Source: an uncultured Acidimicrobiia bacterium (GTDB lineage: Bacteria > Actinomycetota > Acidimicrobiia > Spongiisociales > UBA5794). From it: a stretch of 64,000 nucleotides of DNA. The first letter of the stretch is position 1, and each line of letters begins with the position of its first letter. Under the pieces are notes generated by a model, which did no database searches, was not told where the DNA came from, and worked only from the letters and a program-made list of their open reading frames with translations. Location: contig CAVPHV010000017.1 of the NCBI GenBank assembly GCA_963704825.1, positions 234,994-298,993 on the forward strand, in the 5' to 3' direction. Shown piece by piece: positions 1 to 64,000 of this stretch. Both the position numbers and the translations under genes were made by a program.

Positions 1-72
1 CCGACCGTTCCGGTCCTGACAAAAGTCTGGCCGCGACGCGATGGTCTGCGCTCACGGCCTTGCCACAGGATA

Positions 73-124
73 GGGTTTTGGCGGACATGGGCGCAACATC
101 CTGCGCCATTGTCCGCCAAAACCC
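73..124. repeat. Long inverted-repeat hairpin just 3' of the mscS-family stop (terminator or REP-like element)
   Basis: Perfect 15-bp arms GGGTTTTGGCGGACA (73-87) / TGTCCGCCAAAACCC (110-124), plus inner pairing GCGCA/TGCGC. Confidence 0.8.
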
Positions 125-127
125 CCG

Positions 128-997
128 TCAGGCGGGTTCGGGGTCGTTCCCGTCTCGGTCGTGGTCGCCCCACCACAGGGTGCGTTGCGGGAACGCGATG
201 ACGATGCCGTGTTCCTTGAGTGAGCGGCTGATGGCGCGAGCGGTCGCGTCGGTGACGACGTAGCCGGACAAGATGTCGGAGGCATGCCAGAAGCGGACCA
301 AGAAATCGATGGACGAGTCGCCGTATGCCATGACGTAGGCCTCGGGGGCCGGGTCCGGTTCGACCCCGGCTGCTGCGGTCACGGCGGCCTCGAGCACCTG
401 CTTGGTTTGGTCGAGGTCGGTGCCGTATTCGACGCCGACTACGAGCTCGGACCGACGGTGGGCGTGGGCCGTGAGGGTGACGATCGGATTGGCCAGTACG
501 GCCGAGTTCGGGATCGCAACCCGTTCGCCGCTCTCGGTTGTGACTACCACCGACCTCCCGTTGACGTCCTCCACCCTTCCGGAGTATTCGTGCGTGGTGA
601 TCTCGTCGCCCACGACGAACGGGGCGCGAGTCTGGAGGATCAAGCCGGCGCCAAAATTCTCGAGGATCACCCGACCGGCAATGACGATCAGGGCGAGGAT
701 CACGATGATGAAGATCACCAGCGGTCCGATGTCGACGCCGAGGAAGGGAAGCGCGAACACGACACCGAGCAGCCGGATCGACCAGGTGGTTGCCGTTGTG
801 ATCATGCTGGCGATCCGCGGCGGGATCCCGTCGAAGGCGGTGAGGCCGCGCCGGAGAGCCTTCTTGGCGATCCAGGCCAATACAAACGCGGTGAGCACCG
901 TGGCGAGGGCCCACAGGTAGTCCCAACCTGTGACGTTCGTGGTGTCGATGAGTTCATCGACCACGCCGGGGTCGATGCTCTGTACGGCGATGCTCAC
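128..997 (-). CDS. Small-conductance mechanosensitive channel (MscS family)
   Basis: 289 aa; three N-terminal TM helices, 'ENFGAGLILQTRAPFVVGDEI', 'IPNSAVLANPIVT', C-terminal 'GIVIAFPQR'. Confidence 0.9.
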   Translation of the reverse strand: MSIAVQSIDPGVVDELIDTTNVTGWDYLWALATVLTAFVLAWIAKKALRRGLTAFDGIPPRIASMITTATTWSIRLLGVVFALPFLGVDIGPLVIFIIVILALIVIAGRVILENFGAGLILQTRAPFVVGDEITTHEYSGRVEDVNGRSVVVTTESGERVAIPNSAVLANPIVTLTAHAHRRSELVVGVEYGTDLDQTKQVLEAAVTAAAGVEPDPAPEAYVMAYGDSSIDFLVRFWHASDILSGYVVTDATARAISRSLKEHGIVIAFPQRTLWWGDHDRDGNDPEPA

Positions 998-1054
998 TGC
1001 GGCTCCACGGCTCGTGGCTGGTGCCGACCGATTATGCCAGGTGCGCCCCGGAGA

Positions 1055-3418
1055 TCAGCGCAGGGCGGCGCCGAAGTGGTCGCCACCGCCGGCGGTACCG
1101 GGAATGCCGGACGAGTTCTGATGCCACGTCTGATCGCGGGCGGGCGTGAGCCCGGACCCCGATCCGAAGATGACCTGGACGACTCCGGTGTCGGCTGCAC
1201 CTGAGATGCTCTCGAACGGCACCCCGACGACGAGGTCCATGAACCCGCCACCGTTGTAGTCCCCGATGGTCACCGCGAACCCGAAGTTGTCTCCGCTTTC
1301 ACCGGTACCAGAGATGCCGGACGAGTCTTGATGCCACAGCCGGTTGCCCTCAACGGTGAGGCCGGAGGTTGCGCCCAGGATGACATTGACGGCGCCGTTG
1401 GTTCCTCGGTCCCGGGGTACCCCGACGGCGAGGTCGGCGTTGTGGTCCCCGTTGAAGTCCCCCGTTGCCAGTGCTGCGCCGAAGTTGTCGTTTGCCTTGG
1501 CGGCCCCAACGATGTTGGCGGTCTTCTGCTTCCACATCTGGTTCCCCGCGGCCGCCAACCCCGATCCTGCGCCGTAGAGGACGTTGACGGCGCCGGTGTT
1601 GGTGACCCCGGCGATGTCCTCGAGTGGCACTCCGACGGCGAGGTCATCGCGATCGTCAGCATCGAAGTCGCCGGCGGCAAGGGCGGAACCGAAGTGATCG
1701 TTTGCCTGGCCGGAGCCCAGGATGTTGGCCTTGTTCTGGTGCCACAGTTGATTGCCGGTGGCGCGCAGCCCGCCACCGGTCCCGTAGATCACGTTGACGG
1801 CGCCCATGTTGGCGACGGACTTGATGTCCTCGAACGGCACCCCGACGGCGAGGTCGTCGCGGTTGTTGTCGTCGAAGTCTCCCGAGGTCAGCGCCGAACC
1901 AAAGGCATCTCCGGCATTGCCCACCCCGGTGATGTCGCTGCGATCCTGGGTCCACAGTTGGTTGCGAGCGGCACCCAGTCCGCTTCCCGATCCGTACAGG
2001 ACGTTCACCGCACCGGCGTCGGCTGCATTGAGGTCTTCACCAGGGACCCCGATGGCGAGGTCATCGAAGCTGTCGCCGTCGAAGTCGCCCGAAACCAATG
2101 CCGCTCCAAATTGGTCACCCGGTTGCATGGCGCCTTGGACATCCGGGCTGTCCTGGGTCCACTGTTGGTCACCTGCCGCGCTCAGGCCGTTGGCGGTCCC
2201 GTACAGCACGTTGACCTCACCGCGTTCGCTGTTGTTGCCCGGCGCGCCGATGGCGACGTCGCTGAAGCCGTCGCCATCGAAGTCACCGCAGGCCACCGCC
2301 GCTCCAAACCGGTCACCTGCGCCGGGGCCACCGGCAACTCCGGTCGATCCTTGATGCCACAGCTGGTTTCCCTGGGAGCCAAGACCGTCGGCCGACCCGT
2401 AGATCACGTTGACGACTCCGGCGTCGGGCTGGCCCGCCTCGTTGTCGTCGGGTGCGCCGATGGCGACATCCGAGATCCCATCGCCGTTGATGTCGCAGGC
2501 CAGCTCTGGGCGGGGGGCGTGGGCGAGCATCACGATCTCCTGGCCGTCCGAGAACAGCGTCTGTGGTGCGCCGGCGCCATCACGTTGGACGGTGGTGCCG
2601 GATCGCCCCTCGTAGCCTTCACCGGCGTACCTCACATAGAAGAGCGTGGTGCTGTCGGTGTCCCACACCGGCGATTCCAGCTGGTGGTTGGACGAGTCGC
2701 GGACGGTGACCGTCCCGCCGTCGGCGTCCTCCTCGACCACCTGCCACCCGCCGCCGATGACGACGTAGGCGATCTTGCGGCCGTCGGGTGACCACGCCGG
2801 TTGTGCCACGTTGCCGGCTGCCAGCTGATACGAGCCGGTGCCGTCGAGGTTGGTGACGTAGATGCCGTCGTGGCGTTCGTAGGCCAGGCGCGACCCGGAG
2901 GGGTCCCACGTCGGGTTGATGCCGCTGCGCGTCCCGGGGATGGTCTTCTGTTGCGTTCCGTCTGCCCTCATCCGCATGATGACGCAGCAACTGTTGGCGT
3001 CCATGTTGCCCTCGGTATTGCGGGAGAAGGCAATCCAGTTGCCGTTGGCAGACCAGGCAGGGTCGAAGTCGCCGAGTTCAGGGTTGGTCAGCTGTTGGAG
3101 TCCGCTGCCGTCGACATTGACGACGAAGATGGCCCAGCGACCGTCGGTCCCGTCGGTGATGGGGCCTGAGTAGGCGATTCTGGTGCCGTCGGGGGAGTAC
3201 GCCGGGCGGCTGATGATCGGCCTGCTGAGGGGGGTTCGGTCGTCGAAGCCGGCACCATTGGTGATCTTCAGTTCGTAGTAGAAGCCGGAGCCTCCTTGGC
3301 TGCCTTCCTCGACGGCCAGGAAGGCGAAGTCGTCGTCGGCGCTGTCGGCGGCGGCAGGCACCGCGGTGGCAACGACGGCGAGAACCACCACTGCGATCAA
3401 CGGTGTCAGCCTGCTCAT
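1055..3418 (-). CDS. Secreted protein: TolB-like (PD40) beta-propeller plus seven FG-GAP/integrin-alpha repeats
   Basis: 787 aa; signal peptide; repeats PAYSPDG, PAWSANG, PTWDPSG, PAWSPDG, PVWD; seven 'DxxxDxA(I/V)G(A/V)P' Ca-binding repeats; ATGA overlap with upstream gene at 3415-3418. Confidence 0.9.
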   Translation of the reverse strand: MSRLTPLIAVVVLAVVATAVPAAADSADDDFAFLAVEEGSQGGSGFYYELKITNGAGFDDRTPLSRPIISRPAYSPDGTRIAYSGPITDGTDGRWAIFVVNVDGSGLQQLTNPELGDFDPAWSANGNWIAFSRNTEGNMDANSCCVIMRMRADGTQQKTIPGTRSGINPTWDPSGSRLAYERHDGIYVTNLDGTGSYQLAAGNVAQPAWSPDGRKIAYVVIGGGWQVVEEDADGGTVTVRDSSNHQLESPVWDTDSTTLFYVRYAGEGYEGRSGTTVQRDGAGAPQTLFSDGQEIVMLAHAPRPELACDINGDGISDVAIGAPDDNEAGQPDAGVVNVIYGSADGLGSQGNQLWHQGSTGVAGGPGAGDRFGAAVACGDFDGDGFSDVAIGAPGNNSERGEVNVLYGTANGLSAAGDQQWTQDSPDVQGAMQPGDQFGAALVSGDFDGDSFDDLAIGVPGEDLNAADAGAVNVLYGSGSGLGAARNQLWTQDRSDITGVGNAGDAFGSALTSGDFDDNNRDDLAVGVPFEDIKSVANMGAVNVIYGTGGGLRATGNQLWHQNKANILGSGQANDHFGSALAAGDFDADDRDDLAVGVPLEDIAGVTNTGAVNVLYGAGSGLAAAGNQMWKQKTANIVGAAKANDNFGAALATGDFNGDHNADLAVGVPRDRGTNGAVNVILGATSGLTVEGNRLWHQDSSGISGTGESGDNFGFAVTIGDYNGGGFMDLVVGVPFESISGAADTGVVQVIFGSGSGLTPARDQTWHQNSSGIPGTAGGGDHFGAALR

Positions 3419-3888
3419 TGGATCCCCGGCGGGTAGGCGGATGTGATCTTGATCGCGGCCAGCAACTGGCCGGCGCGCCGCGCTGCTTCCTCCCGGTTGG
3501 CGTAGCTGCCGATGACGATGTACAGGCAGAACGCCCGGCCGTTCTCCGTGAAGAAGTCCTGATACCCGGCTTGGTTGGGGATCCAGCGCTGGAGCCGATT
3601 GGTGCCGAAGCGGTCGGGGTCGATGCGACTGGGCAGAGTGCCGGGGGAGAACAGCGCCGAGTTGACCGCTTCATCGCCGTACTCGAGCAGGGAAATGAAG
3701 ACGTCGTTTGGTCCCATCACCTCGACGGCGCGGCTGCCGAAGTCGCCCCGCGCCTCGGGGAGGGGGAACGTGGCGGCGTGCAGTACCGGCTTGGACACGT
3801 CCTCAGGCTCACGGGGCAGGTGCCTGGTGATCCTCACCTCCCAGCCGACCGGAGTGTCGGCGCGCAGGCCATGGGCTTCGACCCTCAT
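3415..3888 (-). CDS. Hypothetical protein (157 aa) in the mau-like operon
   Basis: Start MRVEAHGL at 3888 overlaps the upstream stop (ATGA); its stop overlaps the next start; the longer track ORF (to 4368) is a shadow extension. Confidence 0.75.
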   Translation of the reverse strand: MRVEAHGLRADTPVGWEVRITRHLPREPEDVSKPVLHAATFPLPEARGDFGSRAVEVMGPNDVFISLLEYGDEAVNSALFSPGTLPSRIDPDRFGTNRLQRWIPNQAGYQDFFTENGRAFCLYIVIGSYANREEAARRAGQLLAAIKITSAYPPGIQ

Positions 3889-4574
3889 GCGGCCACCGCG
3901 GCGAGCAATGCGGCGGTGCCGGCAACAGCACAGGATGCCGCCAGCACGTTGTTCATGGGTTGGGCGAACGCCTCGACCCTGCGGTGGAGGCGCTGCAGCC
4001 CCGAGGCGGTCGTGACCCGCCGAGTCGAGAGCAGGGGCAGCGCTCGAGCCAGCCCAAAGGCGATCCCGATGATGAGTCCGCCCTGCCATGAGAAGGTGAG
4101 GAATTCGATGAGGAACATGAGGTAGATGGCCGCGGTCGGAACGATGGTGGCCCAGCCGAGGCCGAGTTGGTAACCGAAGCCGAAGCCGACGACCCAGCCC
4201 CGATAGGTGTCGAGCCAGTTTTCGTTGACCTGGCGGTGGACGGTTGGCAGAGGAATACGGATCCAGCCCATCTCGGCGGCGGCAACGATGAGGGCGAGAA
4301 CGCCAATCACGATCGCAACAGTTGCGGTGCCGGGCCGGACGGACGCGGGGATCAGACTGCCGAGCCACCCAAGGGTGATCCCGACGGTTGCGCCACCGGC
4401 GATGGAGCCGGCGAAATAGAACGCCGTCGTCGTCGCCCAGTTTCTTTCACGTCCCTGCTCACCGAGCGGGGTGATGCTGGCCAGCATCGACTCTCCTCAC
4501 GGCGACCAACTGGAGCGGATCGCGGCTGCGACGGCGATCACGACTCCGGCGACAATGATTCCGACGCTGGTCAT
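3885..4574 (-). CDS. MauF/DsbD-CcdA-like membrane protein with in-frame UGA at codon 26 (probable selenocysteine), 229 aa
   Basis: ATG 4574 overlaps the upstream stop (ATGA) and reads MTSVGIIVAGVVIAVAAAIRSSWSP-TGA-GESMLASITPLGE in frame with track ORF 3885..4487; UGA aligns with the Cys of the MauF-type WSPCG motif; multi-TM body. Confidence 0.75.
4459..4488 (-). promoter_or_regulatory. Candidate bacterial SECIS region after the in-frame UGA
   Basis: mRNA after UGA: GGAGAGUC-GAUGCU(GGCC)AGCAUC, then UCACC(CCGCUC)GGUGA; palindrome GATGCTGGCCAGCATC at 4473-4488 and second stem at 4459-4474. Folded by eye only. Confidence 0.45.
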
Positions 4575-5302
4575 TGCTCTTCGTCTTCCTGGTCCTGGTC
4601 CGGATAGAGGCTGGGGTGACCGGGGTAGATGCCGGCAGCCAGCAACTCTCGGTCGACGACATCCTCACGATCGGCGTCGGCCCGGGCCTTGCGGCGCTTG
4701 CGGGTCTTGGTGTCGTCGAGTGCCTCGCCCATGAGACGCAACAGCTGATCCCAGGTGCTGGCTGAGCCTTCGCCGGCGATCGATCCGTTCGTTCCATCGA
4801 CGAGTACGAAGTATGGGGAGCCGGGCACCTGGTAGTCGTTCCAGGCTTGATCGGACATGACCACGGGGTAGTCACCCGACGCCAGCTTGGCGATACGTGA
4901 CGGACTCTCCTCGTTCTCACCCTTGGTGAGCACGATGAGGCGGGTGGTGCCGAGCCCATTGGGACCCTTGTCGAACGTCTCCCAAAACTCGGCGCAGCCG
5001 AGACATCCGCTGGAGAGGAAGGCCAGGAGCGTCTTCTGCTTGGCTCCGAGCACGCGGATCCCGATGCCGTCACCCTCCGGCCCGGTACCCGAGATGTCGT
5101 GGGCCTGGATCACTTCGCCCCGCGGCGTTGCCACCGACGGGGCGAAGTTGAGGTCCGGCGTGCTCTGGTCGTGATCGTGTTCGAGGCCCGCCCCGAGACT
5201 GTCGAGTTGGCGGAGGATCTCGGCGTGGCTGCGCAGCAGGCTGGCGACGAGAAGGCCGAGCAGGAGGATCACGGCGGCCTCGGCGATGATGAGGGCGGTC
5301 AT
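4571..5302 (-). CDS. MauD-like membrane-anchored thioredoxin-fold protein
   Basis: 243 aa from MTALIIAEAAVILLLGLL; N-terminal TM; 'FLSSGCLGC' CxxC; 'YQVPGSPYFVLVDG' cis-Pro loop; ATGA-coupled on both sides. Confidence 0.8.
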   Translation of the reverse strand: MTALIIAEAAVILLLGLLVASLLRSHAEILRQLDSLGAGLEHDHDQSTPDLNFAPSVATPRGEVIQAHDISGTGPEGDGIGIRVLGAKQKTLLAFLSSGCLGCAEFWETFDKGPNGLGTTRLIVLTKGENEESPSRIAKLASGDYPVVMSDQAWNDYQVPGSPYFVLVDGTNGSIAGEGSASTWDQLLRLMGEALDDTKTRKRRKARADADREDVVDRELLAAGIYPGHPSLYPDQDQEDEEQ

Positions 5303-5919
5303 GTGCAGTCTCCCGCCAAGCAGGGCGCGGTCTGCTGGCCGGTCTGGTTGTCGATCCGCAGCGAGGTGCCACAGTCGTCGAACAACTGGTACGGCGGAAC
5401 ACAGGTCACCACCCGGCAGGCGACGGGGCCGCTGCACCCGATCTCCGTGTGGCATTGGCCGTACCGGAAGTAGTTGCAGCACACCCGCCGACGGTCGCAG
5501 GTCGTCTCGTTGCAGCGGCATTGGCAGGAGATGCACGATGGGTTACAGAAGCGACCGTTCTCGCACCCGTTGGTGCAGATGCACTGGGGGTGACAGTCGA
5601 TGTAGTAGCGGGCCCTGGGGTTGCCGTTCCCATCGCAGCAGTAGGTCGAACTGTCGGCTCGCCACCAGCCGCCGACGAACATCCCCGGTGGGCAGCGGTT
5701 GATGCCGCGGTTTGTGGTGCAGCAGAAGATCGTGTAGCCATTCGAGCACTCGGAGTACGGACCGCAGACGGCGGCATATGCCGTCATCGGACGCAAGATG
5801 AAGTCGAGCGGAGCCGTCAGCAGAGCCGAGCCGACGACGGCGACTCTGGCCAGGAAGGAGCGGCGGCTGTGTTCTCCGCCGAGGGCTCGGGCGGTACGTT
5901 CGGCAAGGCGGCGGCTCAT
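5299..5919 (-). CDS. Tat-exported Cys-rich protein, distantly MauA (methylamine dehydrogenase light chain)-like
   Basis: 206 aa; Tat motif 'SRRSFL'; about 26 Cys; 'NRCPPGMFVGGWWRADSSTYC...RYYIDC' resembles MauA 'NCPPGTKLATASWVASC...IAYRDC'. Confidence 0.75.
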   Translation of the reverse strand: MSRRLAERTARALGGEHSRRSFLARVAVVGSALLTAPLDFILRPMTAYAAVCGPYSECSNGYTIFCCTTNRGINRCPPGMFVGGWWRADSSTYCCDGNGNPRARYYIDCHPQCICTNGCENGRFCNPSCISCQCRCNETTCDRRRVCCNYFRYGQCHTEIGCSGPVACRVVTCVPPYQLFDDCGTSLRIDNQTGQQTAPCLAGDCT

Positions 5920-6437
5920 GTTTCGGCCCTCACTGGGATGACGGTGGGTACGACGTTGAGGATCAGATAGGCAAACCAGGTGCCCATCGCAACGAAGGCG
6001 ACCAGAACCAGGCCGGCTGGGGGATCGCCGGCGACGGCATCGAGGATGCCGGTCGCAGGCGCGGCGACGGCACCGAGCGCAACTGCTGCGGCGGCGAGGT
6101 TGAGGATGAGGTGCGCCCACGTCGGCGGCGTGTCGTCACGCCCGAAGCATCCACAGGAAGCGACGACGCCACCCTTGGCGAGGGCATACCCCACAAAGCC
6201 GGCGAATCCGAGGTACACGATGGCAACGAGCAATGCGCTGACGCTGCCACCGAAGAGCAGGGCGTACGTGCCGATTGTGATCTCGCCGAGCGCCATGAGC
6301 CGCACCAGCAGGGGAGATCCGGGTAAGGAAACAGAGCGAAGGGCTCGCGCCGTCTCGTCGGGACGGGCGAGCTTTGGTGCCCCCGCCACAACAAGGAGGA
6401 GGGAGGCGATGTAGAGCGGTCCAGCCATCGTCTGCAT
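5916..6437 (-). CDS. MauE/DoxX family membrane protein
   Basis: 173 aa from MQTMAG (or 6428 MAGPLY); 'AGAPKL', TM helices, 'ASCGCFG' and 'HLILN' MauE signature. Confidence 0.85.
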   Translation of the reverse strand: MQTMAGPLYIASLLLVVAGAPKLARPDETARALRSVSLPGSPLLVRLMALGEITIGTYALLFGGSVSALLVAIVYLGFAGFVGYALAKGGVVASCGCFGRDDTPPTWAHLILNLAAAAVALGAVAAPATGILDAVAGDPPAGLVLVAFVAMGTWFAYLILNVVPTVIPVRAET

Positions 6438-6448
6438 CGGTGGCCGGG

Positions 6449-6476
6449 ATAGTGGCATCTCAAATCGAGATGTCAA
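6449..6476 (-). promoter_or_regulatory. Sigma70-type promoter of the mau-like operon with an internal palindromic operator
   Basis: Minus strand TTGACA (6476-6471)-16 nt-CACTAT (6454-6449); inverted repeat CATCTC-N5-GAGATG at 6456-6472. Confidence 0.6.
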
Positions 6477-6494
6477 ACGCGACGTATCTCCTGG

Positions 6495-6716
6495 TCAGCG
6501 ATAGAAGATGGCTGAGATGATGGTGGCGGCCCCCGCAAGTGCGATCAGGAGTGCGATGAATCGGATCAGGAAACTGGTCGAGGCCATCAGACCTCCCGTG
6601 GATCGGGAGAACCGGGCGGGCCAGTGTGCGGCGAGTCGATCGACCAAGGCGAGCGAGTTCGATGCGAGCGCCGTTCCGATCAGAAGGAGTGCCACGCCGA
6701 AGACGATCAGGCCCAT
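6495..6716 (-). CDS. Small membrane protein (73 aa)
   Basis: Two hydrophobic segments; AAGGAG RBS upstream; fills an otherwise empty gap. Confidence 0.6.
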   Translation of the reverse strand: MGLIVFGVALLLIGTALASNSLALVDRLAAHWPARFSRSTGGLMASTSFLIRFIALLIALAGAATIISAIFYR

Positions 6717-6829
6717 GTTGCTCCTTGTCTGTCCTCTTCACGATACGGGTGATGACTACCGGCCAACAGAGCATTCTGGACGGTTGTCACGTGGCGAGAC
6801 CGGGTTTCGGCAGTGGGTACTATGCGTTG

Positions 6830-7243
6830 ATGTCCGACCAACCCTCGGTTCTCTTCCTCTGCACCCACAATGCCGGCCGTTCGCAGATGGCGGCCGGCTG
6901 GCTGCGGTCGCTGTCCGGAGGGAAGGTCGGTGTCTACTCCGCTGGATCGAGTCCGGGGGATGCGGTGAATCCGGTTGCCGTCGCCGCCATGGCTGAGGTT
7001 GGGATCGACATCGCCGCGGCTCAACCCCAGCAGTGGACCGACGACATGGTCCGGGTCGCCGACGTCATCGTGTCGATGGGCTGCGGTGATACCTGCCCGG
7101 TCTTTCCGGGCAAGCGGTACCTCGATTGGGAGCTCGACGATCCCCACGGTGCCGGCATCGAGGCGGTACGTCCGATCCGCGATGAGATCGAGGTTCGCAT
7201 TCGCGGGCTGCTGGCCGAGCTGGGAGCTGATGCCGTCGACTGA
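6830..7243 (+). CDS. arsC: Arsenate reductase ArsC / low-molecular-weight phosphatase family
   Basis: 137 aa from MSDQPSVLFL; CX5R loop 'CTHNAGRS', 'MGCGDTCP', 'DWELDDP'. Confidence 0.85.
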   Translation: MSDQPSVLFLCTHNAGRSQMAAGWLRSLSGGKVGVYSAGSSPGDAVNPVAVAAMAEVGIDIAAAQPQQWTDDMVRVADVIVSMGCGDTCPVFPGKRYLDWELDDPHGAGIEAVRPIRDEIEVRIRGLLAELGADAVD

Positions 7244-7280
7244 GCGGCACGTTTCGATCCGCGCGGCACCACCTGTCGCC

Positions 7281-7952
7281 TCAAGTTTCGTGTTCCAGGA
7301 TCTGATCCGTCACTGCCGTGAGGTCTGATCCGATGATGTCGGGCTCGGGGAACAGCGGATTGACGACCATGCCCGGCCTCGTGACGTAGGCGCCGGCGCA
7401 GCCCGCCCACATCGCTCCGGCGATGTCCCAGTCGTGAGCGGCGACCATGCGCATCGCGGCGGTGGTCACGCCGAGGCGGTCGGCGGCCATTCGGTACACG
7501 GCGGCGGCGGGCTTGAACCGGCCGGTCGGCCCCACGGACATGATCTCGTCGAAGCAGCCTGCGATGCCCGCATTGGCCAGCTGGGTCTCCGCAGCGTCCT
7601 GGGGCGAGTTGGTCAGCGCCACGATGCGCAGCCCGGCGTCGTTGAGACGCTGCAGGCTGGGGACAACATCGGGATGTGGCGGCAGAGCGGCCATGGCGCC
7701 TGCGACTGCGGCTCCATCGGCCGCGGAGACGGTGACGTCGCGTTGGTCGGCGACCATACCGAGCGAGGCGGCGCCCACGGCAACGAAGTCGTGGTAGTCA
7801 CCGATGATGGTGAGGGTCAGGGCATTGCGCAGCACGAGGCCGAACCACTGCCGGCGCACCGCAGCATCGCCGAAGATGCGCTCGAAATGGGGGTCGAGGG
7901 CTCTGAGGTCGAGCAGGGTTTCGTTGACGTCGAAGACAAGAACGCGAGCCAC
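7281..7952 (-). CDS. Haloacid dehalogenase type II (HAD family)
   Basis: GTG start, 'VFDVNETLLD', 'LTNS', 'FKP', 'MVAAHDWDIAGA'. Confidence 0.9.
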   Translation of the reverse strand: MARVLVFDVNETLLDLRALDPHFERIFGDAAVRRQWFGLVLRNALTLTIIGDYHDFVAVGAASLGMVADQRDVTVSAADGAAVAGAMAALPPHPDVVPSLQRLNDAGLRIVALTNSPQDAAETQLANAGIAGCFDEIMSVGPTGRFKPAAAVYRMAADRLGVTTAAMRMVAAHDWDIAGAMWAGCAGAYVTRPGMVVNPLFPEPDIIGSDLTAVTDQILEHET

Positions 7953-8047
7953 GCCACCTCCCGATCGGGCCCAAACCAAGCTAGCGCCTCGGGCGCCACT
8001 GTGATCGGCGGGCTTCTGCGGGCCGGCGCGCGGTACCCATTGACGAT

Positions 8048-8081
8048 TGCTAAGGTTCACTATTGCGATTGACTTGCAATA
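8048..8081 (+). promoter_or_regulatory. Extended -10 promoter with a Nur/Fur-family operator upstream of cbiM
   Basis: TGcTAAGGT (8048-8056); TTGCGA-N5-TTGCAA (8063-8079) inside palindrome TATTGC...GCAATA (8061-8081), abutting RBS AGGAG. Confidence 0.65.
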
Positions 8082-8090
8082 GGAGATGAT

Positions 8091-8771
8091 GTGCACATTC
8101 CGGACGGGTTCATCAACCCCGGTGTCTCCGCCGCCGCCGGCGTGGTGGCGGCCGGTGGCTTTGGCGTTGCCGTGCGTCGGGCTCGGGCCTACCTCACGGA
8201 GCGGCTTGTCCCGTTGGCGGCACTGGTCGCCGCATTTGTGTTTGCGGCCCAGATGATCAACTTTCCCGTTCTTCCCGGCATGAGCGGCCATCTCATCGGA
8301 GGAGTGCTCGCCGCCGTGCTGGTTGGCCCGGCCGCCGGCTACATCGTGATGAGCATCGTCCTGATCGTCCAGGCGCTCGTCTTCGCCGACGGCGGCCTCT
8401 CTGCCCTTGGGCTCAACATCGTGAACATGGGCCTGGTTGGAGCGGTTGGTGGCTACTACGTGTTCCGCGCCCTGATGCGGGCGACCGGAAATCGTCGCGG
8501 CCGTGTCCCGATGGTCGCCGGATTTGCCGCCTTCGTCTCGGTGCCGATGGCGGCAGTCGCCTTCGCCGTCGAGTTCGCTCTCGGCGGTACCGCCGAGAGC
8601 CTGTCGATGGGCGCCATCCTCTGGGCACTGCTCACAACCCACACCCTGATCGGGATCGGCGAGGGCCTCATCACGGCTTTGGTGCTTGGTGCGGTGATGT
8701 CCGCTCGACCCGATCTCGTGTACGGCTCGCCGAGCTTCTCCGGGCGCCGGGCCGAGGAGTCGGTCCGATGA
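8091..8771 (+). CDS. cbiM: ECF Ni/Co transporter substrate-binding component CbiM/NikM
   Basis: N-terminal MHIPDG metal-binding motif; 'QMINFP', 'SGHLIGG', 'ALGLNIVNM'. Confidence 0.93.
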   Translation: MHIPDGFINPGVSAAAGVVAAGGFGVAVRRARAYLTERLVPLAALVAAFVFAAQMINFPVLPGMSGHLIGGVLAAVLVGPAAGYIVMSIVLIVQALVFADGGLSALGLNIVNMGLVGAVGGYYVFRALMRATGNRRGRVPMVAGFAAFVSVPMAAVAFAVEFALGGTAESLSMGAILWALLTTHTLIGIGEGLITALVLGAVMSARPDLVYGSPSFSGRRAEESVR

Positions 8772-9100
8772 GTTCCGGGGGACGGCGGCGCAACGTGGCA
8801 CTGTTCGTCGGGGCCTTGGCGCTGGTTCTGGTGACTGCCGTTGGGCTCTCGCAGATTGCGTCGGATCAACCCGATGGGCTCGAGTACGTCGCCGACCAGG
8901 AAGGCTTCGCCGAGTCGGCGGATGAGCATGTCCTGGCCGAGACGCCGCTGGCCGACTACGGCGGGAATCTCGACGGAGCCGATTCGACCAACGTCGCGCT
9001 CGCCGGCCTCGTCGGGGTACTCGTCACCTTGGGCCTCGGGTTTGGAGTCTTCTGGCTCGTCCGAGCGGGTGGCACGCCACCCAAATCGGCCGGGAGTTGA
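8768..9100 (+). CDS. PDGLE-domain protein (NikN/CbiN-like)
   Basis: 'PDGLE' motif between two TM helices; overlaps the cbiM stop. Confidence 0.9.
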   Translation: MSSGGRRRNVALFVGALALVLVTAVGLSQIASDQPDGLEYVADQEGFAESADEHVLAETPLADYGGNLDGADSTNVALAGLVGVLVTLGLGFGVFWLVRAGGTPPKSAGS

Positions 9101-9101
9101 G

Positions 9102-9866
9102 GTGGCGGGCGGTCACGTCCACGCGCTCTACCGTCACGGTCACTCCGTTGTGCATCGGATGGCGCCGCAGATCAAGGTTCTCGCGGCATTTGGGTTCGTG
9201 CTCGCCGTGGTCGTCACCCCACGCGAGGCTTTCTGGGCGTTTGGCCTGTACCTCGTGGCGCTGATACTCCTCATGGCCATCACGCGACTCCCGATGCGCT
9301 TTGTCCTGCGCCGGATGGTGGTCGAGATCCCGTTCTTGGTTGTTGCCGTCATGCTCCCGTTGTTTGGATCGGGGGATCGGATCGACGTTCTAGGCGTGTC
9401 GCTGTCCGAACAAGGGCTCTGGGACATGTGGAACCTCTTGGCCAAGGCCACCCTGGGCCTGCTCACCGCCATCGTTCTCGGGGCCACCACCCAGGTACCG
9501 GACTTGCTCAAGGGGCTCGACGCCCTCCACGTTCCCGCGGTCGTCACCGCCATCATCTCGTTCATGGTTCGCTACGTCGATGTCATCCTCGGCGAGTTCT
9601 CCCGAATGCAGGTGGCGATGGCGTCGCGGGGCCACGAGGTCCGCTCGGTGATGGGGTGGCGTCCGTACGCCAAGACGTTTGGCGCAATGTTCGTGCGCAC
9701 CTACGAACGCGGCGAACGGGTCTACCTGGCGATGGCGTCGCGGGGCTACTCGGGGACCATGCCGGCGTCGATGCGAGTTCCGGCTCCGGCTCGGCAGTGG
9801 GTCGTCGGGCTGGGACTGGTCGCGGCCGCCTGGCTGGTGGCGTACGCCGCATGGGCACAGCAATGA
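9102..9866 (+). CDS. cbiQ: ECF transporter T component CbiQ/NikQ
   Basis: GTG start MAGGHVH; 'SFMVRY', 'MASRG', 'RTYERGERVYLAMASRGY'. Confidence 0.92.
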   Translation: MAGGHVHALYRHGHSVVHRMAPQIKVLAAFGFVLAVVVTPREAFWAFGLYLVALILLMAITRLPMRFVLRRMVVEIPFLVVAVMLPLFGSGDRIDVLGVSLSEQGLWDMWNLLAKATLGLLTAIVLGATTQVPDLLKGLDALHVPAVVTAIISFMVRYVDVILGEFSRMQVAMASRGHEVRSVMGWRPYAKTFGAMFVRTYERGERVYLAMASRGYSGTMPASMRVPAPARQWVVGLGLVAAAWLVAYAAWAQQ

Positions 9867-10597
9867 CGGCGCCGGTGATCGCGGTGGACGGCCTCGACTT
9901 CGTGTACCCGGACGGTACTGCGGCGCTCGAGGGGATCTACCTCCACGTTCATCGCGGCGAGCGCATCGCTTTGCTGGGACCGAACGGAGCCGGCAAGACG
10001 ACGTTGGTGCTCCACCTCAACGGCATCCACATGCCTCAGCAGGGCACGATTGATGTTTCAGGGTTGCGGCTCGATGGAGACTCGGTGATGGAGATTCGGC
10101 GACGGGTCGGCATCGTCTTCCAGGATCCCGACGATCAATTGTTCATGACGACCGTCCGCGAGGACGTCGCGTTCGGCCCCCGCAACCTCGGACTCACGGG
10201 TGACGAGCTGAGCCGGCGGGTCGCTCTTGCCTTGGCCGCGGTCGAGGTGGACGATCTTGCCGATCGGCCGCCGTCGCACCTTTCATTCGGGCAGAAACGC
10301 CGGGTGGCCATCGCCGGAGTGCTCGCCATGGACCCCGAGATCATCATCCTCGACGAGCCGACCTCGAACCTCGATCCGGCAAGCCGACGGGAGCTGTCGG
10401 CGACCCTGCAGGGCCTCGATGTGACTCAGATGATCGTCACCCACGACCTGCTGTACGCGTTGGAACTGTGTGAACGTGCGGTGATCCTCGACCGGGGGGC
10501 CATCGTCGCCGACGGGCCAACCCGGGAGTTGCTCGCCGACACCGATCTGCTCGAGCGCCATCGGCTGGCCCTCCCCACCGGAGTGCGCCTCGCATGA
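9863..10597 (+). CDS. cbiO: ECF transporter ATPase CbiO/NikO
   Basis: Walker A GPNGAGKT, 'FQDPDDQLF', 'LSFGQKRR', 'LDEPT'. Confidence 0.93.
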   Translation: MTAPVIAVDGLDFVYPDGTAALEGIYLHVHRGERIALLGPNGAGKTTLVLHLNGIHMPQQGTIDVSGLRLDGDSVMEIRRRVGIVFQDPDDQLFMTTVREDVAFGPRNLGLTGDELSRRVALALAAVEVDDLADRPPSHLSFGQKRRVAIAGVLAMDPEIIILDEPTSNLDPASRRELSATLQGLDVTQMIVTHDLLYALELCERAVILDRGAIVADGPTRELLADTDLLERHRLALPTGVRLA

Positions 10598-10649
10598 CGT
10601 TCCGGCGTGGCTGAGGTACCAGAAAACGCGCTCGAGCCACGCCGGAACG
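10598..10649. repeat. REP-like palindromic element, family A copy 1 (inverted relative to other copies)
   Basis: 15-bp arms CGTTCCGGCGTGGCT/AGCCACGCCGGAACG; reverse complement matches the elements at 35275 and 41240. Confidence 0.85.
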
Positions 10650-10650
10650 G

Positions 10651-10998
10651 TCAGTCGCAGGGTCCGTCGCTCTGGGCGACCTCGAGGACTTTGCGCACCG
10701 ATCTTCCGGCGTCCAGCCAGCCCAGCGGCGACATCGTGGCAAGCATTGGGTGCGGCCTTGCCAGCCAATCGGCGATGGCGATGTCGTCGTGGTCGGTCTT
10801 GAGCGCTCCAACAACTTCTGCCACTTCGGGACGAATCCCGGCGGCGCCGAATTGGAACTCGAAATACGCCTCGGGGAGCCAGATGCTGGTAACGCGCAAC
10901 AAGTCGTGCCGCGCCAGCAACGACCGGCCGCGCAGATCCGCCTGGTTTGCGGCGGCGGATCTGGTCAGGAAAGGCCCAAGGAGCACGCGTTCTGTCAT
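10651..10998 (-). CDS. Hypothetical protein, possibly Rv2175c-like or Xre/MbcA-ParS antitoxin C-terminal domain
   Basis: 115 aa from MTERVLL; 'YFEFQF', 'IADWLARPHPMLATMSPLGWLDAG' resembles the MbcA/ParS C-terminal motif. Confidence 0.55.
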   Translation of the reverse strand: MTERVLLGPFLTRSAAANQADLRGRSLLARHDLLRVTSIWLPEAYFEFQFGAAGIRPEVAEVVGALKTDHDDIAIADWLARPHPMLATMSPLGWLDAGRSVRKVLEVAQSDGPCD

Positions 10999-11037
10999 CA
11001 CTACCCAACTACCGGGACCTGTCTGGTGCCGGTCCAT

Positions 11038-11090
11038 ATTGCAGGGTGCGCATTCGACGACCTCCGAGACAGGGGCGAACGCCCTGCAAT
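11038..11090. repeat. Imperfect intergenic hairpin
   Basis: ATTGCAGGG (11038-11046)/CCCTGCAAT (11082-11090) with inner GCG/CGC and TTCG/CGAA pairing. Confidence 0.45.
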
Positions 11091-11121
11091 GTGTACCGGC
11101 AGACCCTTGAGAAGGGGAGGC

Positions 11122-11283
11122 TCAGTCGCGCCCTAGCGGGGCCTGAGCTTCCCTTTCGTGGTCGACGTAGTGACTGCCGCTGACGTCGATCACCACCCGG
11201 TCAATGATTCCGCCGGTGGACTCAAACGGTGCAGCGTAGTCCGGAGACACCGGTGGCAAGCTGTCATCTCCGTCGAGGGCATG
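11122..11283 (-). pseudogene. Remnant of an arylsulfatase C-terminal tail
   Basis: Reads 'DSLPPVSPDYAAPFESTGGIIDRVVIDVSGSHYVDHEREAQAPLGRD*', like the end of large actinobacterial arylsulfatases; no catalytic domain upstream. Confidence 0.55.
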
Positions 11284-11312
11284 CCTCCCGGGAATCCGCC
11301 GTGGGCGGAGCT

Positions 11313-12029
11313 TCAGCCGACGCGCGGATCGTCTGCAAGCCGTTGCTCCACCAAGACAACGACGGCGGCCGCGATGTCCTGGTATGAGACCGTTGCCGTG
11401 TTGAACGTCGCGTCGTAGTTGGTCGGGTCGCCGACGTCGATCTGGAAGTTGATCTTGAGGAGCCGGGCCCGGTGGGTGTCTCGCTTCTTCATGAGAACGC
11501 GAGCCGCTCGTTCGTTGAGATCGTGGATCTCCATCAACCGGTGGACCCGATGGTCCTCGGGGGCGACAAGGCGGAGGGCAACCCCGTAGGGCATCCCTTT
11601 GGTCACCTGGGACCCGCCCCGGCCGACAATGACGGCCTTGCCGAGAGTGGCCAACGCCCGTACGACTCGAAAGACCCGATTCATCACAACATCCTGGTGG
11701 AGCTGCGTGCCCATCATCTGGCGGAAGAACTCGTCGGTCCGCGAGCGGTACTCCTCCTCCTGCATTGCATCGATCGACGATGCATAGCGCGGGTCCTCGG
11801 CGACGATCTCGCACAATCGTTGGTCGAACACCTTCCAGCCGCCGAAGAGGTCGCGGTCGTCGTGATGGGCGAACGCTTCGAGGAGGGCATCGGCCAGGGA
11901 GTGGCCGCCGGCCCCGGCTTGGCGGGAGATGGTGATGAACGGCTGGGGTCGTGGCTCAGTTGTGCGCTGAGCCTCCTCGGCGGCCATCTGCGCCCTGATG
12001 AAGAGGTCGATGCCCTCGATGTGTCTCAT
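11313..12029 (-). CDS. Cytidylate kinase-like family protein
   Basis: 'ITISRQAGAGG' degenerate P-loop, 'VIVGRGG', 'DPTNYDATFNT'. Confidence 0.85.
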   Translation of the reverse strand: MRHIEGIDLFIRAQMAAEEAQRTTEPRPQPFITISRQAGAGGHSLADALLEAFAHHDDRDLFGGWKVFDQRLCEIVAEDPRYASSIDAMQEEEYRSRTDEFFRQMMGTQLHQDVVMNRVFRVVRALATLGKAVIVGRGGSQVTKGMPYGVALRLVAPEDHRVHRLMEIHDLNERAARVLMKKRDTHRARLLKINFQIDVGDPTNYDATFNTATVSYQDIAAAVVVLVEQRLADDPRVG

Positions 12030-12104
12030 GGCGACTCCACGACACCACAGGCGTCGCTCGCCCACCAGGGTCGGGAGGCCCTTACTGTGGCGGCCTTGGT
12101 CCGG

Positions 12105-12950
12105 TCAGGGGCGGGGCGGGCCCTCCATCACTCGCGCCAGCCATTCTTCGGGACTTCCCGCCGTCCCCGGGATCCATCCCTCACGCCACCAGGTAGCGCC
12201 GGCGTCTTCGAGTGCAGCGAGGTAGTCGCCGTGGCGGTCGTCCTCATCGAGGGCCGCCCCGCCGGGAGCGACATCGAAGTGGTGATCGGACTCGCGGTGC
12301 GCCTTGACGTAGGCCACGATCTCGGCCAGCACACCGGCCGTCATCGGCTCGAACTCGTAGCCGTCTGAGATGATCGGGACGACGCCGTCCCAACAGGCGG
12401 CCCGCCGGAAGGGCCGTCGTTTCGGCCACATCCCGGCTACCCAGATTGGGATGCGTGGTTTCTGGACCGGAGTCGGCAGGAACGTGACCGGCTCGACCTG
12501 GTAGTGGTCGCCCTCAAACGAGAACAACTCGCCGCTCCACAAGCCGGTAAGGACGGTGAGGCCTTCGTCGAGCATGTCCGCCCTGGTGCGCAGATCAACC
12601 TCGCCGTGGAACCGGGTGAACTCTGGGTCTGTCGGCCACCCGAGTCCGACGCCGAGGATGAAACGACCCTGGGACAGGAGGTCAATGCTCACGGTCTCGC
12701 GCGCCAGCTTCCAGGGGTGGCGGCGGGGGATCGGCGTGACCATCGGCATCAGCGTGATTCGCTCGGTCACGGTCGCGGCGGCAGCGAGCGAGATCCACGG
12801 ATCGGCAACCTCGGCTCCGTCCCACACGATGATGTGGTCCCAGATCGAGAGGCCGTCCCAGCCGACGTCTTCGATTCTGCGGGCAAACTCGGCAACTTCG
12901 CCGGGATCCGACCACGGGCCGAAATTGGGGATGTCGACCGCATACTTCAT
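12105..12950 (-). CDS. LLM-class flavin-dependent oxidoreductase
   Basis: 'GLSIWDH', 'DPWISLAAAATVTERI', 'RRHPWKLARETVSIDLLSQGRFILGVGLG'. Confidence 0.9.
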   Translation of the reverse strand: MKYAVDIPNFGPWSDPGEVAEFARRIEDVGWDGLSIWDHIIVWDGAEVADPWISLAAAATVTERITLMPMVTPIPRRHPWKLARETVSIDLLSQGRFILGVGLGWPTDPEFTRFHGEVDLRTRADMLDEGLTVLTGLWSGELFSFEGDHYQVEPVTFLPTPVQKPRIPIWVAGMWPKRRPFRRAACWDGVVPIISDGYEFEPMTAGVLAEIVAYVKAHRESDHHFDVAPGGAALDEDDRHGDYLAALEDAGATWWREGWIPGTAGSPEEWLARVMEGPPRP

Positions 12951-12978
12951 GGAGTCACCGCCTTGTCGAGGGTCGCGA

Positions 12979-14358
12979 TCATGTCATTGGTTCAAACCGC
13001 GCGGTGAAGTGCCGCAGCCATGGGGCCTGTTCGACGATCCGGTAACCGCGCAGCGATTCGGCTCTCGCGGCCACGGCGATGACGACTTCGCCGACGAAGT
13101 CGATGTGACTCTGGGTGTAGGTTCGCCGCGGGATGGCGAGGCGCACCAGTTCCATGGCCGCCGCCTCGTCGGGTTCGCCGGCCCGGGTCCGCCCAAACAT
13201 GACGGTTCCGATCTCGACGCCGCGTACTCCGCCCTCCCGGTACAACTCAACGGCGAGCGACTGCGCCGGATACTCGTGCGGCGGAATGTGGGGAAGGAAT
13301 GCCTTGGCGTCGAGGTAGACGGCGTGGCCGCCGGGAGGTCGCACGATGGGGACGCCCGCCCCGAGCACCTTCTCGGCGAGGTACTCAGTCGATCGGATCC
13401 GGTATCTGAGGTAGTCCTCGTCGAGTACTTCCTCGAGACCTTGAGCGATCGCTTCGAGGTCGTAGCCGGCTAATCCGCCGTAGGTAGGGAACCCCTCGGT
13501 CAGGATGAGCAGATTGCGACAGCCTGCGGCCACCTCGGGATCATTGAGCGCCACAAAACCACCGATGTTGGCCAGGCCGTCCTTCTTCGCCGACATCGTG
13601 CAGCCGTCGGCAATGGAGAACATCTCGCGGGCGATCTCCTCGGGTGTCTTGTCCGCGTATCCCGGTTCGCGCAGTCTGATGAACCAGGCGTTCTCGGCGA
13701 AGCGGCAGGCGTCGAGGAAGAGGGGGATCCCGTACTCGTCGCAGACGGCGCGCACCTCGCGCAGGTTCTGCATCGAAACCGGTTGGCCGCCACCTGAGTT
13801 GTTGGTGACGGTGACCATCACCATCGGAATCCGCTCGCGGCCGACGTCTTCGATGGTCGCCCGCAACGCGGCTACGTCCATGTTGCCCTTGAAGGGGAGC
13901 ACGGTCGCCGGGTCGGTCCCCCCCGGGATGACCAAGTCGCGGGCCTCCGCCCCCTGATACTCGACGTTGGCCCTGGTCGTGTCGAAGTGGGTGTTGTTGG
14001 GTACCACGTCGCCGGCCTTGACGGTGACCGAGAACAGGATGCGCTCCGCGGCTCTGCCCTGATGGGTCGGGATGATCTCGTCGAAACCGGTGAGATTCTT
14101 CACCGCCTCCTCGAAGCGGTAGAACGAGCGACTGCCGGCGTACGACTCATCGCCGACCATCATCCCGGCCCACTGCTTGGCCGACATGGCCCCGGTACCC
14201 GAGTCGGTCAGCAGGTCGATGATGACTTCCTCGGCGTGGAGTCCGAACAGGTTGTAGCCGGCCCGTTGCAGGGCGGCTTCTCGTTGCTCCGGGGTTGGGA
14301 AGTCGATGGCCTGCGTGCTGTGGATCTTGAATGGCTCGATGATCGTGCGGTACGGCAA
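12979..14358 (-). CDS. tnaA: Tryptophanase (PLP beta-eliminating lyase)
   Basis: 'DLLTDSGTGAMS', 'THQGRAAE', PLP Lys in 'MSAKKD'; HFDTT (Asp) and LRHF (His) match tryptophanase, whereas TPL has FTTT and LRFF. Confidence 0.88.
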   Translation of the reverse strand: MPYRTIIEPFKIHSTQAIDFPTPEQREAALQRAGYNLFGLHAEEVIIDLLTDSGTGAMSAKQWAGMMVGDESYAGSRSFYRFEEAVKNLTGFDEIIPTHQGRAAERILFSVTVKAGDVVPNNTHFDTTRANVEYQGAEARDLVIPGGTDPATVLPFKGNMDVAALRATIEDVGRERIPMVMVTVTNNSGGGQPVSMQNLREVRAVCDEYGIPLFLDACRFAENAWFIRLREPGYADKTPEEIAREMFSIADGCTMSAKKDGLANIGGFVALNDPEVAAGCRNLLILTEGFPTYGGLAGYDLEAIAQGLEEVLDEDYLRYRIRSTEYLAEKVLGAGVPIVRPPGGHAVYLDAKAFLPHIPPHEYPAQSLAVELYREGGVRGVEIGTVMFGRTRAGEPDEAAAMELVRLAIPRRTYTQSHIDFVGEVVIAVAARAESLRGYRIVEQAPWLRHFTARFEPMT

Positions 14359-14444
14359 TGGGGTCCGTCCTTCCTGCGTCCAGCAACGAGTCTGCCAGGT
14401 CCGGCGGTGTCATGAACAGGGCATCTGGACCCTGCTCGACTATC

Positions 14445-14474
14445 GATGGGGCGGCCCCGAAGGGCCGCCCCATC
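14445..14474 (-). terminator. Intrinsic terminator-like hairpin
   Basis: Perfect 13-bp stem GATGGGGCGGCCC/GGGCCGCCCCATC with a C(UUCG)G loop on the minus strand, 24 nt after the stop at 14499. Confidence 0.8.
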
Positions 14475-14498
14475 AGATTGGACTGCAAGGTCGTGCCG

Positions 14499-15752
14499 TT
14501 ACCGGCGGGGGAAGCCGCCCTTGGTGACGTCGATCCAGACCAGTCGATGGTCGGAGCTCACCGCGGGGAAGCCCGGTCCGGTGAGATAGAAGTACGGATC
14601 GTCGCTGGTGGGCCAGAAGATACCGGCATCAACCAGCTTCAGCGATCGGCTTGGCAGCACGTAGTCTGCTCGCAGGTTGCCGGGTCCACCGAACGCAGCC
14701 TCGGAGAAGTCCGCCGTGTCGAAGGCGGGATCACCGAGGTGGGTGTCGTTGGGTGGGCCCTGGCCCACCATCTCGACGCCGCCGGCGCTTGCCGGCGTGA
14801 TCTTGGTGTTGACCTTCGGGCTGTCGAGCAATTGCTGGGGAGCTCCGGGGATCGAGTCGCCGTCAAAGGGATCGGCGTTCTGGTCTCCTGCGATCACGAA
14901 CAAGGCACCGGGCCACAGGCCGCCACGACGACCGTTGTCGTCGTAGATGTAGCGGCTGTGCTTGCCACCACGGATGTAATCGGCCCAGAATCTGATCTCG
15001 TCGAAGTTGCGGGTTCCGTTGCGATCCTCGGGCCCGTCGAACACCGGCGGGGTCGGATGGCTGGTGAGGAAGTGGACGGTCTTCTGACCGATCCGAACTG
15101 GGATGTCCCAGTGGCTCTTCGAGGAGAGTCGGAAGATCTCGAGGTCACCTTCGTCGTAGTAGGACGCCCCGGTGTCGGGAACAACCGGCAGCATGGCGCC
15201 GGGCATGTCCTTCCACAGGAAGTCCTGGAACGTGCGAACCGAACTCTCCCTGATGTCGTACCTGGAGAACACGGCCATGCCGTATTGGCCGGGGAACTCG
15301 CCAAAGCCGAAGGCGTCACCCGGTCCGCCGATGACGCCATCCTTGTCGAGATCCCGGCCGGATTGGATCCCGGTATTTGATTCGGCGGCAAAAGTATGCG
15401 GGTAGTGGATTGGCCTGGCACCATTCTGGGACACGCTCAGGTAGTTCTCCTGGAATAGTGCCATGGCCCTACCGGCCGAGTCGTAGTCGAACTCGTTGAC
15501 GAGGAGAACGTCGGGGCGGGTCCGCTGGATGATCTCAGCCACCGCTCGGGCTTGCTGATCGTCCGGCGTAGAGAGGTCCTCGATCAAGTCGCCCAAGTTG
15601 CTGCGATTGAGCGAGGCGTTGAAGGTGGCGAACCGGGCGGCGCGTTCTTCGTGGCCCCGCTTCGCTTGGGCGGGCATGACAACGGACACCACCATCAGTG
15701 CGGCCACGAGTGCCATCAAGGTCATCCGTCCAAAGTGACGTCGCCGGTGCAT
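14499..15752 (-). CDS. Secreted endonuclease/exonuclease/phosphatase family protein
   Basis: Signal peptide; 'ATFNASL', '[10 protein letters not shown]', 'SHPTPP', 'GDQNAD', 'RADYVL', 'SDH'. Confidence 0.9.
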
Positions 15753-15900
15753 GAGCTCCCCCTTCAGGTGCTTGCCGATCTACCCATACTCTCGCGCATG
15801 CGGGTGCCCTGTGGGGGACCAAAATTCGCGATCGGCAGTTCGCTCGCCGCCGCACGTACCGCGCCCGGTATCCTTGGGGTATCGCCATCCCCGGAGCTTC

Positions 15901-17769
15901 ATGTCTGAGTTTCTCACCGACCAGGACGTCTACCTCTTCAACGAGGGCACCAACTACCGCATGTGGGAGCATCTCGGCTCGCACCTCGTCGGTGAGGGCG
16001 CCCACTTTGCGGTGTGGGCGCCAAACGCGAGTCGCGCCTCGGTGATCGGCGACTTCAACGGGTGGGATCCCTCCCGTGGTGACCTCTTTCCGAGCGAGTC
16101 GGGCATCTGGCGAGGTCACCTTCCCGAGGCGCACAAGGGCAACACCTACAAGTACCGCTTGGAGGGCCCAAACGGCGGCGTGATGGAAAAGGCGGATCCC
16201 TACGCCTTCACAGCTGAGGTGCCGCCGAAGACCGCATCCGTGGTGTGGGATCTCGACTACCAGTGGGGCGACGCGGACTGGATGGCGAGCCGTCACGAAC
16301 GTAATGGCCATGACTCCCCAATATCGATCTACGAGTTCCATCTTGGGTCGTGGCGCAAGAAGAGCCGAGCGGAGTCGTATTCGTATCGTGAGTTGGCGCC
16401 GCTGCTGGCCGACTACATGAACGAGATGGGTTTCACCCATGTCGAGATGTTGCCCGTCACCGAACATCCCTTCTACCCGTCCTGGGGTTATCAGACGACC
16501 GGCTACTTCGCTCCTACCAGCCGCTTCGGTACCCCCCAGGACTTCATGAACTTCGTTGACACCCTGCACCAGGCCGGCATCGGAATCCTGCTCGACTGGG
16601 TGCCATCCCACTTCGCCACCGACCCCCACGGGTTGGGCAGTTTTGACGGGACCGCGCTCTACGAGCATGCCGATCCCCGGCTTGGCTGGCACCCCGACTG
16701 GAACAGCGCCATCTTCAACTACGGCCGCAACGAGGTCCGCAGCTTCCTGCTTTCGAGTGCGAACTTCTGGATGGACATCTACCACATCGACGGGCTCAGG
16801 GTCGATGCGGTCGCTTCGATGCTGTACCTGGACTACTCGCGCAAGGAGGGCGAGTGGATCCCCAATGTCCATGGTGGCAACGAGAATCTCGACGCGATCT
16901 CGCTCCTGCGCCAGCTCAACATCGATGTCTATGGCGCCCACTCTGGGGTCCTGACCGTGGCCGAAGAGTCGACGGCATGGCCCGGGGTTTCGAAGCCGGT
17001 CGAAGCCGGTGGTCTCGGTTTCGGCTTCAAGTGGGACATGGGGTGGATGCACGACACCCTCGCCTATTTCCAGCGTGAGCCGGTCCACCGCGCCTACCAC
17101 CAGGACGACCTCACCTTCCGCGGCCTATACCAGTACGACGAGAACTTCATCCTGTCACTGAGCCACGACGAGGTGGTTCACGGCAAGGGCTCGCTGATCA
17201 ACAAGATGCCTGGAGATGAGTGGCAGCAGTACGCCAACCTGCGGGCTCTCTACGGCTATATGTACTCGCTGCCCGGCAAGAAACTGCTCTTCATGGGCGG
17301 CGAGTTGGGGCAGCGTTCTGAATGGAGCGTCGACCGCGGTCTCGACTGGCACGTTGTCGACTACGACCACCATGCCGGCGTGCAGCGCTGGGTCGCAGAC
17401 CTCAATCGGGTGTATCAAGAGTCGGACGCGTTGTGGGCAGAGGACTACAACCCCGAGGGCATGGAGTGGATCGACGCTTCGGATGCAGCCGCCAGCGTTC
17501 TCTCCTACGCCCGCTTGGCGGGAGATCACAAGATGATCGTCGTCGGCAACTTCACGCCGCTGTTGCGTGAGGGGTATCGGGTCGGCGTCGACCTGCCGGG
17601 GACCTGGGAGGTCGTTCTCAATTCAGACAACGTCGAGTACTGGGGATCCGGCGCAGGGACGACGGGTACGGTTCCGGTCGACGACGTTCCGATGCACGGC
17701 AGGGATCGTTCGCTGCTGCTCGATCTGCCGCCGCTTGGCGTGCTCTACCTGCGCCGGGTCAACTCGTAG
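15901..17769 (+). CDS. glgB: 1,4-alpha-glucan branching enzyme (GH13)
   Basis: 'FAVWAPNA', 'SWGYQ', 'DWVPSHF', '[11 protein letters not shown]', 'AEEST', 'KWDMGWMHD', 'SHDEVVHGK'. Confidence 0.95.
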
Positions 17770-18565
17770 ACGCTCCTGTGGCGACGATGAACAATCGAGG
17801 AAACGGAAAGAGCGTCACTCCACTCGGCCGAGTCGGGTAGGCAGTTCGCAGCTTCTCGCGATAGACGTCGAGGAAGCGCGCCAGGTCGGCCTGGTCGAGT
17901 CCTTCGAGGATCGGCCGCAACGCAGTGCTGCTGACCCACTCGAGCACGGGGTCTACCCCGCTGAGGACCTGGAGATAGTGGGTTTCCCAGATGTCGACGT
18001 CGCCGCAATACGGTGCCAGGAGCTCGTGGTAGACGGCCGGCGCGGACACCGGCTGCGTGCCCATCCGTCTCCTCAGATCGGTGCCGCCGAGCGGCGTCGC
18101 TCCCGGTCCGCCGGTGGCAAGGACCTCACGCATCAAGTGGTGTGACGGCCCGTGCCAACTGAGTGGCATCTGGATGGCAAGGACTCCGCCGGGGGCGAGA
18201 AACCCGGCAAGGCGCCGGATCAGGTCGTTGTGGTCGGGGACCCAGTGGAGCATCGCGTTGGAGTAGATGAGGTCGACGGGTGCGGGTGGCTCCCAGCCCC
18301 GCACGTCGATCTGCTCCCAGCCGATCCGGGACTCCTCGGCGGCGGCGACCTCGAGCATCTCAGCCGACAGGTCGGTACCGGTCACGGCGGCGCCCGGCCA
18401 GCGGGTCGCGATGATCCGGGTGATTTTCCCGGTGCCGCACCCTAGGTCGTAGATGTGACGCGGAGCGTCGAGGGAGACCCGGGAGAGAAGGTCGAGCGCC
18501 GGGCGTAGCCGGGCGTCGGCGAATCGAGAGTATTGGGCAGGATCCCACGTGACTGCAGCGCCCAT
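17759..18565 (-). CDS. tam: Trans-aconitate 2-methyltransferase-like SAM methyltransferase
   Basis: 'WDPAQYSRF...RPALDLL', 'DLGCGTG', 'SNAMLHW', '[11 protein letters not shown]'. Confidence 0.88.
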
Positions 18566-18600
18566 CGGGCCATTCTTGCCGAACAATCCGTATGTTGTGG

Positions 18601-19317
18601 CTACGTGTTGTTGAGGAGCTCGATGTCGTGAGATCCGCAGGTGCGACATCGCAAGGTGGGGCGGCCTGTCGGTGAGTCGGGGATCGGGGTCCCGCCTTGG
18701 CCTCTCGAGGCGGGCGACGGCCTGGGCTTGAGGTGCACGACCCGCTTGGTCAGGTCGGCGCCGCAGGTGACGCAAAACGAGGCGTCGGCATGGTGACTGG
18801 TCCCGCAGTTGGGGCAGTCCTTCCACGAGCCGCGGTCGGCGACGACCTCTTCAACATATTCCTCTTCCGGCTCGAGTTCCTCCTCGTCGCCTTCCATGAT
18901 CACGACGTAGTGGTCTTCGCCGGCGGCAGAGAATGGCGGGATGAAGTCTTCTTTTGGCATCAGCATGCGGGCGGCCGAGGTGTGAGGGATGACGTCGCCG
19001 GTGCTGTCGATGGTGTAGAGCGCCACCGCGTGGTTTTCGCCGAAGGCCTGTGCCGAGTCCGAGTAACCGCTGACGGAAAACAGGACCGGGGAGAAGTCGG
19101 TGTCGGCGACGTACTTCAAAAGCGCCAGGATGGCGGCCTGGCCGACCTTGAGCCGGTCGTAGCGGATGCGCGAGAAGAGACCGCCACCTTCCATCTCGAT
19201 GACGCCGTCCACCGGCTCATCGACGCGTTCGGGCACCGCTCCAGCGTGGATCAACCACGTCTGGGCGGCGTGATACGCCTCGGCGAGACTCAGTGTTGGG
19301 TCCATGTAGCCGACCAT
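18601..19317 (-). CDS. Hypothetical protein: degenerate Mrr-like nuclease fold plus zinc ribbons
   Basis: 'LFSVSGYSDSAQAFGENHAVALYTI' resembles the Mrr_cat C-terminus; acidic linker; CPNC...CVTC and CRTC. Confidence 0.6.
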   Translation of the reverse strand: MVGYMDPTLSLAEAYHAAQTWLIHAGAVPERVDEPVDGVIEMEGGGLFSRIRYDRLKVGQAAILALLKYVADTDFSPVLFSVSGYSDSAQAFGENHAVALYTIDSTGDVIPHTSAARMLMPKEDFIPPFSAAGEDHYVVIMEGDEEELEPEEEYVEEVVADRGSWKDCPNCGTSHHADASFCVTCGADLTKRVVHLKPRPSPASRGQGGTPIPDSPTGRPTLRCRTCGSHDIELLNNT

Positions 19318-19456
19318 GGGCGACACGGCTCCCTTCTCATCCGCAGAATCATCGTGCTGGGTTGCACGATAGGAACATCGGCGGCGCCTTGGTGACGCTT
19401 CAGCATTCTGTGCGCGGCGACGGCTTCGGGGCGGCTGGGGTCGTCTGGCATCGGAA

Positions 19457-20362
19457 TCAACGTAATTGGTGGGGGATCGAGTGATTCCAGTCGGCCAGTA
19501 GCGTGCGCAGCGACGCCACAAACGCCAGCGGTTGGTCGAGAATCAGGTGGTGATGCGCTTCCGGAATCGATACCACCGGGGCGGATCGGCCGAGCAATCC
19601 GTACATGTAGTCGGCGGTGTCGGGCGGAACCACGACGGAGTGCTCGCCGCGCAGCAGGGCGACTCGGCACCGCACCGAAGCGAGTTGTTCGCGCAGCGCA
19701 ACCAGCGTGTGGGCGAACAGGTGAGGGTCGAACTTCCAGGTCCAGCCGTCCTGGGTTTCGCGCAGGCTGTGGCGAGCGATGTGGTCGATGATGAAGTCGT
19801 GTTCCGATGGCTGTGGTGGGATCAGCCGGAAATGACCGATGGCGTCATCGAGTGTCGGGTAGACGCCGGGCGATCTGAACGCTCGGCCGCTGGCGCCTTC
19901 CTCGGACTCGGGGTCGGGACGTCGCACCGGAGAATCGACGATCACGGCGCCTGCCAGCTGATCGCCATGGGTCGACGCGGTTTGGATGGTCACCATTCCG
20001 CCCAGGGAGTGGCCGACAACCACCGGCGGGCCGGGGAACTCGGCGTCGGCCGCGACGGCGAGGACCTCGCGAGCCCACTGTTCGTGGGAGTACTCGGGTC
20101 GCTTGCCGCTGTCACCGTGACCGGAGAGGTCGAGGGCGACCACGTGCCAGTCGGTCGCAAACCACGGTGCCAGGAAGCTCCACCAGTGGGCGTGGGCGGC
20201 GCCGCCGTGGACCAGGACGAGACCCGGACAGCCGCGACAGCCCCAATCGAGGTAGTGAATGGGGGTCTCGTCCACGGTCACAAATCGTTCCGTGACGGGA
20301 ACGGACAGGGCGTCCGTGAACCATGGTGGCGGCGTGGAGGTCACACCCGGGAGACTACCCAC
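19457..20362 (-). CDS. Alpha/beta hydrolase
   Basis: 'HGGAAH', 'GHSLGG', 'HHLILDQP'; start could be 20344. Confidence 0.9.
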   Translation of the reverse strand: MGSLPGVTSTPPPWFTDALSVPVTERFVTVDETPIHYLDWGCRGCPGLVLVHGGAAHAHWWSFLAPWFATDWHVVALDLSGHGDSGKRPEYSHEQWAREVLAVAADAEFPGPPVVVGHSLGGMVTIQTASTHGDQLAGAVIVDSPVRRPDPESEEGASGRAFRSPGVYPTLDDAIGHFRLIPPQPSEHDFIIDHIARHSLRETQDGWTWKFDPHLFAHTLVALREQLASVRCRVALLRGEHSVVVPPDTADYMYGLLGRSAPVVSIPEAHHHLILDQPLAFVASLRTLLADWNHSIPHQLR

Positions 20363-20368
20363 CTTGGA

Positions 20369-20779
20369 CTACTGCTCGACGGGGAACCCTGCCTCGTTCC
20401 ATGCCACGATGCCGCCGTCGAGGTTGTAGACCTGCTCGAAACCGAGATCACGCATCGTCTCGATGGCCTGCCCCGATCGGTTGCCGGAGCGGCAGTACAC
20501 GAAGTAGGGGAGGGTCTTGTCGAGAGCGTCAAGGCGGTCGGCAAAGTCGGGGGCGTAGAAATCGAGATTGCTGGCGCCTGCGATTCTGACCTCGTTGAAC
20601 TCCTCGAGGGTGCGCACGTCGAGCGTGACCAGCCCGGTGGGGGGTTCGGCGAGGATCTCGGCCGCTTCGGTCGCAGGGACCGTTTCGATCACGGCGGTGT
20701 CGGATCCGCCGCAGGCGGCCAACAGGAGTGTGCTTGCCGCCAGGATGGCGGCGATGGTCGTGCGGGTCGTGCGGGTCAT
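20369..20779 (-). CDS. Rhodanese-domain lipoprotein
   Basis: Lipobox LAAC; 'LDVRT..EF', active loop 'YCRSGNRS', 'YNLDGGIVAW'. Confidence 0.9.
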   Translation of the reverse strand: MTRTTRTTIAAILAASTLLLAACGGSDTAVIETVPATEAAEILAEPPTGLVTLDVRTLEEFNEVRIAGASNLDFYAPDFADRLDALDKTLPYFVYCRSGNRSGQAIETMRDLGFEQVYNLDGGIVAWNEAGFPVEQ

Positions 20780-20814
20780 GGGTCTTCGTCCTCCGTGGAA
20801 GTCTGTCAATGCGA

Positions 20815-21084
20815 TCAGCTGAGTTGCAGGAACATGCGTTCGAGCTTGTCCGCCGAGTATCCCTGTGCTTCGGCCTTGGCCGGGTCGAGGGCACATTGGG
20901 TGAGCGTGGTGGCGAAGTACTTGAAGCCGGCTTGCTCGAGCGCCTTGATCGCAGCCGCAAACTGGGTGACTACGTCGGTGCACTCGCGCCCCTCGCGAAT
21001 CATCCCTTGAATGCCACGAACCTGGCCTTCTACCCGCCGCAGACGGGCGACGAGCTGATCGGTCTGCGCTTCGGTCAATTCCAT
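20815..21084 (-). CDS. CsoR/RcnR-family repressor, CstR-like
   Basis: 'RLRRVEGQVRGIQGMI...REC.DVVTQ'; two Cys kept, Cu-ligand His absent ('TTLTQC'). Confidence 0.88.
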   Translation of the reverse strand: MELTEAQTDQLVARLRRVEGQVRGIQGMIREGRECTDVVTQFAAAIKALEQAGFKYFATTLTQCALDPAKAEAQGYSADKLERMFLQLS

Positions 21085-21096
21085 AACCCGGGGAGT

Positions 21097-21112
21097 ATAC
21101 CCCAGGGGGTAT
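21097..21112. promoter_or_regulatory. CsoR-family operator
   Basis: Perfect palindrome ATACCCC-AG-GGGGTAT, 12 nt upstream of the repressor start. Confidence 0.85.
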
Positions 21113-22815
21113 CACTCGATGTCGGGCGAGGTCTCGCCGATACGAAGCTCGTCGGGGAACGGGAACCAGCGAAGATGCTCGAAATCAACCGTGACTTCAG
21201 GCACGCCGAGCGGCGAGGGCAGTTTCAGTTGAGCCGTTGCCAGCAACTCCTCGGCAGCACTGAGATAGTCGACGAGTCTGCTGTCGCCGACTTGCTGCCT
21301 GCGATGCCGGTACGCCATCTCGCCGCCGTCGTAGGAGATGTCGCCCAGGCTCATCGGGGGTTCGCCTCTGCCGTCGCGATGCCGCCACAGGCCGGTTGTG
21401 GTGTCGAAGCGGTAGAAGGGCAGCAGCTTCCAACCGGCGTTCGCCACCAGGTGCACGGCATCGATGATGAAGTCGAGGACCGTTTCGGAGATGAAGTAGT
21501 TGAAGTTGACCCTGACCCAGCCGGGCTTGATTCCCTCACAGCCACGCGCGATTTCCCGTTCAAACTCGTGTGAGGTGTCGATGTCGATGCCGAGGAGGCG
21601 GTGTCCGTACGGCCCGGCACAGGAGCAGCCGCCCCGCGACTGAATCCCGAAGAGGTCGTTCAACAGGGCAACGACGTAGTTGTGGTGGAGGTACTGGTCG
21701 CCGTGACGGATCACAAACGAGACGATCGAGAGCCGATCGGCTTCGTGGTTGCCGAGCACCTCGATGTTGGGATTGTTCTCCCAAGAGGAGATGGCCCGTT
21801 TGATGAATGCCTCTTCCCGGTCGCGGATGACGTCGGCGCCGACGGCTTCCTTCAGTTGGAACACCAGGCCGGCTCGGATCGACTCGACAATCGCCGGGGT
21901 GCCGCCTTCTTCGCGGTGTTCGATGTCTTCGAGGTAACGATGGTCTGCAGGGTTCACGTAGGCGACGGTGCCGCCCCCGGGCACTGCCGGGACCCGGTTG
22001 GCGAACAGTTCGCGCCGCCCCACCAGGACCCCCGGCGTGCCCGGGCCGCCGATGAGCTTGTGCGGCGAGACAAAGACGGCGTCCTTGTACCAATCGCCAT
22101 CCGCCGGAGAGCCCATCTCGACCGAGACGTAGGGTGCCGCGGCGGCAAAATCCCAAAAGGACAAGGCTCCGTGACGGTGCAGCAGGGAGGCTACGGCTCG
22201 AGTGTCGGTGATGATGCCGGTCACGTTCGAGGCGGCGGAGAACGAACCAATCTTGAGCGGACGATCGGCGTGACGAATCAGTTCTTGTTCGAGATGGGCG
22301 AGGTCGATGTGGCCGTCGTGGTCCTCGCCGATGGTCACGACGTCGGCGATGGATTCACGCCAGGGAAGTTCGTTGGAGTGATGTTCAAAAGGGCCGATGA
22401 ACACAACCGGTCGGGCTTGGGACGGAATCTGATCACTGAGATGGTGCGAGTCGTCGAGACTGCTCGGCAGCCTGATCCCGAGCACATCGATCAGCTTGGC
22501 GATCGCCCCGGTGCAACCCGAGCCGGCGAACACGACGGCGTGGTCCTCGGTTGCCCCCAGGCAGCGCCGAATGATGGCCCTGGCCTCCTCGCGATAGCGG
22601 GTGGTCTGCAACCCGGTTCCCGATGACTCGGTGTGGGTGTTGGCGTAGAGCGGGAGCACCGCCTCGCGAATGTAATCCTCGATGAAGCTCAACGATCGCC
22701 CAGACGCCGTGTAGTCGGCGTAGGTGACCCGCCGCGGGCCGAAGGGACCGTCGACGACTTCGTCCTTGCCGATCACCGACTGCCGTATGTACTCAACGAG
22801 TTGCTGATTCGTCAC
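21112..22815 (-). CDS. Class V aminotransferase / cysteine desulfurase-like protein
   Basis: GTG start; 'YADYTASGR', 'EHHSNELPW', PLP Lys 'SPHKLIGG', 'RGGCSCAG'. Confidence 0.88.
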   Translation of the reverse strand: MTNQQLVEYIRQSVIGKDEVVDGPFGPRRVTYADYTASGRSLSFIEDYIREAVLPLYANTHTESSGTGLQTTRYREEARAIIRRCLGATEDHAVVFAGSGCTGAIAKLIDVLGIRLPSSLDDSHHLSDQIPSQARPVVFIGPFEHHSNELPWRESIADVVTIGEDHDGHIDLAHLEQELIRHADRPLKIGSFSAASNVTGIITDTRAVASLLHRHGALSFWDFAAAAPYVSVEMGSPADGDWYKDAVFVSPHKLIGGPGTPGVLVGRRELFANRVPAVPGGGTVAYVNPADHRYLEDIEHREEGGTPAIVESIRAGLVFQLKEAVGADVIRDREEAFIKRAISSWENNPNIEVLGNHEADRLSIVSFVIRHGDQYLHHNYVVALLNDLFGIQSRGGCSCAGPYGHRLLGIDIDTSHEFEREIARGCEGIKPGWVRVNFNYFISETVLDFIIDAVHLVANAGWKLLPFYRFDTTTGLWRHRDGRGEPPMSLGDISYDGGEMAYRHRRQQVGDSRLVDYLSAAEELLATAQLKLPSPLGVPEVTVDFEHLRWFPFPDELRIGETSPDIE

Positions 22816-22841
22816 GGACGTGAGGTTAGGTGACTGGTGCC

Positions 22842-23627
22842 TCAAGCTGCGGCCGGGCGGCACACCTTGCAGGGCCGGTAGCCGGCAGCCTCGGCCTGGC
22901 GCTCGGAGCGGAACGGCACGCGGTGGCGGTCCGTGATCCGTCTGGCGTGGCGGCACGTGGGGAAGCAGAACACGTTGGTGGTGTCGCTGCCGTAGAACCG
23001 GATTCCGGCGTCGGCGCCGGCGTCGAGCGCGGTTGTGTCGAGACCTTCGTGCGTCAGCAGGTCGCGCTTCATCTCCTCGCCGAAGGCGTAGTCGCCGATG
23101 CTGCCGTCGCTGCGGCCCACTCGGTGGCACGGGATCACGACCGGCACCGGGTTCCTGTTGAGGGCGCTGCCTACGGCCCGCACCGCACCGGGCTTGTCGA
23201 TTTCGCGTGCCACCCACCCGTAGGTGCGCAACTCACCGGGAGGGATTTCCGCCGTCTTGCGCAGCACGGCTTGCTGGAACTCGGTCAGGTGGGTGAGGTC
23301 TACGGGCAGAGCGCCGAGCCTGCCGGTGCGCAGCGTCCGTTCGAGGCCTGCTGCCAGCCGGGGAGGGAGTTCGCCGGGGAAGGCCCTGGCGCCGACTCGG
23401 GTCTCGTAGATGGTGAGGAAGCTGGCCTCGTCCGGAGCGGGCACCACCGCCGATACCCCGCGCTCGTTGTGCGCCACATAGAGGACGATGCCGGTCGGCC
23501 CCGTGATGGTGGCGTAGCGGTCGGCGAGCCCGGTTGCGGTCAGGGTGTGAGCCAGGATGCTCGACGGAGCCGAGGTACGCAGCGCCTCAAGTCCGGTGAC
23601 GACGTCGGACGTGGTTGGGTTGGTCAT
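22842..23627 (-). CDS. Methylated-DNA-protein-cysteine methyltransferase fused to a C-terminal Ada metal-binding domain
   Basis: 'RAVGSAL..NP...VIPCHRV'; C-terminal 'FCFPTC...YRPCKVCRP'. Confidence 0.92.
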   Translation of the reverse strand: MTNPTTSDVVTGLEALRTSAPSSILAHTLTATGLADRYATITGPTGIVLYVAHNERGVSAVVPAPDEASFLTIYETRVGARAFPGELPPRLAAGLERTLRTGRLGALPVDLTHLTEFQQAVLRKTAEIPPGELRTYGWVAREIDKPGAVRAVGSALNRNPVPVVIPCHRVGRSDGSIGDYAFGEEMKRDLLTHEGLDTTALDAGADAGIRFYGSDTTNVFCFPTCRHARRITDRHRVPFRSERQAEAAGYRPCKVCRPAAA

Positions 23628-24217
23628 GGTTTCTCCTCAATCTCGGCGGTGAGCAGGTCCCGCAAGTGTTCGAGGCCGCGGTGCACGTCGGCTTTCGTCG
23701 TGCCGACGGGGCGGTCGAGCGCGGCAGCGATCTCCGCATAGGAAAGCCCAACGACGTGGCGCAGGACGACCGCGACGCGCTGCGGAGCCGGCAGTGTGTC
23801 GAGCCGCTGCTGCCATTCGGCGGCGATCACGGCCGCCATGCCGTCGGCGGCGACGTCAACTGTGTCCGGCGCGGCGCGATCATCGGTCGCCAATGGCACC
23901 GTGACGGCGGCACGTTTACGGCCGCGAGCCGCGTTGCGGCACAGGTTGACGGCGATCGTCCACAGCCAAGGGCGCAGCTTCAGATCTCGGATCCGATCCG
24001 GGTCGTAGCCGAGCAGTGCCCGGTAGGCCCGGATGAAGGCTTCCTGGGTGACGTCCTCGGCATCGTGGCGCGTCGGCACCATGCGCAGGACCCCCGAGAA
24101 GATGCCGTCCTGGTGGGCGATGATCAGGTCGGGAAACGTGGCGGCGACGTCGCGAGCCAGCCGTTTGGTGAGCCGCCGATCGGTATCGGCATCCACTCGG
24201 TTGGTTGGCGTCGTCAT
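23624..24217 (-). CDS. ECF sigma factor
   Basis: 'DAEDVTQEAFIRAY', 'WLWTIAVNLCRN', 'LSYAEIAAALDRPVGTTKADVHRG'; ATGA-coupled to the MGMT-Ada gene. Confidence 0.92.
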   Translation of the reverse strand: MTTPTNRVDADTDRRLTKRLARDVAATFPDLIIAHQDGIFSGVLRMVPTRHDAEDVTQEAFIRAYRALLGYDPDRIRDLKLRPWLWTIAVNLCRNAARGRKRAAVTVPLATDDRAAPDTVDVAADGMAAVIAAEWQQRLDTLPAPQRVAVVLRHVVGLSYAEIAAALDRPVGTTKADVHRGLEHLRDLLTAEIEEKP

Positions 24218-24256
24218 GGTCACCGAAACGTCTTCCGTCGTTGGGTTCACAGAGAA

Positions 24257-24284
24257 GAACCCCGCCGCAGGCGCAACGGTTGCA
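24257..24284 (-). promoter_or_regulatory. Possible ECF-type autoregulatory promoter
   Basis: Minus strand TGCAACC-N17-GTTC, about 40 nt upstream of the sigma start. Confidence 0.35.
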
Positions 24285-25961
24285 TCAATCGAGCAGGAAC
24301 TGGCGCACCAGGTCGATCCCGACGGGGCCAACCCCGAGGAGGTCGGCATGGAACGCTTTGAGATCGAACTGGTCGCCGCGCGCCGCCTCCAGCTCGTCAC
24401 GGGTGTCGAGGATCATGCGTTCTCCCACCTTGTAGGAGATGGCTTGACCCGGCCATCCGTAGTAGCGGGTCACCTCGGATGCGGCGTACGCCGGTTCGAG
24501 GGTCGCATAGTCACACAACATCTGTGTTGCCGTCTCGAAATTCCACGCCTCGCCGGGGTGGAACGACTGGTCGCGGGGTATCGGGTACCCGAGGTGAGAA
24601 CCGATGTCGATGACGACTCTGCAGGCTCGTAGCATCTGGGCCGACAGCCACCCGAAGACGTAGTCGGGGGTATCCAGATAGCCCAGTTCCTCCATCAGGC
24701 GCTCGGCATAGAGCGCCCACCCCTCGCCGGTGCCGGATTTCCACACCCACAGGCGCTGCAGGCGGCTGAGACGCTCGGCGTGCGACATCTGGACCCCAAC
24801 TTGGAGATGGTGGCCGGGGAACCCCTCGTGGTAGGCCGTGGTGATTTCGTCGTAGAGCGGGAAGGGGCCGTCGCCCTCGAGTGACCACCAGACCGATCCC
24901 GGTCGGCTGAAGTCCTCTGATGGCCCAACGTAGTAGGCACCCAGCGAGCCTCCGGGAGCGGCCAGCTTGACCTCAACGTCCCGGATTGTGTCGGGAACGT
25001 CGAAGTGGGTGCCGGCCAGCTGCTCGAGGGCGGCTCGTTCCCGTTCCTGGATATCGCGCACGAAGGACGCCCGATCGGCAGCCAGCCGGTTGGGGTCGGT
25101 CTTGAGTATCTCGATGGCATCGGCAATGGTGCCGCCGAACGTAATCTCCGCCGCCACCGCCTCCATCCGAGTTCGCAGGTCGGCGACCTCGGCCCATCCC
25201 CAGGCGTAGGTCTCGCCCGGGTCGATCGTGGTGCCGAGGAACCGCGCCGCCTCACGGACATACCGAGTTTCGCCGACCGCATCGGTGGCGGCGGCATTGG
25301 GCAGGTACTCGGTGCGAAGGTAGTCGGCGAAGTCTCCAAAGGCACTGCGCCCCGCGACGATGGCGGATTCGAGTCGCGACGCCAGATCTTCACCCTCGGG
25401 CAGTTCGGCGGCGGCGAGCGACTCACGGAGGGTGAGGAACGGCGACTGATCCGACGCCATCGCGGTTGCCTGCTCGATGGCGGCTTCGACCTGGCGTTGG
25501 GCGACGGCCAATCCCTGCTCGATTCCGAGGTCGAGCGACTCCCGATAGCGGGCGAACGCTGGCCCGAGTGTGGTGAGTCGGGCCACGATGTCGTTCCATG
25601 CTTCCGCCCTGTCGCGGCTCATGTGGTCGAACGTCTCGCGAAAGCCCTGCAGGGGAGACGCGATCGAATTCAGTGCCCTGAGGTGGTCGCCGGAGGCGAT
25701 GAAGTCGAGTTCTTCCTCGAGCATGTCGCGCGCCACCTCGATGGCGAGCGCTTCCCACCGCGAAGTGGGCGGGGGCACTTCATCCACCCGGCTCTGGAGA
25801 TCCGTGAGTGCTGCCGCAATGGTGGCGTACCCGGCGGGGCTCAGGTCGGGCCAGCGGTCGTCGTACCCGGCCACTCCCCGGTAGGTGGCCTCGTTGGGCA
25901 GCAGGGCGCACATCTCGTCGACGATCGTGCTGGAGAGGGGATAGATCGGGTGATCAGGCAT
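24285..25961 (-). CDS. DUF885 domain protein
   Basis: 'AYYVGPSEDFSRPG', 'YHEGFPGHHLQ', 'EGWALYAE', 'PGQAISYKVG'. Confidence 0.92.
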   Translation of the reverse strand: MPDHPIYPLSSTIVDEMCALLPNEATYRGVAGYDDRWPDLSPAGYATIAAALTDLQSRVDEVPPPTSRWEALAIEVARDMLEEELDFIASGDHLRALNSIASPLQGFRETFDHMSRDRAEAWNDIVARLTTLGPAFARYRESLDLGIEQGLAVAQRQVEAAIEQATAMASDQSPFLTLRESLAAAELPEGEDLASRLESAIVAGRSAFGDFADYLRTEYLPNAAATDAVGETRYVREAARFLGTTIDPGETYAWGWAEVADLRTRMEAVAAEITFGGTIADAIEILKTDPNRLAADRASFVRDIQERERAALEQLAGTHFDVPDTIRDVEVKLAAPGGSLGAYYVGPSEDFSRPGSVWWSLEGDGPFPLYDEITTAYHEGFPGHHLQVGVQMSHAERLSRLQRLWVWKSGTGEGWALYAERLMEELGYLDTPDYVFGWLSAQMLRACRVVIDIGSHLGYPIPRDQSFHPGEAWNFETATQMLCDYATLEPAYAASEVTRYYGWPGQAISYKVGERMILDTRDELEAARGDQFDLKAFHADLLGVGPVGIDLVRQFLLD

Positions 25962-25988
25962 GTCGTGAGGGTACCTCGTGGACCTCCC

Positions 25989-28214
25989 TCACCCCGGCCC
26001 CACCTCCACCGGAATGCCGTTCAGCACCGCGTTGCCCGACAAAGGGTCGATGTCGTCTCCAGCGAGGACATTGGAGTTCACTCCTGGGCGGCGGGAGGCC
26101 ACCGTCAGGTCGATGCCCGGGAGGTCGTGGCCCCAGCCGTGGGGGAGGCTGACGACGCCGGGCATGATGTCCGTGGTGATCTCGATCGGCGCGGCGACGG
26201 ATCCTGCGCCCGAGGTGACGCGGGCAGTATCTGATCCAGCCAGGCCGAGGCGCGTCGCGTCCACCGGATGGATCTGCAGCGTGCAGCGCTCCTGACCCTT
26301 GACGAGGACCTCGACGTTGTGCATCCACGAGTTGTTGGAGCGCAGGTGGCGGCGACCGACGAGCACCATGGCGCCGTTGCCCGGGGCGGCGGCGGCTTCG
26401 AGCCTGGCCAGGTCGGCGATGATGGCCTCAGGAGCCAGCTCGACCTGTCCCGACGGGGTTGCCAGCACCTCAGGGAGGCGAGGCTGGAGCGGTCCGAGGT
26501 CGATGCCGTGCGGGTGGCGGCGGAGTCGTTCGAGGTTGAGCCCATCGGAGTTGTGCCCATATCCATCGCCGTACGGCCCGACACGTACCAAGTAGTCGAG
26601 TATCCGTTCCGGGCCGCGGTCGCCCGCGGTGGCGGCGATGATCTCAGCAGCGTTCCGGCCGCTGATGGTGGAGGCCGGGTCGCCGACGCCGCGCCCGACC
26701 ATGGTGGCGAAGACCATGTCGTCGAACTGGTCGAGGTCGGCGTCGGGGCCCATCCCCGAGACGACGGCTGCCAACCGCAGCAAGGTACGCCATTCCGGCT
26801 CGGCACCTGGCTCGGCGGGGAGCACGGCTGGGGAGTAATTGGCAACGTTGTGGACGGCGAGGGCCCCAAAGGCGAAGTCGTAGTGAGGTCGGCGCAGCGC
26901 CGGCGGCGCCGGGAGAATCACATCGGCGTGACGGGTGGTTTCGTTGCGGTAGATGTCGACGCTGACCATGAAATCGAGTTGGCCGAGGGCGGCGTCGAGC
27001 CGCTCGCTGTGCGGGGTGGACAGGACCGGATTGCCCGCCACCGTGATCAGGGCACGGACCCTGCCGTCTCCCGGGGTCGTGATCTCATCGGCCAGGCCGG
27101 CGACCGGCAACTCGCCGCGCACCTCAGGATGACCCCCGGTCCGGCTCGTCCAGCGTCCGGTCGTCCAGCCGCGCTTGGGGCGGGGCTGTTCGTGGGCCGC
27201 CTTCGGAAACATCGCCCCACCGGGCCGATCGAGGTTGCCGGTCAGCGCGTTGAGGACATCGACCAACCAGGCGCCGAGCGTTCCGAATCGCACGGTGTGG
27301 GTGCCGATTCGGCCGTAGACGGCGGCGGTCTCGGCTGCGGAGAGTTCACGGGCGAGACGGCGAATGGTGGTGGCATCGATGCCGCAGATGGCAGCGACTC
27401 GCTCAGGCGGGAAGCCTTCGGTGGCGGCTCCAACGTCACCGACGCCGCGGAGGTGATCGGCGGCCGGTCCGAGTTCGACGAGGCCTTCGTCGAACAGCAC
27501 GTGCCCCATCGCAGCGAGCAGGTACACGTCGGTGCCGGGCTGGATGAATAGATGCTCGTCGGCGGCCTTGGCGGTCCGGCTGCGCCGGGGATCAACCACC
27601 ACGACCCGGCCCCCGCGCTCTCTGATCGCGTCGAGCCGTCCCGGCCAATCGGGCGCGGTGGCCAGGCTGCCGTTCGAGGCGCGCGGGTTGGCGCCGAGGA
27701 TGAGCAGGTAGTCGGTGCGGTCGATGTCGGGCACCGGAATGATGTCGGGGTGGCCGAACATCAGGCCGCACGAAACGTGCTTGGGCATCTGGTCGACGGT
27801 ACTGGCGCTGTAGAGGCTCCGGCTGCGCAGCGCCCGGATCAGCACCCGGTTGTAGAGCGGACCCGACATGGCGTGCACGTTGGGATTACCGAGATAGAGG
27901 GCGACGGCGTTGGGCCCGTGCGCGGTGATCACGGGAACCAGGTTGTCCGCAATGTGTGCGAAGGCTTCATCCCACGTCGCAGGCTCGAATTTGCCGTCGC
28001 GTTTGATCATCGGTTGCCGCACCCGGTCGGGGTCGGCGTCGAGCTGTTTCAGGGTCGAACCCTTTGGGCAGATGAACCCGCGGCTGAACACGTCGTCCCG
28101 GTCACCTCGGATCCGCACCACGGCGTCGTCGCGGACGGAGATCTCGAGCCCACAGGTGGCCTCGCAGAGTGGGCACGTTCGAAAGGCCAGTCGAGTGGTG
28201 TCGTCGGAGTTCAT
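25989..28214 (-). CDS. Molybdopterin-dependent oxidoreductase with a 4Fe-4S cluster
   Basis: 'CPLCEATCG...FICPKG', 'LILGANP', 'VVDPRR', C-terminal 'SNNSWMHN', 'HPVDA', 'LPHGWGH'. Confidence 0.92.
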   Translation of the reverse strand: MNSDDTTRLAFRTCPLCEATCGLEISVRDDAVVRIRGDRDDVFSRGFICPKGSTLKQLDADPDRVRQPMIKRDGKFEPATWDEAFAHIADNLVPVITAHGPNAVALYLGNPNVHAMSGPLYNRVLIRALRSRSLYSASTVDQMPKHVSCGLMFGHPDIIPVPDIDRTDYLLILGANPRASNGSLATAPDWPGRLDAIRERGGRVVVVDPRRSRTAKAADEHLFIQPGTDVYLLAAMGHVLFDEGLVELGPAADHLRGVGDVGAATEGFPPERVAAICGIDATTIRRLARELSAAETAAVYGRIGTHTVRFGTLGAWLVDVLNALTGNLDRPGGAMFPKAAHEQPRPKRGWTTGRWTSRTGGHPEVRGELPVAGLADEITTPGDGRVRALITVAGNPVLSTPHSERLDAALGQLDFMVSVDIYRNETTRHADVILPAPPALRRPHYDFAFGALAVHNVANYSPAVLPAEPGAEPEWRTLLRLAAVVSGMGPDADLDQFDDMVFATMVGRGVGDPASTISGRNAAEIIAATAGDRGPERILDYLVRVGPYGDGYGHNSDGLNLERLRRHPHGIDLGPLQPRLPEVLATPSGQVELAPEAIIADLARLEAAAAPGNGAMVLVGRRHLRSNNSWMHNVEVLVKGQERCTLQIHPVDATRLGLAGSDTARVTSGAGSVAAPIEITTDIMPGVVSLPHGWGHDLPGIDLTVASRRPGVNSNVLAGDDIDPLSGNAVLNGIPVEVGPG

Positions 28215-28227
28215 GCTCCGAGCGTAC

Positions 28228-29418
28228 TCACGCGACTTCGAACAGACCGGCCGCTCCTTGCCCGCCGCCGACGCACATGGTCACGAGGCCGAACCGGCCC
28301 CCGGTGCGCTTGAGGTGACGGAGGATCTGCCCGACCATCCTCGCCCCACTCATCCCGTAGGGGTGCCCGAGCGAGATCGAGCCGCCCATCGGGTTCAGCT
28401 TCTCGTCGGGGATCTCCAGAACCCGCTGGCAGTACAACACCTGGGAGGCGAAGGCCTCGTTGAGTTCGACGATGTCGATGTCGTCGAGGGTCATGCCCAC
28501 CATGTCGAGCAGCTTGGGCACGGCCTCGACCGGGCCGATTCCCATCTCGTCCGGATCGACACCCGCAACCTGGAAGCCACGGAAGATGCCGAGGGGCTCG
28601 AGGCCGAGGGCGTCGGCGCGCTCGGTCGACATCACCACTGCAGCGGAAGCCCCGTCGGCGAACTGCGAGGAGTTGCCCGCGGTCACCGAGCCGTTCTCGG
28701 GATCGAACACCGGTGGCAGCGAGGCGAGCCCTTCGAGGGTGGTGGTGGGCCGGTTGCACTCGTCGTGATCACACACGTAGTCCGTTTCCACTCCGAAGCT
28801 GCCGTCGGCTTGCTTGACGGCCCGATCGACCGTCATCGGCGCGATGTCCGCGGCGTACCAGCCCTGTTCCTGGGCGTGGGCTACCCGTTGCTGCGACATC
28901 AGGGAGTAGGCATCTTGATCTTCACGGGAGATGCCGTAGCGCTTGGCGACGATTTCGGCGGTTGCGCCCATGGAGAGGTAGATGCCGGGCCAGTCCTTCA
29001 TCAATGGCTCGTTGTAGAGATCGACACTGCGAAAGTTGTCGTTCTGGACGAGCGAAATCGACTCGACGCCTCCGGCGATGATCGTGTCGACCTCACCTAC
29101 CATCACCCGATGCGACGCCATGGCGATGGTGTTGAGACCAGACGAGCAGAAGCGGTTGACGGTGGTGCCCGGTACCGATGAGGGAAGCCCGGCCCGCAGC
29201 GCGGCGATACGGCCCACATTCTGACCTGAAGGGCCCTCAGGAAGCCCGCAGCCGAGGATGACATCTTCGACATCTGCGTCGGCAACGGCCGGGACGTCGG
29301 CGAGCGCAGCACGGATGGCGTGGGCCGCTTGGTCGTCTGGTCTGGTCATGTTGAACGAACCGCGATATCCCTTGGTGAGCGGGGTTCGTTTGCTGGCGAC
29401 GACAACGGCTTCACGCAT
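28228..29418 (-). CDS. Acetyl-CoA C-acyltransferase (thiolase)
   Basis: 'NRFCSSG', 'NEAFA', 'GHPYGMSG', 'CVGGGQG'. Confidence 0.95.
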   Translation of the reverse strand: MREAVVVASKRTPLTKGYRGSFNMTRPDDQAAHAIRAALADVPAVADADVEDVILGCGLPEGPSGQNVGRIAALRAGLPSSVPGTTVNRFCSSGLNTIAMASHRVMVGEVDTIIAGGVESISLVQNDNFRSVDLYNEPLMKDWPGIYLSMGATAEIVAKRYGISREDQDAYSLMSQQRVAHAQEQGWYAADIAPMTVDRAVKQADGSFGVETDYVCDHDECNRPTTTLEGLASLPPVFDPENGSVTAGNSSQFADGASAAVVMSTERADALGLEPLGIFRGFQVAGVDPDEMGIGPVEAVPKLLDMVGMTLDDIDIVELNEAFASQVLYCQRVLEIPDEKLNPMGGSISLGHPYGMSGARMVGQILRHLKRTGGRFGLVTMCVGGGQGAAGLFEVA

Positions 29419-29535
29419 GCTGTGCTCCTCGGTGCGACCTGGGTCCAGGGTAACCGTCGGAGCCTCCGTGCGATTCCGTGGCGAGACAGCATTGCCTCTA
29501 CCCTTGAGCCCACATCCCGAAGCGAGGAGAGTCTC

Positions 29536-30363
29536 ATGGGCGTTCTGGCCGGCAAGACGATGTTCATCTCCGGCGCAAGCCGCGGGATTGGGCTGGCGAT
29601 CGCCAAGAGGGTGGCCGCCGACGGCGCCAACGTGGCACTCATCGCCAAGACGGCGGACCCCCACCCCCGGCTGCCGGGCACCGTGTACACCGCGGCGGAG
29701 GAGATCGAAGCCGCCGGTGGACATGCCCTGCCGATCGTCGGCGACATTCGCTACAACGACCAGGTGGAGGACGCCGTCGGCAAGGCCGTCGACCACTTCG
29801 GCGGCATCGACATCTGCGTCAACAACGCCTCGGCCATCAACCTCTCCGGATCTGTCGACCTGCCGATGAAGCAATACGACCTCATGCAGAACATCAACTG
29901 CCGGGGCACGTTCCTCGTCACCCGGACGTGCGTCCCATTCCTCCAAAGGGCCGACAACCCGCATATCTTGACGCTGAGCCCGCCGCTCAACTTCAACCCG
30001 GTGTGGTTCCAGCAGCACGTGGCCTACACCATTGCCAAATACGGCATGAGCATGTGCACGATCGGGTTCGCCAACGAGTTTGCCGCCGACGGGATCGCTG
30101 CCAACAGCCTGTGGCCGCGCACCATCATTGCGACGGCGGCGGTGCAGAACCTGCTCGGCGGCGACGAAGCCATGCGTCGTTCCCGGCGGCCCGAGATCCT
30201 CGCCGACGCTGCCTATGAGATCTTCAAGCTTGACAGCCGCGAGAACACGGGGAACTTCTACATCGACGACGAGATACTCGCCACGGCGGGTATCACCGAT
30301 CTGTCCGGATACGCGTACGTCGAGAACGCGGAACTACAGCGCGATATCTTCCTCGACGAGTAG
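29536..30363 (+). CDS. SDR oxidoreductase (HSDL2-like)
   Basis: 'SGASRGIG', 'NNASAI', 'YTIAK', 'SLWPRT'. Confidence 0.92.
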   Translation: MGVLAGKTMFISGASRGIGLAIAKRVAADGANVALIAKTADPHPRLPGTVYTAAEEIEAAGGHALPIVGDIRYNDQVEDAVGKAVDHFGGIDICVNNASAINLSGSVDLPMKQYDLMQNINCRGTFLVTRTCVPFLQRADNPHILTLSPPLNFNPVWFQQHVAYTIAKYGMSMCTIGFANEFAADGIAANSLWPRTIIATAAVQNLLGGDEAMRRSRRPEILADAAYEIFKLDSRENTGNFYIDDEILATAGITDLSGYAYVENAELQRDIFLDE

Positions 30364-30383
30364 GCGGCCTCGATCCGACCGGT

Positions 30384-30758
30384 TCAGACTCCCGAAAAGG
30401 GTCCGACGGCGCCGCTGGGTACGGCGGTTCCGCAGAACTGGCAGGCGGCCAATCCGGCCCCGACCTTGGCACCACATTCGCGACAGGGCGTCGCTCGCGG
30501 AGTGCGTTTGCCGTCGATGGTGCCGTCTGCGGCGTCGAGCGCCTCGATGCGAGCCTTCAATTGTTCGGCCGTGTAGCCGTTCTCCTCGAGCAGCGTCCAC
30601 ATGGCTTCGAGCACGAGGAGCGCCCGGTCGATCCGGTCGTGGATGTCGAGGAAATCCTCGAGTGTCGGCCCGGTGCCGCTACCGGCGGCCGCCGCCAGCC
30701 GAGCCGACTGCGCGCCGTGTTGGCCGAGAACATATCCCGTGAGGAAGCCGAGTCCCAT
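30384..30758 (-). CDS. Hypothetical protein with a C-terminal zinc ribbon
   Basis: 124 aa; helical N-terminus, CxxC...CxxC. Confidence 0.7.
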   Translation of the reverse strand: MGLGFLTGYVLGQHGAQSARLAAAAGSGTGPTLEDFLDIHDRIDRALLVLEAMWTLLEENGYTAEQLKARIEALDAADGTIDGKRTPRATPCRECGAKVGAGLAACQFCGTAVPSGAVGPFSGV

Positions 30759-30775
30759 CCGAGGGATTTCGACCG

Positions 30776-31276
30776 CTAGGTGTCGTCACTTGACGAGAAA
30801 GTGAACCGGGTGGCCGTGGTCGGGAACGTGGCTTCTCCCCAGGCGAGGCACTTGTCGGCAACGACTCGCCAGAAGTCCGCTCCCGATTGGTCACCGACGA
30901 CGTCGATGCCGTACTTCGCCACGTACGCCTCGGCGATTTGGTCCATCACCTTTGGATCGGTCACTCGTTCGGCCCGACCCTCCAGCATGACGGCGTCGTC
31001 ACCGCTTTCGAGGTGCACGATGATCGGGGACCCGGATCGCAGGTTCCGGCTCTTCACGGCAGTGGCGTCGGTGCCGAAGTGGAGTGCGGCCCCGAGCCAG
31101 ACCCCCCACACGGGAACACAATGGGGTCGGCCGTCGGGCCGGGTGGTACCGATCCAGTAGTTGCGGGCACCGGCCAGGCGGGCAGCGACGTCGGGCCAGC
31201 TCATCAGCCCATCGGCATCTGGTGAGATGCCGTAGCTTGCCGCCAGGTCGGGTCGTTCCGCTTTTGGTGCCACCAA
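30776..31276 (-). CDS. Pyridoxamine 5'-phosphate oxidase-like family protein
   Basis: 'WIGTTRPDGRPHCVPVWGVW', 'KSRNL'. Confidence 0.88.
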   Translation of the reverse strand: MVAPKAERPDLAASYGISPDADGLMSWPDVAARLAGARNYWIGTTRPDGRPHCVPVWGVWLGAALHFGTDATAVKSRNLRSGSPIIVHLESGDDAVMLEGRAERVTDPKVMDQIAEAYVAKYGIDVVGDQSGADFWRVVADKCLAWGEATFPTTATRFTFSSSDDT

Positions 31277-31324
31277 GCGCAGATTACCCCGTTCGGTGAG
31301 GGAGGCCGCTCCGTCGCTCGTCCG

Positions 31325-32713
31325 CTACCCGACGGTTGGGTTGGTGACCTGGCCGATGAACAGGATCTCGCCCGTGCTGCGGTGTTTGATGACAAACAGG
31401 AACGGCCGATCCAACGTCAGGGTTGCCGGTTGCGGCAGCGAGGTGAGACCCAAGATCACGGCCGTAGCCGCGGCTGCTTCGGTGCCCTGCTCGTCGACCT
31501 TGATGAAGGACTTGTGCACGACATCTTGAACGTAGAGTTCCTGGCCTTCGGTGATTCCGGTGAAGTCGGCGGTTCCTGGGCCGCTTGGCGGGATGAAGGC
31601 TTCAACCATGCCGAGTTCCTCGAGGGCGCCCTTGAGCCCGAATTGGGCTTCGAACTCGAATTTCGGCATGGTCAGGTCCACGTCGCGCCGTTCGCCGCTG
31701 CCTCGGACGTCGAGACCGTCGTTCCCGAATGCGGCGGCGACCTCTTCGAAGCGTCCTGGGTCGGGCAGCACAACCACCATGTCGGCGTCGCCGGCATACG
31801 GGATCGCCGCAGCGGCAAAACCGTCCCCGGTGGTGTACGGCATCGTGACTTGGCCGTGCATCATTGGTGCCTCGACGGTGCTGCCGTCGAGCAGGGTGAA
31901 GTCACCGGGAGCGGTCAAGGTCGGTTCGAATTGGGTAGCCCAGTTGGCCTTGAACCAGATGGCGTTGACGAGGACCATCCTGGTGAGCGGGGTGAGGACA
32001 CCTTGCGGGATGAGGTCGAGGATGCGGCCTTCGGTCTTTTCCTCGACCCAGTCGTTGATGGCAATCCTGGCGCCTTCAGTGTCGTTGGCGAAGTCGGCGA
32101 GGTACATGCCGGCGTCGTAGTCGCGGGCCAGCATGTCGAGGAACGCCTCGAGGAAGGGGTAGTCGGGCTGGCCCCACACCGAGTTGGCGGTGTTGATCGT
32201 AAATGGCTGGCTCTCGTCTTCGGGCGCTTGGGGCGGCGTCGCCGTGACCCGCAGGTCGAGTTCGTTGCGGGCGGCGTGGATCCGGTCGTCGAGCAGACTC
32301 AGATGCAGCGTGGTTGCCATCTCTTCTGCCGTGGTAGCCCGCGCCCCGCCGTAGGTCATCGTCAGGGCGGTGACGATGCTGTTCGGGCTGAGCATCGTGT
32401 TCTCGCCCCCGGCGGCGGCGACCCTGAAGATGTCGAAAGCGAACTTGGTGTCGCCGGCGACAAGCGCGGTGATCTCTTCGTCCGTGACGTCGGTTGTGGT
32501 GTCGCGGGGGATCTCGGCCCTGACCAACTCGCCGGTTGTGGCCGGCTCAGGAGAGCCGGTCGGCACCTCGGTATCGGTCGGCGGCGCGGCAGAGGTTGTT
32601 GTCGCAGTCCCGGCGGGTTCGGTCATGGTTGTTGTCGACTCGCTCTCTGCTCCACAAGCTGAGGCAAACACGGCAACAGCCATTGTCATGGCAAGAATGT
32701 GGCGCGTCTTCAT
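31325..32713 (-). CDS. Serpin, lipoprotein
   Basis: Lipobox ASAC; 'SPNSI..AL', 'INDWVEEKTEGRI', 'LVNAIWFKANW', hinge 'DEQGTEAAAATAV', 'DRPFLF'. Confidence 0.95.
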   Translation of the reverse strand: MKTRHILAMTMAVAVFASACGAESESTTTMTEPAGTATTTSAAPPTDTEVPTGSPEPATTGELVRAEIPRDTTTDVTDEEITALVAGDTKFAFDIFRVAAAGGENTMLSPNSIVTALTMTYGGARATTAEEMATTLHLSLLDDRIHAARNELDLRVTATPPQAPEDESQPFTINTANSVWGQPDYPFLEAFLDMLARDYDAGMYLADFANDTEGARIAINDWVEEKTEGRILDLIPQGVLTPLTRMVLVNAIWFKANWATQFEPTLTAPGDFTLLDGSTVEAPMMHGQVTMPYTTGDGFAAAAIPYAGDADMVVVLPDPGRFEEVAAAFGNDGLDVRGSGERRDVDLTMPKFEFEAQFGLKGALEELGMVEAFIPPSGPGTADFTGITEGQELYVQDVVHKSFIKVDEQGTEAAAATAVILGLTSLPQPATLTLDRPFLFVIKHRSTGEILFIGQVTNPTVG

Positions 32714-32737
32714 GGTGATGAGCCTCCTCACCATTAC

Positions 32738-32765
32738 GACGATATCGCGCCCGGCGAGAGTTCCC
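32738..32765 (-). promoter_or_regulatory. Possible ECF-sigma promoter of the serpin gene
   Basis: Minus strand GGGAACT-N17-CGTC, followed by RBS GAGGAGG. Confidence 0.5.
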
Positions 32766-32821
32766 GCTCAGAGGTCCTGGACGTCGAAGCAAGCCCAAGC
32801 CGGCGTTGTTCGACGGTCTCC

Positions 32822-33577
32822 TCAGCTGAACACCGTCTTGGGTCGATCCTGGAATTCGCCGTCGACGTAGATGTCGACCTTCTCGTTGTAGAAGCTGACG
32901 TACCCGGCGATCTTCTGGCTCTCTGCCACCGGCGACGGATACCACCAGACGTGGTTCTCGAACGTTTCGCCCCGGGCGGTGACGTGGTAGTAGGACGCCA
33001 CCCCCTTGTAGGGACACGCCGTGTGGAGTTCCGACGCGGTGAGGAGGTCCATTCGCACGTCGGTCTTCGGAAGGTAGTAGCGGGTCGGCAGCGCGGTTTC
33101 GAACAGCAGGCGGGGCTGGTGGCTGTCGGCGATCCTCTCGCCGTTGATCACGACCTCGATGTGGCGGGAACTCTGCAGGATGTCGACCCGCGAGTACGGG
33201 TCGCGGGCATGGACGTAGACCTCCTCGTCCTCCTCGAACCAGGCGTCCATCGCCGACCAGTCGAAGGTGACGAAGTCGTTGAGCTCTTCGATCTTCGCCG
33301 CGGTGTACCAACGCGCGGCACCGGCAGCTTCTCTGCCGTTGGCCTTGACGGTGTGCAGCTGGGCGGTGCCGCGGCTCGGGCTGCGGTCCTCTTCGCCGGT
33401 TGCGACCAGATAGTCGGTTTGGACGTCGGCGACCGGGAAGTAGTAGGTCGGGTAGTGGGGCTTCTCCCACACGAACTTCACGCTTCCGGAGTCGGCGACG
33501 ACGATGCCCCCGAGCATGGTGCGGACCCGTTTGCCGCCATCTTCGATTCGGATACGTCCGTGGGTTCGTGCCGTCAC
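32822..33577 (-). CDS. Tandem DUF427 domain protein
   Basis: Two DUF427 repeats; 'YYFPVADV' and 'YYLPKTDV', 'CPYKG.ASY', 'SFYNEKVD'. Confidence 0.9.
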   Translation of the reverse strand: MTARTHGRIRIEDGGKRVRTMLGGIVVADSGSVKFVWEKPHYPTYYFPVADVQTDYLVATGEEDRSPSRGTAQLHTVKANGREAAGAARWYTAAKIEELNDFVTFDWSAMDAWFEEDEEVYVHARDPYSRVDILQSSRHIEVVINGERIADSHQPRLLFETALPTRYYLPKTDVRMDLLTASELHTACPYKGVASYYHVTARGETFENHVWWYPSPVAESQKIAGYVSFYNEKVDIYVDGEFQDRPKTVFS

Positions 33578-33701
33578 TGGATTCCTTTGAGTCTGTGGTG
33601 AAACCCACAACCTGGCGTGGTTCGGCCGCATTCCCGGGCCTTTTGGGGCGCCGCCGCCTCGGGGGTTACGCTCGCGGGAACGCCCACTGAAGGGGAGTGC
33701 T

Positions 33702-35267
33702 GTGAGCAACTACGACTACATCATCGTTGGCGCCGGATCCGCCGGATGTGTGTTGGCCAACCGGCTGAGCGGCAACCCCGACCGTTCGGTGCTGTTGCTC
33801 GAGGCCGGGGGATCGGACCGGCGCAAAGAGGTCTTCATCCCGGCGGCGTTTCCCGAGCAGTTCAAGACCGACATCGACTGGGACTACGCCTCCGAGCCCG
33901 AGCCGAACATGGCGGACCGCGAGCTGTACATCCCGCGCGGCAAGATGCTCGGTGGCTCGGGCTCGATGAACGCCATGATCTACATCCGCGGCAGCCGCCA
34001 CGACTACGACGATTGGCGCAACCTGGGCTGCGCGGGGTGGGGCTACGACGACGTGCTGCCGTACTTCAAGCGTTCCGAGAACAATGAGCGGATTCACGAC
34101 GAGTATCACGGCCGCGGCGGCGAGATGAACGTCGCCGACCTCCGCTCGCCTCATGAATACACCCTGGCGTTTGTCGACGCGGCCGCCGAGGTGGGAATGG
34201 AGCGCAACAGCGACTTCAACGGAGCAACCCAAGAGGGCGCCGGCCTGTATCAGGTGACCCAGAAGGGCGGTATGCGGCATTCGACGGCTCGGGCGTTCCT
34301 GCGCCCCGCAATGAAACGGGACAACCTCACCGTGGAGACCGGGGCCCACGCCGGCCGGATCGTCATCGACGGGGGACGTGCCGTGGGCGTCACCTACCGC
34401 CGGGATGGTGCGGTGCGCACGGCGCGCACCGATGGTGAGGTGATCCTGACCGCCGGCGCCCTGGCATCACCGCAGTTGCTGATGCTCTCCGGGGTGGGTC
34501 CCGGCGACGAGTTGGCAGAACACGGCATCGGCGTGGTGGTCGAGTCGCCCCAGGTTGGGGCCAACCTGCAGGATCATCCGGTCATCATGGCGGTGTGGGA
34601 GACGACAAGAGGTCCGAGCCTGACCGACGCCGAGAAGCCGCGTCATTTGCTCGACTACGCCCTGTTCCGCAAGGGCATGCTCAGCTCGAACGTCGGCGAA
34701 GGGGGCGGATTCGTCAAGACGAGGGATGGGCTGGACCGTGCCGACATCCAGTTCCACTTCGGGCCCGCCTACTTCGTTGCACATGGTTTCGAGACATTTG
34801 AGGGCCACGCCTTCTCACTGGGTCCGACGCTGGTGAGCGTCAAGAGTCGCGGTCGCCTGACGCTGCGCTCGGCAGACCCGACCGCAAAGGCTGCCATTCA
34901 CGGCAACTACTTGGATCATCCCGACGACATTCGGTCGTTGGTTGCGGGTCTCGAGATGGCACGCGAGATCGGGCGATCGGCCGCTTTTGACCACTACCGC
35001 GGGACGGAGATCTATCCCGGGCCGGAGTACCAGACGCCGGCGCAGCTCGAGCAGTTCGCCCGGCGACGGGGCGAACTGCTCTACCACCCGGTCGCGACCT
35101 GTGCGATGGGGCCGGGGGACGCCGTCGTCGACGCCGAGTTGCGGGTGCGCGGGGTCGACGGGCTGCGGGTCGCCGACGCCTCGGTCATGCCCTCGGTCAC
35201 CACCGGCAATACCAATGCCCCCACGATCATGATCGCCGAGAAGGCCGCGGACCTGATCACCGGCTGA
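33702..35267 (+). CDS. GMC oxidoreductase (choline dehydrogenase-like)
   Basis: 'GAGSAG', 'RGKMLGGSGSMNAM', 'SPQLLMLSGVG', 'NLQDH', 'HPVATC', 'GNTNAP'. Confidence 0.95.
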   Translation: MSNYDYIIVGAGSAGCVLANRLSGNPDRSVLLLEAGGSDRRKEVFIPAAFPEQFKTDIDWDYASEPEPNMADRELYIPRGKMLGGSGSMNAMIYIRGSRHDYDDWRNLGCAGWGYDDVLPYFKRSENNERIHDEYHGRGGEMNVADLRSPHEYTLAFVDAAAEVGMERNSDFNGATQEGAGLYQVTQKGGMRHSTARAFLRPAMKRDNLTVETGAHAGRIVIDGGRAVGVTYRRDGAVRTARTDGEVILTAGALASPQLLMLSGVGPGDELAEHGIGVVVESPQVGANLQDHPVIMAVWETTRGPSLTDAEKPRHLLDYALFRKGMLSSNVGEGGGFVKTRDGLDRADIQFHFGPAYFVAHGFETFEGHAFSLGPTLVSVKSRGRLTLRSADPTAKAAIHGNYLDHPDDIRSLVAGLEMAREIGRSAAFDHYRGTEIYPGPEYQTPAQLEQFARRRGELLYHPVATCAMGPGDAVVDAELRVRGVDGLRVADASVMPSVTTGNTNAPTIMIAEKAADLITG

Positions 35268-35274
35268 AGAAACC

Positions 35275-35328
35275 CTGTTCCTGCGTGGCTCAAGCGCGGT
35301 TTCTGGTACCGCAGCCACGCCAGAACAG
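35275..35328. repeat. REP-like palindromic element, family A copy 2
   Basis: CTGTTCCTGCGTGGCTCAAGCGCGGTTTCTGGTACCGCAGCCACGCCAGAACAG. Confidence 0.85.
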
Positions 35329-35357
35329 AAGGAATCTGGCCCCGGTAGCATCGCACC

Positions 35358-35936
35358 ATGGCCATCGACATCGCCGGGTTCATCACCTACCTCAAAGACC
35401 ACGCCGTCGAGCACGGTTTCCACGTCCACGACGAGCGGCACTTCATCGAGACCTTCTCGCTGCGCCAGTCATGGGAGGTGGACCTCCACCCGGAGTCGGC
35501 CTGTGATGGACCGCTCGATCTCAACGTTGCCTTTGACGTCGAACCGCGGGTGCTGCTTGCCCTCGAAGATGAAGTGGCGAAGATGGACGGCGATTTCGAG
35601 GAGCCCACCGGCGATTTCCGTCTGCCGCTCCTGTTCAACTGGGCGCTGCCGGTGCTGAAGTCGCCGCCCGATCTCGTCATCCTGGCCACCGAGCTGGCAG
35701 GCGTTGGTGGGCCGGGGCTTCCCATCGAGGTTTCGGGGGTGGCGTCGACCGCGGTGCTGTCGAGCGGGTCGGATCTGCGGTTGTCGATCACCGGTCGAGT
35801 TGAGGTTTCGCTGGTCGAGGTCATGACGGGCCAGGAGACGCTGTGCGAGGTCCTGGATCGCTGCCGCGAGGTGAGCGAGTTTCTCGTCACGGGCGCCGAC
35901 GAGTGGAAAGTCGTTTTCCCCGACGAACTGCCCTGA
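35358..35936 (+). CDS. Hypothetical protein (192 aa)
   Basis: Coding-like composition and codon use; fills the gap; no motif recognised. Confidence 0.8.
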   Translation: MAIDIAGFITYLKDHAVEHGFHVHDERHFIETFSLRQSWEVDLHPESACDGPLDLNVAFDVEPRVLLALEDEVAKMDGDFEEPTGDFRLPLLFNWALPVLKSPPDLVILATELAGVGGPGLPIEVSGVASTAVLSSGSDLRLSITGRVEVSLVEVMTGQETLCEVLDRCREVSEFLVTGADEWKVVFPDELP

Positions 35937-35950
35937 CCGCGTCGCCCGGC

Positions 35951-36679
35951 TCAGACGCCGATGGCGAACTCGGTGAGGCGTCCGTAGAGCGGCAGGCAGG
36001 CGGCACAGAGTGGCTCGAGTTCCTCCGGGAACGGTTCCGCCTTCGGCCGATAGGGCTCGAAGCCTGTCGTCTGATGGAGCCTGCCGTACCAGTGGTCGGC
36101 CCACACTCCGTCCTCGGGCTTGGGGCCGGCGGGCCAGCTCAGCATGGCGGCATCAAACGGCAGGTCGAGCCGGTCACACAACTCGGCCAATACCGCAGCA
36201 GGATCGTCGAGGAGTACCCGAGAATCCACGACAATCGGAGTCACTCCGTTGGCCAACTGGCGGGCGACGATCTCGTCCTGGATGTCGAAGCCGGTGTCGC
36301 CGATCACCGGGATCCGACCCAGGCCCCTGGCCAGCGACGGCAGCATGTCGCGCGGATCACGTACGAGTATGAAGCTGTCGAGTTGGTCGAAGCCGGCCAG
36401 GTCGAATCCGACCAGATGGTGCGCCATGTTCTTGTAGAAGCGGACTGGGGTCGGGCATTCGGTTTCGAGCATCCCGGTCACGATGTGGTCGGCGTCGGTG
36501 GGAACTGCGGCCAGGATGTGGTCGCGTCCGGGATGATCGACGCCGGTCACCACCAGGTAGTGGCCGTACATGGGCTCGTCCACCACGGTGGTGTCGGCGC
36601 GCTGTCTCCAGCTGTACATCATCGCAGTGGACACGTTGCGGGGCCCCGACCACATGTTGATCAGGCGGCACTCGCTCAC
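35951..36679 (-). CDS. Sulfotransferase-like P-loop protein
   Basis: 'MWSGPRNVSTAMMYSW.QR.DT.VVDEP.Y', 'FYKNMAHHL', 'LVRDP'; GTGA overlap with the aminotransferase. Confidence 0.85.
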   Translation of the reverse strand: MSECRLINMWSGPRNVSTAMMYSWRQRADTTVVDEPMYGHYLVVTGVDHPGRDHILAAVPTDADHIVTGMLETECPTPVRFYKNMAHHLVGFDLAGFDQLDSFILVRDPRDMLPSLARGLGRIPVIGDTGFDIQDEIVARQLANGVTPIVVDSRVLLDDPAAVLAELCDRLDLPFDAAMLSWPAGPKPEDGVWADHWYGRLHQTTGFEPYRPKAEPFPEELEPLCAACLPLYGRLTEFAIGV

Positions 36680-37593
36680 GGCGAGCCACCTTCCTCGTCG
36701 AGCGCAGCTCGATATGCGCCCGAGAGCTGAGCAGTGACCGGCCCGGGCGGGGGGCCACCGATCGGCCTGCCATCGACTTCGATCACCGGGGTGAGCGCTC
36801 CGAACGTCCCGGTGACGAACGCTTCGTCTGCGGTGTAGACGTCGCTGAGCCCGAATGGTCGCTCGAATACGGGGATGCCGGTGGCGTGACACAGTTCGAT
36901 GACGAGGCAGCGGGTGATGCCGTTGAGGCAGTGTTCGCCCGTCGAGGTCCACACCTGACCGCCCGTCACGATGAAGAAGTTGGTTGCGTTGCAGGTGGCG
37001 ACGTTGCCGGCCACATCGAGCATCAGCGCCTCATCGGCCCCAGCCTCGATTGCCTCGAGCAGCGCCACCACCTCATGGATCTTCGAGTGACAGTTCCAGC
37101 GCTGGTCGATGGTCTCGGGGGGTGGCCGCCGGACCTGGGCCGTCGCCAAGCGGATGCCGCTGTCGACCACTGCGGGGTCGGCAATCTTGTGCTCGGCGAT
37201 CACCACGATGTTTGGTCCGCCGACCACGAGGCGGGGATCTTGCGACGGGGTCTTCTTGGTGCCGCGGGTCACCATCAATCGGACGTGGACGTCGGTCTCC
37301 ATGGCGTTGCGTTCGACGGTCTCGCCCAACATGGCGGTCAGCTCATCGCGGTTCTTGCCGATGTCGAGGTGGACCGCGGCGGCGCTGGCGAACAGCCGGT
37401 CGAGGTGGCGATCGAGATGGACAAACCGGCCGTTGTGGAGCCGGATTCCCTCCCAAACGCCGTCGCCGACGAGGAATCCGCTGTCGAAGACCGAGATCTT
37501 GGCCTCGTCGCGGGGAAGGAACTCGCCATTGACGAACACGAGGACGTCGGCGTTGCGTGGATCGGGGAGTGCTTCGTGGGTGCCGCGCGCCAT
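36676..37593 (-). CDS. Class IV aminotransferase (branched-chain aminotransferase-like)
   Basis: 'FDSGFLVGDGVWEGIR', 'HSK', 'EALML', 'NFF', 'LNGITR', 'EAFVTGT'. Confidence 0.92.
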   Translation of the reverse strand: MARGTHEALPDPRNADVLVFVNGEFLPRDEAKISVFDSGFLVGDGVWEGIRLHNGRFVHLDRHLDRLFASAAAVHLDIGKNRDELTAMLGETVERNAMETDVHVRLMVTRGTKKTPSQDPRLVVGGPNIVVIAEHKIADPAVVDSGIRLATAQVRRPPPETIDQRWNCHSKIHEVVALLEAIEAGADEALMLDVAGNVATCNATNFFIVTGGQVWTSTGEHCLNGITRCLVIELCHATGIPVFERPFGLSDVYTADEAFVTGTFGALTPVIEVDGRPIGGPPPGPVTAQLSGAYRAALDEEGGSP

Positions 37594-37699
37594 AGGGACA
37601 CGCTAACGCACCGGCCCCGCCGGCCGCTCAAGAATGCCGCCGCCAAGGTCGATGTTGTCTGGGAAGGTTCCCATCAGGAGGATTGTCGTGGCGTGGGTC

Positions 37700-38089
37700 A
37701 TGGATGCCGAGCTCTACGAGCTCTTCGCCGAAGAACTGGATGAGCGCTCGGCAGTGCTCGCCGACGGAGCTCGCGCCATCGAGGCCGGGCAAGTCGAGCA
37801 GATCGACGCGGAGCAGATGCGTCGCGAGGGTCACACCATAAAGGGCAACGGCCGCGTGATGGGGTACGACCTGATTGGTACCGCCGGTCAGGTCTGTGAA
37901 GAGATCTGGGGCTGGATCGAGCGTCGGGAAATCGAAGCGACCCCGGCGTTGGGTACGGCACTACGACACCTTGCCGAAGCCATCCCGGTCGCCGTCGACA
38001 AAGAGGCCACGGATCTCATCCCGGCGATCCGGGCGGTGCACCTCGTCCTGGATGGTGAGTGGCTCCCCGGCGAGCTCCCGGTCGTCTAG
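37700..38089 (+). CDS. Stand-alone Hpt (histidine phosphotransfer) domain protein
   Basis: 129 aa; 'LFAEELDE', 'REGHTIKGNGRVMG' resembles the CheA P1/Hpt motif. Confidence 0.8.
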   Translation: MDAELYELFAEELDERSAVLADGARAIEAGQVEQIDAEQMRREGHTIKGNGRVMGYDLIGTAGQVCEEIWGWIERREIEATPALGTALRHLAEAIPVAVDKEATDLIPAIRAVHLVLDGEWLPGELPVV

Positions 38090-38091
38090 AC

Positions 38092-39141
38092 CTAGCCGTC
38101 GCCGGGCGCAGCGACGGTCTTTTCCATCTGAAGTACACCGGGAAGTTCCCTCGTGACCACAAACCCAAGGCGCTCGTAGAGGCGTCGCGCTGCTTCGTTG
38201 TGGGTGAAGACGGCGAGGTGGAGCACGGGCAGGCCACGGACCCGAGCCCACTCCTCGACCTCATCGATCGCCGCCGTCCCGAGGCCTTGATTGCGGTGGC
38301 GTTCGAACACCACGATGTCGAACAAAGTGGCGACGGGGCGTCCTCGGACCGGTTCCTCGCCGAACCAGATCCACCCCACGGACTCGTCGGCAAGGCCGCC
38401 CCGAATTGAGCAGAAGTGATGGTTCTTGCTCGGGTCGCTGGTAGCCAGGACGTGGGTGATCGCCTCACGAGCTTGGAGTTCGGCCTCGAAACGATTGAGG
38501 TCGAAAGCCTGCATCAGGTGGGCCGTGTGGTCGGCGATGGTCCATTCCAAGTAGGCGTCGAACTCGGTTCCCGCCATCGGCTGAAGCTCGACGTAACCGG
38601 AAGGGAGTGGGGCGTGCTGGCTGGGACCGAGGTCAAGGCTCAGGCGGTGCTCGTCGAGATCGGGGTGGGACGGCAGCGACTGGACGCGGCCGGTGTCGAC
38701 GAACCCGCAGCTCTCGTAGAGGTGTCTGGCGACGTCGTTGTCGGTGACGACCCACAGCCCGAGTTCGTCGGCATCGGCTTGCCGCGCCCATGAGATGACA
38801 CGGTCGGTCAGAAGCCGGCCGTGGCCGCGACCCCGGAATCCGGGTTCCACCCACATTGCGATCATGTGGAGGGACCGTGGGTTGCCTTCGATGCGGAACG
38901 CCCCCGCCAGCCCGACGAGGCGGTCTTCGGTTTCGGCGACGAACATCGCCTGGTCGTTGCCGGCAGAGGTGGCCGCCGCCCAGGTGTCCCACGATTCGGG
39001 CGGGCGGTCGGCCTCGCGCTCATATGACGAGGCGAACGCAGTCGGATTGGTGTGCAGCGCTCGGAGCCGAACCTCACGGAAGGCGGGCCCGTCTTCGGGC
39101 CTGATCCGCCGGATCGTGACCGGCGGGCGGGGATCGGTCAC
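38092..39141 (-). CDS. Tandem GNAT acetyltransferase
   Basis: Two acetyl-CoA motifs 'RGRGHG' and 'RNQGLG', each followed by 'A..LYE..GF'. Confidence 0.88.
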   Translation of the reverse strand: MTDPRPPVTIRRIRPEDGPAFREVRLRALHTNPTAFASSYEREADRPPESWDTWAAATSAGNDQAMFVAETEDRLVGLAGAFRIEGNPRSLHMIAMWVEPGFRGRGHGRLLTDRVISWARQADADELGLWVVTDNDVARHLYESCGFVDTGRVQSLPSHPDLDEHRLSLDLGPSQHAPLPSGYVELQPMAGTEFDAYLEWTIADHTAHLMQAFDLNRFEAELQAREAITHVLATSDPSKNHHFCSIRGGLADESVGWIWFGEEPVRGRPVATLFDIVVFERHRNQGLGTAAIDEVEEWARVRGLPVLHLAVFTHNEAARRLYERLGFVVTRELPGVLQMEKTVAAPGDG

Positions 39142-39926
39142 AGGAAGCCGGCCAAGGTGTCGATCACGGGATCCGGTTGCTCGATCATCATCAAGTGGCC
39201 GGTGCCGGGCAGGATGACCGTGGTGGCGTCCGGCAGCGCGGCAGCCAGTGGCCGGGCCGCGGCCGGCCGAGTCATCACGTCGAGTTCGCCGAGCAGCAGC
39301 AGTGTCGGGCAAGTGACCGTAGCTGCCGCCTCAATGGCCTCGACGTAGGTGTTGCATGCCCACAGATCGTTGGCGAGCACTCCGGGCGCCATGTGCTCGA
39401 GGAGTCGGAGACTCTCGCCGGTCATCCACAGTCCGGGGGTCTGGTGGCCTCCAAGCTGGGACCGTGGCGCCAGGCTCCAATGGGTGATCAGCTCGAACGC
39501 CCGCGGATCCCCGGCTTCGGCCGCCGCCAGCAGGTCGGGATGAACCGGCATGGCCGCCGCGGTGCCGAGCAGGGCCAGCCGGTCGACCCGCTGCGGGTAG
39601 TGGGCGGCCAGATGGAGTCCGATGAATGATCCCATCGAGTGACCGACGACGGACGCCGCGGGGAAGCCGGCGGCTGGGATGACTTCGGCGACCCAGTCTG
39701 CATAGCCGGCGATGGAGTCGGGCGGCGGGCCGGCCGATCCGCCATGACCGGGCAGGTCCACGGCGAGGACCGACCAGCCGTGGTTGGCGAAGTAGCGGGT
39801 CTGGAGCTGCCAAAGGGTGCGGTCCATTCCGGCGCCGTGGATGAACACCAGCAGCGGCGATCCCGGATCCAGCGGCCGGCCGCCGGTCGTGGCCCGCACC
39901 AGCTTTCCGGCGACGGTCAGTTCCAT
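39138..39926 (-). CDS. Alpha/beta hydrolase
   Basis: 'HGAG', 'DLPGHGGS', 'GHSMG', 'GELD', 'GHLMM'. Confidence 0.9.
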   Translation of the reverse strand: MELTVAGKLVRATTGGRPLDPGSPLLVFIHGAGMDRTLWQLQTRYFANHGWSVLAVDLPGHGGSAGPPPDSIAGYADWVAEVIPAAGFPAASVVGHSMGSFIGLHLAAHYPQRVDRLALLGTAAAMPVHPDLLAAAEAGDPRAFELITHWSLAPRSQLGGHQTPGLWMTGESLRLLEHMAPGVLANDLWACNTYVEAIEAAATVTCPTLLLLGELDVMTRPAAARPLAAALPDATTVILPGTGHLMMIEQPDPVIDTLAGFL

Positions 39927-39927
39927 C

Positions 39928-41223
39928 TCAACTCCTCTGCGATGCCCGCAACGCCCGGCGGAGGTCGCTGATGAGGTCGTCACTCGACTCGAGGCCGATG
40001 GACAACCGGACGAGGTCCTCGCCGATGCCGGCGGCCTCGAGCTGCTCCGGGCTCATCGTCGAGTGTGTGGTCGACGCCGGGTGGATGACGAGTGACTTGG
40101 CGTCGCCGACGTTGGCGAGATGGGAGAAGAGGCCCAGCCGCTCGATGAAGCGCCGTCCGGCCTCCCGGCCCCCCTTGATCCCGAAGCTGAAGATGGCGCC
40201 GGCCCCAGCGGGGAGGAGCTTGGCGGCGAGTTCGTGGTCGGGATGCGAGTCGAGCTCGGGATATCCGACCCAGGCGACTTCGTCGGCTTGGTCGAGGAAT
40301 GCAACCACGGCGCGGGCATTGGCGACGTGGCGCTCCATCCGAATCGGTAGCGTCTCGATCCCTTGTAGCAGGTAGAACGCGTTGGTCGGGCTCATCGCCG
40401 CCCCAAAGTCGCGCAATCCCTCGACCCTGGCCCGGGTGATGAAGGCCTGCGGCCCGAACTCTTCGACGAAGCGGAGTCCGTGGTAGCTGGGATACGGCTC
40501 GGTCATCATCGGGAACCGTCCCGAGGCCTCCCAGTCGAATCTCCCGCCGTCGACGAGTACTCCACCGAGCGCGACCCCGTGGCCGCCGAGGAATTTCGTC
40601 GCCGAGTGATAGATGAGGTCGGCGCCCCATTCGAAGGGCCGGAACAGGTAGGGGGTGGCGAACGTGTTGTCGATCAGCAGCGGCACCGCGGCGTCGTGGG
40701 CGGCGGCGGCAACGGCGGGCATGTCCATGATCTCGAGGCCGGGGTTGCCGAGGGTCTCACCGAGGACCAGCTTGGTCTCCGGCCGGATGGCGGCGCCGAT
40801 CGCCGCAGTGTCGCGCGGGTCGACCATCGTGGCCTCGATCCCAAAGCGGGGGAGAGTTTGGGTCAGCAGGTTGTTGGTGCCGCCGTAGACGTTGCGGGAG
40901 CACACGATGTGGTCGCCGGCCCCCGCAACGGTCGAGATGGCGAGCCAGAGAGCGGCCTGTCCGCTGGCGGTCGCCACCGCGCCGACGCCGCCTTCCAGTG
41001 CCGCGACGCGCTCTTCGAACACCGCAACGGTGGGGTTCGAGATCCGGCTGTAGATGTGCCCCTGGCGCTCGAGATTGAACAGGCCGGCGGCGTGATCCGT
41101 GTCGCGAAACAGGTACGACGTCGTCTGGTAGATCGGCACGGCCCTGGCCCCGAAATCGGAGTCGGGTTGCTGCCCGGCGTGAAGGCTGAGCGTCTCGAAG
41201 TCGGGAAAGTCGGGTTCTACCAT
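39928..41223 (-). CDS. metY: O-acetylhomoserine aminocarboxypropyltransferase / sulfhydrylase
   Basis: 'PIYQTTS', 'YSRISNPT', 'DNTFATP', PLP Lys 'HSATKFLGGHG', 'ANVGDAKSL.IHPASTTH'. Confidence 0.92.
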   Translation of the reverse strand: MVEPDFPDFETLSLHAGQQPDSDFGARAVPIYQTTSYLFRDTDHAAGLFNLERQGHIYSRISNPTVAVFEERVAALEGGVGAVATASGQAALWLAISTVAGAGDHIVCSRNVYGGTNNLLTQTLPRFGIEATMVDPRDTAAIGAAIRPETKLVLGETLGNPGLEIMDMPAVAAAAHDAAVPLLIDNTFATPYLFRPFEWGADLIYHSATKFLGGHGVALGGVLVDGGRFDWEASGRFPMMTEPYPSYHGLRFVEEFGPQAFITRARVEGLRDFGAAMSPTNAFYLLQGIETLPIRMERHVANARAVVAFLDQADEVAWVGYPELDSHPDHELAAKLLPAGAGAIFSFGIKGGREAGRRFIERLGLFSHLANVGDAKSLVIHPASTTHSTMSPEQLEAAGIGEDLVRLSIGLESSDDLISDLRRALRASQRS

Positions 41224-41239
41224 CCCAGGACGATACCAA

Positions 41240-41295
41240 CCTGTTCCTGCGTGGCTCAGGCGCGGTTTCTGGTACCCCAGCCACGCCAGAACAGG
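41240..41295. repeat. REP-like palindromic element, family A copy 3
   Basis: CCTGTTCCTGCGTGGCTCAGGCGCGGTTTCTGGTACCCCAGCCACGCCAGAACAGG; nearly identical to copy 2. Confidence 0.85.
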
Positions 41296-41313
41296 AAGGG
41301 TTGCCGCGCTCTC

Positions 41314-41364
41314 CGTTCGTGCGTGGCCAGGGCGCGTGTTCTGGCACCCTGGCCACGCTGGATT
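41314..41364. repeat. REP-like element, family A copy 4 (diverged, tandem with copy 3)
   Basis: CGTTCGTGCGTGGCCAGGGCGCGTGTTCTGGCACCCTGGCCACGCTGGATTG. Confidence 0.7.
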
Positions 41365-41370
41365 GACCGG

Positions 41371-43932
41371 TCACTCGTAGGAGATGGCCTCCAGGATGTT
41401 CAGGTTGGCGGCGCGTCGTGCCGGGAAGAACCCGGCCAGAATGCCCGCAACAACCCCGAAGAGCACCAAGCCGGCGATCTGCAGCGCCGGGATGGACAAC
41501 TGGTTGATGCCTTGCGACTTCAGCGCCGCCGTCACGACGATCCCAAAGAAGAGGCCAACCACGATGCCGAGGATGGCACCGATCACCGCGACCATGATCG
41601 ACTCCCAACGGATCATGCGCCGGGTTTGGGCCTTGGTCATCCCGACGGCTCGCAGCAGTCCGATTTCTCGGGTTCGCTCGAAGATCGAGAGGCTGAGTGT
41701 GTTCATGATCCCGAACAGCGCAATGATCACGGCCAGGATCAGCAGGGCGTTGAACATCACGAGCAGGGTGTTGACTTGGTCTTCCTGGGATTGGCGGTAC
41801 TCCACCTGATCGCGCACCGTGACGTTTCCGTACTCGTCGGCCGCGGCATCGACCACGGCCCGAGCGGCGGCTGTATCGACTCCGTCGGCCGCGACGACGG
41901 CGACCACGAAGTCGGTATCGGTGCCGAATCCGGTGAAGTTCTCCTTGTAGAACTCCATCCCGATCAAGTAGTTGGATTGCACGACATTCGACTCGCTGTA
42001 GATGCCGACGACCTCGACCTCTTGGAGCCCGGTTGACGCAAACCCCATCGGAATGGTGTCGCCGACCACCAAGCCTTGCTCGTCGGCAACGTCCTCGAAC
42101 ACGAGCACCCCACCGGTGGTGAGGGCGGTCACGCTTCCCTCCTGGACATCCAGGAAGATGGTCTGATCGATGGTCTCCGCCTCGACCCCCATCACAAACT
42201 CATCGGTACCGCTGTTGTCCCAGAAGCCGAGTCGCAAGGATGTCGTGGTTTCGATTTCGGGTTGCGCCTTCAGATCCTCAGCCAGCGACGGGCTGAACCC
42301 GCCGGCAAAGCCGTCGACGCTGATCACATAGTCGGCCTTCAGACCCTGTTCGATTGACTGGCTCACCGATGCCTTGATCGAGTCGCCGAGGATGAAGAAG
42401 AACGCAACCAGTGCCAGGCCGATCATCAGCGCCGAGGCCGTTGTGGCCGTACGGCGCGGCTTACGAACTGCGTTGCCGATCGCAAGTGTTCCCGTCAGGT
42501 TGTCGATCTTGGGCAGCGGCCAGCCGATGAAGCGAGCCAGCGACGGAACGATGAGCGAACTCAGCATGCTGACCGCCAGGAAGACAACGAGGGCACCGAT
42601 CCCGACGGCAGTCAACTCGTTGAGCGGACCGAGGTCGATGACGTCGCCGAACAAGCCGGCGACGATGAACCCGATCCCAAAGACGAGCAGGATCGACCCA
42701 AAGATGGTGCGCTTGCGATCCGACATGCGGAGCCGGACGTCGACGTCCTGGAGCGCCGCCACCGGCGGAATCCGCGCCGCGCGCACGGCTGGCAGAACCG
42801 CGGCGGCCAGGGTGACCCCAACACCGACGATGAGTCCGACGATGATGGTCCGCGGCGCCAGCGACGCCGTTGTCGATGGCAGGTCGAAGCCGATGGCCGA
42901 CATGCCGGCAGTGAGCAGCCCGGCGATGACGAAGCCCAATAGGATTCCGACAATCGATGCAAAGACACCGACGATGAGCGCCTCAATCGCCACCATCCAG
43001 ATCACCTGGCCGCCGGTGGCGCCGACGGCGCGCATCAGGGCCAGCTCACGCTGGCGCTGGCGGACGATGATTCGGAAGGTGTTCTGGATGATGAAGGCGG
43101 CGACGAACACGGCAACGGCGGCGAACACCAACAGCGCGGTGTTGAGGAAGCTGAGGCCTTCTTGCAGCGTCTCGGACTGAGCCGCCGCCTCGTCGGCTGC
43201 GGTCACCGCTTCGACGCCCTCGGGTAGCGCAACGGTGATGCTGTTGCGCAGCAGATCGGGGCTGACCCCGTCCTCGCCGACGACGGTGATGGCGTTGTAG
43301 ACACCCTCGAGTCCGAGCAGGGTCTGTGCGGTTGTGGTATCCCACACCGCGATGGTTGCCCCGGCCAGGTTGTCCGCCTCGCCAAATCCAATGACCCCAA
43401 CCAGTTCGTATTCGCCGACCCCGTCGACTGTTTGGATTCTGACCGGCTGCCCGACGGTCAGGCCGTTGTCGCCGGCCGTCTTGGCGTCGATGGCGACTTC
43501 GGTCATGCCGGAGGGTTCCCTGCCTTCTCGAATGACCACGTTGCCCCGCAGGCGCTCGTCCTCCTGTCCGGAGACACCGAGGGTCGGCGGACCCTGGGGA
43601 ACGATTGCGTTGCCTTCGTTGTCGTAGATGACGGCAAAGCCGGTCACGCCGCCCTCGGCGGCGTCGACGCCATCAACGGCGAGCACGATATCGAGCACCG
43701 ATTCGTCGATGGGCGGAGGCCCCCCGAACCCCACGTCGAATTCGGCCTCACCTTGGACGATGACGTCCTGGCCGGCGTAGGTGTCTTCAAAGAGGTTGTC
43801 GAAAGTCTGGTTGATCGTGTCGGTGAAGATGAACGTGCCCGCGATGAAGGCGACGCCGATCATCACCGACATGGCGGTGAGTAACAACCGAACTTTGTGG
43901 GCGAAAATGGTCTTGAGTGCGGTGCGAATCAT
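41371..43932 (-). CDS. ABC exporter permease, duplicated FtsX/MacB type
   Basis: 853 aa; two FtsX domains ('RELALMRAVGA', 'REIGLLRAVGM'). Confidence 0.92.
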   Translation of the reverse strand: MIRTALKTIFAHKVRLLLTAMSVMIGVAFIAGTFIFTDTINQTFDNLFEDTYAGQDVIVQGEAEFDVGFGGPPPIDESVLDIVLAVDGVDAAEGGVTGFAVIYDNEGNAIVPQGPPTLGVSGQEDERLRGNVVIREGREPSGMTEVAIDAKTAGDNGLTVGQPVRIQTVDGVGEYELVGVIGFGEADNLAGATIAVWDTTTAQTLLGLEGVYNAITVVGEDGVSPDLLRNSITVALPEGVEAVTAADEAAAQSETLQEGLSFLNTALLVFAAVAVFVAAFIIQNTFRIIVRQRQRELALMRAVGATGGQVIWMVAIEALIVGVFASIVGILLGFVIAGLLTAGMSAIGFDLPSTTASLAPRTIIVGLIVGVGVTLAAAVLPAVRAARIPPVAALQDVDVRLRMSDRKRTIFGSILLVFGIGFIVAGLFGDVIDLGPLNELTAVGIGALVVFLAVSMLSSLIVPSLARFIGWPLPKIDNLTGTLAIGNAVRKPRRTATTASALMIGLALVAFFFILGDSIKASVSQSIEQGLKADYVISVDGFAGGFSPSLAEDLKAQPEIETTTSLRLGFWDNSGTDEFVMGVEAETIDQTIFLDVQEGSVTALTTGGVLVFEDVADEQGLVVGDTIPMGFASTGLQEVEVVGIYSESNVVQSNYLIGMEFYKENFTGFGTDTDFVVAVVAADGVDTAAARAVVDAAADEYGNVTVRDQVEYRQSQEDQVNTLLVMFNALLILAVIIALFGIMNTLSLSIFERTREIGLLRAVGMTKAQTRRMIRWESIMVAVIGAILGIVVGLFFGIVVTAALKSQGINQLSIPALQIAGLVLFGVVAGILAGFFPARRAANLNILEAISYE

Positions 43933-43936
43933 GGTG

Positions 43937-44692
43937 TCACACCCCGAACTGCTTCATCCGGTCGATGACCGCGTCCGGGGTCGGGTCGTGCATCTCGTCG
44001 ACGATTCGGCCGTCTTCGAGGAACACGATCCGGTCGGCGTAGCTGGCCGCCGCCGGATCGTGGGTAACCATCACGATGGTCTGTCCGAACTCCCTGACGG
44101 CGCGCCGCATGAAGTCGAGCAATTCGGCCGCAGACTTGGAGTCGAGGTTCCCGCTCGGCTCGTCGGCGAAGACGATGTCGGGACGCGATACGAGCGCCCG
44201 GGCGGCGGCGACCCGCTGCTGCTGGCCACCTGAGAGCTCGGACGGCTTGTGGCTGAGCCGGTCGCCGAGACCGAGGATGCCGATCACCTGGTCGAACCAG
44301 GGGGTGTCTTCCTTCTCTCCGGCGATGAGCAGCGGCAGCAGGACGTTCTCCTTGGCCGACAGCGTCGGGATCAGGTTGAACGACTGGAAGACGAAGCCGA
44401 CCTTCTCCCGCCGCAGCAGGGTGAGGTCCTTGTCCCCGAGTGAGCCGAGGTCTACATCGCCGATGTAGACCTTGCCCGAGCTGAGCTCGTCAAGTCCGGC
44501 GATGCAGTGCAGCAACGTCGACTTGCCACTCCCGGATGGTCCCATGATGGCGGTGTACTTGCCCTTCTCGAACACCTCAGACACGCTGTCGAGCGCTCGC
44601 ACCTCGGTGTCGCCTGAGCCGTAGAGCTTGGTGCCATCTTCGATCCGGGCGGCAATCACCCCGACCGCAGACGGCGCAGTACCAGTGGTCAT
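43937..44692 (-). CDS. ABC transporter ATP-binding protein (LolD/MacB-like)
   Basis: GPSGSGKS, 'LSGGQQQR', 'ADEPSGNLD'. Confidence 0.95.
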   Translation of the reverse strand: MTTGTAPSAVGVIAARIEDGTKLYGSGDTEVRALDSVSEVFEKGKYTAIMGPSGSGKSTLLHCIAGLDELSSGKVYIGDVDLGSLGDKDLTLLRREKVGFVFQSFNLIPTLSAKENVLLPLLIAGEKEDTPWFDQVIGILGLGDRLSHKPSELSGGQQQRVAAARALVSRPDIVFADEPSGNLDSKSAAELLDFMRRAVREFGQTIVMVTHDPAAASYADRIVFLEDGRIVDEMHDPTPDAVIDRMKQFGV

Positions 44693-44831
44693 GTGGGAAC
44701 TCCCCTCATAGGTTTCTCGCAATGACGTCAACGCTACGCGAGGTCCCCATCACTTGTCGTCGGTCCAAGGAGGGATTCGGGCCTACTCCTCGAGGATGAG
44801 ACGAGCGAACACCCACCGTGGCCGGCGCCCC

Positions 44832-45500
44832 TCAGGCGCCCGGTTGCACCAGCCCAGACTCGTAGGCCACGACGACGGCCTGGACTCGATCACGGAGTTC
44901 AAGTTTCGTGAGAATGTGCGACACGTGGGTCTTGATCGTCGTTTCGCTGACGAACAGCGCCTCGGCCATCTCGGCGTTGGAGAGGCCGCGGGCGAGTTGG
45001 GAGAGCACCTCGAGTTCACGTTCGGTCAGCTCGTCGAGAGTGGGCAATGCCTCGGTGTCGGCGCTGGGTCGGGCCGCGAACTCTGCGATGAGACGGCGAG
45101 TCACCGAGGGCGCCAGCAAGGCGTCGCCGGCGGCGACGATGCGGATACCATCGACCAGGTCGGCGGCCGGAGTGTCCTTGAGGAGGAAGCCGCTGGCTCC
45201 GGCCCGCAATGCCTCGTAGACGTAGTCGTCGATGTCGAACGTGGTGAGGATCAGCACTCGCGGATCGTCATCGCGGTGGTTCCGACAGATCTGCCGAGTC
45301 GCCTCGATTCCGTCGACCCCCGGCATCCGGATGTCCATGAGCACCACGTCGGGACGGAGTCCGTGGGTGGCCGCAACGGCGGCGGCGCCGTCGGCGGCTT
45401 CCCCGACCACCTCGATATCGGCTTCGGCATCGAGGATCATCCGGAACCCGGTGCGGACCAGTTCCTGGTCGTCGACCAGTAGGACGCGGATCGTCGCCAT
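44832..45500 (-). CDS. NarL/LuxR-family response regulator
   Basis: 'VDDQ', 'DVVLMDIRMPG', 'GFLLKD', LuxR HTH 'LTERELEVL...GLSNAE'. Confidence 0.95.
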   Translation of the reverse strand: MATIRVLLVDDQELVRTGFRMILDAEADIEVVGEAADGAAAVAATHGLRPDVVLMDIRMPGVDGIEATRQICRNHRDDDPRVLILTTFDIDDYVYEALRAGASGFLLKDTPAADLVDGIRIVAAGDALLAPSVTRRLIAEFAARPSADTEALPTLDELTERELEVLSQLARGLSNAEMAEALFVSETTIKTHVSHILTKLELRDRVQAVVVAYESGLVQPGA

Positions 45501-46732
45501 CAGGCGGGCACCGGGATCCGGGCGGTCACCTTGTAGCCGCCGCCGCTGCGGGGCCCCGACGAGAACTCGCCGCCGAGCAGGGCAACCCGCTCCTGCATCC
45601 CCAGTAAGCCGTGGCCGCCGCCATCCTGGGTGGCGAGGGCTTCTGCTGCCCCGCGGCCGTCATCGGTGACCTCGAGCCCGAGCTCCCGATCGGCGAACTC
45701 GAGCTGGACCTTGGCTCGCACGGCGGGGCCGCCGTGCTTGAGCGTGTTGGTGAGTGATTCCTGAATGATGCGGTAGGCGCTGAGGTCGATGCCGGCCGGC
45801 AGCGGGCGCGGGGTGCCGGCTATGACAACGTCGATGGAAAGGCCGGCCTCGGCCATCTGCTCCACCAGGCCGTCAAGCCGCGCCAGCCCGGGTTGTGGGC
45901 TTCGCGTCGCCGTCTGCTCTTCGGTGCGAAGGAGGCCGAGGAGTCTGCGCATTTCGGCCAGAGCGTCGTGGCCCGCCTCCTCGATGGCCGTGAGTGCCTC
46001 AGCAGCCTTGTCGGGATCGCGGTCAAGCACCCTCGACGCCGCGGCGGCCTGGATGGTCATCACCGTCATCTCGTGGGCAACGACGTCGTGGAGCTCCCTG
46101 GCGATCCGGGCGCGTTCCTCCCGCACGGCACGGCGGGCTCGCTCCTCGCGATCTCGTTCGAGCAGCTTGGTGCGTTCCTCGAGTTCGGTGAGGTAGCGGC
46201 GCCGCTCGTGGACCTCGCGCCCGAGGAACAAGGGCAGCACGGACCCAACCAGCACCAGGAGCACGGTGCCGAAATCGACACTCTCGTTATAGGCCACTCC
46301 CGACAGGGTGAAGAGGGTGAGGACCCCGGCGGCGCCCAATCCGATGACGAGCGATTGGCGACGAGGGAGTTCGCTGCCGAGGCTGTGGAAGGCGAACAGG
46401 ACGCCGGCAACGGCAATGCTGCTCGGGTAGTCGAGCCCGCGATCGATCATGAACGAACCGGCGACGATGAACAGCACCGGGATCGGCCGGATGCGGCGAA
46501 AGGCCAGCGGCAGCGTCTGGGTCAGCGCCAGAAGATAGGCCCACCCGTCGGGCGCCCGGCGGAACAGACCTTGCAGACCTTCGCCCGCGTTGGCGAGCTG
46601 GAACACCGCAATGAGGGCGAGGCCGACCGCGATGATGCCGTCGGCCATCCAGTAGGGATAGGTGCGCCGCTGCGGCATGCTCTCCATAGGGGTCGATGGT
46701 ATCGGCCGCCACCGGGCCTCCGCATCATCCAC
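45500..46732 (-). CDS. Membrane sensor histidine kinase (HisKA_3)
   Basis: GTG start after GAGGAG; TM sensor; 'RELHDVVAH', 'QESLTNTLKH', 'DDGRG', 'GHGLLGMQER'. Confidence 0.92.
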   Translation of the reverse strand: MDDAEARWRPIPSTPMESMPQRRTYPYWMADGIIAVGLALIAVFQLANAGEGLQGLFRRAPDGWAYLLALTQTLPLAFRRIRPIPVLFIVAGSFMIDRGLDYPSSIAVAGVLFAFHSLGSELPRRQSLVIGLGAAGVLTLFTLSGVAYNESVDFGTVLLVLVGSVLPLFLGREVHERRRYLTELEERTKLLERDREERARRAVREERARIARELHDVVAHEMTVMTIQAAAASRVLDRDPDKAAEALTAIEEAGHDALAEMRRLLGLLRTEEQTATRSPQPGLARLDGLVEQMAEAGLSIDVVIAGTPRPLPAGIDLSAYRIIQESLTNTLKHGGPAVRAKVQLEFADRELGLEVTDDGRGAAEALATQDGGGHGLLGMQERVALLGGEFSSGPRSGGGYKVTARIPVPA

Positions 46733-46788
46733 GGGGAGGATTCCTCCTCGTTCCCGCGAATGAGGTCGATTGGGAACGGCGTCGCTGG

Positions 46789-47643
46789 CTAAACCGCTCT
46801 CCGGTAGCGATTGATCGCCAGCGGGATGAAGATGGCCAGCAGACCCAGGCTCCAGGCAATCGACTGGAGCATGTACGTCTGCAGCGAGTGGTCGAAGAGT
46901 CCGGGGACGTCTTGACCGATCACCAGCAGCCGCACCGCGTTGACCGTGACCGTCACCGGGTTGAGGTTGGCAAAGGTCTGCAACCAACCGGGCATGGATG
47001 CCGTCGGGACAAACGCCGATGATGCGAACACCAGCGGGAAGAGCCATACGAAGCTTGCCGCCTGCACCGACTCGACGTCTTTCAGCGCCAGCCCAATTGT
47101 CGCCGAAATCCAGGTGAAGGCGTATCCGAACAGCAGCACCAGGGCGATCGCGATGAGGGTCTTGACGAAGCCACCCATGAAGCGGAATCCAATCAGGTAG
47201 CCGACCCCGATCATCAGCAGGATGACGAAGAGGTTGCGGATCGAATCTGAGCCGGTGCGGCCGGCCAGCACCGCAGAGCGTGCCATCGGGAGCGAGCGGA
47301 AACGATCGATCAGGCCCTTGCCGAGGTCCTCGGCGAGTCCGATCCCCGTATTGGTCGATCCGAACACCGCGGTCTGCACGAAGATGCCGGGCATCAGGAA
47401 GGTGATGTATTCGAAGCCGGGAATCGGGATGCCCGAGGTGATGGCCCCGCCGAAGACGAAGTTGAACAGCAGCACGAACATGATGGGCTGAATCGTCGAG
47501 AAGATCAGCAGTGTCGGCACCCGCACGTACTTGAGCAGGTTGCGCTTGGTCAGGACGAGGGCATCGGTGATGGTCCACTTGATGGCGGCAAAGCCGGTGG
47601 GTGTTGCTCGTGGCGTCCGTGCGGTGTCGGTCTGGGTCGCCAT
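46789..47643 (-). CDS. ABC-2 type exporter permease (DrrB-like)
   Basis: 'IQPIMFVLLF', 'FLMPGI', 'DRFRSLPM', 'NPVT'. Confidence 0.92.
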   Translation of the reverse strand: MATQTDTARTPRATPTGFAAIKWTITDALVLTKRNLLKYVRVPTLLIFSTIQPIMFVLLFNFVFGGAITSGIPIPGFEYITFLMPGIFVQTAVFGSTNTGIGLAEDLGKGLIDRFRSLPMARSAVLAGRTGSDSIRNLFVILLMIGVGYLIGFRFMGGFVKTLIAIALVLLFGYAFTWISATIGLALKDVESVQAASFVWLFPLVFASSAFVPTASMPGWLQTFANLNPVTVTVNAVRLLVIGQDVPGLFDHSLQTYMLQSIAWSLGLLAIFIPLAINRYRRAV

Positions 47644-48644
47644 CAGCCTTTCCTCCCGCGCCGCTTGCCGCCCTTGGCTTGGCCGTTGGCGGCAACCTCA
47701 GGCTCGACGTGGCGTCCGGTGATGGTGAGGAACACGTCGTCGAGGGTAGGTCGATGGATGGCGATGTCGGCGAGTGTGATGCCGGCGGCGTCGACCCGGC
47801 GCACCGCATCTGTGATCGTTCCGACGGCGCTCTCGACGGGGACCCGGACGATTCCTTCGTCGAGTTCGAAGGTTGGTTCGCCACAGCACATCCCGGCCAC
47901 CGCCTCAGCAGCAAGGCCCATTTGGGACGGGTCGGCGAGGTGCAGTTCGAGTACATCCCCGCCGATGGTCGCCTTGAGCTCCGTCGAGGTGCCTTCGGCG
48001 ATGACTTTGCCTTGGTCGATGACGGCAATCCGGTCGGCGAGGCGGTCCGCTTCTTCGAGGTACTGGGTGGTCAGCAGCAGCGTGGTGCCTTCGTCCACGA
48101 GGTTTTCGATGAATTCCCACAGCCCGAGCCTGCTGCGGGGGTCGAGGCCGGTGGTCGGCTCGTCGAGGAACAGCACCTGGGGTTCGCCGACCAGGCTGGC
48201 GGCGAGGTCGAGCCGTCGCCGCATCCCGCCCGAGTAGGTCTTGACCTGCCGGTCGGCGGCGTCGGCCAGGTCGAACCGTTCGAGGATCTCGTCCGCACGG
48301 CGATTGGTCTCCGGCTTGCTCAGCCGGTAGAGCCTGCCGACCATCTGGAGGTTCTCGCGACCGGTGAGAATCTCATCGACCGCAGCCGATTGACCGGCGA
48401 GGCCGATCACCGACCTCAGCTTGGGCGCGTCGGTTACGACGTCGTAGCCGGCAACGGTTGCTTTGCCCGAGTCGGGTTTGAGCAGCGTGGTGAGAATACG
48501 AACCATGGTGGTCTTGCCGGCTCCGTTTGGGCCGAGCAGGCCGAACACGGTGCCCGCTTGGACCTCGAGATCGATGCCGGTGAGCGCAACAACGTCACCG
48601 AATGATTTGGTGACGTGCTCGGCGGTGATGATGGGATCGGTCAA
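47643..48644 (-). CDS. ABC exporter ATP-binding protein (DrrA-like)
   Basis: GPNGAGKT, 'YSGGMRRRLDLA', 'LDEPTTGLDP', 'TTQYLEEAD'. Confidence 0.95.
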   Translation of the reverse strand: MTDPIITAEHVTKSFGDVVALTGIDLEVQAGTVFGLLGPNGAGKTTMVRILTTLLKPDSGKATVAGYDVVTDAPKLRSVIGLAGQSAAVDEILTGRENLQMVGRLYRLSKPETNRRADEILERFDLADAADRQVKTYSGGMRRRLDLAASLVGEPQVLFLDEPTTGLDPRSRLGLWEFIENLVDEGTTLLLTTQYLEEADRLADRIAVIDQGKVIAEGTSTELKATIGGDVLELHLADPSQMGLAAEAVAGMCCGEPTFELDEGIVRVPVESAVGTITDAVRRVDAAGITLADIAIHRPTLDDVFLTITGRHVEPEVAANGQAKGGKRRGRKG

Positions 48645-48733
48645 CAGGACGGCTCCGTAGTCGTTGGGTCGGCAATGCTACGCACAGTGCAGAGCCTATC
48701 CGACACGATGTCGAGGGAGCGACGGCGCAGCGG

Positions 48734-50077
48734 CTAACAGAGGTCTGCGCCGTTGTCGGCGAGGACCTGTCGGTACCAGTGGGCGCTGTCCTTCAGGATA
48801 CGATCCTGTGTGTCGTAGTCCACCCGGACGATGCCAAACCGCTGGGCGTATCCTCGGGCCCATTCGAAGTTGTCTATGAGCGACCAGACGAAGTAGCCGC
48901 GCACGTCGACCCCGGCCGCAATGGCGACGGCCAGCGCCTTCAGGTGCCGTTCGAGGTAGTCGACACGGTCGGCGTCGTGGACTTCGCCGTCGACGACTTC
49001 GTCGGGAAAGGCTGCTCCGTTCTCGGTGACGTAAATCGGGGGAAGGTCGTAGTCGCGGTCCAGCCGGATCAGGAGGTCGGTCAGGCCCTGCGGGTAGACC
49101 TCCCACCCCATCGTGGTCTGCGGCAGATCGGCCTCCACGATCGGCTGGGGCCGTTCGAGGTCGTCGAGGCTCGGATCGGCCTGAACTTCGCGGGTGTAGT
49201 AGTTGACGCCGAGCAGGTCCAACGGCTGGCTGATCGCGTTCATGTCCCCGTCGAAAACGGGTCCCATGTCCCAGTTGAAGCGACGTACCGCGTCCTCCGG
49301 GTAGCGGCCGAGGAAGATCGGATCGTAGAACCAACGGCTCATGCGCTCGTGGGCTTGTTCGGCTGCAAGCCGGTCGAGTCGGTGGTCGGAACGCGCCACC
49401 ATGGTGTCAGAGTTGATGACGATGCCGACCTTGGCGTCGGAGTTGGCCGCTCGCAGTGCTTGGGCGGCGTAGCCATGGGCGAGCATGGTGTGGTGGGCGG
49501 CGGCCAGTCCATCCTCGAGTGAGGTTCGGCCCGGCGCATGCTCGCCGTCGATGTAGCCGCGGTGAGCGACAACCCAGGGTTCGTTGATCGTGAGCCAGTT
49601 CTCTATCCGGTCGCCGAGATGTTGGGCAACGACCTCGGCGTAGTCGGCGAACGCAAAGGCGGTGGATCGAAAGGGCCACCCGCCGTCGGCTTCGAGGGAA
49701 ACGGGCAGGTCCCAGTGATAGAGCGTCGCAAAGGGTGTGATGTCGTTGGCGAGCAACTCGTCGACGAGTTGAGAGTAGAAATCGAGCCCGGCCTGGTTCA
49801 CCCGGCCCCGTCCCATCGGCATGATCCGGGGCCAGGCGATGGAGAACCGGTAGGCCTGGAGTCCGAGGTCCCGCATGATGGCGATGTCTTCCCGCCAACG
49901 GTGGTAGTGGTCGCAGGCGACGTCACCGGTGTCGCCGTTGCGAGTGCGCCCCGGGGAGTGGGCGAATTGATCCCAAATGCTTGGGCCTCGTCCGTCCTCG
50001 GCGACGGCCCCCTCGATTTGATAGGCCGCGGTAGCCGCGCCCCAGGTGAATCCGGGTGGGAATGGTGCTGAACTCAT
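48734..50077 (-). CDS. GH1 beta-glucosidase
   Basis: 'ATAAYQIEGA', 'YRFSIAWPR', acid/base 'TINEP', nucleophile 'TENG'. Confidence 0.96.
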   Translation of the reverse strand: MSSAPFPPGFTWGAATAAYQIEGAVAEDGRGPSIWDQFAHSPGRTRNGDTGDVACDHYHRWREDIAIMRDLGLQAYRFSIAWPRIMPMGRGRVNQAGLDFYSQLVDELLANDITPFATLYHWDLPVSLEADGGWPFRSTAFAFADYAEVVAQHLGDRIENWLTINEPWVVAHRGYIDGEHAPGRTSLEDGLAAAHHTMLAHGYAAQALRAANSDAKVGIVINSDTMVARSDHRLDRLAAEQAHERMSRWFYDPIFLGRYPEDAVRRFNWDMGPVFDGDMNAISQPLDLLGVNYYTREVQADPSLDDLERPQPIVEADLPQTTMGWEVYPQGLTDLLIRLDRDYDLPPIYVTENGAAFPDEVVDGEVHDADRVDYLERHLKALAVAIAAGVDVRGYFVWSLIDNFEWARGYAQRFGIVRVDYDTQDRILKDSAHWYRQVLADNGADLC

Positions 50078-50197
50078 GGCGCCACAGTAGACAAGATGAT
50101 CCTGCCCAACGGGCCTCGCAGGGCCGCCCCTCGGAGCTTGCGTCCTCCCTCGCGGCAGATGGCGGAGGGGGCCGCGAGTCCCTCAGCGCAAGCACAC

Positions 50198-50998
50198 TCA
50201 GGGCGCGACTCTGGCGACCCACTCGGCGATGTCGGCGATCACCTCGTCGCGGTTGAGTTCGTTGACCAGTTCGTGTTTGGCTCCGGGGTAGACCTTGAGG
50301 GTCTTGTCGTTCGACGGCATGCGCTCGGCGGCGTCTTGGCTGGCAGCGACGGGGACAAACGGGTCGGCGGCGCCATGGAGGAAGAGAACCGGCATGGTGA
50401 TGCGATCGATGTCGGCATTGAAGCGGTCGAGGGCGACCACCTCTGCTTCGAGCAGGGGGCGCTTGTAGCCACCGTGGTACACCAGCGGATCGTTGGCATA
50501 CGAGGCGACCGTTTCTGGGTCGCGCGACATGCCGCCAGGGTCGCTCGACTCCTGAGGAATCTCGGGCAGGTCCAGTACCTCGCGAGCCCAGACCCAATCG
50601 CCGAGCACGGCACCCATGAACCCGACCCCGGCGAGCGATTCGGGGCGTCGTTCGGCGTAGCGGGCGGTGAGCAGACCGCCCATGGAGTGGCCCAGCATCA
50701 CGATGAGTGCCCCGGGGTGGTCGTGGCGGGCGATGTCGACCAAGGTCGAGAGGTCGTCCACGACGTGCTCGAAATCGGCGATGAGGGCCCGCTCGCCTTC
50801 GGTGCGGCCGTGACCGATGTGGTCGGGGGCGTAGACGGAGGCACCTTGGGCAGAAAGCGCTTCGGCGACGTGGCGGTAGCGGCCGCCGTACTCGGCGTAG
50901 CCGTGGACCAGGACAACGATCCGTTGGGTCGGACCCTGGGGGTCCCAGCGCCGGTAGAACACTCGGCCTTCGCTTCCGTCAAACGTTGCCTCGAGCAT
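50198..50998 (-). CDS. Lysophospholipase/monoacylglycerol lipase-like alpha/beta hydrolase
   Basis: 'HGYAEYGGRY', 'DHIGHGRT', 'GHSMGG', 'HELVNE'. Confidence 0.9.
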   Translation of the reverse strand: MLEATFDGSEGRVFYRRWDPQGPTQRIVVLVHGYAEYGGRYRHVAEALSAQGASVYAPDHIGHGRTEGERALIADFEHVVDDLSTLVDIARHDHPGALIVMLGHSMGGLLTARYAERRPESLAGVGFMGAVLGDWVWAREVLDLPEIPQESSDPGGMSRDPETVASYANDPLVYHGGYKRPLLEAEVVALDRFNADIDRITMPVLFLHGAADPFVPVAASQDAAERMPSNDKTLKVYPGAKHELVNELNRDEVIADIAEWVARVAP

Positions 50999-51191
50999 CT
51001 CAGGTCTCCTGCGTCGTAGTCGCCCCAGTGTCGGGGTCTGCGGCGCTCGGCCATAGGGGAAGATGGCCCCCGGATCGCTCCGGTTGGCTCTGCTCGTGGT
51101 GCGTCGCTGATCCAGCCTTCGATCCGGGGCGCCGTGGTGGAGTCTCCGGATTCCGGTATCGTCGTGACCCGAGCACTTCGGGGAGGAAGAG

Positions 51192-52700
51192 ATGGCGAGG
51201 ACTCTGGTCGATTGGCAGGAAGCGGCCGCGGTGGCCGAGCCCCGCAACCGCTGCTTCATCGACGGTGAGTGGGTCGACGCTGCCGACGGCGCCACGTTCG
51301 ATTGCATCAACCCAGCGAATGGCCGGACGATCACCGCGGTTGCCTCCGGTGATGTGACCGACATCAATCGGGCCGTCATCGCGGCTCGGGCGGCCTTCGA
51401 GGATGGCCGCTGGCGCAAACTCACACCTCGGCAGCGCGGGCAGCGGTTGATCAGACTCGCCGACCTCATCGAAGAGCACGGCGATGAGCTCCAGCTGCTC
51501 GAAACGCTCGACATCGGCAAGCCGATTCGGTACACCCGCCGGGTCGACCTGACGCAGGCCCAGCTCAACTACCGCTGGTACGGCGAGGCTGCCGACAAGC
51601 TGTACGACGACATCTCGCCGAGCGGGCCCGACGCGCTCGGCTTGATCACCCGCGAACCCGTCGGCGTTGTCGGGGCGATCACGCCGTGGAACTTCCCGAT
51701 GATGATCAATGCCTGGAAGCTGGCTCCCGCCTTGATGGCGGGCAACTCCGTGGTGTTGAAGCCCGCCGAGCAATCGCCGCTCACGGCGCTGCGGATCGCG
51801 GAACTGGCCGTGGAGGCCGGAATCCCCGTCGGAGTGCTCAATGTCGTTCCCGGATACGGGGAGACCGCCGGCCAGGCGCTGGCGCTCCATATGGACGTGG
51901 ATGCCATCGCATTCACCGGTTCGGGCGTTGTCGGCAAGCTGCTGCTGCAGTACTCCGGGCAGAGCAACATGAAGCGGGTTTCGCTGGAAACCGGAGGCAA
52001 GACACCAAACATCGTCTTTGCCGATGCCCCTGACCTGGACTTTGCGGTCGGCGCGGTTGGGTTCTCGATCTTCTGGAACACGGGTGAGATGTGCCTTGCC
52101 GGTTCCCGCCTGCTCGTCGAGGAGGCCGTGTACGACGATGTGGTCGCTCGGCTCGGGGACGTTGCCGCTGATTGGCAGCCCGGCGATCCACTCGACCCGG
52201 CGACCAAGGCGGGTCCCGTGGTCGATGCCGATCAACTCGACCGGGTTACCGGGTACATCGAGATCGGTGTCGAAGAGGGCGCCCAACTCGTCACCGGCGG
52301 CAACCGGGCCCTGGAGGAGACCGGTGGCTACTTCGTCGAGCCAACTGTGTTCTCGGGGGTCGACAATTCGATGCGGGTGGCACAAGAGGAGATCTTCGGT
52401 CCGGTGTTGAGCGTTGTTCCGTTTGCCGACGAGGGCGAGGCGCTACAGATCGCCAACGACACGGACTTTGGGCTCGCCGCGGCGGTGTGGACCTCCAACC
52501 TGGCCAGGGCCCATCGGATGTCGCGGGAACTGCGTGCCGGCACGGTGTGGGTCAACAACTTCGATCAGGCCGACATCTCGGCCCCGTTTGGTGGCTTCAA
52601 GCAGTCCGGCTTCGGGGGCAAAGACAAGTCCCTGTGGGCGATCGACAAGTACACCAACGTCAAGACGACCTGGATCAACCTCGGCAGAGGCGGCAGTTAG
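51192..52700 (+). CDS. Aldehyde dehydrogenase (PuuC-like)
   Basis: 'PWNFP', 'KPAEQSP', 'FTGS', 'LETGGK', catalytic Cys 'GEMCLAG', 'EEIFGP'. Confidence 0.95.
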   Translation: MARTLVDWQEAAAVAEPRNRCFIDGEWVDAADGATFDCINPANGRTITAVASGDVTDINRAVIAARAAFEDGRWRKLTPRQRGQRLIRLADLIEEHGDELQLLETLDIGKPIRYTRRVDLTQAQLNYRWYGEAADKLYDDISPSGPDALGLITREPVGVVGAITPWNFPMMINAWKLAPALMAGNSVVLKPAEQSPLTALRIAELAVEAGIPVGVLNVVPGYGETAGQALALHMDVDAIAFTGSGVVGKLLLQYSGQSNMKRVSLETGGKTPNIVFADAPDLDFAVGAVGFSIFWNTGEMCLAGSRLLVEEAVYDDVVARLGDVAADWQPGDPLDPATKAGPVVDADQLDRVTGYIEIGVEEGAQLVTGGNRALEETGGYFVEPTVFSGVDNSMRVAQEEIFGPVLSVVPFADEGEALQIANDTDFGLAAAVWTSNLARAHRMSRELRAGTVWVNNFDQADISAPFGGFKQSGFGGKDKSLWAIDKYTNVKTTWINLGRGGS

Positions 52701-52765
52701 GGACGCCGGTCGGCGGCCTTCGACAGAAGCCGTTCGCCGCACTCGTTCGTGGTTGCGGCGAGGTA

Positions 52766-52811
52766 TTCGGCGGAGTCCGGCAATTCCCCCCATGAAACCG
52801 GACTCCGCCGA
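52766..52811. repeat. Perfect hairpin between convergent genes (bidirectional terminator or REP-like)
   Basis: TTCGGCGGAGTCCGG (52766-52780)/CCGGACTCCGCCGAA (52797-52811). Confidence 0.8.
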
Positions 52812-52874
52812 AACTTTGGCACCGGCCCCTGGCCGGGTCCGGGCGATCCCGCAGCCCAGTAGTTCAGGAGCCTC

Positions 52875-55800
52875 CTAGGTCGCGACCACGATCGTCACGC
52901 TGGTCCTGAGGATGCGATTCAGCGGATCGTTCGTTCGCACCACGACCTGAGCTTGGTACGTGCCCGGGGCGAGCCCGGTGGCGTCGACATTCACGATCAG
53001 CGGCTGCGTTCCGTCCGGAACCAGGGTGCCGGCGTCGGGCACAACGCTGAGCCAAGGCACGTCGACGAACGGTTCGAAAGCCACCGCGTATGGCACCGAG
53101 TTCTCCAGGATGACGGCACCGTCCTGGCCGAACAGCCAGGCGAACTCGAGAGTCTGGCCGAAGGCGAGCACCCTTCCCGAGCCGACCCCGTACTCGATCG
53201 TGGTCGGCTCTCGGGAGTCGATGCCGATGGCGATCGTCGAGCCCTCGGGGGTGTTGGCGAAGGTGGCATGGCTCGCCTCACTTCCGCTGAACGTCTCCGG
53301 GACGCCGCTCATGACTGGGTGGTCGGCCTGTACAACGACGTTCTCCGACTCGATGAGAGGGCCTGAGACCGTGACGCCATCTGGCAGTTGCAGGCCGTCG
53401 GTGTCGCCTCCGTTCCATCCCCATCCCGCTGCGCCAAACCACAAGAACCCGCCGTCCGCAACGTAGTCATCAAACCGAGCAGCATTGGCCTGGTATTGAT
53501 CGTAGAACGACTGCGGCTGGTCGTTTGAGACGAACACCACCTCGTATCCAGACATGTCGATGCTGGCCATGCTGCTCGAGCCGACGAGGTCAAAGATGAT
53601 GCCGTTGTTCGACAACACCTGTTGCAGGGCATCACTGTCCCATGGCAAGGCGTCCTGGAAGACGAGGACCGTTGCCCCATCCTCCTGGATTGCGGGCGTC
53701 TGTCGGGTTGGGCGTGAGCCGACGATATCGCTGGTCCTCACCGGAACTTGCTCCGGCCGTGCCGAGGCGCCCGGTAGGGCCGGCGCGTCCAACCCGCCCA
53801 TGCGCTCGAGAACCTCAAACTCGAGATCAACCAGGCCGCCGATGTTGCCGAGGTTCAGCTCACCGCTGTCGGAGCCGCCGAGGGGCAGTTCGAACACGAG
53901 TGGCCCACCCTCCAGTGTTGCCTCCGGCCACAACGGCTCGATTGCGATGTCCAGTTGCGCAGCCGACCCGGCGACCACGGTGACTTCGCCCTCGAAGGTC
54001 TGGTAGCCGGTGAAGGAGGCCTCGATCGGCCACGTGCCTTCTGGAACAAACAGCTGGTAGGCACCGCTGACATCGTCCGCCGCTCCCATCACGTCGAAGG
54101 GGCCGCCGTCGCGTTGCGCGTGGATCGTCAACTCTGCCGGAACCGGGTATCCGCCCCGGGCATTGGTGACAACGCCACCGGCGCTGCCGAAATCGGCCGG
54201 CAAGGCAACCTCGAGCTCAACACCGACCTCATGGTTGCGGCGCCGCGGGTCGTTCGTGACGAACACCAACGTGCCGGAGTATTCGCCGGGATCGACTCCC
54301 TCACCGCCGAGCGTGACCGTCACGGTCGCACTCTCGCCGGGCGGAACAATTCCCAACTGGGGGTCTTGCGTCATCCACGGGGCATCGCGGAACGGCTGGA
54401 TCGTCCCATGACCGATGTCGGCGGCCCAATCCGTCGGTTCGTTCCAGTCGCCAAACACGGTATCGATGTCGATGAGGCCGTCGTCGAAGCCGAGCACCGC
54501 CAACGGCACGTCGAACTGATACGCCTGGTCGACTCGCACGACGGCGACCTCAGCCAGGAACTCGAAGGTGTTGGCGTCGATCACGTAGCCGAAGCCATCA
54601 GCGGCGCCAAACAAGTCGACGAAGTACTCCATGCCGATGTCTTGCGTCGGCAGACCGAAGAAGGCCTCGGGGGGCAGCCCGGTCGAGGCGTTCTGGTCCG
54701 TGTCGAGGTACACGACACCACCTGCCTGCTCCATCGGCGTATCCGCGGTGAACTCGACCATCACCGAGATCTCAGCTGTGTCGGCCCCACCGCTCACGGT
54801 TGTAACGTCCACCGACCCGATGGCATCGCCCGTGGGGTCCTCGATGACGGGCTCCAGGGTTCCGAGGAAGGTGGGCTCGGCGGCGAAGCTGGGACCGAAG
54901 CCTTCCGGCACGGCCAACGATCCCCACGTGATGGGGCGCGTGATGTGGATCGTCGGAACGGGCGGGAGATTCGGTGGAGTCCCGCCGTCGTCGCGCTCTT
55001 TCGCCTCCCACGTCAGGGGCGCGGATCCGGTGTTGGTGATGACCACCGTCGCGTCGCTCGAGACTCCCAGCTCGGTCGTGGCAACAATCTCGCTCGGGAC
55101 GACCTGGGCGCGGGCTGCCTTCAGCTGCGGGCTCGAGGTAGTGGTCCTGCGGTTGAAGATCTGGAGCCGCGTCGACGAGGACACGTAGTCAGCGGCTTCG
55201 ACGGTCACGTCGTAGCGACCCGGAACCAACCTGAGGGAATACGACCCGTCCTCCGCCGTAGTCGTCGTACGGCCGCCCGGCGATGCCGTCACGACGGCTC
55301 CGGCAACCGGCGCACCATCGTTGGCGTCGGTCACCACGCCGGACACATGACCGGTGGGGACGACTGAGAACCTCCACGCCGAATTGGACTTCAGCGTTGG
55401 CTCCTGAAAGGCGAGCTGGAGTCCATCGGTGCCGCCGGAGTTCTCGATTCCGGCCGTCGCGTTGCGTCCAGACAGCAGATTCTCCATGCCGGCGCCGTAG
55501 ATCAAGTCGATACTGCCGTCCCAGCGCAGCTTCACCTCGAAGTTGGCGCCCGCATCTGAGCCGAGCGCTGGGACGTTCGAATACTCGACAACAAACACCT
55601 TGCGTCGACCCTCTTTGACCACGCCATAGTCGATGTGGGCGTCACCGACGACCCACAGGTCTTGCCAAGCGGCATAGACCGCTGCGTTCGGCTCGTCCCG
55701 ATTCGGGACCGTGGAGTTCCAGAACTCGCTGTAGCCATAGAACTGATCCTCGAAAGCGAGGTAGCCGTTCGACGCGATGAACAGGTCCTCGTAGCGCTCC

Positions 55801-57926
55801 CCAAAGAAGGAGAAGGCGAACGGCAGTGGCAGCCGTCCCGTCTGATCGTCGCCGTAGACGGTCGTCGGCGTTGTGGCATCAACCCACTGAAACGGGATTG
55901 GGTAGCAACCATGGCCGAAGTCGTCGATGTGTTGCACGACGAGGAAGTCACGCCTCGCGTCGGCGAAGAGGTCCACTGTTCTGGTGTCGCTCGACAGGCA
56001 GCCTCCTTGCGAGGCTTCGAGCGTGTAGGAGCCGAGGGGCAACGTGAACGAGTAGCGACCACGGCGGTCCGTGGTTGTGGAATCGATCGGGACACCAAGA
56101 ACACGTACGGTGGCGGCGGCAACCGCGCGGTTGTTCTCGGCCCGGCGCACGGTGCCGGTGAGCCGGAACGTCGGCAGAGGCGTCAGCTCGAGGTTCTGTA
56201 CCGTGGTCTGGTCGGTCTCGATGATGACACCTGAGGCCGCGGCCGTTTCAAAGCCGAAGGAAGACGCCGTCACGACGTATTCACCGGCACCCAGGAAGAG
56301 GGTGAACGACCCGTCGGTTCCTGTGTAGCTGGTGAATGGCCGGGTCCCGTTGTTGGCGTTCACCGTTGCACCCGGGATCGGGGTGCCCGTGCCGGCGCGT
56401 TTGATCGTTCCGGTCAATGTCCCACCGGTGGCCACGAGTTGAACCGCAGCGAAAGCATCGATGCGGCCTTCGCCATAAACGTTGTTGGGGTCGCCGTCTT
56501 CGGCGCCACCGCAGGTGAGGTCGAGGATGTCGAGCGCAGTCGAGGCGAGGCTGGTCGTCGATCCGGCGACGTCTCCGATCAGCTCCGGAGCAGCCGACAG
56601 GACGAGGGCCAGGGTGCCGGCCGCATGTGGTGCCGCCATGGAGGTGCCGGAGAATACGGCGTAGCCGCCACCGGGGACCGAGGACGTGATGTCGACGCCC
56701 GGCGCGGCAACGTCGGGGTTCACTTTGCCAAAGGCCGAAGGCCCGCGGCCGGAGAAGTCCGCGATGACGTCATTGAGGTCGGTGGCGCCTACCGAGAACG
56801 ACTCCTGGTAGTCACCTGGCGAGCCACCGTCGCCGCAGAACGGCCCGGGATTGCCGGAAGAGAAGACGGGGATGATTCCGGCTGCCCTCCAGTTCTGCAC
56901 CGTCTCGAGGTAGAAGGCGTCACCGGGGCCGCTACCCCAGGAGTTGTTGACAATGTCGGGCCGCATGGACGGGTCGGGGTTCTCACCGTTCAGGTCGGTT
57001 GGGGCCAGGATCCACTGGCCGGAGGACAACAGGGCTTGCTCGGAACAGCCGAAGTCCTCGCAACCCTTCGCTGCAATCCATTGCGCACCGGGTGCTACGC
57101 CGATGTCGGGGGTGAACGGTCCGGGACCGTCACCGCCCACCATCGTCCCCATCGTGTGGGTTCCATGCTCCACGTTGTCACAGGGCATCCCTCCGCAAAT
57201 GCCGGTCGGGTCCCACCAGTTGTAGTCGTGGACGTACGAGCCGTCGCCAAGATTGCCCCGATACTGAGCGGCGAGGGCGGGGTGCGTGTAGTCGACGCCC
57301 GTGTCGATGTTGGCCACCACAACGCCGCCACCGAGGACGCCTTCGGCCCACGCCTGGTCGGCTCCGACCTTGGCCACGCCCCACTCCGGATCTCCCGCGG
57401 CGACGGCAATCGCCACGCCGCGCTCCACCGGCCGGATGAGCGGGTAGATGCGCTCCGGTCTGATCTCCTTGACGCCGGGAAGACGTGACAGCGTCTCCAT
57501 CAGTTCGGCATCGCCCTCCACGATCATCACGTTGCGGAACCAGAAGGTCTCGGCCGAGCCGCCCTGGGCGGCGACGATCTTCACCGCCGCGTCTTGGGAG
57601 CGGGCGGCGGTCTTCTGGAGTTCATCGACGACGGCTTGACCTCGGGCGGTGAAGTCCTTGATCGCAGCCGCACTGTCGAGATCAGGACGAGCCTTGAATT
57701 CGACAACGAAACGTGTGGTTTCGGTGACCTCGAGCTGCTCGAGCACCTTGTCGTCGACCGGTGGATCCAGGCCCTCCTGAACCCAGTTGACGGCCGGCGA
57801 CGATGTGGCCGCGATCTCGTGGCGGGTAGTGCTCGACGAGGTCCCTGGCACCGCGGCGAGAGCGGAAACCTGTCCCGCGACCAACACCAACGCAACCAAA
57901 ACCGTGAAGCGCAGGCTCGACCTCAT
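52875..57926 (-). CDS. Large secreted S8 (subtilisin-like) peptidase with carboxypeptidase-regulatory-like, NIDO-like and Ig-like domains
   Basis: 1683 aa; signal peptide; triad 'IDTG', 'HGTHTMGT', 'GTSMAAPH'; repeated 'G.V...D...P..GA.V' modules. Confidence 0.93.
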   Translation of the reverse strand: MRSSLRFTVLVALVLVAGQVSALAAVPGTSSSTTRHEIAATSSPAVNWVQEGLDPPVDDKVLEQLEVTETTRFVVEFKARPDLDSAAAIKDFTARGQAVVDELQKTAARSQDAAVKIVAAQGGSAETFWFRNVMIVEGDAELMETLSRLPGVKEIRPERIYPLIRPVERGVAIAVAAGDPEWGVAKVGADQAWAEGVLGGGVVVANIDTGVDYTHPALAAQYRGNLGDGSYVHDYNWWDPTGICGGMPCDNVEHGTHTMGTMVGGDGPGPFTPDIGVAPGAQWIAAKGCEDFGCSEQALLSSGQWILAPTDLNGENPDPSMRPDIVNNSWGSGPGDAFYLETVQNWRAAGIIPVFSSGNPGPFCGDGGSPGDYQESFSVGATDLNDVIADFSGRGPSAFGKVNPDVAAPGVDITSSVPGGGYAVFSGTSMAAPHAAGTLALVLSAAPELIGDVAGSTTSLASTALDILDLTCGGAEDGDPNNVYGEGRIDAFAAVQLVATGGTLTGTIKRAGTGTPIPGATVNANNGTRPFTSYTGTDGSFTLFLGAGEYVVTASSFGFETAAASGVIIETDQTTVQNLELTPLPTFRLTGTVRRAENNRAVAAATVRVLGVPIDSTTTDRRGRYSFTLPLGSYTLEASQGGCLSSDTRTVDLFADARRDFLVVQHIDDFGHGCYPIPFQWVDATTPTTVYGDDQTGRLPLPFAFSFFGERYEDLFIASNGYLAFEDQFYGYSEFWNSTVPNRDEPNAAVYAAWQDLWVVGDAHIDYGVVKEGRRKVFVVEYSNVPALGSDAGANFEVKLRWDGSIDLIYGAGMENLLSGRNATAGIENSGGTDGLQLAFQEPTLKSNSAWRFSVVPTGHVSGVVTDANDGAPVAGAVVTASPGGRTTTTAEDGSYSLRLVPGRYDVTVEAADYVSSSTRLQIFNRRTTTSSPQLKAARAQVVPSEIVATTELGVSSDATVVITNTGSAPLTWEAKERDDGGTPPNLPPVPTIHITRPITWGSLAVPEGFGPSFAAEPTFLGTLEPVIEDPTGDAIGSVDVTTVSGGADTAEISVMVEFTADTPMEQAGGVVYLDTDQNASTGLPPEAFFGLPTQDIGMEYFVDLFGAADGFGYVIDANTFEFLAEVAVVRVDQAYQFDVPLAVLGFDDGLIDIDTVFGDWNEPTDWAADIGHGTIQPFRDAPWMTQDPQLGIVPPGESATVTVTLGGEGVDPGEYSGTLVFVTNDPRRRNHEVGVELEVALPADFGSAGGVVTNARGGYPVPAELTIHAQRDGGPFDVMGAADDVSGAYQLFVPEGTWPIEASFTGYQTFEGEVTVVAGSAAQLDIAIEPLWPEATLEGGPLVFELPLGGSDSGELNLGNIGGLVDLEFEVLERMGGLDAPALPGASARPEQVPVRTSDIVGSRPTRQTPAIQEDGATVLVFQDALPWDSDALQQVLSNNGIIFDLVGSSSMASIDMSGYEVVFVSNDQPQSFYDQYQANAARFDDYVADGGFLWFGAAGWGWNGGDTDGLQLPDGVTVSGPLIESENVVVQADHPVMSGVPETFSGSEASHATFANTPEGSTIAIGIDSREPTTIEYGVGSGRVLAFGQTLEFAWLFGQDGAVILENSVPYAVAFEPFVDVPWLSVVPDAGTLVPDGTQPLIVNVDATGLAPGTYQAQVVVRTNDPLNRILRTSVTIVVAT

Positions 57927-58124
57927 AGCTCGACCTCCCTCAGTTGCGGCCTGCCGGATGGGCACCGCTCGAGCGGTCCGGAGGACTTTTGTTTGTGGAC
58001 GGACTATCCGGTAGAAGATTATCGGCGGGCGGCTAATGTGTCAACGAGGTTTTGTTCGTGCCATCATGGGCTGCGATGTCCCGCACACAGCCTGAAGCTC
58101 GTCATTTTGGAGACGGTCGAGAAG

Positions 58125-58631
58125 ATGCATGATCACACTGATTCGGTCACGGAAGGATGGCGGCGACTCCACCCCGAGATAGACCTGGACGCGTTTGAGA
58201 CAGGGGTGAGAATCCTCCGGATGGGGCGACTCATCGAGAAGGCCATGGAGTCGGCGGCGACCGAACGTGGTCTTGTCGTGAGCGGAGACTATGAGGTGCT
58301 CGCCGCCCTCCGGCGTGCCCACCCCGAACCACTGCAGCCGGCGGCGCTGGCGGAACGGACGATGATCACGACGTCCGGAACCACGGGTCGGCTGGACCGG
58401 CTCGAGAGCGGAGGATTGATCGAACGCCGCAACAACCCGACGGATCGTAGAGCCACCGACATCTACATCACACCACGAGGTTGTCAGGCTGCCGACGAGG
58501 TCTTCAAGGAGTTCGTCGGCGTGGTAACCGACATGATGAGCTCGCTGCAACCGGTCCAGGTAGACGAGTTGTCTGAGCTCTTGCGTCTTCCCCTGGCCAA
58601 TCTCGGTGACACTCTCCCTTCAGGCGCGTGA
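58125..58631 (+). CDS. MarR family transcriptional regulator
   Basis: 'DYEVLAALRR', 'TTGRLDRLESGGLIERR..P.DRR'. Confidence 0.9.
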   Translation: MHDHTDSVTEGWRRLHPEIDLDAFETGVRILRMGRLIEKAMESAATERGLVVSGDYEVLAALRRAHPEPLQPAALAERTMITTSGTTGRLDRLESGGLIERRNNPTDRRATDIYITPRGCQAADEVFKEFVGVVTDMMSSLQPVQVDELSELLRLPLANLGDTLPSGA

Positions 58632-58650
58632 TCGCAGTCGGAACTGCGCC

Positions 58651-58983
58651 TCAGTGAAGCCAGGCGGCGGCATTCGACAGAACCGATGTGCCCCGCTCCT
58701 TGGTGGCGGCCGTCGGCACGATCCGGTCGCCTCGTCCCCCATCGAAGTCACGATCGTCTCGCCGGCGAACACCGCCCCGGAGAAGCGCACACACTCGGAT
58801 CACACCGAAGCTGGGCAGCACCTTGAGATTGCGGTCGTAGGTGTACTCGAGTTTGGCCGGATCGGTCGCCTTGTCGATACCGGCGCCAATCCCGAGGTGG
58901 TAGAGGATCACGTCGTCGGCGTCCCAGGACGCATGAGCCGCGGGCGCGGTGGCGTTGAGGGCAAGCGCCGGGTCGATCGGCAT
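58651..58983 (-). pseudogene. Internally deleted, frameshifted MaoC/double-hotdog enoyl-CoA hydratase
   Basis: N-terminus 'DVILYHLGIGAG...LEYTYDRNLKVLPSFGVI' joins a shifted frame reading 'RFSGAVFAGETIVTSM', then returns to frame for 'GDRIV..TKERGTSVLSNA'. Confidence 0.75.
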
Positions 58984-59095
58984 ATGGCCTCCTTCTGATC
59001 GCGCTTCTGATCCCAGTGAGCAAGTCCTGTGTAGCCAGCAGGATGGGTCGACCGGTCGGGCCGCTACCGTGCTCGAAGCGACTCAGGAGGGTTCG

Positions 59096-60238
59096 ATGCT
59101 GGCACGCACCATCTTCGGCGAGGAGCACAACCTCTATCGGCAGGCCGCCCGCGAGTTCTTCGCCAACGAGGTTGTTCCCTTTCACGAGGAGTGGGAGAAG
59201 GACGGCGTCGTGCCCCGCGAGCTGTGGGAGAAGGCGGGTGCCCAGGGGCACCTGTGTCATGCCGTACCTGAGGAGTACGGCGGCGCCGGCGTCGCCGATT
59301 TCCGCTTCCCGGCGATCCTGACCGAAGAACAGGCAGAGGTGATCGCCGATGGGCCCGGCTTTGGGGTCCACAGCGACATCGTGGTGCCGTACCTCAGCGC
59401 GCTGGGGACCGAGGAGCAGAAGCAGCGTTGGCTGCCCGGAATGGTGGCCGGGACCACGATCGGTGCCATTGCGATGACCGAGCCGGGCACCGGCAGCGAC
59501 CTCTCCGGGATCAGAACCAAGGCCGTGCTCGACGGTGACCACTACGTCCTCAACGGGGCCAAGACCTTCATCACCAACGGGCAACTCGCCGACCTCGTGA
59601 TCGTGGTCGCCCGCACTTCGGATGATCCGCACCGGGGACTCTCACTGCTGGTGGTCGAGCGCGGGATGGAAGGTTTCGAGCGGGGCCGCAACCTCGACAA
59701 ACTCGGGATGAAAGCCCAGGACACCTCGGAGTTGTTCTTCGACGACGTGCGGGTGCCGGCCGACAACCTGCTCGGCGATGAGGGGGCGGCCTTCTTCTAT
59801 CTCGTCACGAACCTGCCCCAGGAACGGCTCGTGATCGCGGTTGGGGCGGTTGCAGGAGCCCGCAAGGCACTCGAGGTGACGATGGGGTACGTCAAGGAGC
59901 GCACCGCCTTCGGTCGTCCGATCGGGCGATTCCAGAACAGCCGATTCGCCATCGCCGAGATGGCCACCCAGATCCAGATCGCGCAGGTGTTCGTTGACCG
60001 CTGCATCATGGAACTCAACGCCGGAAGCCTCACCGCCGACGTGGCGGCGATGGCAAAGTGGTGGACGACCGAGATGCAGGTGGAGGTCGTCGACCGCTGC
60101 CTGCAACTCCACGGCGGCTACGGCTACATGAGTGAGTACCCGATCTCCAAGATGTACGCAGACGGTCGGGTGCAGACCATCTACGGCGGGACCACCGAGA
60201 TCATGAAGGAACTCATCGGCCGCTCGATGGGCTTCTAG
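59096..60238 (+). CDS. Acyl-CoA dehydrogenase (long-chain type)
   Basis: 'AMTEPGTGSD', 'KTFITNG', 'QERL', 'LQLHGGYGYM', 'IYGGTTEIMK'. Confidence 0.95.
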   Translation: MLARTIFGEEHNLYRQAAREFFANEVVPFHEEWEKDGVVPRELWEKAGAQGHLCHAVPEEYGGAGVADFRFPAILTEEQAEVIADGPGFGVHSDIVVPYLSALGTEEQKQRWLPGMVAGTTIGAIAMTEPGTGSDLSGIRTKAVLDGDHYVLNGAKTFITNGQLADLVIVVARTSDDPHRGLSLLVVERGMEGFERGRNLDKLGMKAQDTSELFFDDVRVPADNLLGDEGAAFFYLVTNLPQERLVIAVGAVAGARKALEVTMGYVKERTAFGRPIGRFQNSRFAIAEMATQIQIAQVFVDRCIMELNAGSLTADVAAMAKWWTTEMQVEVVDRCLQLHGGYGYMSEYPISKMYADGRVQTIYGGTTEIMKELIGRSMGF

Positions 60239-60329
60239 CGCCCCAAACCCTGCCATCCGGCACTGTCGCCTGGATGGGAGAGATCCCACGATGGGAAGCA
60301 ATCGCCCATTCCCGAAGAGAGGAGTCGGA

Positions 60330-60536
60330 ATGGAGAGCGTGTACAAGGTCATCGAGATCGTCGGAACCAGCGAGGAGTCTTGGGAGAAGGCCGCCGCGGC
60401 CGCAGTGAAGAAGGCTGCCGTCTCGGTGCGCGATCTGCGGATCGCCGAGGTCAGCGCCCTCGACTTGCACCTCAACGACGAGGGCATCGCCCTCTACCGC
60501 ACCAAGCTGAAGGTCTCCTTCAAGTACGAGGATTAG
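60330..60536 (+). CDS. Dodecin (flavin-binding)
   Basis: 'VYKVIEIVGTS..SWEKA...AV', 'YRTKLKVSFKYE'. Confidence 0.92.
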   Translation: MESVYKVIEIVGTSEESWEKAAAAAVKKAAVSVRDLRIAEVSALDLHLNDEGIALYRTKLKVSFKYED

Positions 60537-60674
60537 CGAACCGGACCGCGCCGCTCGCGTCGCGTCGCGGCGTCGCACCCTCAGGGACTCTCGACCGTAG
60601 CGGCAGCGCCGCTTGGCCCTGGCAAGTGATCCCTCATTCCCTACGGTGGGAGTCACGAGGCCAAGGAGTCCGCG

Positions 60675-61064
60675 ATGCCATTCACCGAAGAAGAGCGCCA
60701 GTACGTCAGGAGCCAACCGATTGGCCGGATTGCTACGGTCTCTGCGAAGGGCGAACCGGACGTCGCCCCGGTTTCGTTCCGGGTCCACGACGGTTTGATC
60801 TGCATCGGCGGCCTCGATAACGAAGCGACCATCAAGTACCGCAATGTGATGGCGACGGGTCGGGCGGCCTTTGTGGTGGACGATCTGGCCGATTCGGATC
60901 ATTGGGAACCGCGCGGCCTCAAGGTCCGGGGAAGTGCCGACATCATCACCGGCCCCGGTGGCGCCCCGGAGATCCGCATCCACCCTGAAGTGGTGTGGAG
61001 TTGGGGTTTGAATCACGGCGCTGAGACGTACTTCGCCGACGCGGTGGAAAAGCGCAAGGTCTGA
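60675..61064 (+). CDS. PPOX-class (F420-dependent-like) oxidoreductase
   Basis: 'GRIATV...GEPDVAPV.F', 'KYRNV', 'VVDD', 'RGLKVRG'. Confidence 0.88.
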   Translation: MPFTEEERQYVRSQPIGRIATVSAKGEPDVAPVSFRVHDGLICIGGLDNEATIKYRNVMATGRAAFVVDDLADSDHWEPRGLKVRGSADIITGPGGAPEIRIHPEVVWSWGLNHGAETYFADAVEKRKV

Positions 61065-61115
61065 GGCTTCAACTCGTCCCCGAAGGTCACAACCGTCGAG
61101 CAGTGATCGAGACCT

Positions 61116-61802
61116 TCAGCAGACCCCGCCGTCGACGTCGCAGACCAGTCCGGCAGCCGCATCGCCGTATCGGCCTGCCAGCCACCCCGTGAGCGTCGGC
61201 TCGAGCCGTTCGTAGGGCAGGAAGCCTCGGGTGGCGACGGAGAACTGTTCGCCATCACGCACCACCAGCGTGGGGAAGCCGGTTGCGCTCATCGTGCGGG
61301 CGTATTCGAAGTCGGCCCAGGTTTCCTGTTTGATCTCCTCGGATCCGAGCAACTCCAGGAAGCGCTCGGCGTCCACATCGAAGCCTTCGAGCATCGCCGG
61401 ATACACCGCGTGATCGGTGATGTCGACCCGCTCGGCATAGAAGGCGCGTTGCAGTCGGGCAAAGAAGGGGAGCGTTGCCTTCTCGTTGAGATTGCGCATG
61501 GTGACCACGGCGGAGCAAGGCAGTTCGGTGTTGTAGACCCAACCGTCTCGGTCGAGGCCCCCGGTGTCGAAGCGTTGCCCCGACGCTTCCTCGACCTGTT
61601 CCCAATGATGGGCGAGGAACCCGCGCAGGTCATCGTCGAGCGGTTCGGCCGACGGTCCGGGACGGAGGCCACCGACAACGGTCCGCAGCGGGATCGTGTA
61701 GCGGGCGTCGAGCTGGTCGAGGACGGGGGCGAAACCCCAGCACCACGAGCACATCGGGTCGCCGACGTAGATGAGTTCGAGATCTGGTGCCGGTGTGGTC
61801 AT
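61116..61802 (-). CDS. DsbA family protein
   Basis: 'YVGDPMCSWCWGF', 'GGLRPG', 'TGFPTL'. Confidence 0.92.
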   Translation of the reverse strand: MTTPAPDLELIYVGDPMCSWCWGFAPVLDQLDARYTIPLRTVVGGLRPGPSAEPLDDDLRGFLAHHWEQVEEASGQRFDTGGLDRDGWVYNTELPCSAVVTMRNLNEKATLPFFARLQRAFYAERVDITDHAVYPAMLEGFDVDAERFLELLGSEEIKQETWADFEYARTMSATGFPTLVVRDGEQFSVATRGFLPYERLEPTLTGWLAGRYGDAAAGLVCDVDGGVC

Positions 61803-61949
61803 GTGAGGAGTGTACGTTGGCTGGGTGCCCAATCGGAGTGGTTGCCCATGGTGGTGGCCGTCGTTCCGAGCCGCGGGATCCTCGGTTGTGACCCACCTCG
61901 ACAGATATGACTGTGGCCCCCCGGCGGCAGGGCCGATAGGAAATACGCC

Positions 61950-64000
61950 ATGGACGTGATAACGGCTGCGCCGCCTGAGAGCGCCCCTCAGACCAATATG
62001 ACCCGGCCGGCGCAGCGCGCCATGTTGGCGATGTACACAACCACGATCTTCCTCACGTCCGGTCTGCTCTTCCTGGTACAGCCGATGGTCGGCAAGATCC
62101 TTCTCCCCCGGCTCGGCGGGTCCCCGGCGGTGTGGAACACGGCGATGGTGTTCTTCCAACTGACCCTCCTCGTCGGCTACGCGTGGGCACACGTGTCACT
62201 CTCGTTGCTGCGAATCCGTCCTCACGTCATCGTGACAATGGGGCTGTTCGGGCTGACACTTCTCACCCTTCCCGTCGCTCTCCCTCAGGACTGGGTTCCC
62301 ACGTCGTCGCCGGCGCTGTGGGTGCTCTTTGCGCTCCTGGTCCTCGTCGGTGGCCCCTTCCTCGTGCTGGCGTCGATGTCACCGACACTGCAGCGCTGGC
62401 TCTCGCTGAGTCGCCATCCCCACGGTTCCGACCCCTACTTCCTCTATGCCGCCAGCAACGCCGGAAGCCTGTTGGGGTTGCTCGCCTATCCGTTGCTCAT
62501 CGAACCGGCGCTGACCACAGCCGACCAGACCGTGATGTGGTCTTGGATGTATGCAGGAGCGGCCGTGGCAGTGGCGATCTGCGGGGTCGCCGCGATCCGG
62601 TTCCGCCGGCCACCGCAACGCGATGTCGCTACGGAGGTACCCGGAGACAACGGGGGTTTCCGGTGGCGATGGATCGGTCTTGCTGCCGTTCCGGCGGCCC
62701 TGCTGCTGGCCGTCACCCACCACATCACCACGGACGTTGCCGCGGTTCCGCTGCTCTGGGTGATTCCCCTCGCGATCTATCTCGTCACCTTCATCATTGC
62801 GTTTGGCCCGAATCCCCCGTGGCTGCAACGAGGGTCGGCGATGGCACTCAAGCTGTTGGTCGCACCGCTGGCGCTCACGTTCATCGTCGGCGTGCCGCTC
62901 GGCATCGGTCTTGTCGTCAATCTCGGCGTCTTCACGGCGGCAGCGATGTTGATGCACAGCCTGCTTGCGGACTCGCGTCCCGCCGCGGCCGACCTGACCC
63001 GCTACTACCTAGCCGTCTCAGTGGGAGGTGCGATCGGCGGCACGTTGACAGCCCTGGTCGCGCCGACCCTCTTCCCCGTGGTGCTCGAATACCCGGTCGC
63101 CGTCGCTCTGGCCCTGGCCTACATCCCAGTAGCCGTAGCCGGTTTCGGCGGCTCGGCCCGCAGCCGGATCATCGCCCTGGCCGTCTCGGTGATCGGACTT
63201 GTCGCCGTCGTCGCCCTCCTCGGAGACGTCGACGACGACGCCCTCATCGGCATCGTCGTCGGGACCATCCTCATTGCCGTCTACGTCGTCTCCGGCGGCC
63301 CCCGGCAGTATGCGGTCGCAGTCGGCATCGTTCTGGTCGGGTTGACCTTGCTTCCGTTGCGCAGCGCCGTCGTAGCCGACAGGAGCTTCTTCGGCGTCGT
63401 CCGAGCCGAGCGCACCGCAGACCAGACCACGCTGTGGAGCGGCTCCACGGTCCATGGGATCCAACTCAACGACCCCGCATACGCTGGAATCCCGACGTCG
63501 TACTACCACCCATCGGGGCCCCTCGGGGACGTGATGGCCGCGCCGCTCGCCACCTCGCGCCAGATCGCAGTCATCGGCCTCGGGGCGGCGACCATCGTGG
63601 CGTACGGCCACCCGGGGGACCACTTCACGTTCTACGAGATCGATCCGACCATGGCTCGTATTGCCAGGGATCCGGAGTTGTTCACCTTCATCGCCGACAC
63701 CGCGGCTGCGGTCGACATTGCCATCGGTGACGGCCGGCTACTCCTCGAACAAGACGAGAACCGCTACGACATGGTCATCGTCGACGCCTTCTCGTCCGAT
63801 GCGATCCCGGCACACCTCATCACGGCAGAGGCGATGGCACTCTACGTCGAGCACCTCGCTCCTGGTGGGGTGGTGGCGTATCACGTGAGTAACCGCCACC
63901 TCGACCTGACGCCGATCGTTGCCCGGCAAGCGGATGCCCTGGGATTTGCCTCTCTCGTCCGATTCGACCGCAACGTCAGCGCAGCTGAGAGCGCCCAGGG
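61950..64000 (+). CDS. Multi-TM plus spermidine-synthase-like SAM-domain fusion protein, truncated by the window end
   Basis: Absent from the track (no stop in window). 'LLFLVQPMVGKILLPRLGGSPAVWNT', later 'VIGLG', 'YEIDP', 'GDGR', 'VDAFSSDAIP'; start and end are in the same frame. Confidence 0.88.
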   Translation, partial: MDVITAAPPESAPQTNMTRPAQRAMLAMYTTTIFLTSGLLFLVQPMVGKILLPRLGGSPAVWNTAMVFFQLTLLVGYAWAHVSLSLLRIRPHVIVTMGLFGLTLLTLPVALPQDWVPTSSPALWVLFALLVLVGGPFLVLASMSPTLQRWLSLSRHPHGSDPYFLYAASNAGSLLGLLAYPLLIEPALTTADQTVMWSWMYAGAAVAVAICGVAAIRFRRPPQRDVATEVPGDNGGFRWRWIGLAAVPAALLLAVTHHITTDVAAVPLLWVIPLAIYLVTFIIAFGPNPPWLQRGSAMALKLLVAPLALTFIVGVPLGIGLVVNLGVFTAAAMLMHSLLADSRPAAADLTRYYLAVSVGGAIGGTLTALVAPTLFPVVLEYPVAVALALAYIPVAVAGFGGSARSRIIALAVSVIGLVAVVALLGDVDDDALIGIVVGTILIAVYVVSGGPRQYAVAVGIVLVGLTLLPLRSAVVADRSFFGVVRAERTADQTTLWSGSTVHGIQLNDPAYAGIPTSYYHPSGPLGDVMAAPLATSRQIAVIGLGAATIVAYGHPGDHFTFYEIDPTMARIARDPELFTFIADTAAAVDIAIGDGRLLLEQDENRYDMVIVDAFSSDAIPAHLITAEAMALYVEHLAPGGVVAYHVSNRHLDLTPIVARQADALGFASLVRFDRNVSAAESAQ

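Follow-up and report, generated by a model that had tools for sequence, protein, structure and literature searches.

An actinobacterial relative of the methylamine dehydrogenase maturation genes, apparently coupled to an exported 26-cysteine protein and predicted to include a selenoprotein

In proteobacteria, the light chain of methylamine dehydrogenase is rich in disulfides, and its production requires MauE, MauD and MauF. In the mau cluster of Paracoccus denitrificans and Methylorubrum (mauFBEDACJGMN), these three proteins are accessory to the TTQ light chain, MauA. A 64-kb stretch of actinobacterial DNA (hereafter, the window) carries six minus-strand genes, g1 to g6, that were read in a first-pass annotation as a Mau-like envelope redox operon lacking mauB and mauG. 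All six genes and their five ATGA stop/start overlaps (5916-5919, 5299-5302, 4571-4574, 3885-3888 and 3415-3418) were confirmed (Table 1); the interpretation as a whole was supported, and most individual calls survived testing. From sequence comparison, the operon is an actinobacterial relative of the methylamine dehydrogenase maturation genes, coupled to an exported 26-cysteine protein.

Table 1. Positions of the operon genes and of the elements within g4 in the window.
Feature	Position	Strand	Description	Support
g1	5916..6476	(-)	MauE-family membrane protein, CGC(F/L)G motif	Pfam PF07291, E 2.2e-16, 60.8 bits (cut-off 27)
g2	5299..5919	(-)	206 aa, Tat signal, 26 Cys; presumed client	TIGR01409, 17.6 bits (cut-off 16.7)
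g3	4571..5302	(-)	MauD homologue: N-terminal membrane anchor and extracytoplasmic thioredoxin fold with CxxC	
g4	3885..4574	(-)	MauF homologue, DsbD superfamily; 229 aa when read through the UGA	
In-frame UGA, g4 codon 26	4497..4499	(-)	Read as a putative selenocysteine codon	TGA in 50 of 59 loci
SECIS-like element	4453..4488	(-)	Two hairpins after the TGA	RNAalifold consensus and pair counts
Hairpin 1	4473-4488	(-)	GAUGCU-N4-AGCAUC	
Hairpin 2	4453-4471	(-)	7-8 bp stem, GGN loop; one C-A mismatch in the window	
g5	3415..3888	(-)	Conserved cytoplasmic protein, 157 aa, without signal peptide; core member	
g6	1055..3418	(-)	Secreted PD40 (TolB-like) and FG-GAP propeller protein	Pfam FG-GAP, E 2e-51; PD40, E 6e-22

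The gene-neighbourhood survey that had been proposed as a check covered 80 related loci fetched from other genomes. Genes g1 to g5 are found together in 58-78 of these loci, and the arrangement is therefore not a matter of chance. They form the conserved core, beyond which no gene is conserved in more than 14 of the loci. This core is found in more than 574 species of Actinomycetota, mostly aerobic soil organisms, as a single-copy, vertically widespread module with conserved synteny and at least two gene orders among the 80 loci. The sixth gene that had been assigned to the operon, g6, does encode PD40 and FG-GAP repeats (three and seven, respectively) and does overlap g5, but it lies outside the core: just 13 of 80 loci have it, it shows no similarity to MauB, and it is an accessory of the window's sub-lineage, though translationally coupled to g5 there. 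Neither mauB, mauG or amicyanin nor MauJ, MauM or MauN was found in the window or within 10 kb either side of 80-81 related loci (1.32 Mb), so that the absence claimed for mauB and mauG holds over this range.

Sequence comparisons identify g1, g3 and g4 as homologues of MauE, MauD and MauF that are coupled to a different Tat-exported client, g2, plus g5. The MauE-like call for g1 was borne out by its Pfam score; the gene was found in 66 of 80 loci, its CGC motif is invariant across related loci, and the public gene call uses an alternative start, an ATG at 6437. The best NCBIfam match of g3 is MauD (TIGR02661, E 1.9e-4), at 21 bits far under the cut-off of 188.6. BLASTP against P. denitrificans MauD nevertheless confirmed homology, though not equivalog status, with 27% identity, collinear over 203 aa (E 2e-9), and the CxxC aligned. 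This conserved motif is CLGC in the window and mostly CxTC in relatives. Similarly, the MauF-like call for g4 was upheld by hhalign against P. denitrificans MauF (alignment A6; probability 98.8%, E 6.3e-17, 166 columns) and by tblastn with MauF, which matched 33 loci (best E 8e-14). Pfam DsbD_2 matches six of 17 g4 family members (best E 7.7e-11), and DsbD_TM matches also occur in relatives; no NCBIfam model matches g4.

Position 26 of g4 is the sole conserved Cys/Sec column in the family alignment and sits in a WSP-U-GES motif in the first membrane helix. It corresponds to the sole conserved cysteine of MauF (WSPCG, also in the first membrane helix), such that both proteins have a WSP(C/U)G motif with a single conserved redox residue. 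The remaining nine of the 59 related loci have TGC or TGT (Cys) at this codon. Apart from this TGA, none of the six genes has an in-frame stop at any of the loci. Its context is the same in at least 120 metagenome contigs, and TGA also serves as an ordinary stop within the same operon. The RNAalifold consensus of the two following hairpins is 97.2% paired, with three pairs showing compensatory changes and a covariation reached by 0 of 500 shuffles. Hairpin pairing is 287/288 and 367/384 in the Sec forms, compared with 29/54 and 41/72 in the Cys forms. Correspondingly, the hairpin codons are frozen in Sec forms (TCG, AGC, CCG, CTC, CGG) and variable in Cys forms. Compensatory changes occur in TGA forms only, in helix 2, and this helix was confirmed, again with compensatory changes, in 77 independent metagenome sequences. 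The minimum-energy fold of the window's single sequence departs from the consensus.

No selABCD gene was found within the window. tRNA-Sec lies within 10 kb of six related loci, in five of which selD and selA adjoin; selD and selA were read from ORF translations in loci L011 and L077, the latter having the order selD-selA-selB-tRNA-Sec-g2. Because the TGA is so widely kept, with Cys in the nine other loci, because the hairpins are specific to TGA forms, and because tRNA-Sec and sel genes lie within 10 kb, g4 is predicted to be a selenoprotein in which Sec replaces the single conserved cysteine of MauF. The selenium dependence first raised as a possibility is thereby strongly supported. It is extremely improbable that the TGA is a genuine stop, with g4 a 200-aa protein from a downstream ATG and the upstream frame a separate 25-codon leader or non-coding. 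Such an ATG does lie 9 nt after the TGA, and public gene calls all begin after it (193-208 aa). However, the 25 codons upstream of the TGA are conserved in frame at the protein level (R20, W23, S24 and P25 are invariant), the start codon of this longer frame forms an ATGA overlap with the stop of g3, and the nine Cys homologues and proteobacterial MauF read straight through; the TGA-specific element and the linked sel genes likewise oppose a stop. On the selenoprotein reading, public annotations take a selenocysteine codon for a stop, hence the truncated entries that are the only versions databases hold.

The g4 family is missing from a May 2026 inventory of 119 selenoprotein families, and appears to be an unlisted one. 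TsoB (rhodanese/DsbD fusion-like, NF045694), a putative mercuric transport protein (MerT-like, PF02411) and YeeE/YedE (PF04143) are listed selenoproteins (PMC13188914). Like g4, they are predicted membrane selenoproteins with Sec in place of a redox or ligand Cys, and have Cys-containing homologues. Their families and motifs differ from that of g4, and the mostly aerobic hosts of g4 contrast with the anaerobes that carry known membrane or DsbD-related selenoproteins.

The presumed client, g2, has a twin-arginine motif, SRRSFL, that passes TIGR01409 and a long, conserved leader. All 26 Cys residues are in the 157-residue mature part that follows the site between AYA and AV. The mature domain has invariant GWW, RYYIDC and FRYGQC motifs and ~14 conserved Cys (family alignment A1). 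Members of the family occur in more than 574 species genomes, form 617 clusters at 50% identity and usually carry wall-binding modules (LGFP, CWB2 or Ricin); one case of a MauE-g2 fusion was observed. Of the earlier description of g2 as a Tat-exported, Cys-rich, MauA-like protein, the Tat motif and the cysteines stand, whereas the likeness to MauA is weak and lies in the leader peptide and a short motif in the middle of the protein.

The operon is therefore read, with moderate confidence, as a dedicated Mau-type maturation module of Actinomycetota in which a thiol/selenol relay matures the disulfide-rich wall protein g2. From the features above, we infer the relay mechanism and the function of g2. 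It is proposed that g2 is made with its long leader, possibly held or checked by g5 in the cytoplasm, before Tat exports it. On the outer side of the membrane, g3 would use the CxxC of its anchored thioredoxin domain to form or reshuffle g2 disulfides, and would be recycled via the membrane proteins g1 (CGC motif) and g4 (Sec26), which together may act as a split DsbD/CcdA-like thiol/selenol conduit carrying electrons inwards or outwards. Mature g2 would remain at the cell wall, in most relatives via its own LGFP, CWB2 or Ricin modules and in the window's lineage perhaps via the co-translated propeller protein g6. As in the mau cluster, the MauE, MauD and MauF homologues adjoin a small Cys-rich protein with a long twin-arginine leader; the actinobacterial module differs in lacking the nearby heavy chain and other mau products, in adding the conserved cytoplasmic g5, in its phylum and in the predicted selenocysteine.

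CcdA and DsbD, with ResA, TlpA or CcmG, form transmembrane reductant pathways to extracytoplasmic thioredoxin-like proteins. Like them, g4 has its redox residue in an SP(C/U) motif in the first membrane helix and comes with a CxxC thioredoxin anchored in the membrane. Two Cys are essential in CcdA and DsbD (helices 1 and 4), whereas g4 and MauF have one redox residue; the conduit would therefore need a partner, which is assumed. Furthermore, a separate CGC-motif protein (MauE) always accompanies g4, and no link to cytochrome c maturation was seen. About 20 loci lack g4 within 10 kb, and the relay may therefore work without g4 or with a distant copy. Tat export implies cytoplasmic folding, which fits poorly with oxidative folding outside the membrane and counts against the relay. 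The fold matches behind a chaperone role for g5 are non-significant: its AlphaFold model (pLDDT 93.8) gave weak Foldseek matches to MucB, Tsi3, EagT6 and PsbP (E 0.03-0.1, TM-scores ≤0.4). The protein was found in 72 of 80 loci, and sequence searches of Pfam, NCBIfam and PDB gave no match for it.

Apart from this module, TTQ dehydrogenase clusters are the only known setting of the Mau accessory triad. Accordingly, g2 could be truly, if distantly, homologous to TTQ light chains and form a new enzyme subunit with a tryptophan-derived quinone (CTQ/TTQ-like), the module then building cofactor and disulfides without MauG. In hhalign, the invariant g2 segment CPPG..GGWW..C..RYYIDC aligns with the TTQ-site segment of light chains (E 0.016 against the family), placing W86 on MauA Trp57 and D108 on MauA Asp76. 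A Thermomicrobium MauA-like protein, which also has GGAWW, matches at E 6.9e-4, and the g2 and MauA leaders resemble one another (E 7.5e-4). Such a subunit is nonetheless unlikely: the matches to TTQ light chains have probabilities of just 3-27%, g2 has no Pfam match (PF02975 included) and no PDB sequence or fold match, the second TTQ Trp for the cross-link is absent, and the neighbourhoods have neither a conserved modifying enzyme of the MauG, LodB, QhpG or radical-SAM type nor an amicyanin, cytochrome or similar electron acceptor. Given its one conserved Trp pair and many Cys, g2 could support no quinone chemistry other than the CTQ type. The polypeptides of CTQ enzymes (quinohemoprotein amine dehydrogenase gamma subunit; LodA/GoxA) are likewise small or Cys-rich, with a Trp-derived quinone cross-linked to Cys, but g2 matches none in sequence or fold, the neighbourhood lacks the modifying enzymes that they require (radical-SAM QhpD; flavoproteins QhpG or LodB), and the likeness would be one of principle only. 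It is very improbable that the operon belongs to a conventional methylamine or aralkylamine dehydrogenase with the genes for its heavy chain, MauG and electron acceptor at other sites in the genome. The MauE, MauD and MauF homologues would suit it, and the mauB/mauG search covered the loci and the window. However, real MauA scores 180 bits against PF02975, which g2 fails, g2 has 26 Cys (compared with 12 in MauA) and is usually fused to wall-binding repeats, and the missing second Trp and the 1.32 Mb free of other mau genes also count against such an enzyme.

Tat export usually marks cofactor-bearing proteins, and Cys makes up 16% of g2, with CC, CxC and CxxC runs, as might suit a protein that receives a metal or cluster in the cytoplasm, the MauE/D/F relay keeping its thiols reduced or handling metal outside. 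DsbD-superfamily relatives include metal transporters, g4 homologues are labelled TauE/SafE by some sources, and a CbiMNQ cobalt/nickel transporter lies ~1.6 kb upstream in the window. This role is decidedly unlikely, as the conserved Cys are interspersed with unvarying aromatic and charged residues in the manner of a disulfide-knotted fold, many other Cys positions vary, CbiMNQ is not conserved as a neighbour among related loci, and g2 has no His-rich or known metal motif. A role for g2 as a secreted toxin or bacteriocin that targets the wall, with g5 as its cytoplasmic immunity protein or chaperone, is vanishingly improbable. The immunity protein Tsi3 and the effector chaperone EagT6 are among the best, though weak, matches of g5, one g5 homologue is named 'SUKH-3 immunity protein' in UniRef, and g2 carries wall-binding or lectin modules; yet all g5 fold matches have E >0.03, no secretion-system or toxin domain was found, and a single-copy, vertically inherited module with conserved synteny is unlike polymorphic toxin loci.

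For the single promoter proposed to drive the six genes, a sigma-70 consensus scan gave no match, a scan that says little in a high-GC actinobacterial host. A non-conserved 73-aa ORF (6495-6716) lies on the same strand, 18 nt upstream of the operon.

The strongest new point of the analysis is a widespread, mis-annotated form of MauF that is predicted to carry selenocysteine. It is encoded by g4, one of six minus-strand reading frames (g1–g6; 1055–6476) that are joined by five ATGA stop/start overlaps, and the coordinates that the first-pass annotation gave for these overlaps were exact in all five cases on re-reading. Among the matches listed, the closest relatives of the window are uncultured Acidimicrobiia and Euzebyaceae.

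Genes of the minus-strand operon, with their positions in the window and principal features
Gene	Position	Strand	Features
g1	5916–6476	-	Pfam MauE
g2	5299–5919	-	Twin-arginine signal; 26 Cys, all in the 157-residue mature part
g3	4571–5302	-	Single membrane anchor; thioredoxin-like domain carrying CLGC; sole family match MauD, weak
g4	3885–4574	-	Polytopic membrane protein; single TGA in frame, at codon 26
g5	3415–3888	-	No family match
g6	1055–3418	-	Signal peptide, three PD40 and seven FG-GAP repeats (Pfam)

Codon 26 of g4 is TGA in 50 of the 59 related loci with a readable site, and TGC or TGT in 9/59; proteobacterial MauF has Cys at this position. Among cultivated strains, Kineococcus sp. 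DHX-1, K. gynurae NBRC 103943 and Phycicoccus sp. HDW14 have the TGA form. The reading frame is conserved over the 25 codons 5′ of the TGA, where R20, W23, S24 and P25 are invariant, and the residues flanking the UGA on both sides are invariant among orthologues. In the window, the upstream ATG of g4 overlaps the g3 stop codon. Across all loci, the six genes contain no in-frame stop other than this TGA. A recoded genetic code was ruled out, because TGA serves as the ordinary terminator of g1–g5 in the same operon. Five concurring lines of evidence identify the g4 TGA as a predicted selenocysteine codon (Sec26).

Two conserved hairpins lie directly 3′ of the TGA. Hairpin 1 has the form GAUGCU-N4-AGCAUC, and hairpin 2, with a stem of 7–8 bp, has a GGN loop whose start lies 33 nt past the UGA. 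RNAalifold found both hairpins, with 97% of cells paired and compensatory changes at three helix 2 pairs, and the observed covariation was reached by no shuffle. The Cys forms of g4 provide an internal control for this conservation: hairpin pairing amounts to 287/288 and 367/384 in the TGA forms, versus 29/54 and 41/72 in the Cys forms. Correspondingly, the TGA forms use the fixed synonymous codons TCG, AGC, CCG, CTC and CGG, whereas the Cys forms encode the same amino acids with mixed codons. Scanning metagenomes for the UGA plus the hairpin 1 pattern retrieved at least 120 contigs; helix 2, which lies outside the scan pattern, was kept in 77 new unique sequences, always with a GGN loop and with pair 33–49 present as C-G (60), U-A (9) or U-G (5). 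Hairpin 2 of the window contains one C-A mismatch, and an Rfam search of the window returned no family at this region or anywhere else. Single-sequence RNA folding z-scores are weak (-1.2 to -1.9); the case rests on the comparative data, which identify the hairpins as a putative SECIS-like element confined to UGA forms.

The proline codon that precedes the UGA (window 4500–4502, minus strand) is CCT in 35/48 Sec forms and CCG mostly in Cys forms. CCT is rare in these high-GC genomes, and its use may reflect an influence of codon context on Sec insertion or on termination.

Gene-by-gene comparison with the authentic methylamine dehydrogenase (mau) cluster of Paracoccus denitrificans PD1222 (order mauR-F-B-E-D-A, amicyanin, J, G, M, N) bore out the MauE, MauD and MauF labels of the first-pass annotation as statements of homology. 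The g1 product matches Pfam PF07291 (MauE) with 60.8 bits (cut-off 27, E 2.2e-16), compared with 101.6 bits for P. denitrificans MauE itself. Its SCGCFG motif aligns with DCGCF of MauE (IDCGCF in Paracoccus, a CxC in a membrane helix), and no related locus has lost the CGC. By BLASTP, g3 shares 27% identity with P. denitrificans MauD over residues 1–191 (E 2e-9), in an alignment that is collinear across the anchor, the CxxC and the fold and that places CLGC opposite CPVC. Its score of 21 bits against the MauD equivalog TIGR02661 is far under the cut-off of 188.6, and g3 is, as judged from these alignments, a MauD homologue and no equivalog.

For g4, the family profile (A6) aligns with Paracoccus MauF over 166 columns (hhalign probability 98.8%, E 6.3e-17), and tblastn with a single MauF sequence finds matches in 33 related loci (best E 7.7e-14). 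STWSPCGYS of MauF aligns with SSWSP-U-GES of g4. Position 26 is the sole conserved Cys/Sec column of g4, and MauF likewise has one conserved Cys position. Pfam DsbD_2 matches 6/17 g4 relatives; DsbD/CcdA proteins, however, have two essential Cys, one per half of the membrane domain, where g4 has position 26 only. The single conserved Cys position, together with the DsbD_2 matches, places the g4 family in the DsbD superfamily as a branch with one cysteine, and not as a CcdA-type two-cysteine transporter.

All 120 listed database homologues of g4 (P0121–P0240) are N-terminally truncated and start after the UGA. Most are 190–213 aa long and a few about 260–296 aa, and any names they bear are hypothetical protein, TauE/SafE sulfite exporter or MFS permease. 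This mis-start is a systematic annotation error that extends to hundreds of genomes. The 119 prokaryotic selenoprotein families with models in a May 2026 review include no membrane protein of the MauF or DsbD_2 type that has the g4 motif (PMC13188914). Searches of NCBIfam release 20 with g4 gave no match, the family goes unmentioned in the BSepDB and deep-Sep papers, and no account of the module or of a Sec-containing MauF was found in the literature. The families of Haft and Tolstoy 2025 were covered via the review table and NCBIfam. The g4 proteins would represent a probably new membrane selenoprotein family that current inventories and annotation pipelines miss. Soil and freshwater Actinomycetota commonly carry it, the cultivable genera Kineococcus and Phycicoccus among them.

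The g2 family occurs in more than 574 species-level genomes and forms 617 clusters at 50% identity. The 80 loci obtained from the g2 search are almost all from Actinomycetota, Kineococcus and Phycicoccus isolates among them, with one recorded just as uncultured bacterium. ORF clustering recovered g2 in 78 of these loci, g5 in 72, g3 in 71, g1 in 66 and g4 in 58. The gene order takes at least two forms, and other real genes are each shared by 14/80 loci at most. The gene-neighbourhood survey that the first-pass annotation had proposed thus upheld g1–g5, which form a conserved five-gene module, and not g6, which is present in 13/80 loci. Cys-type g4 genes mostly occupy another position, following g2 or g5, and g4 is missing from the surrounding 10 kb in about 20 loci, many of which belong to Acidimicrobiales or Microthrixaceae (loci behind these remarks: L016, L029, L038, L055, L069, L071, L074 and L075; also L014, L032, L039, L041, L042, L047, L057, L060, L062, L064, L065, L068 and L073). 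From these shifted positions and g4-less loci, MauF is the least fixed part of the module.

The g2 product scores 17.6 bits against the twin-arginine model TIGR01409 (cut-off 16.7). In its leader, SRRSFL precedes a hydrophobic stretch and then AYA|A; both arginines, R19 and R20, are invariant. Most g2 homologues are 400–740 aa long and continue after the g2 domain into LGFP repeats, CWB2, DUF4214, Ricin or other repeats, including propeller-like ones; the 206-aa protein of the window is a minority short form accompanied by g6. Examples of the long form are found in loci L025, L036, L043, L047, L058, L069 and L078 (from about 10001) and in proteins P0297, P0320, P0386 and P0425. These wall-binding and repeat modules indicate that the g2 domain is extracytoplasmic and wall-associated. 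In the 624-aa protein P0318, a MauE domain (7–112) precedes the g2 domain (181–389), either as a real fusion or through a merged gene call; a real fusion would support a direct link between MauE and the client.

The first-pass description of g2 as MauA-like is borne out weakly. g2 has no match to PF02975 (Me-amine-dh_L) at E 0.1 or better, where real MauA scores 180 bits, and its profile matches PDB sequences just in the Ricin-like tail of some members and in Tat leaders. The structure prediction proposed in the first-pass annotation yielded an AlphaFold model from 22 sequences with a pLDDT of 60.7, for which Foldseek found nothing in the PDB below E 2.9; given the poor model and the missing match, no fold was assigned. 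Aligning mature domains by hhalign gave a probability of 2.8% (E 0.016) with the TTQ light-chain family and of 26.6% (E 6.9e-4) with a Thermomicrobium MauA-like paralogue that carries GGAWW. The aligned segment of g2 is the invariant CPPG..GGWW..C..RYYIDC, which lies opposite the TTQ-site segment, with W86 facing Trp57 and D108 facing Asp76 of MauA. The long leaders of g2 and MauA are also alike (E 7.5e-4). Distant homology between g2 and TTQ light chains is plausible from these alignments. On the Thermomicrobium roseum megaplasmid (NC_011961; locus L083), several paralogues resembling MauA (‘methylamine dehydrogenase light chain’; 11720–12172 and about 7124–7540) are interspersed with hypothetical genes, and the one with GGAWW is the best bridge from g2 to the TTQ light chains.

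In the mechanism proposed as the most probable, g3 would form or reshuffle the disulfides of exported g2, and would be recycled by g1 (through CGC) and g4 (through Sec26), which jointly would make up a split membrane relay. Selenocysteine would serve as a quicker, more oxidation-tolerant nucleophile on the outer membrane face of an aerobe. g5 is modelled very confidently (pLDDT 93.8) and has no signal peptide and no Pfam, NCBIfam or PDB sequence match; comparison with MauJ by hhalign was negative (E 0.18). A role for g5 as a cytoplasmic chaperone or proofreader of the conserved g2 leader is speculative. In its fullest form, the proposal is that the module is a hitherto unrecognised, selenium-dependent machine that matures a new class of Cys-rich protein in soil Actinomycetota, anchored in the wall and either of the tryptophan-quinone (CTQ-like) type or catalytic in some other way, with Sec26 as the catalytic centre of a transmembrane selenol/thiol relay split between MauF and MauE and leading to MauD. 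We regard this full reading as a long shot.

Among the competing explanations, most weight is given to a quinone-forming variant. The Trp residues available in g2 are limited to one adjacent pair, W85/W86. In TTQ light chains, two conserved Trp (Trp57 and Trp108 in Paracoccus) form the cofactor, whereas g2 lacks the second, later Trp, and no cofactor-forming enzyme is conserved near g2. Next in weight is a client that binds metal. Less probable again is a conventional dehydrogenase with partners encoded elsewhere. MauB, MauG, amicyanin, MauJ, MauM and MauN were all undetectable in the window and in 1.32 Mb around 80–81 related loci, a range over which the first-pass description of the operon as lacking mauB and mauG holds, and MauA had no match in the window or 81 loci. 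Nor is g6 similar to MauB; g6 as a stand-in for the heavy chain would be an analogy of fold type, no more.

That the TGA is a true stop codon carries still less weight, beside the conserved reading frame ahead of it and the paired hairpins behind it. Least probable of the five is a toxin–immunity pair: the Foldseek matches of g5 to MucB, Tsi3, EagT6 and PsbP-like proteins are weak and non-significant, and the idea of immunity is as speculative as that of a chaperone.

An exchange of Sec and Cys classically marks a catalytic redox residue. In g4, this exchange would make the WSPCG cysteine the working residue of MauF, and the Sec form points to the catalytic residue of the MauF family. To our knowledge, the role of MauF has been undefined ever since the mau genes were described, and we know of no account that works out what MauF, MauE and MauD do in methylamine dehydrogenase biogenesis. 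MauF function is now directly testable and, if the maturation-machine proposal is true, the roles of all three proteins in classical methylamine dehydrogenase biogenesis would also be revealed. The MauE/D/F triad appears not to be bound to methylamine dehydrogenase, but to serve another protein, which is Cys-rich, wall-associated, uncharacterised and widespread in Actinomycetota.

In the window, g1 is preceded on its own strand by a 73-aa ORF (6495–6716, minus strand) whose end lies 18 nt away and whose product has two predicted membrane helices; none of the 80 related loci has a counterpart. Further neighbours of the module here are a cobalt/nickel uptake system (CbiM-PDGLE-CbiQ-ABC; 8091–10600, plus strand), a low-molecular-weight phosphatase/ArsC-like gene (6750–7243, plus strand) and an MscS channel (128–997, minus strand), which are not conserved beside it in other genomes. 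A consensus scan of the window for promoters and terminators was uninformative.

No selA, selB, selC or selD lies within the 64-kb window. In six TGA-type loci, tRNA-Sec is found within 10 kb of the cluster, and selD and selA adjoin it in five of the six; in L011 and L077, both genes were identified directly in translated ORFs, and the order in L077 is selD-selA-selB-tRNA-Sec-g2. Together with the conserved UGA, the Cys homologues and the SECIS-like element, these linked sel genes support the ‘possibly selenium-dependent’ pathway of the first-pass annotation, whose observation was confirmed overall and whose interpretation gains support from the homologies, the Sec evidence, the Tat signal and the conserved module. 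The SelD proteins encoded beside the cluster are Cys forms (GGGCACK, ECGGCAAK; L011 4789–7314, L077 5771–9882, L079, L076 and L017). In several genomes the sel genes directly abut the module, which hints that g4 may be a principal selenoprotein there and suggests that it may be a main reason these aerobes retain the Sec machinery.

Follow-up and report, generated by a model that had tools for sequence, protein, structure and literature searches.

The window, by which we mean the whole 64-kb stretch of DNA analysed here, carries on its minus strand a compact operon whose genes overlap as ATGA at all five junctions (5/5). At its upstream end lies a gene for a MauE-family membrane protein (5916..6476; PF07291, 60.8 bits; public call starting at 6437) with a conserved CGCFG motif. 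It is followed by gene X (5299..5919), which encodes a twin-arginine-signal protein with 26 Cys in the whole protein and 16% Cys in its mature part, and which is a candidate client. Related proteins with a TAT signal and many Cys are encoded in operons of the Sec type and of the Cys type alike; since the underlying screen for Cys-rich ORFs produced many out-of-frame false positives, only those combining a TAT signal with a shared Cys motif were kept. The third gene (4571..5302) specifies a membrane-anchored thioredoxin-like protein whose CxxC motif, here CLGC, is conserved and whose family matches are all weak (TIGR02661 MauD, E 3.6e-4, 20 bits where the cutoff is 188.6; Thioredoxin_2, E 0.24). 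Translationally coupled to it is the gene that concerns us most, at 3885..4574. Gene Y (3415..3888), itself translationally coupled downstream, encodes a conserved orphan of 157 amino acids that matches no family and has 54 homologs, all hypothetical; its AF2 model reaches a pLDDT of 93.4, nothing in the PDB matches it significantly, and the MucB/PsbP-like similarity that emerged is weak. The ATGA-coupled run ends with a 787-aa FG-GAP/PD40/Tricorn_N beta-propeller protein (1055..3418).

Much of this arrangement is conserved. Among 45 loci of the Sec type, the thioredoxin-like gene is found directly upstream in every one (45/45), gene Y directly downstream in 44 and a MauE-like gene nearby in 39, and the CGC of the MauE-like protein is kept in 53 of 56 relatives. 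The beta-propeller gene, an operon member here, is not universal (8/45).

The gene at 3885..4574 starts at a minus-strand ATG (4574-4572) that overlaps, as ATGA, the TGA stop (4573-4571) of the thioredoxin-like ORF. From this ATG the frame reads MTSVGIIVAGVVIAVAAAIRSSWSP up to a TGA at 4499-4497, continues as GESMLASITPLGE... and closes with a stop at 3887-3885, which amounts to 229 codons plus the stop, with the TGA as codon 26. The initial annotation had described this start overlap and in-frame TGA, had predicted a membrane protein of 229 aa carrying a WSPUG motif and had expected gene callers to truncate it. Sequence and translation bear out the first point exactly, the product has 229 codons and approximately six transmembrane (TM) segments, and the truncation is found in public records: on the 289-kb source contig (ENA ERZ25039600 contig_21141) only a 200-aa ORF is called, of the 120 database proteins nearest to it 115 begin at the Met after the UGA, four codons past it in public annotation, and the RefSeq entry WP_140740063.1 is such a truncated form.

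What gene callers miss is an N-terminal exon (4500..4574, minus strand) comprising TM1 and RSSWSP. Across 44 relatives these 25 codons display a coding signature in frame, with entropies of 0.97, 0.68 and 1.41 by codon position and a GC3 of 0.84. The reading through the TGA is kept in relatives, whose start codon lies 23-31 codons upstream of the TGA and mostly overlaps the stop of the upstream gene. The pattern as a whole, with ATGA overlaps at every junction, a coding upstream exon and a conserved TGA, is far above chance expectation. A window-wide scan for other TGA-interrupted genes found none convincing within the 64 kb.

The in-frame UGA and its sequence context

The TGA at 4497..4499 (minus strand), which we read as selenocysteine (U26), recurs at the codon-26 position in 159 distinct relatives, always within the invariant context R-S-x-W-S-P-[U]-G-E-S-M-L. 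These TGA-form sequences belong to several classes of Actinomycetota and extend down to approximately 40% protein identity, a range over which RSxWSP-U-GESMLxSIxPLGE is kept as protein. Complete genomes with the TGA form include those of Kineococcus sp. DHX-1 (NZ_CP170445.1) and Actinospongiicola halichondriae Hal317 (NZ_CP171622.1) as well as OY970233.1 and OZ244213.1, while OY969793.1, OY970387.1 and OY970186.1 are complete genomes with the Cys form; the MAGs CAWGCJ01 and CAYXMJ01 encode a protein of 93-94% identity. In a sister clade, which comprises at least 1,425 protein clusters, the same column is occupied by Cys (TGC/TGT), the two states being represented by 46 TGA and 42 TGC/TGT sequences in a first sample, and the flanks are near-identical between Sec- and Cys-forms. 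The position is the only invariant Cys/Sec of the family, both in 11 full-length sequences and in wider alignments. The alignment of UGA with Cys between conserved flanks, on which the initial annotation had staked its proposal, is thus what homologs display. A context scan that allowed TGA, TAA, TAG or TGG (TRR) at the UGA position returned TGA in 119 of 119 matches, whereas the true gene ends of these loci also use TAA and TAG. Judged by such sequence comparison, the gene at 4574-3885 very probably encodes a real selenoprotein.

Two hairpins follow the UGA. The first, H1 (4473..4488, minus strand; GAUGCU-GGCC-AGCAUC, +9 to +24 after the UGA), is present in 117 of 118 pattern matches, its 3' half lying outside the pattern, and its very invariance leaves it without covariation. 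It fails the rules of the bSECIS model for spacing and loop G. The second, H2 (4454..4470, minus strand; CCCGCUC-GGU-GAGCAGG, +27 to +43), is the best bSECIS candidate. It satisfies all four published criteria (a loop of 3-9 nt, G at the first two positions of the loop, a spacing of 16-37 nt and an MFE of -7.5 kcal/mol or lower) in 42 of 44 Sec-forms; the window sequence is among these, with -9.7 kcal/mol, a GGU loop and a distance of 33 nt from the UGA. All six base pairs of H1 form in 42/44 Sec-forms against 2/42 Cys-forms, and at least six of the seven pairs of H2 in 39/44 against 4/42, although Fisher tests of Sec- against Cys-forms are not phylogenetically independent because the Sec-forms amount in essence to a single clade and Sec and Cys were exchanged about twice. 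In the Cys clade that is nested inside the Sec clade, the hairpins were lost. Compensatory changes in H2 involve three covarying pairs (12 cells), a count reached by none of 500 shuffles, and synonymous codons are fixed in Sec-forms only (AGC 44/44, CTC 35/35, CGG 33/35). Both H1 and the central part of H2 are recovered by RNAalifold. Folded in isolation, the window element is not significantly stable (z = -1.2), and its H2 contains a C-A mismatch. H2, which has a GGN apical loop, would be the likely SelB site.

Several TGA-form genomes carry selA, selB, selC and selD within a few kb of the gene. A full tRNA-Sec/SelD/SelA/SelB cluster adjoins it in Pedococcus bigeumensis, in MAG L070 and in a Microthrixaceae MAG that belongs to Acidimicrobiia, the class of the window itself; sel machinery is also found next to the TGA-form gene at loci L178, L219, L238 and L276, and SelA lies elsewhere in the genome of three further TGA-form assemblies. 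SelA or tRNA-Sec was detected in about nine TGA-form assemblies besides Pedococcus, L070 and the Microthrixaceae MAG. The genome scan for SelA was saturated by the class Actinomycetes and drew no sample from Acidimicrobiia, and the DNA pattern for tRNA-Sec was judged too universal for targeting particular genomes. SelB-like matches in L017 and L027 were discarded, as they stand beside tRNA clusters and are probably EF-Tu. A genome devoid of Sec machinery had been named at the outset as a ground for abandoning the selenoprotein; for the family, that machinery is present in TGA-form genomes and often adjacent to the gene. In the 64-kb window, searches by ARAGORN, by Rfam, by tblastn with E. coli Sel probes and by motif regexes found neither sel genes nor tRNA-Sec, and the 10 kb of source contig beyond its left end yielded none either, so the Sec competence of the source organism is inferred from its relatives.

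The membrane protein and its proposed function

The AF2 model of a Cys-form is confident (pLDDT 91.9). Sec26 is predicted where TM1 ends and a short helix begins, and charge counting (positive-inside rule) would place it towards the cytoplasm. The family shares two further invariant motifs, HRQVNExWL and GxGxQxGxG.

The SPC motif is typical of CcdA/DsbD proteins, which possess a pair of conserved redox Cys, each half of the membrane domain contributing one. The new family resembles DsbD/CcdA (PF02683 DsbD_TM, PF13386 DsbD_2) in being polytopic with approximately six TM segments, in the location of the redox residue after Ser-Pro at the end of TM1 and in having a thioredoxin-fold CxxC partner protein; unlike them, it is a family, half of which uses Sec, with a single invariant Cys/Sec. 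Pfam and NCBIfam scans of the window protein gave no match. Relatives score 23.8-26.6 bits with PF13386 against a cutoff of 24.9, the Pedococcus member just above it, and 19 bits with PF02683 against a cutoff of 27.1; their weak DsbD_2/DsbD_TM matches cover TM1 to TM5 or TM6, and many truncated relatives have precomputed PF13386 matches. When the AF2 model of a Cys-form was compared with the PDB, no Foldseek hit was better than E 0.27 and TM 0.27, which is not strong negative evidence because Foldseek is weak on helical bundles. A PDB profile search returned nothing and, for want of a significant match, structure does not help the classification. By its sequence the window protein would be at most a distant DsbD_2 relative, endowed with one redox residue and not two.

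Public names of relatives include 'sulfite exporter TauE/SafE family' and 'UreH-like transmembrane domain', and the RefSeq TauE/SafE name of the truncated relatives comes from automated annotation. A TauE/SafE identity was considered and rejected, as neither the window protein nor 20 relatives matched TauE (PF01925) at E <= 1.

The mau accessory proteins MauE, MauD and MauF participate in the biogenesis of methylamine dehydrogenase. The operon recalls a mau cluster by its genuine MauE-family protein (PF07291), its membrane-anchored CxxC thioredoxin-like protein in the role of MauD, a third membrane protein in the position of MauF and a small, Cys-rich Tat-signal protein in the style of MauA. 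It departs from it in that the thioredoxin-like protein scores far below the MauD cutoff and that neither X nor the beta-propeller protein is recognised by a model of the MADH light or heavy chain. The operon showed no mauG-like gene, and a mau cluster search of annotated plasmids gave no match. The label 'MauF-like' would hold by analogy of operons only.

The comparative evidence shows that SelB and tRNA-Sec very probably decode the UGA at 4499-4497 as selenocysteine, under the direction of a bacterial SECIS within approximately 45 nt after the UGA, in which H2 would be the likely SelB site, preceded by H1. The selenol of Sec26 would then form a transient selenenylsulfide with a partner thiol, provided by the CxxC of the upstream tethered thioredoxin-like protein and/or the CGC of the MauE-family protein. 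The four-gene module (MauE-like, thioredoxin-like, Sec/Cys carrier and Y) would operate as a membrane thiol/selenol redox relay, probably to mature Tat-exported, Cys-rich proteins, the product of gene X among them. For this redox-relay function, which is inferred, we consider the chances evenly balanced.

The selenoprotein could instead be a transporter, with Sec26 and HRQVNExW forming the ligand site for a metal or metalloid (Ni/Co, Cu, Hg, selenium species) or for an anion. Several observations lean that way: the TauE/SafE and UreH-like names of relatives, the presence of one conserved redox residue only, the invariant polar residues His, Gln, Asn and Glu, which share one face of the membrane, and the precedent of known membrane selenoproteins, which include the MerT-like, YeeE/YedE and SO_0444 transporters. 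A CbiMNQO transporter and an LMWPc/ArsC-like gene are moreover located nearby in the window, yet both are on the other strand. The conserved partners, on the other hand, are CxxC thioredoxin-like and CGC MauE-family proteins, Cys-rich Tat substrates are encoded in the operon, and the TauE model (PF01925) finds no match. We regard a transporter as unlikely.

The redox reading also admits a broader formulation, which we put forward tentatively. The MauE-like, tethered thioredoxin-like, Sec carrier and Y proteins may make up a membrane selenoprotein system that extends across the actinobacterial phylum, with the present protein as its founding member. Reducing equivalents would be passed on by a single selenol working in trans with partner thiols, unlike the two-Cys intramolecular relay of DsbD/CcdA. 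Such a system might mature extremely Cys-rich Tat-exported proteins, possibly cofactor-bearing like MauA, and because sel genes adjoin it in several lineages, it may be a principal reason why these Actinomycetota keep the Sec trait.

Other readings of the UGA

If the locus were a split gene, translation would stop at the UGA after a 25-residue TM peptide and re-initiate at the AUG 10 nt downstream, yielding a 200-aa protein devoid of Sec. Gene callers choose this downstream AUG everywhere, the Met after the UGA is invariant, and in the window GGAG occurs 5 nt upstream of the AUG. The Met is, however, equally invariant in Cys-forms, which have no need of a restart, and the third base of GGNGAG varies, so that there is no conserved Shine-Dalgarno sequence. 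Were the codon an ordinary stop, TAA or TAG would be expected now and then, but the context scan met TGA without exception. Re-initiation would also remove the only invariant Cys of the family while all neighbouring invariant residues stay, and it leaves the hairpins specific to Sec-forms and the adjacency of sel genes unexplained. A split gene is therefore very improbable.

Readthrough without Sec, by a near-cognate tRNA inserting Trp, Cys or Arg, or a reassignment of UGA in these lineages, is compatible with the bare sequence, and UGA is the leakiest stop codon. Reassignment is contradicted by the true gene ends of the same loci, where UGA is the dominant stop (TGA 107 of 124, TAA 10, TAG 7). 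Against simple readthrough stand the lack of any TGG (Trp) variant at the UGA position, a hairpin that fits the bSECIS model and dedicated Sec machinery adjoining the gene in several genomes. We give this possibility marginally less weight still than re-initiation. As to a pseudogene, arising from a nonsense mutation or a sequencing error in the contig, nothing speaks for it except the stop codon itself, and the comparative data refute it, the same TGA being found in 159 distinct sequences of several classes with both flanks under purifying selection.

Taken as a whole, SelB/tRNA-Sec recoding at a SECIS, producing a membrane selenoprotein that would take part in a redox relay, is in our judgement the best explanation and quite probably the right one. 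The bacterial selenoproteome gains with it a well-supported family of integral membrane proteins, in a phylum for which few selenoproteins besides FdhA and SelD have been discussed. A systematic annotation error comes to light as well: hundreds of public entries, among them RefSeq entries of cultured strains, are missing TM1 and the one redox-active residue, and they bear a misleading 'sulfite exporter' name. The conserved UGA with its hairpin context offers a clean natural set of bSECIS elements for Actinomycetota, and cultured hosts (Pedococcus, Kineococcus, Janibacter, Phycicoccus, Knoellia and Actinospongiicola) allow direct tests. The four-gene module and its Cys-rich Tat substrates suggest an uncharacterised envelope redox pathway.

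Comparison with known systems

The initial annotation had not counted MauF among the established selenoprotein families, and this agrees with the sources consulted: the family appears in no selenoprotein catalogue or annotation that we checked, including a 119-family catalogue from 2026 and NCBIfam. The in-frame TGA almost certainly specifies selenocysteine, in a family widespread in Actinomycetota and uncatalogued in those sources. K07090 presumably covers the TauE/SafE class, the name that RefSeq gives to the selenoprotein family. Deep-Sep candidates matching K07090 have been mentioned in Actinomarina, in one sentence without sequence, motif or context (bioRxiv 10.64898/2026.04.03.716425); by that description they are likewise uncharacterised selenoprotein candidates of the class Acidimicrobiia.

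The SECIS of actinobacterial FdhA (Paractinoplanes L124, Saccharopolyspora L132) is similarly a stem-loop within the coding region past the UGA, with a G-rich apical loop, and its GGUCU loop is echoed by a GGUC loop (CUCCCC-GGUC-GGGGAG) in five members of the new family. The fdhA hairpin, in contrast, begins at a distance of 11-12 nt from the UGA and has its loop at +19 to +23, whereas the new family has two hairpins, whose loops fall at +15 to +18 (H1) and +34 to +36 (H2), and most of its H2 loops are a 3-nt GGN.

Among integral-membrane bacterial selenoproteins with Cys-form homologs, the closest points of reference are the TsoB rhodanese/DsbD fusion (NF045694, UxxxxU) and the MerT-like (PF02411), YeeE/YedE (PF04143) and SO_0444 (NF033936) transporters. 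These four correspond to other domain models and other Sec motifs, and since no NCBIfam model matched the window protein, it is none of them. The new family is set apart from all four by its WSPUG motif, its single Sec and its distribution mainly in Actinomycetota.

The UGA codon and its conservation

The gene at 4574-3885 (-) very probably encodes a genuine selenoprotein. Its ATG at 4574-4572 (-) shares an ATGA with the TGA that terminates the ORF before it, and from there the frame reads MTSVGIIVAGVVIAVAAAIRSSWSP, passes through the TGA at 4499-4497 (codon 26) and continues as GESMLASITPLGE... to the stop at 3887-3885 (-). The initial annotation had described this start, the in-frame TGA and the continuation into a 200-aa ORF accurately, as sequence and translation confirm; the ATGA overlap that it reported for every operon junction was seen at all five junctions of the gene run. 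It had also anticipated truncation by gene callers. The window lies on contig_21141 (289 kb) of ENA assembly ERZ25039600, where the public gene call is the shortened 200-aa ORF and leaves an unexplained 83-nt gap behind the upstream gene. A Met located four codons past the UGA is the exact start in 115 of the best 120 database proteins. The RefSeq protein WP_140740063.1 (198 aa) from the cultured Pedococcus bigeumensis is also truncated and is named 'sulfite exporter TauE/SafE family protein'.

An in-frame TGA occupies the same place in 8/8 genomic relatives with available upstream sequence, which are MAGs of Acidimicrobiia, Gaiellaceae and Mycobacteriales sharing 40-94% identity, within the flanks RS[ST]WSP*G[ER]SML[AST]SI[TN]PLGE. 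In the small number of database relatives that are full-length, the corresponding stretch is RSTWSPCG[QL]SML, with Cys at the TGA column. This column is the sole invariant Cys/Sec in an alignment of 11 full-length forms, whose further invariants are R20, W23, S24, P25, G27, S29-M30-L31, HRQVNExWL and GxGxQxGxG. The wider genome sample holds more than 532 relatives; over 80 fetched loci and the earlier ones, the homolog alignment proposed in the initial annotation returned conserved flanks around position 26, with 46 TGA (Sec-forms) versus 42 TGC/TGT (Cys-forms). The start codons of relatives lie 23-31 codons 5' of the TGA and most overlap the upstream stop, while the exon 5' of the TGA varies chiefly at third codon positions (entropy 0.97, 0.68, 1.41; GC3 0.84). 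A context scan of 185,579 species genomes with the pattern TGGTCNCCNTRRGGNGARTCGATGCT, permitting TGA, TAA, TAG or TGG, gave at least 119 matches, and TGA was found in 119/119 among the matches listed; the real gene ends at the same loci are TGA (107), TAA (10) and TAG (7). At least 159 distinct TGA-form sequences were collected. The exact 26-nt Sec-form context also occurs in five loci (L189, L222, L225, L229, L284) on contigs assigned to bins of Acidobacteriota, Burkholderiales, Gammaproteobacteria, Boseongicola and Verrucomicrobiales, to be explained either by mis-binning of actinobacterial contigs or by horizontal transfer.

Downstream hairpins and Sec machinery

Two hairpins follow the UGA: H1 (4488-4473; GAUGCU-N4-AGCAUC, +9 to +24 nt after the UGA) and H2 (4470-4454; CCCGCUC-GGN-GAGCGGG, +27 to +43). 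H1 is complete in 42/44 distinct Sec-forms versus 2/42 Cys-forms, and H2 retains at least six of seven pairs in 39/44 versus 4/42; these contingency tests are not phylogenetically independent, since the Sec-forms essentially constitute a single clade, and Sec and Cys have interchanged about twice. Synonymous sites are fixed in Sec-forms only: Ser +7 is AGC in 44/44 Sec-forms (Cys-forms AGC 7, TCC 4, TCG 2), Leu +11 is CTC in 35/35 (CTG 11, CTC 7, TTG 2, TTA 1) and Arg +14 is CGG in 33/35 (CGC 6, CGG 6, CGT 4, CGA 2). A formal pair count found 95.4% of cells paired, with compensatory double changes at three H2 pairs (CG/UA/UG, GC/UA, CG/UA) amounting to 12 cells versus 3.1 expected, a value matched in 0/500 shuffles; H1 is uninformative for covariation because it is invariant. 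RNAalifold independently predicted H1 and the core of H2. Folded by itself, the window element shows no unusual stability (z = -1.2).

The bSECIS consensus specifies a loop of 3-9 nt, a stem of 4-16 bp, a G in the first two loop positions, a distance of 16-37 nt from the UGA and an MFE <= -7.5 (PMC13188914). H2 agrees with all four bSECIS criteria in 42/44 Sec-forms, and in the window it has a GGU loop, a spacing of 33 nt and -9.7 kcal/mol. H1 departs from the consensus in spacing (14 nt) and loop G. The UGA-containing selenoprotein reading of the initial annotation thus draws support from the TGA/Cys column, the context scan and the H2 match. Five members carry CUCCCC-GGUC-GGGGAG in place of H2; the loop of this substitute is similar to GGUCU, the loop seen in genuine SECIS elements of actinobacterial fdhA genes. 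Those elements belong to Sec-type FdhA (...NQARI-U-HS[AS]TVPGLG...) encoded beside sel clusters in Paractinoplanes toevensis (L124, 6094 (-)) and Saccharopolyspora hattusasensis (L132, 5691 (-)), with hairpins beginning 11-12 nt past the UGA.

A small Cys clade of Solirubrobacteraceae (L023, L050, L061), nested within the Sec clade, has lost the hairpins and provides a useful internal control; L023 and L050 retain the Sec-type gene order. One MAG (MFD01721.bin.2.199) holds two Sec-type operon copies on two contigs (L017, L027), in which H1 is weakened to 4 and 5 of 6 pairs, AUG AUG replaces AUG CUG and H2 adopts an alternative register; L017 additionally has UCC for UCG.

No tRNA, Rfam match or sel gene was found in the 64-kb window, and no sel gene or tRNA-Sec in the 10 kb past its left edge. 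In relatives the machinery often adjoins the TGA-form gene. In Pedococcus bigeumensis (L085) and one MAG (L070), selB, selA, selC and selD lie 3-6 kb downstream; tRNA-Sec scores 79.5 and 77.1 bits respectively, and L085 yields SelD at 376.5 bits (cutoff 125), SelA at 398.2 (cutoff 267.9) and SelB at 241.5 (cutoff 242.25). A Microthrixaceae MAG (L273) of the Acidimicrobiia, the class of the window's nearest relatives, encodes a tRNA-Sec (58.7 bits), SelD (356.6), SelA (449.4) and a SelB-like factor (202 bits), at distances of up to about 1.2 kb from the TGA-form gene. Because this factor falls under the NCBIfam cutoff (242), automated annotation may overlook the Sec trait in Acidimicrobiia, for which sub-cutoff SelB has likewise been reported (bioRxiv 10.64898/2026.04.03.716425). 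Sel genes or tRNA-Sec also lie near the gene in four more loci (L178, L219, L238, L276). A SelA scan of class Actinomycetes and Dormibacterota found SelA elsewhere in three more TGA-form assemblies (CAWASE01, JAOPVV01, CAVSEK01); no Cys-form assembly yielded one. The tRNA-Sec itself is near-invariant across Actinomycetota and even Dormibacterota (selA loci L090-L169, and L273), sharing GGAGGCGT...CCTGGTGG...CTTCAAA...GGGTTCGATTCCCGTCCGCCTCC.

Operon partners and possible function

At Sec-type loci the gene is directly preceded by that of a Trx-like, membrane-anchored CxxC protein (45/45; 4571-5302 (-) in the window) and directly followed by gene Y (44/45; 3415-3888 (-)), a 157-aa orphan with a confident structure model and no significant structural match. 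A MauE-family protein is encoded nearby in 39/45 (5916-6476 (-)). These four genes are also present, differently arranged, at about half of the Cys-type loci. The MauE-family protein is genuine (PF07291, 60.8 bits) and its CGCFG motif is kept in 53/56 relatives; the Trx-like protein scores 20 bits against the MauD model, far under the cutoff of 188.6, and its charge distribution weakly suggests that it may be tethered at the cytoplasmic side. The product of gene X (5299-5919 (-)) joins a twin-arginine signal (SRRSFLARV) to a Cys-rich domain, has 26 Cys and matches no family. Related TAT-signal Cys-rich proteins recur in Sec-type and Cys-type operons alike, with the pattern GTAYA..CxC..CGSTCCxG[FY][ST]EFCC..CPPG..GGWW beside the module, and X may represent a new exported Cys-rich family, possibly cofactor-bearing. 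The CPPG and Trp segment of this pattern resembles the MADH light chain MauA. The MauB propeller is the partner of MauA and, by analogy, X could be partnered by the 787-aa beta-propeller protein (FG-GAP/PD40/Tricorn_N; 1055-3418 (-)) whose ATGA-coupled gene ends the operon, and which is present at only 8/45 Sec-type loci.

These partners are compatible with a membrane thiol/selenol relay: the lone selenol would act in trans with the CxxC of the Trx-like protein and/or the CGC of the MauE-family protein, probably serving Cys-rich exported proteins such as the X relatives. We regard such a redox-relay function as an even call, its main rival being that the protein transports a metal, a metalloid or an anion. 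Divergently oriented upstream of the operon (about 6626-11000; 3891-7736 in the fetched locus L170) are genes for an LMWPc (ArsC-like) phosphatase or reductase, a HAD hydrolase and a CbiM/PDGLE/CbiQ/ABC metal ECF transporter. Farther away, a large molybdopterin-oxidoreductase-like ORF (25989-28214 (-); N-terminus ...FRTCPLCEATCGLE...) has no in-frame TGA.

Relation to known families

We place the gene in a new selenoprotein family, one that relies on the standard Sec mechanism of bacteria. According to the initial annotation, MauF is not known among established selenoprotein families. No PF13386, MauF-like or WSPUG family appears in a catalogue from 2026 that covers 119 selenoprotein families of prokaryotes, and NCBIfam release 20 holds no model for it. 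Nothing matching turned up in BSepDB, in deep-Sep and its supplements, or in a search pairing PF13386 with 'selenoprotein'. The nearest catalogue entries, TsoB, MerT, YeeE and SO_0444, are different families. A single sentence of a preprint on Actinomarina mentions deep-Sep candidates matching K07090 (bioRxiv 10.64898/2026.04.03.716425), possibly relatives of the present family. Experimental confirmation should be straightforward, since TGA-form hosts in culture include Pedococcus, Kineococcus, Janibacter, Phycicoccus, Knoellia and Actinospongiicola.

One Cys-form is confidently modelled as an all-helical membrane protein (pLDDT 91.9, pTM 0.88) in which the Cys opens a short helix right after TM1. 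Loops 1, 3 and 5 carry 4.0, 4.4 and 5.5 K+R, versus 0.6 and 0.0 for loops 2 and 4; charge counting predicts the former to be cytoplasmic and the latter outside, and would therefore place Sec26 and the HRQVNExW motif on the cytoplasmic side. No Pfam or NCBIfam model matched the window protein, and no solved structure resembled the model (best E 0.27, TM <= 0.27). Relatives score 23.8-26.6 bits against DsbD_2 (PF13386; cutoff 24.9) and one scores 19 bits against DsbD_TM (PF02683), in alignments covering residues 11-221. The protein is at most a distant relative of the DsbD superfamily, and the label 'MauF-like' is a contextual analogy. DsbD and CcdA possess two conserved redox residues, whereas this family possesses one.
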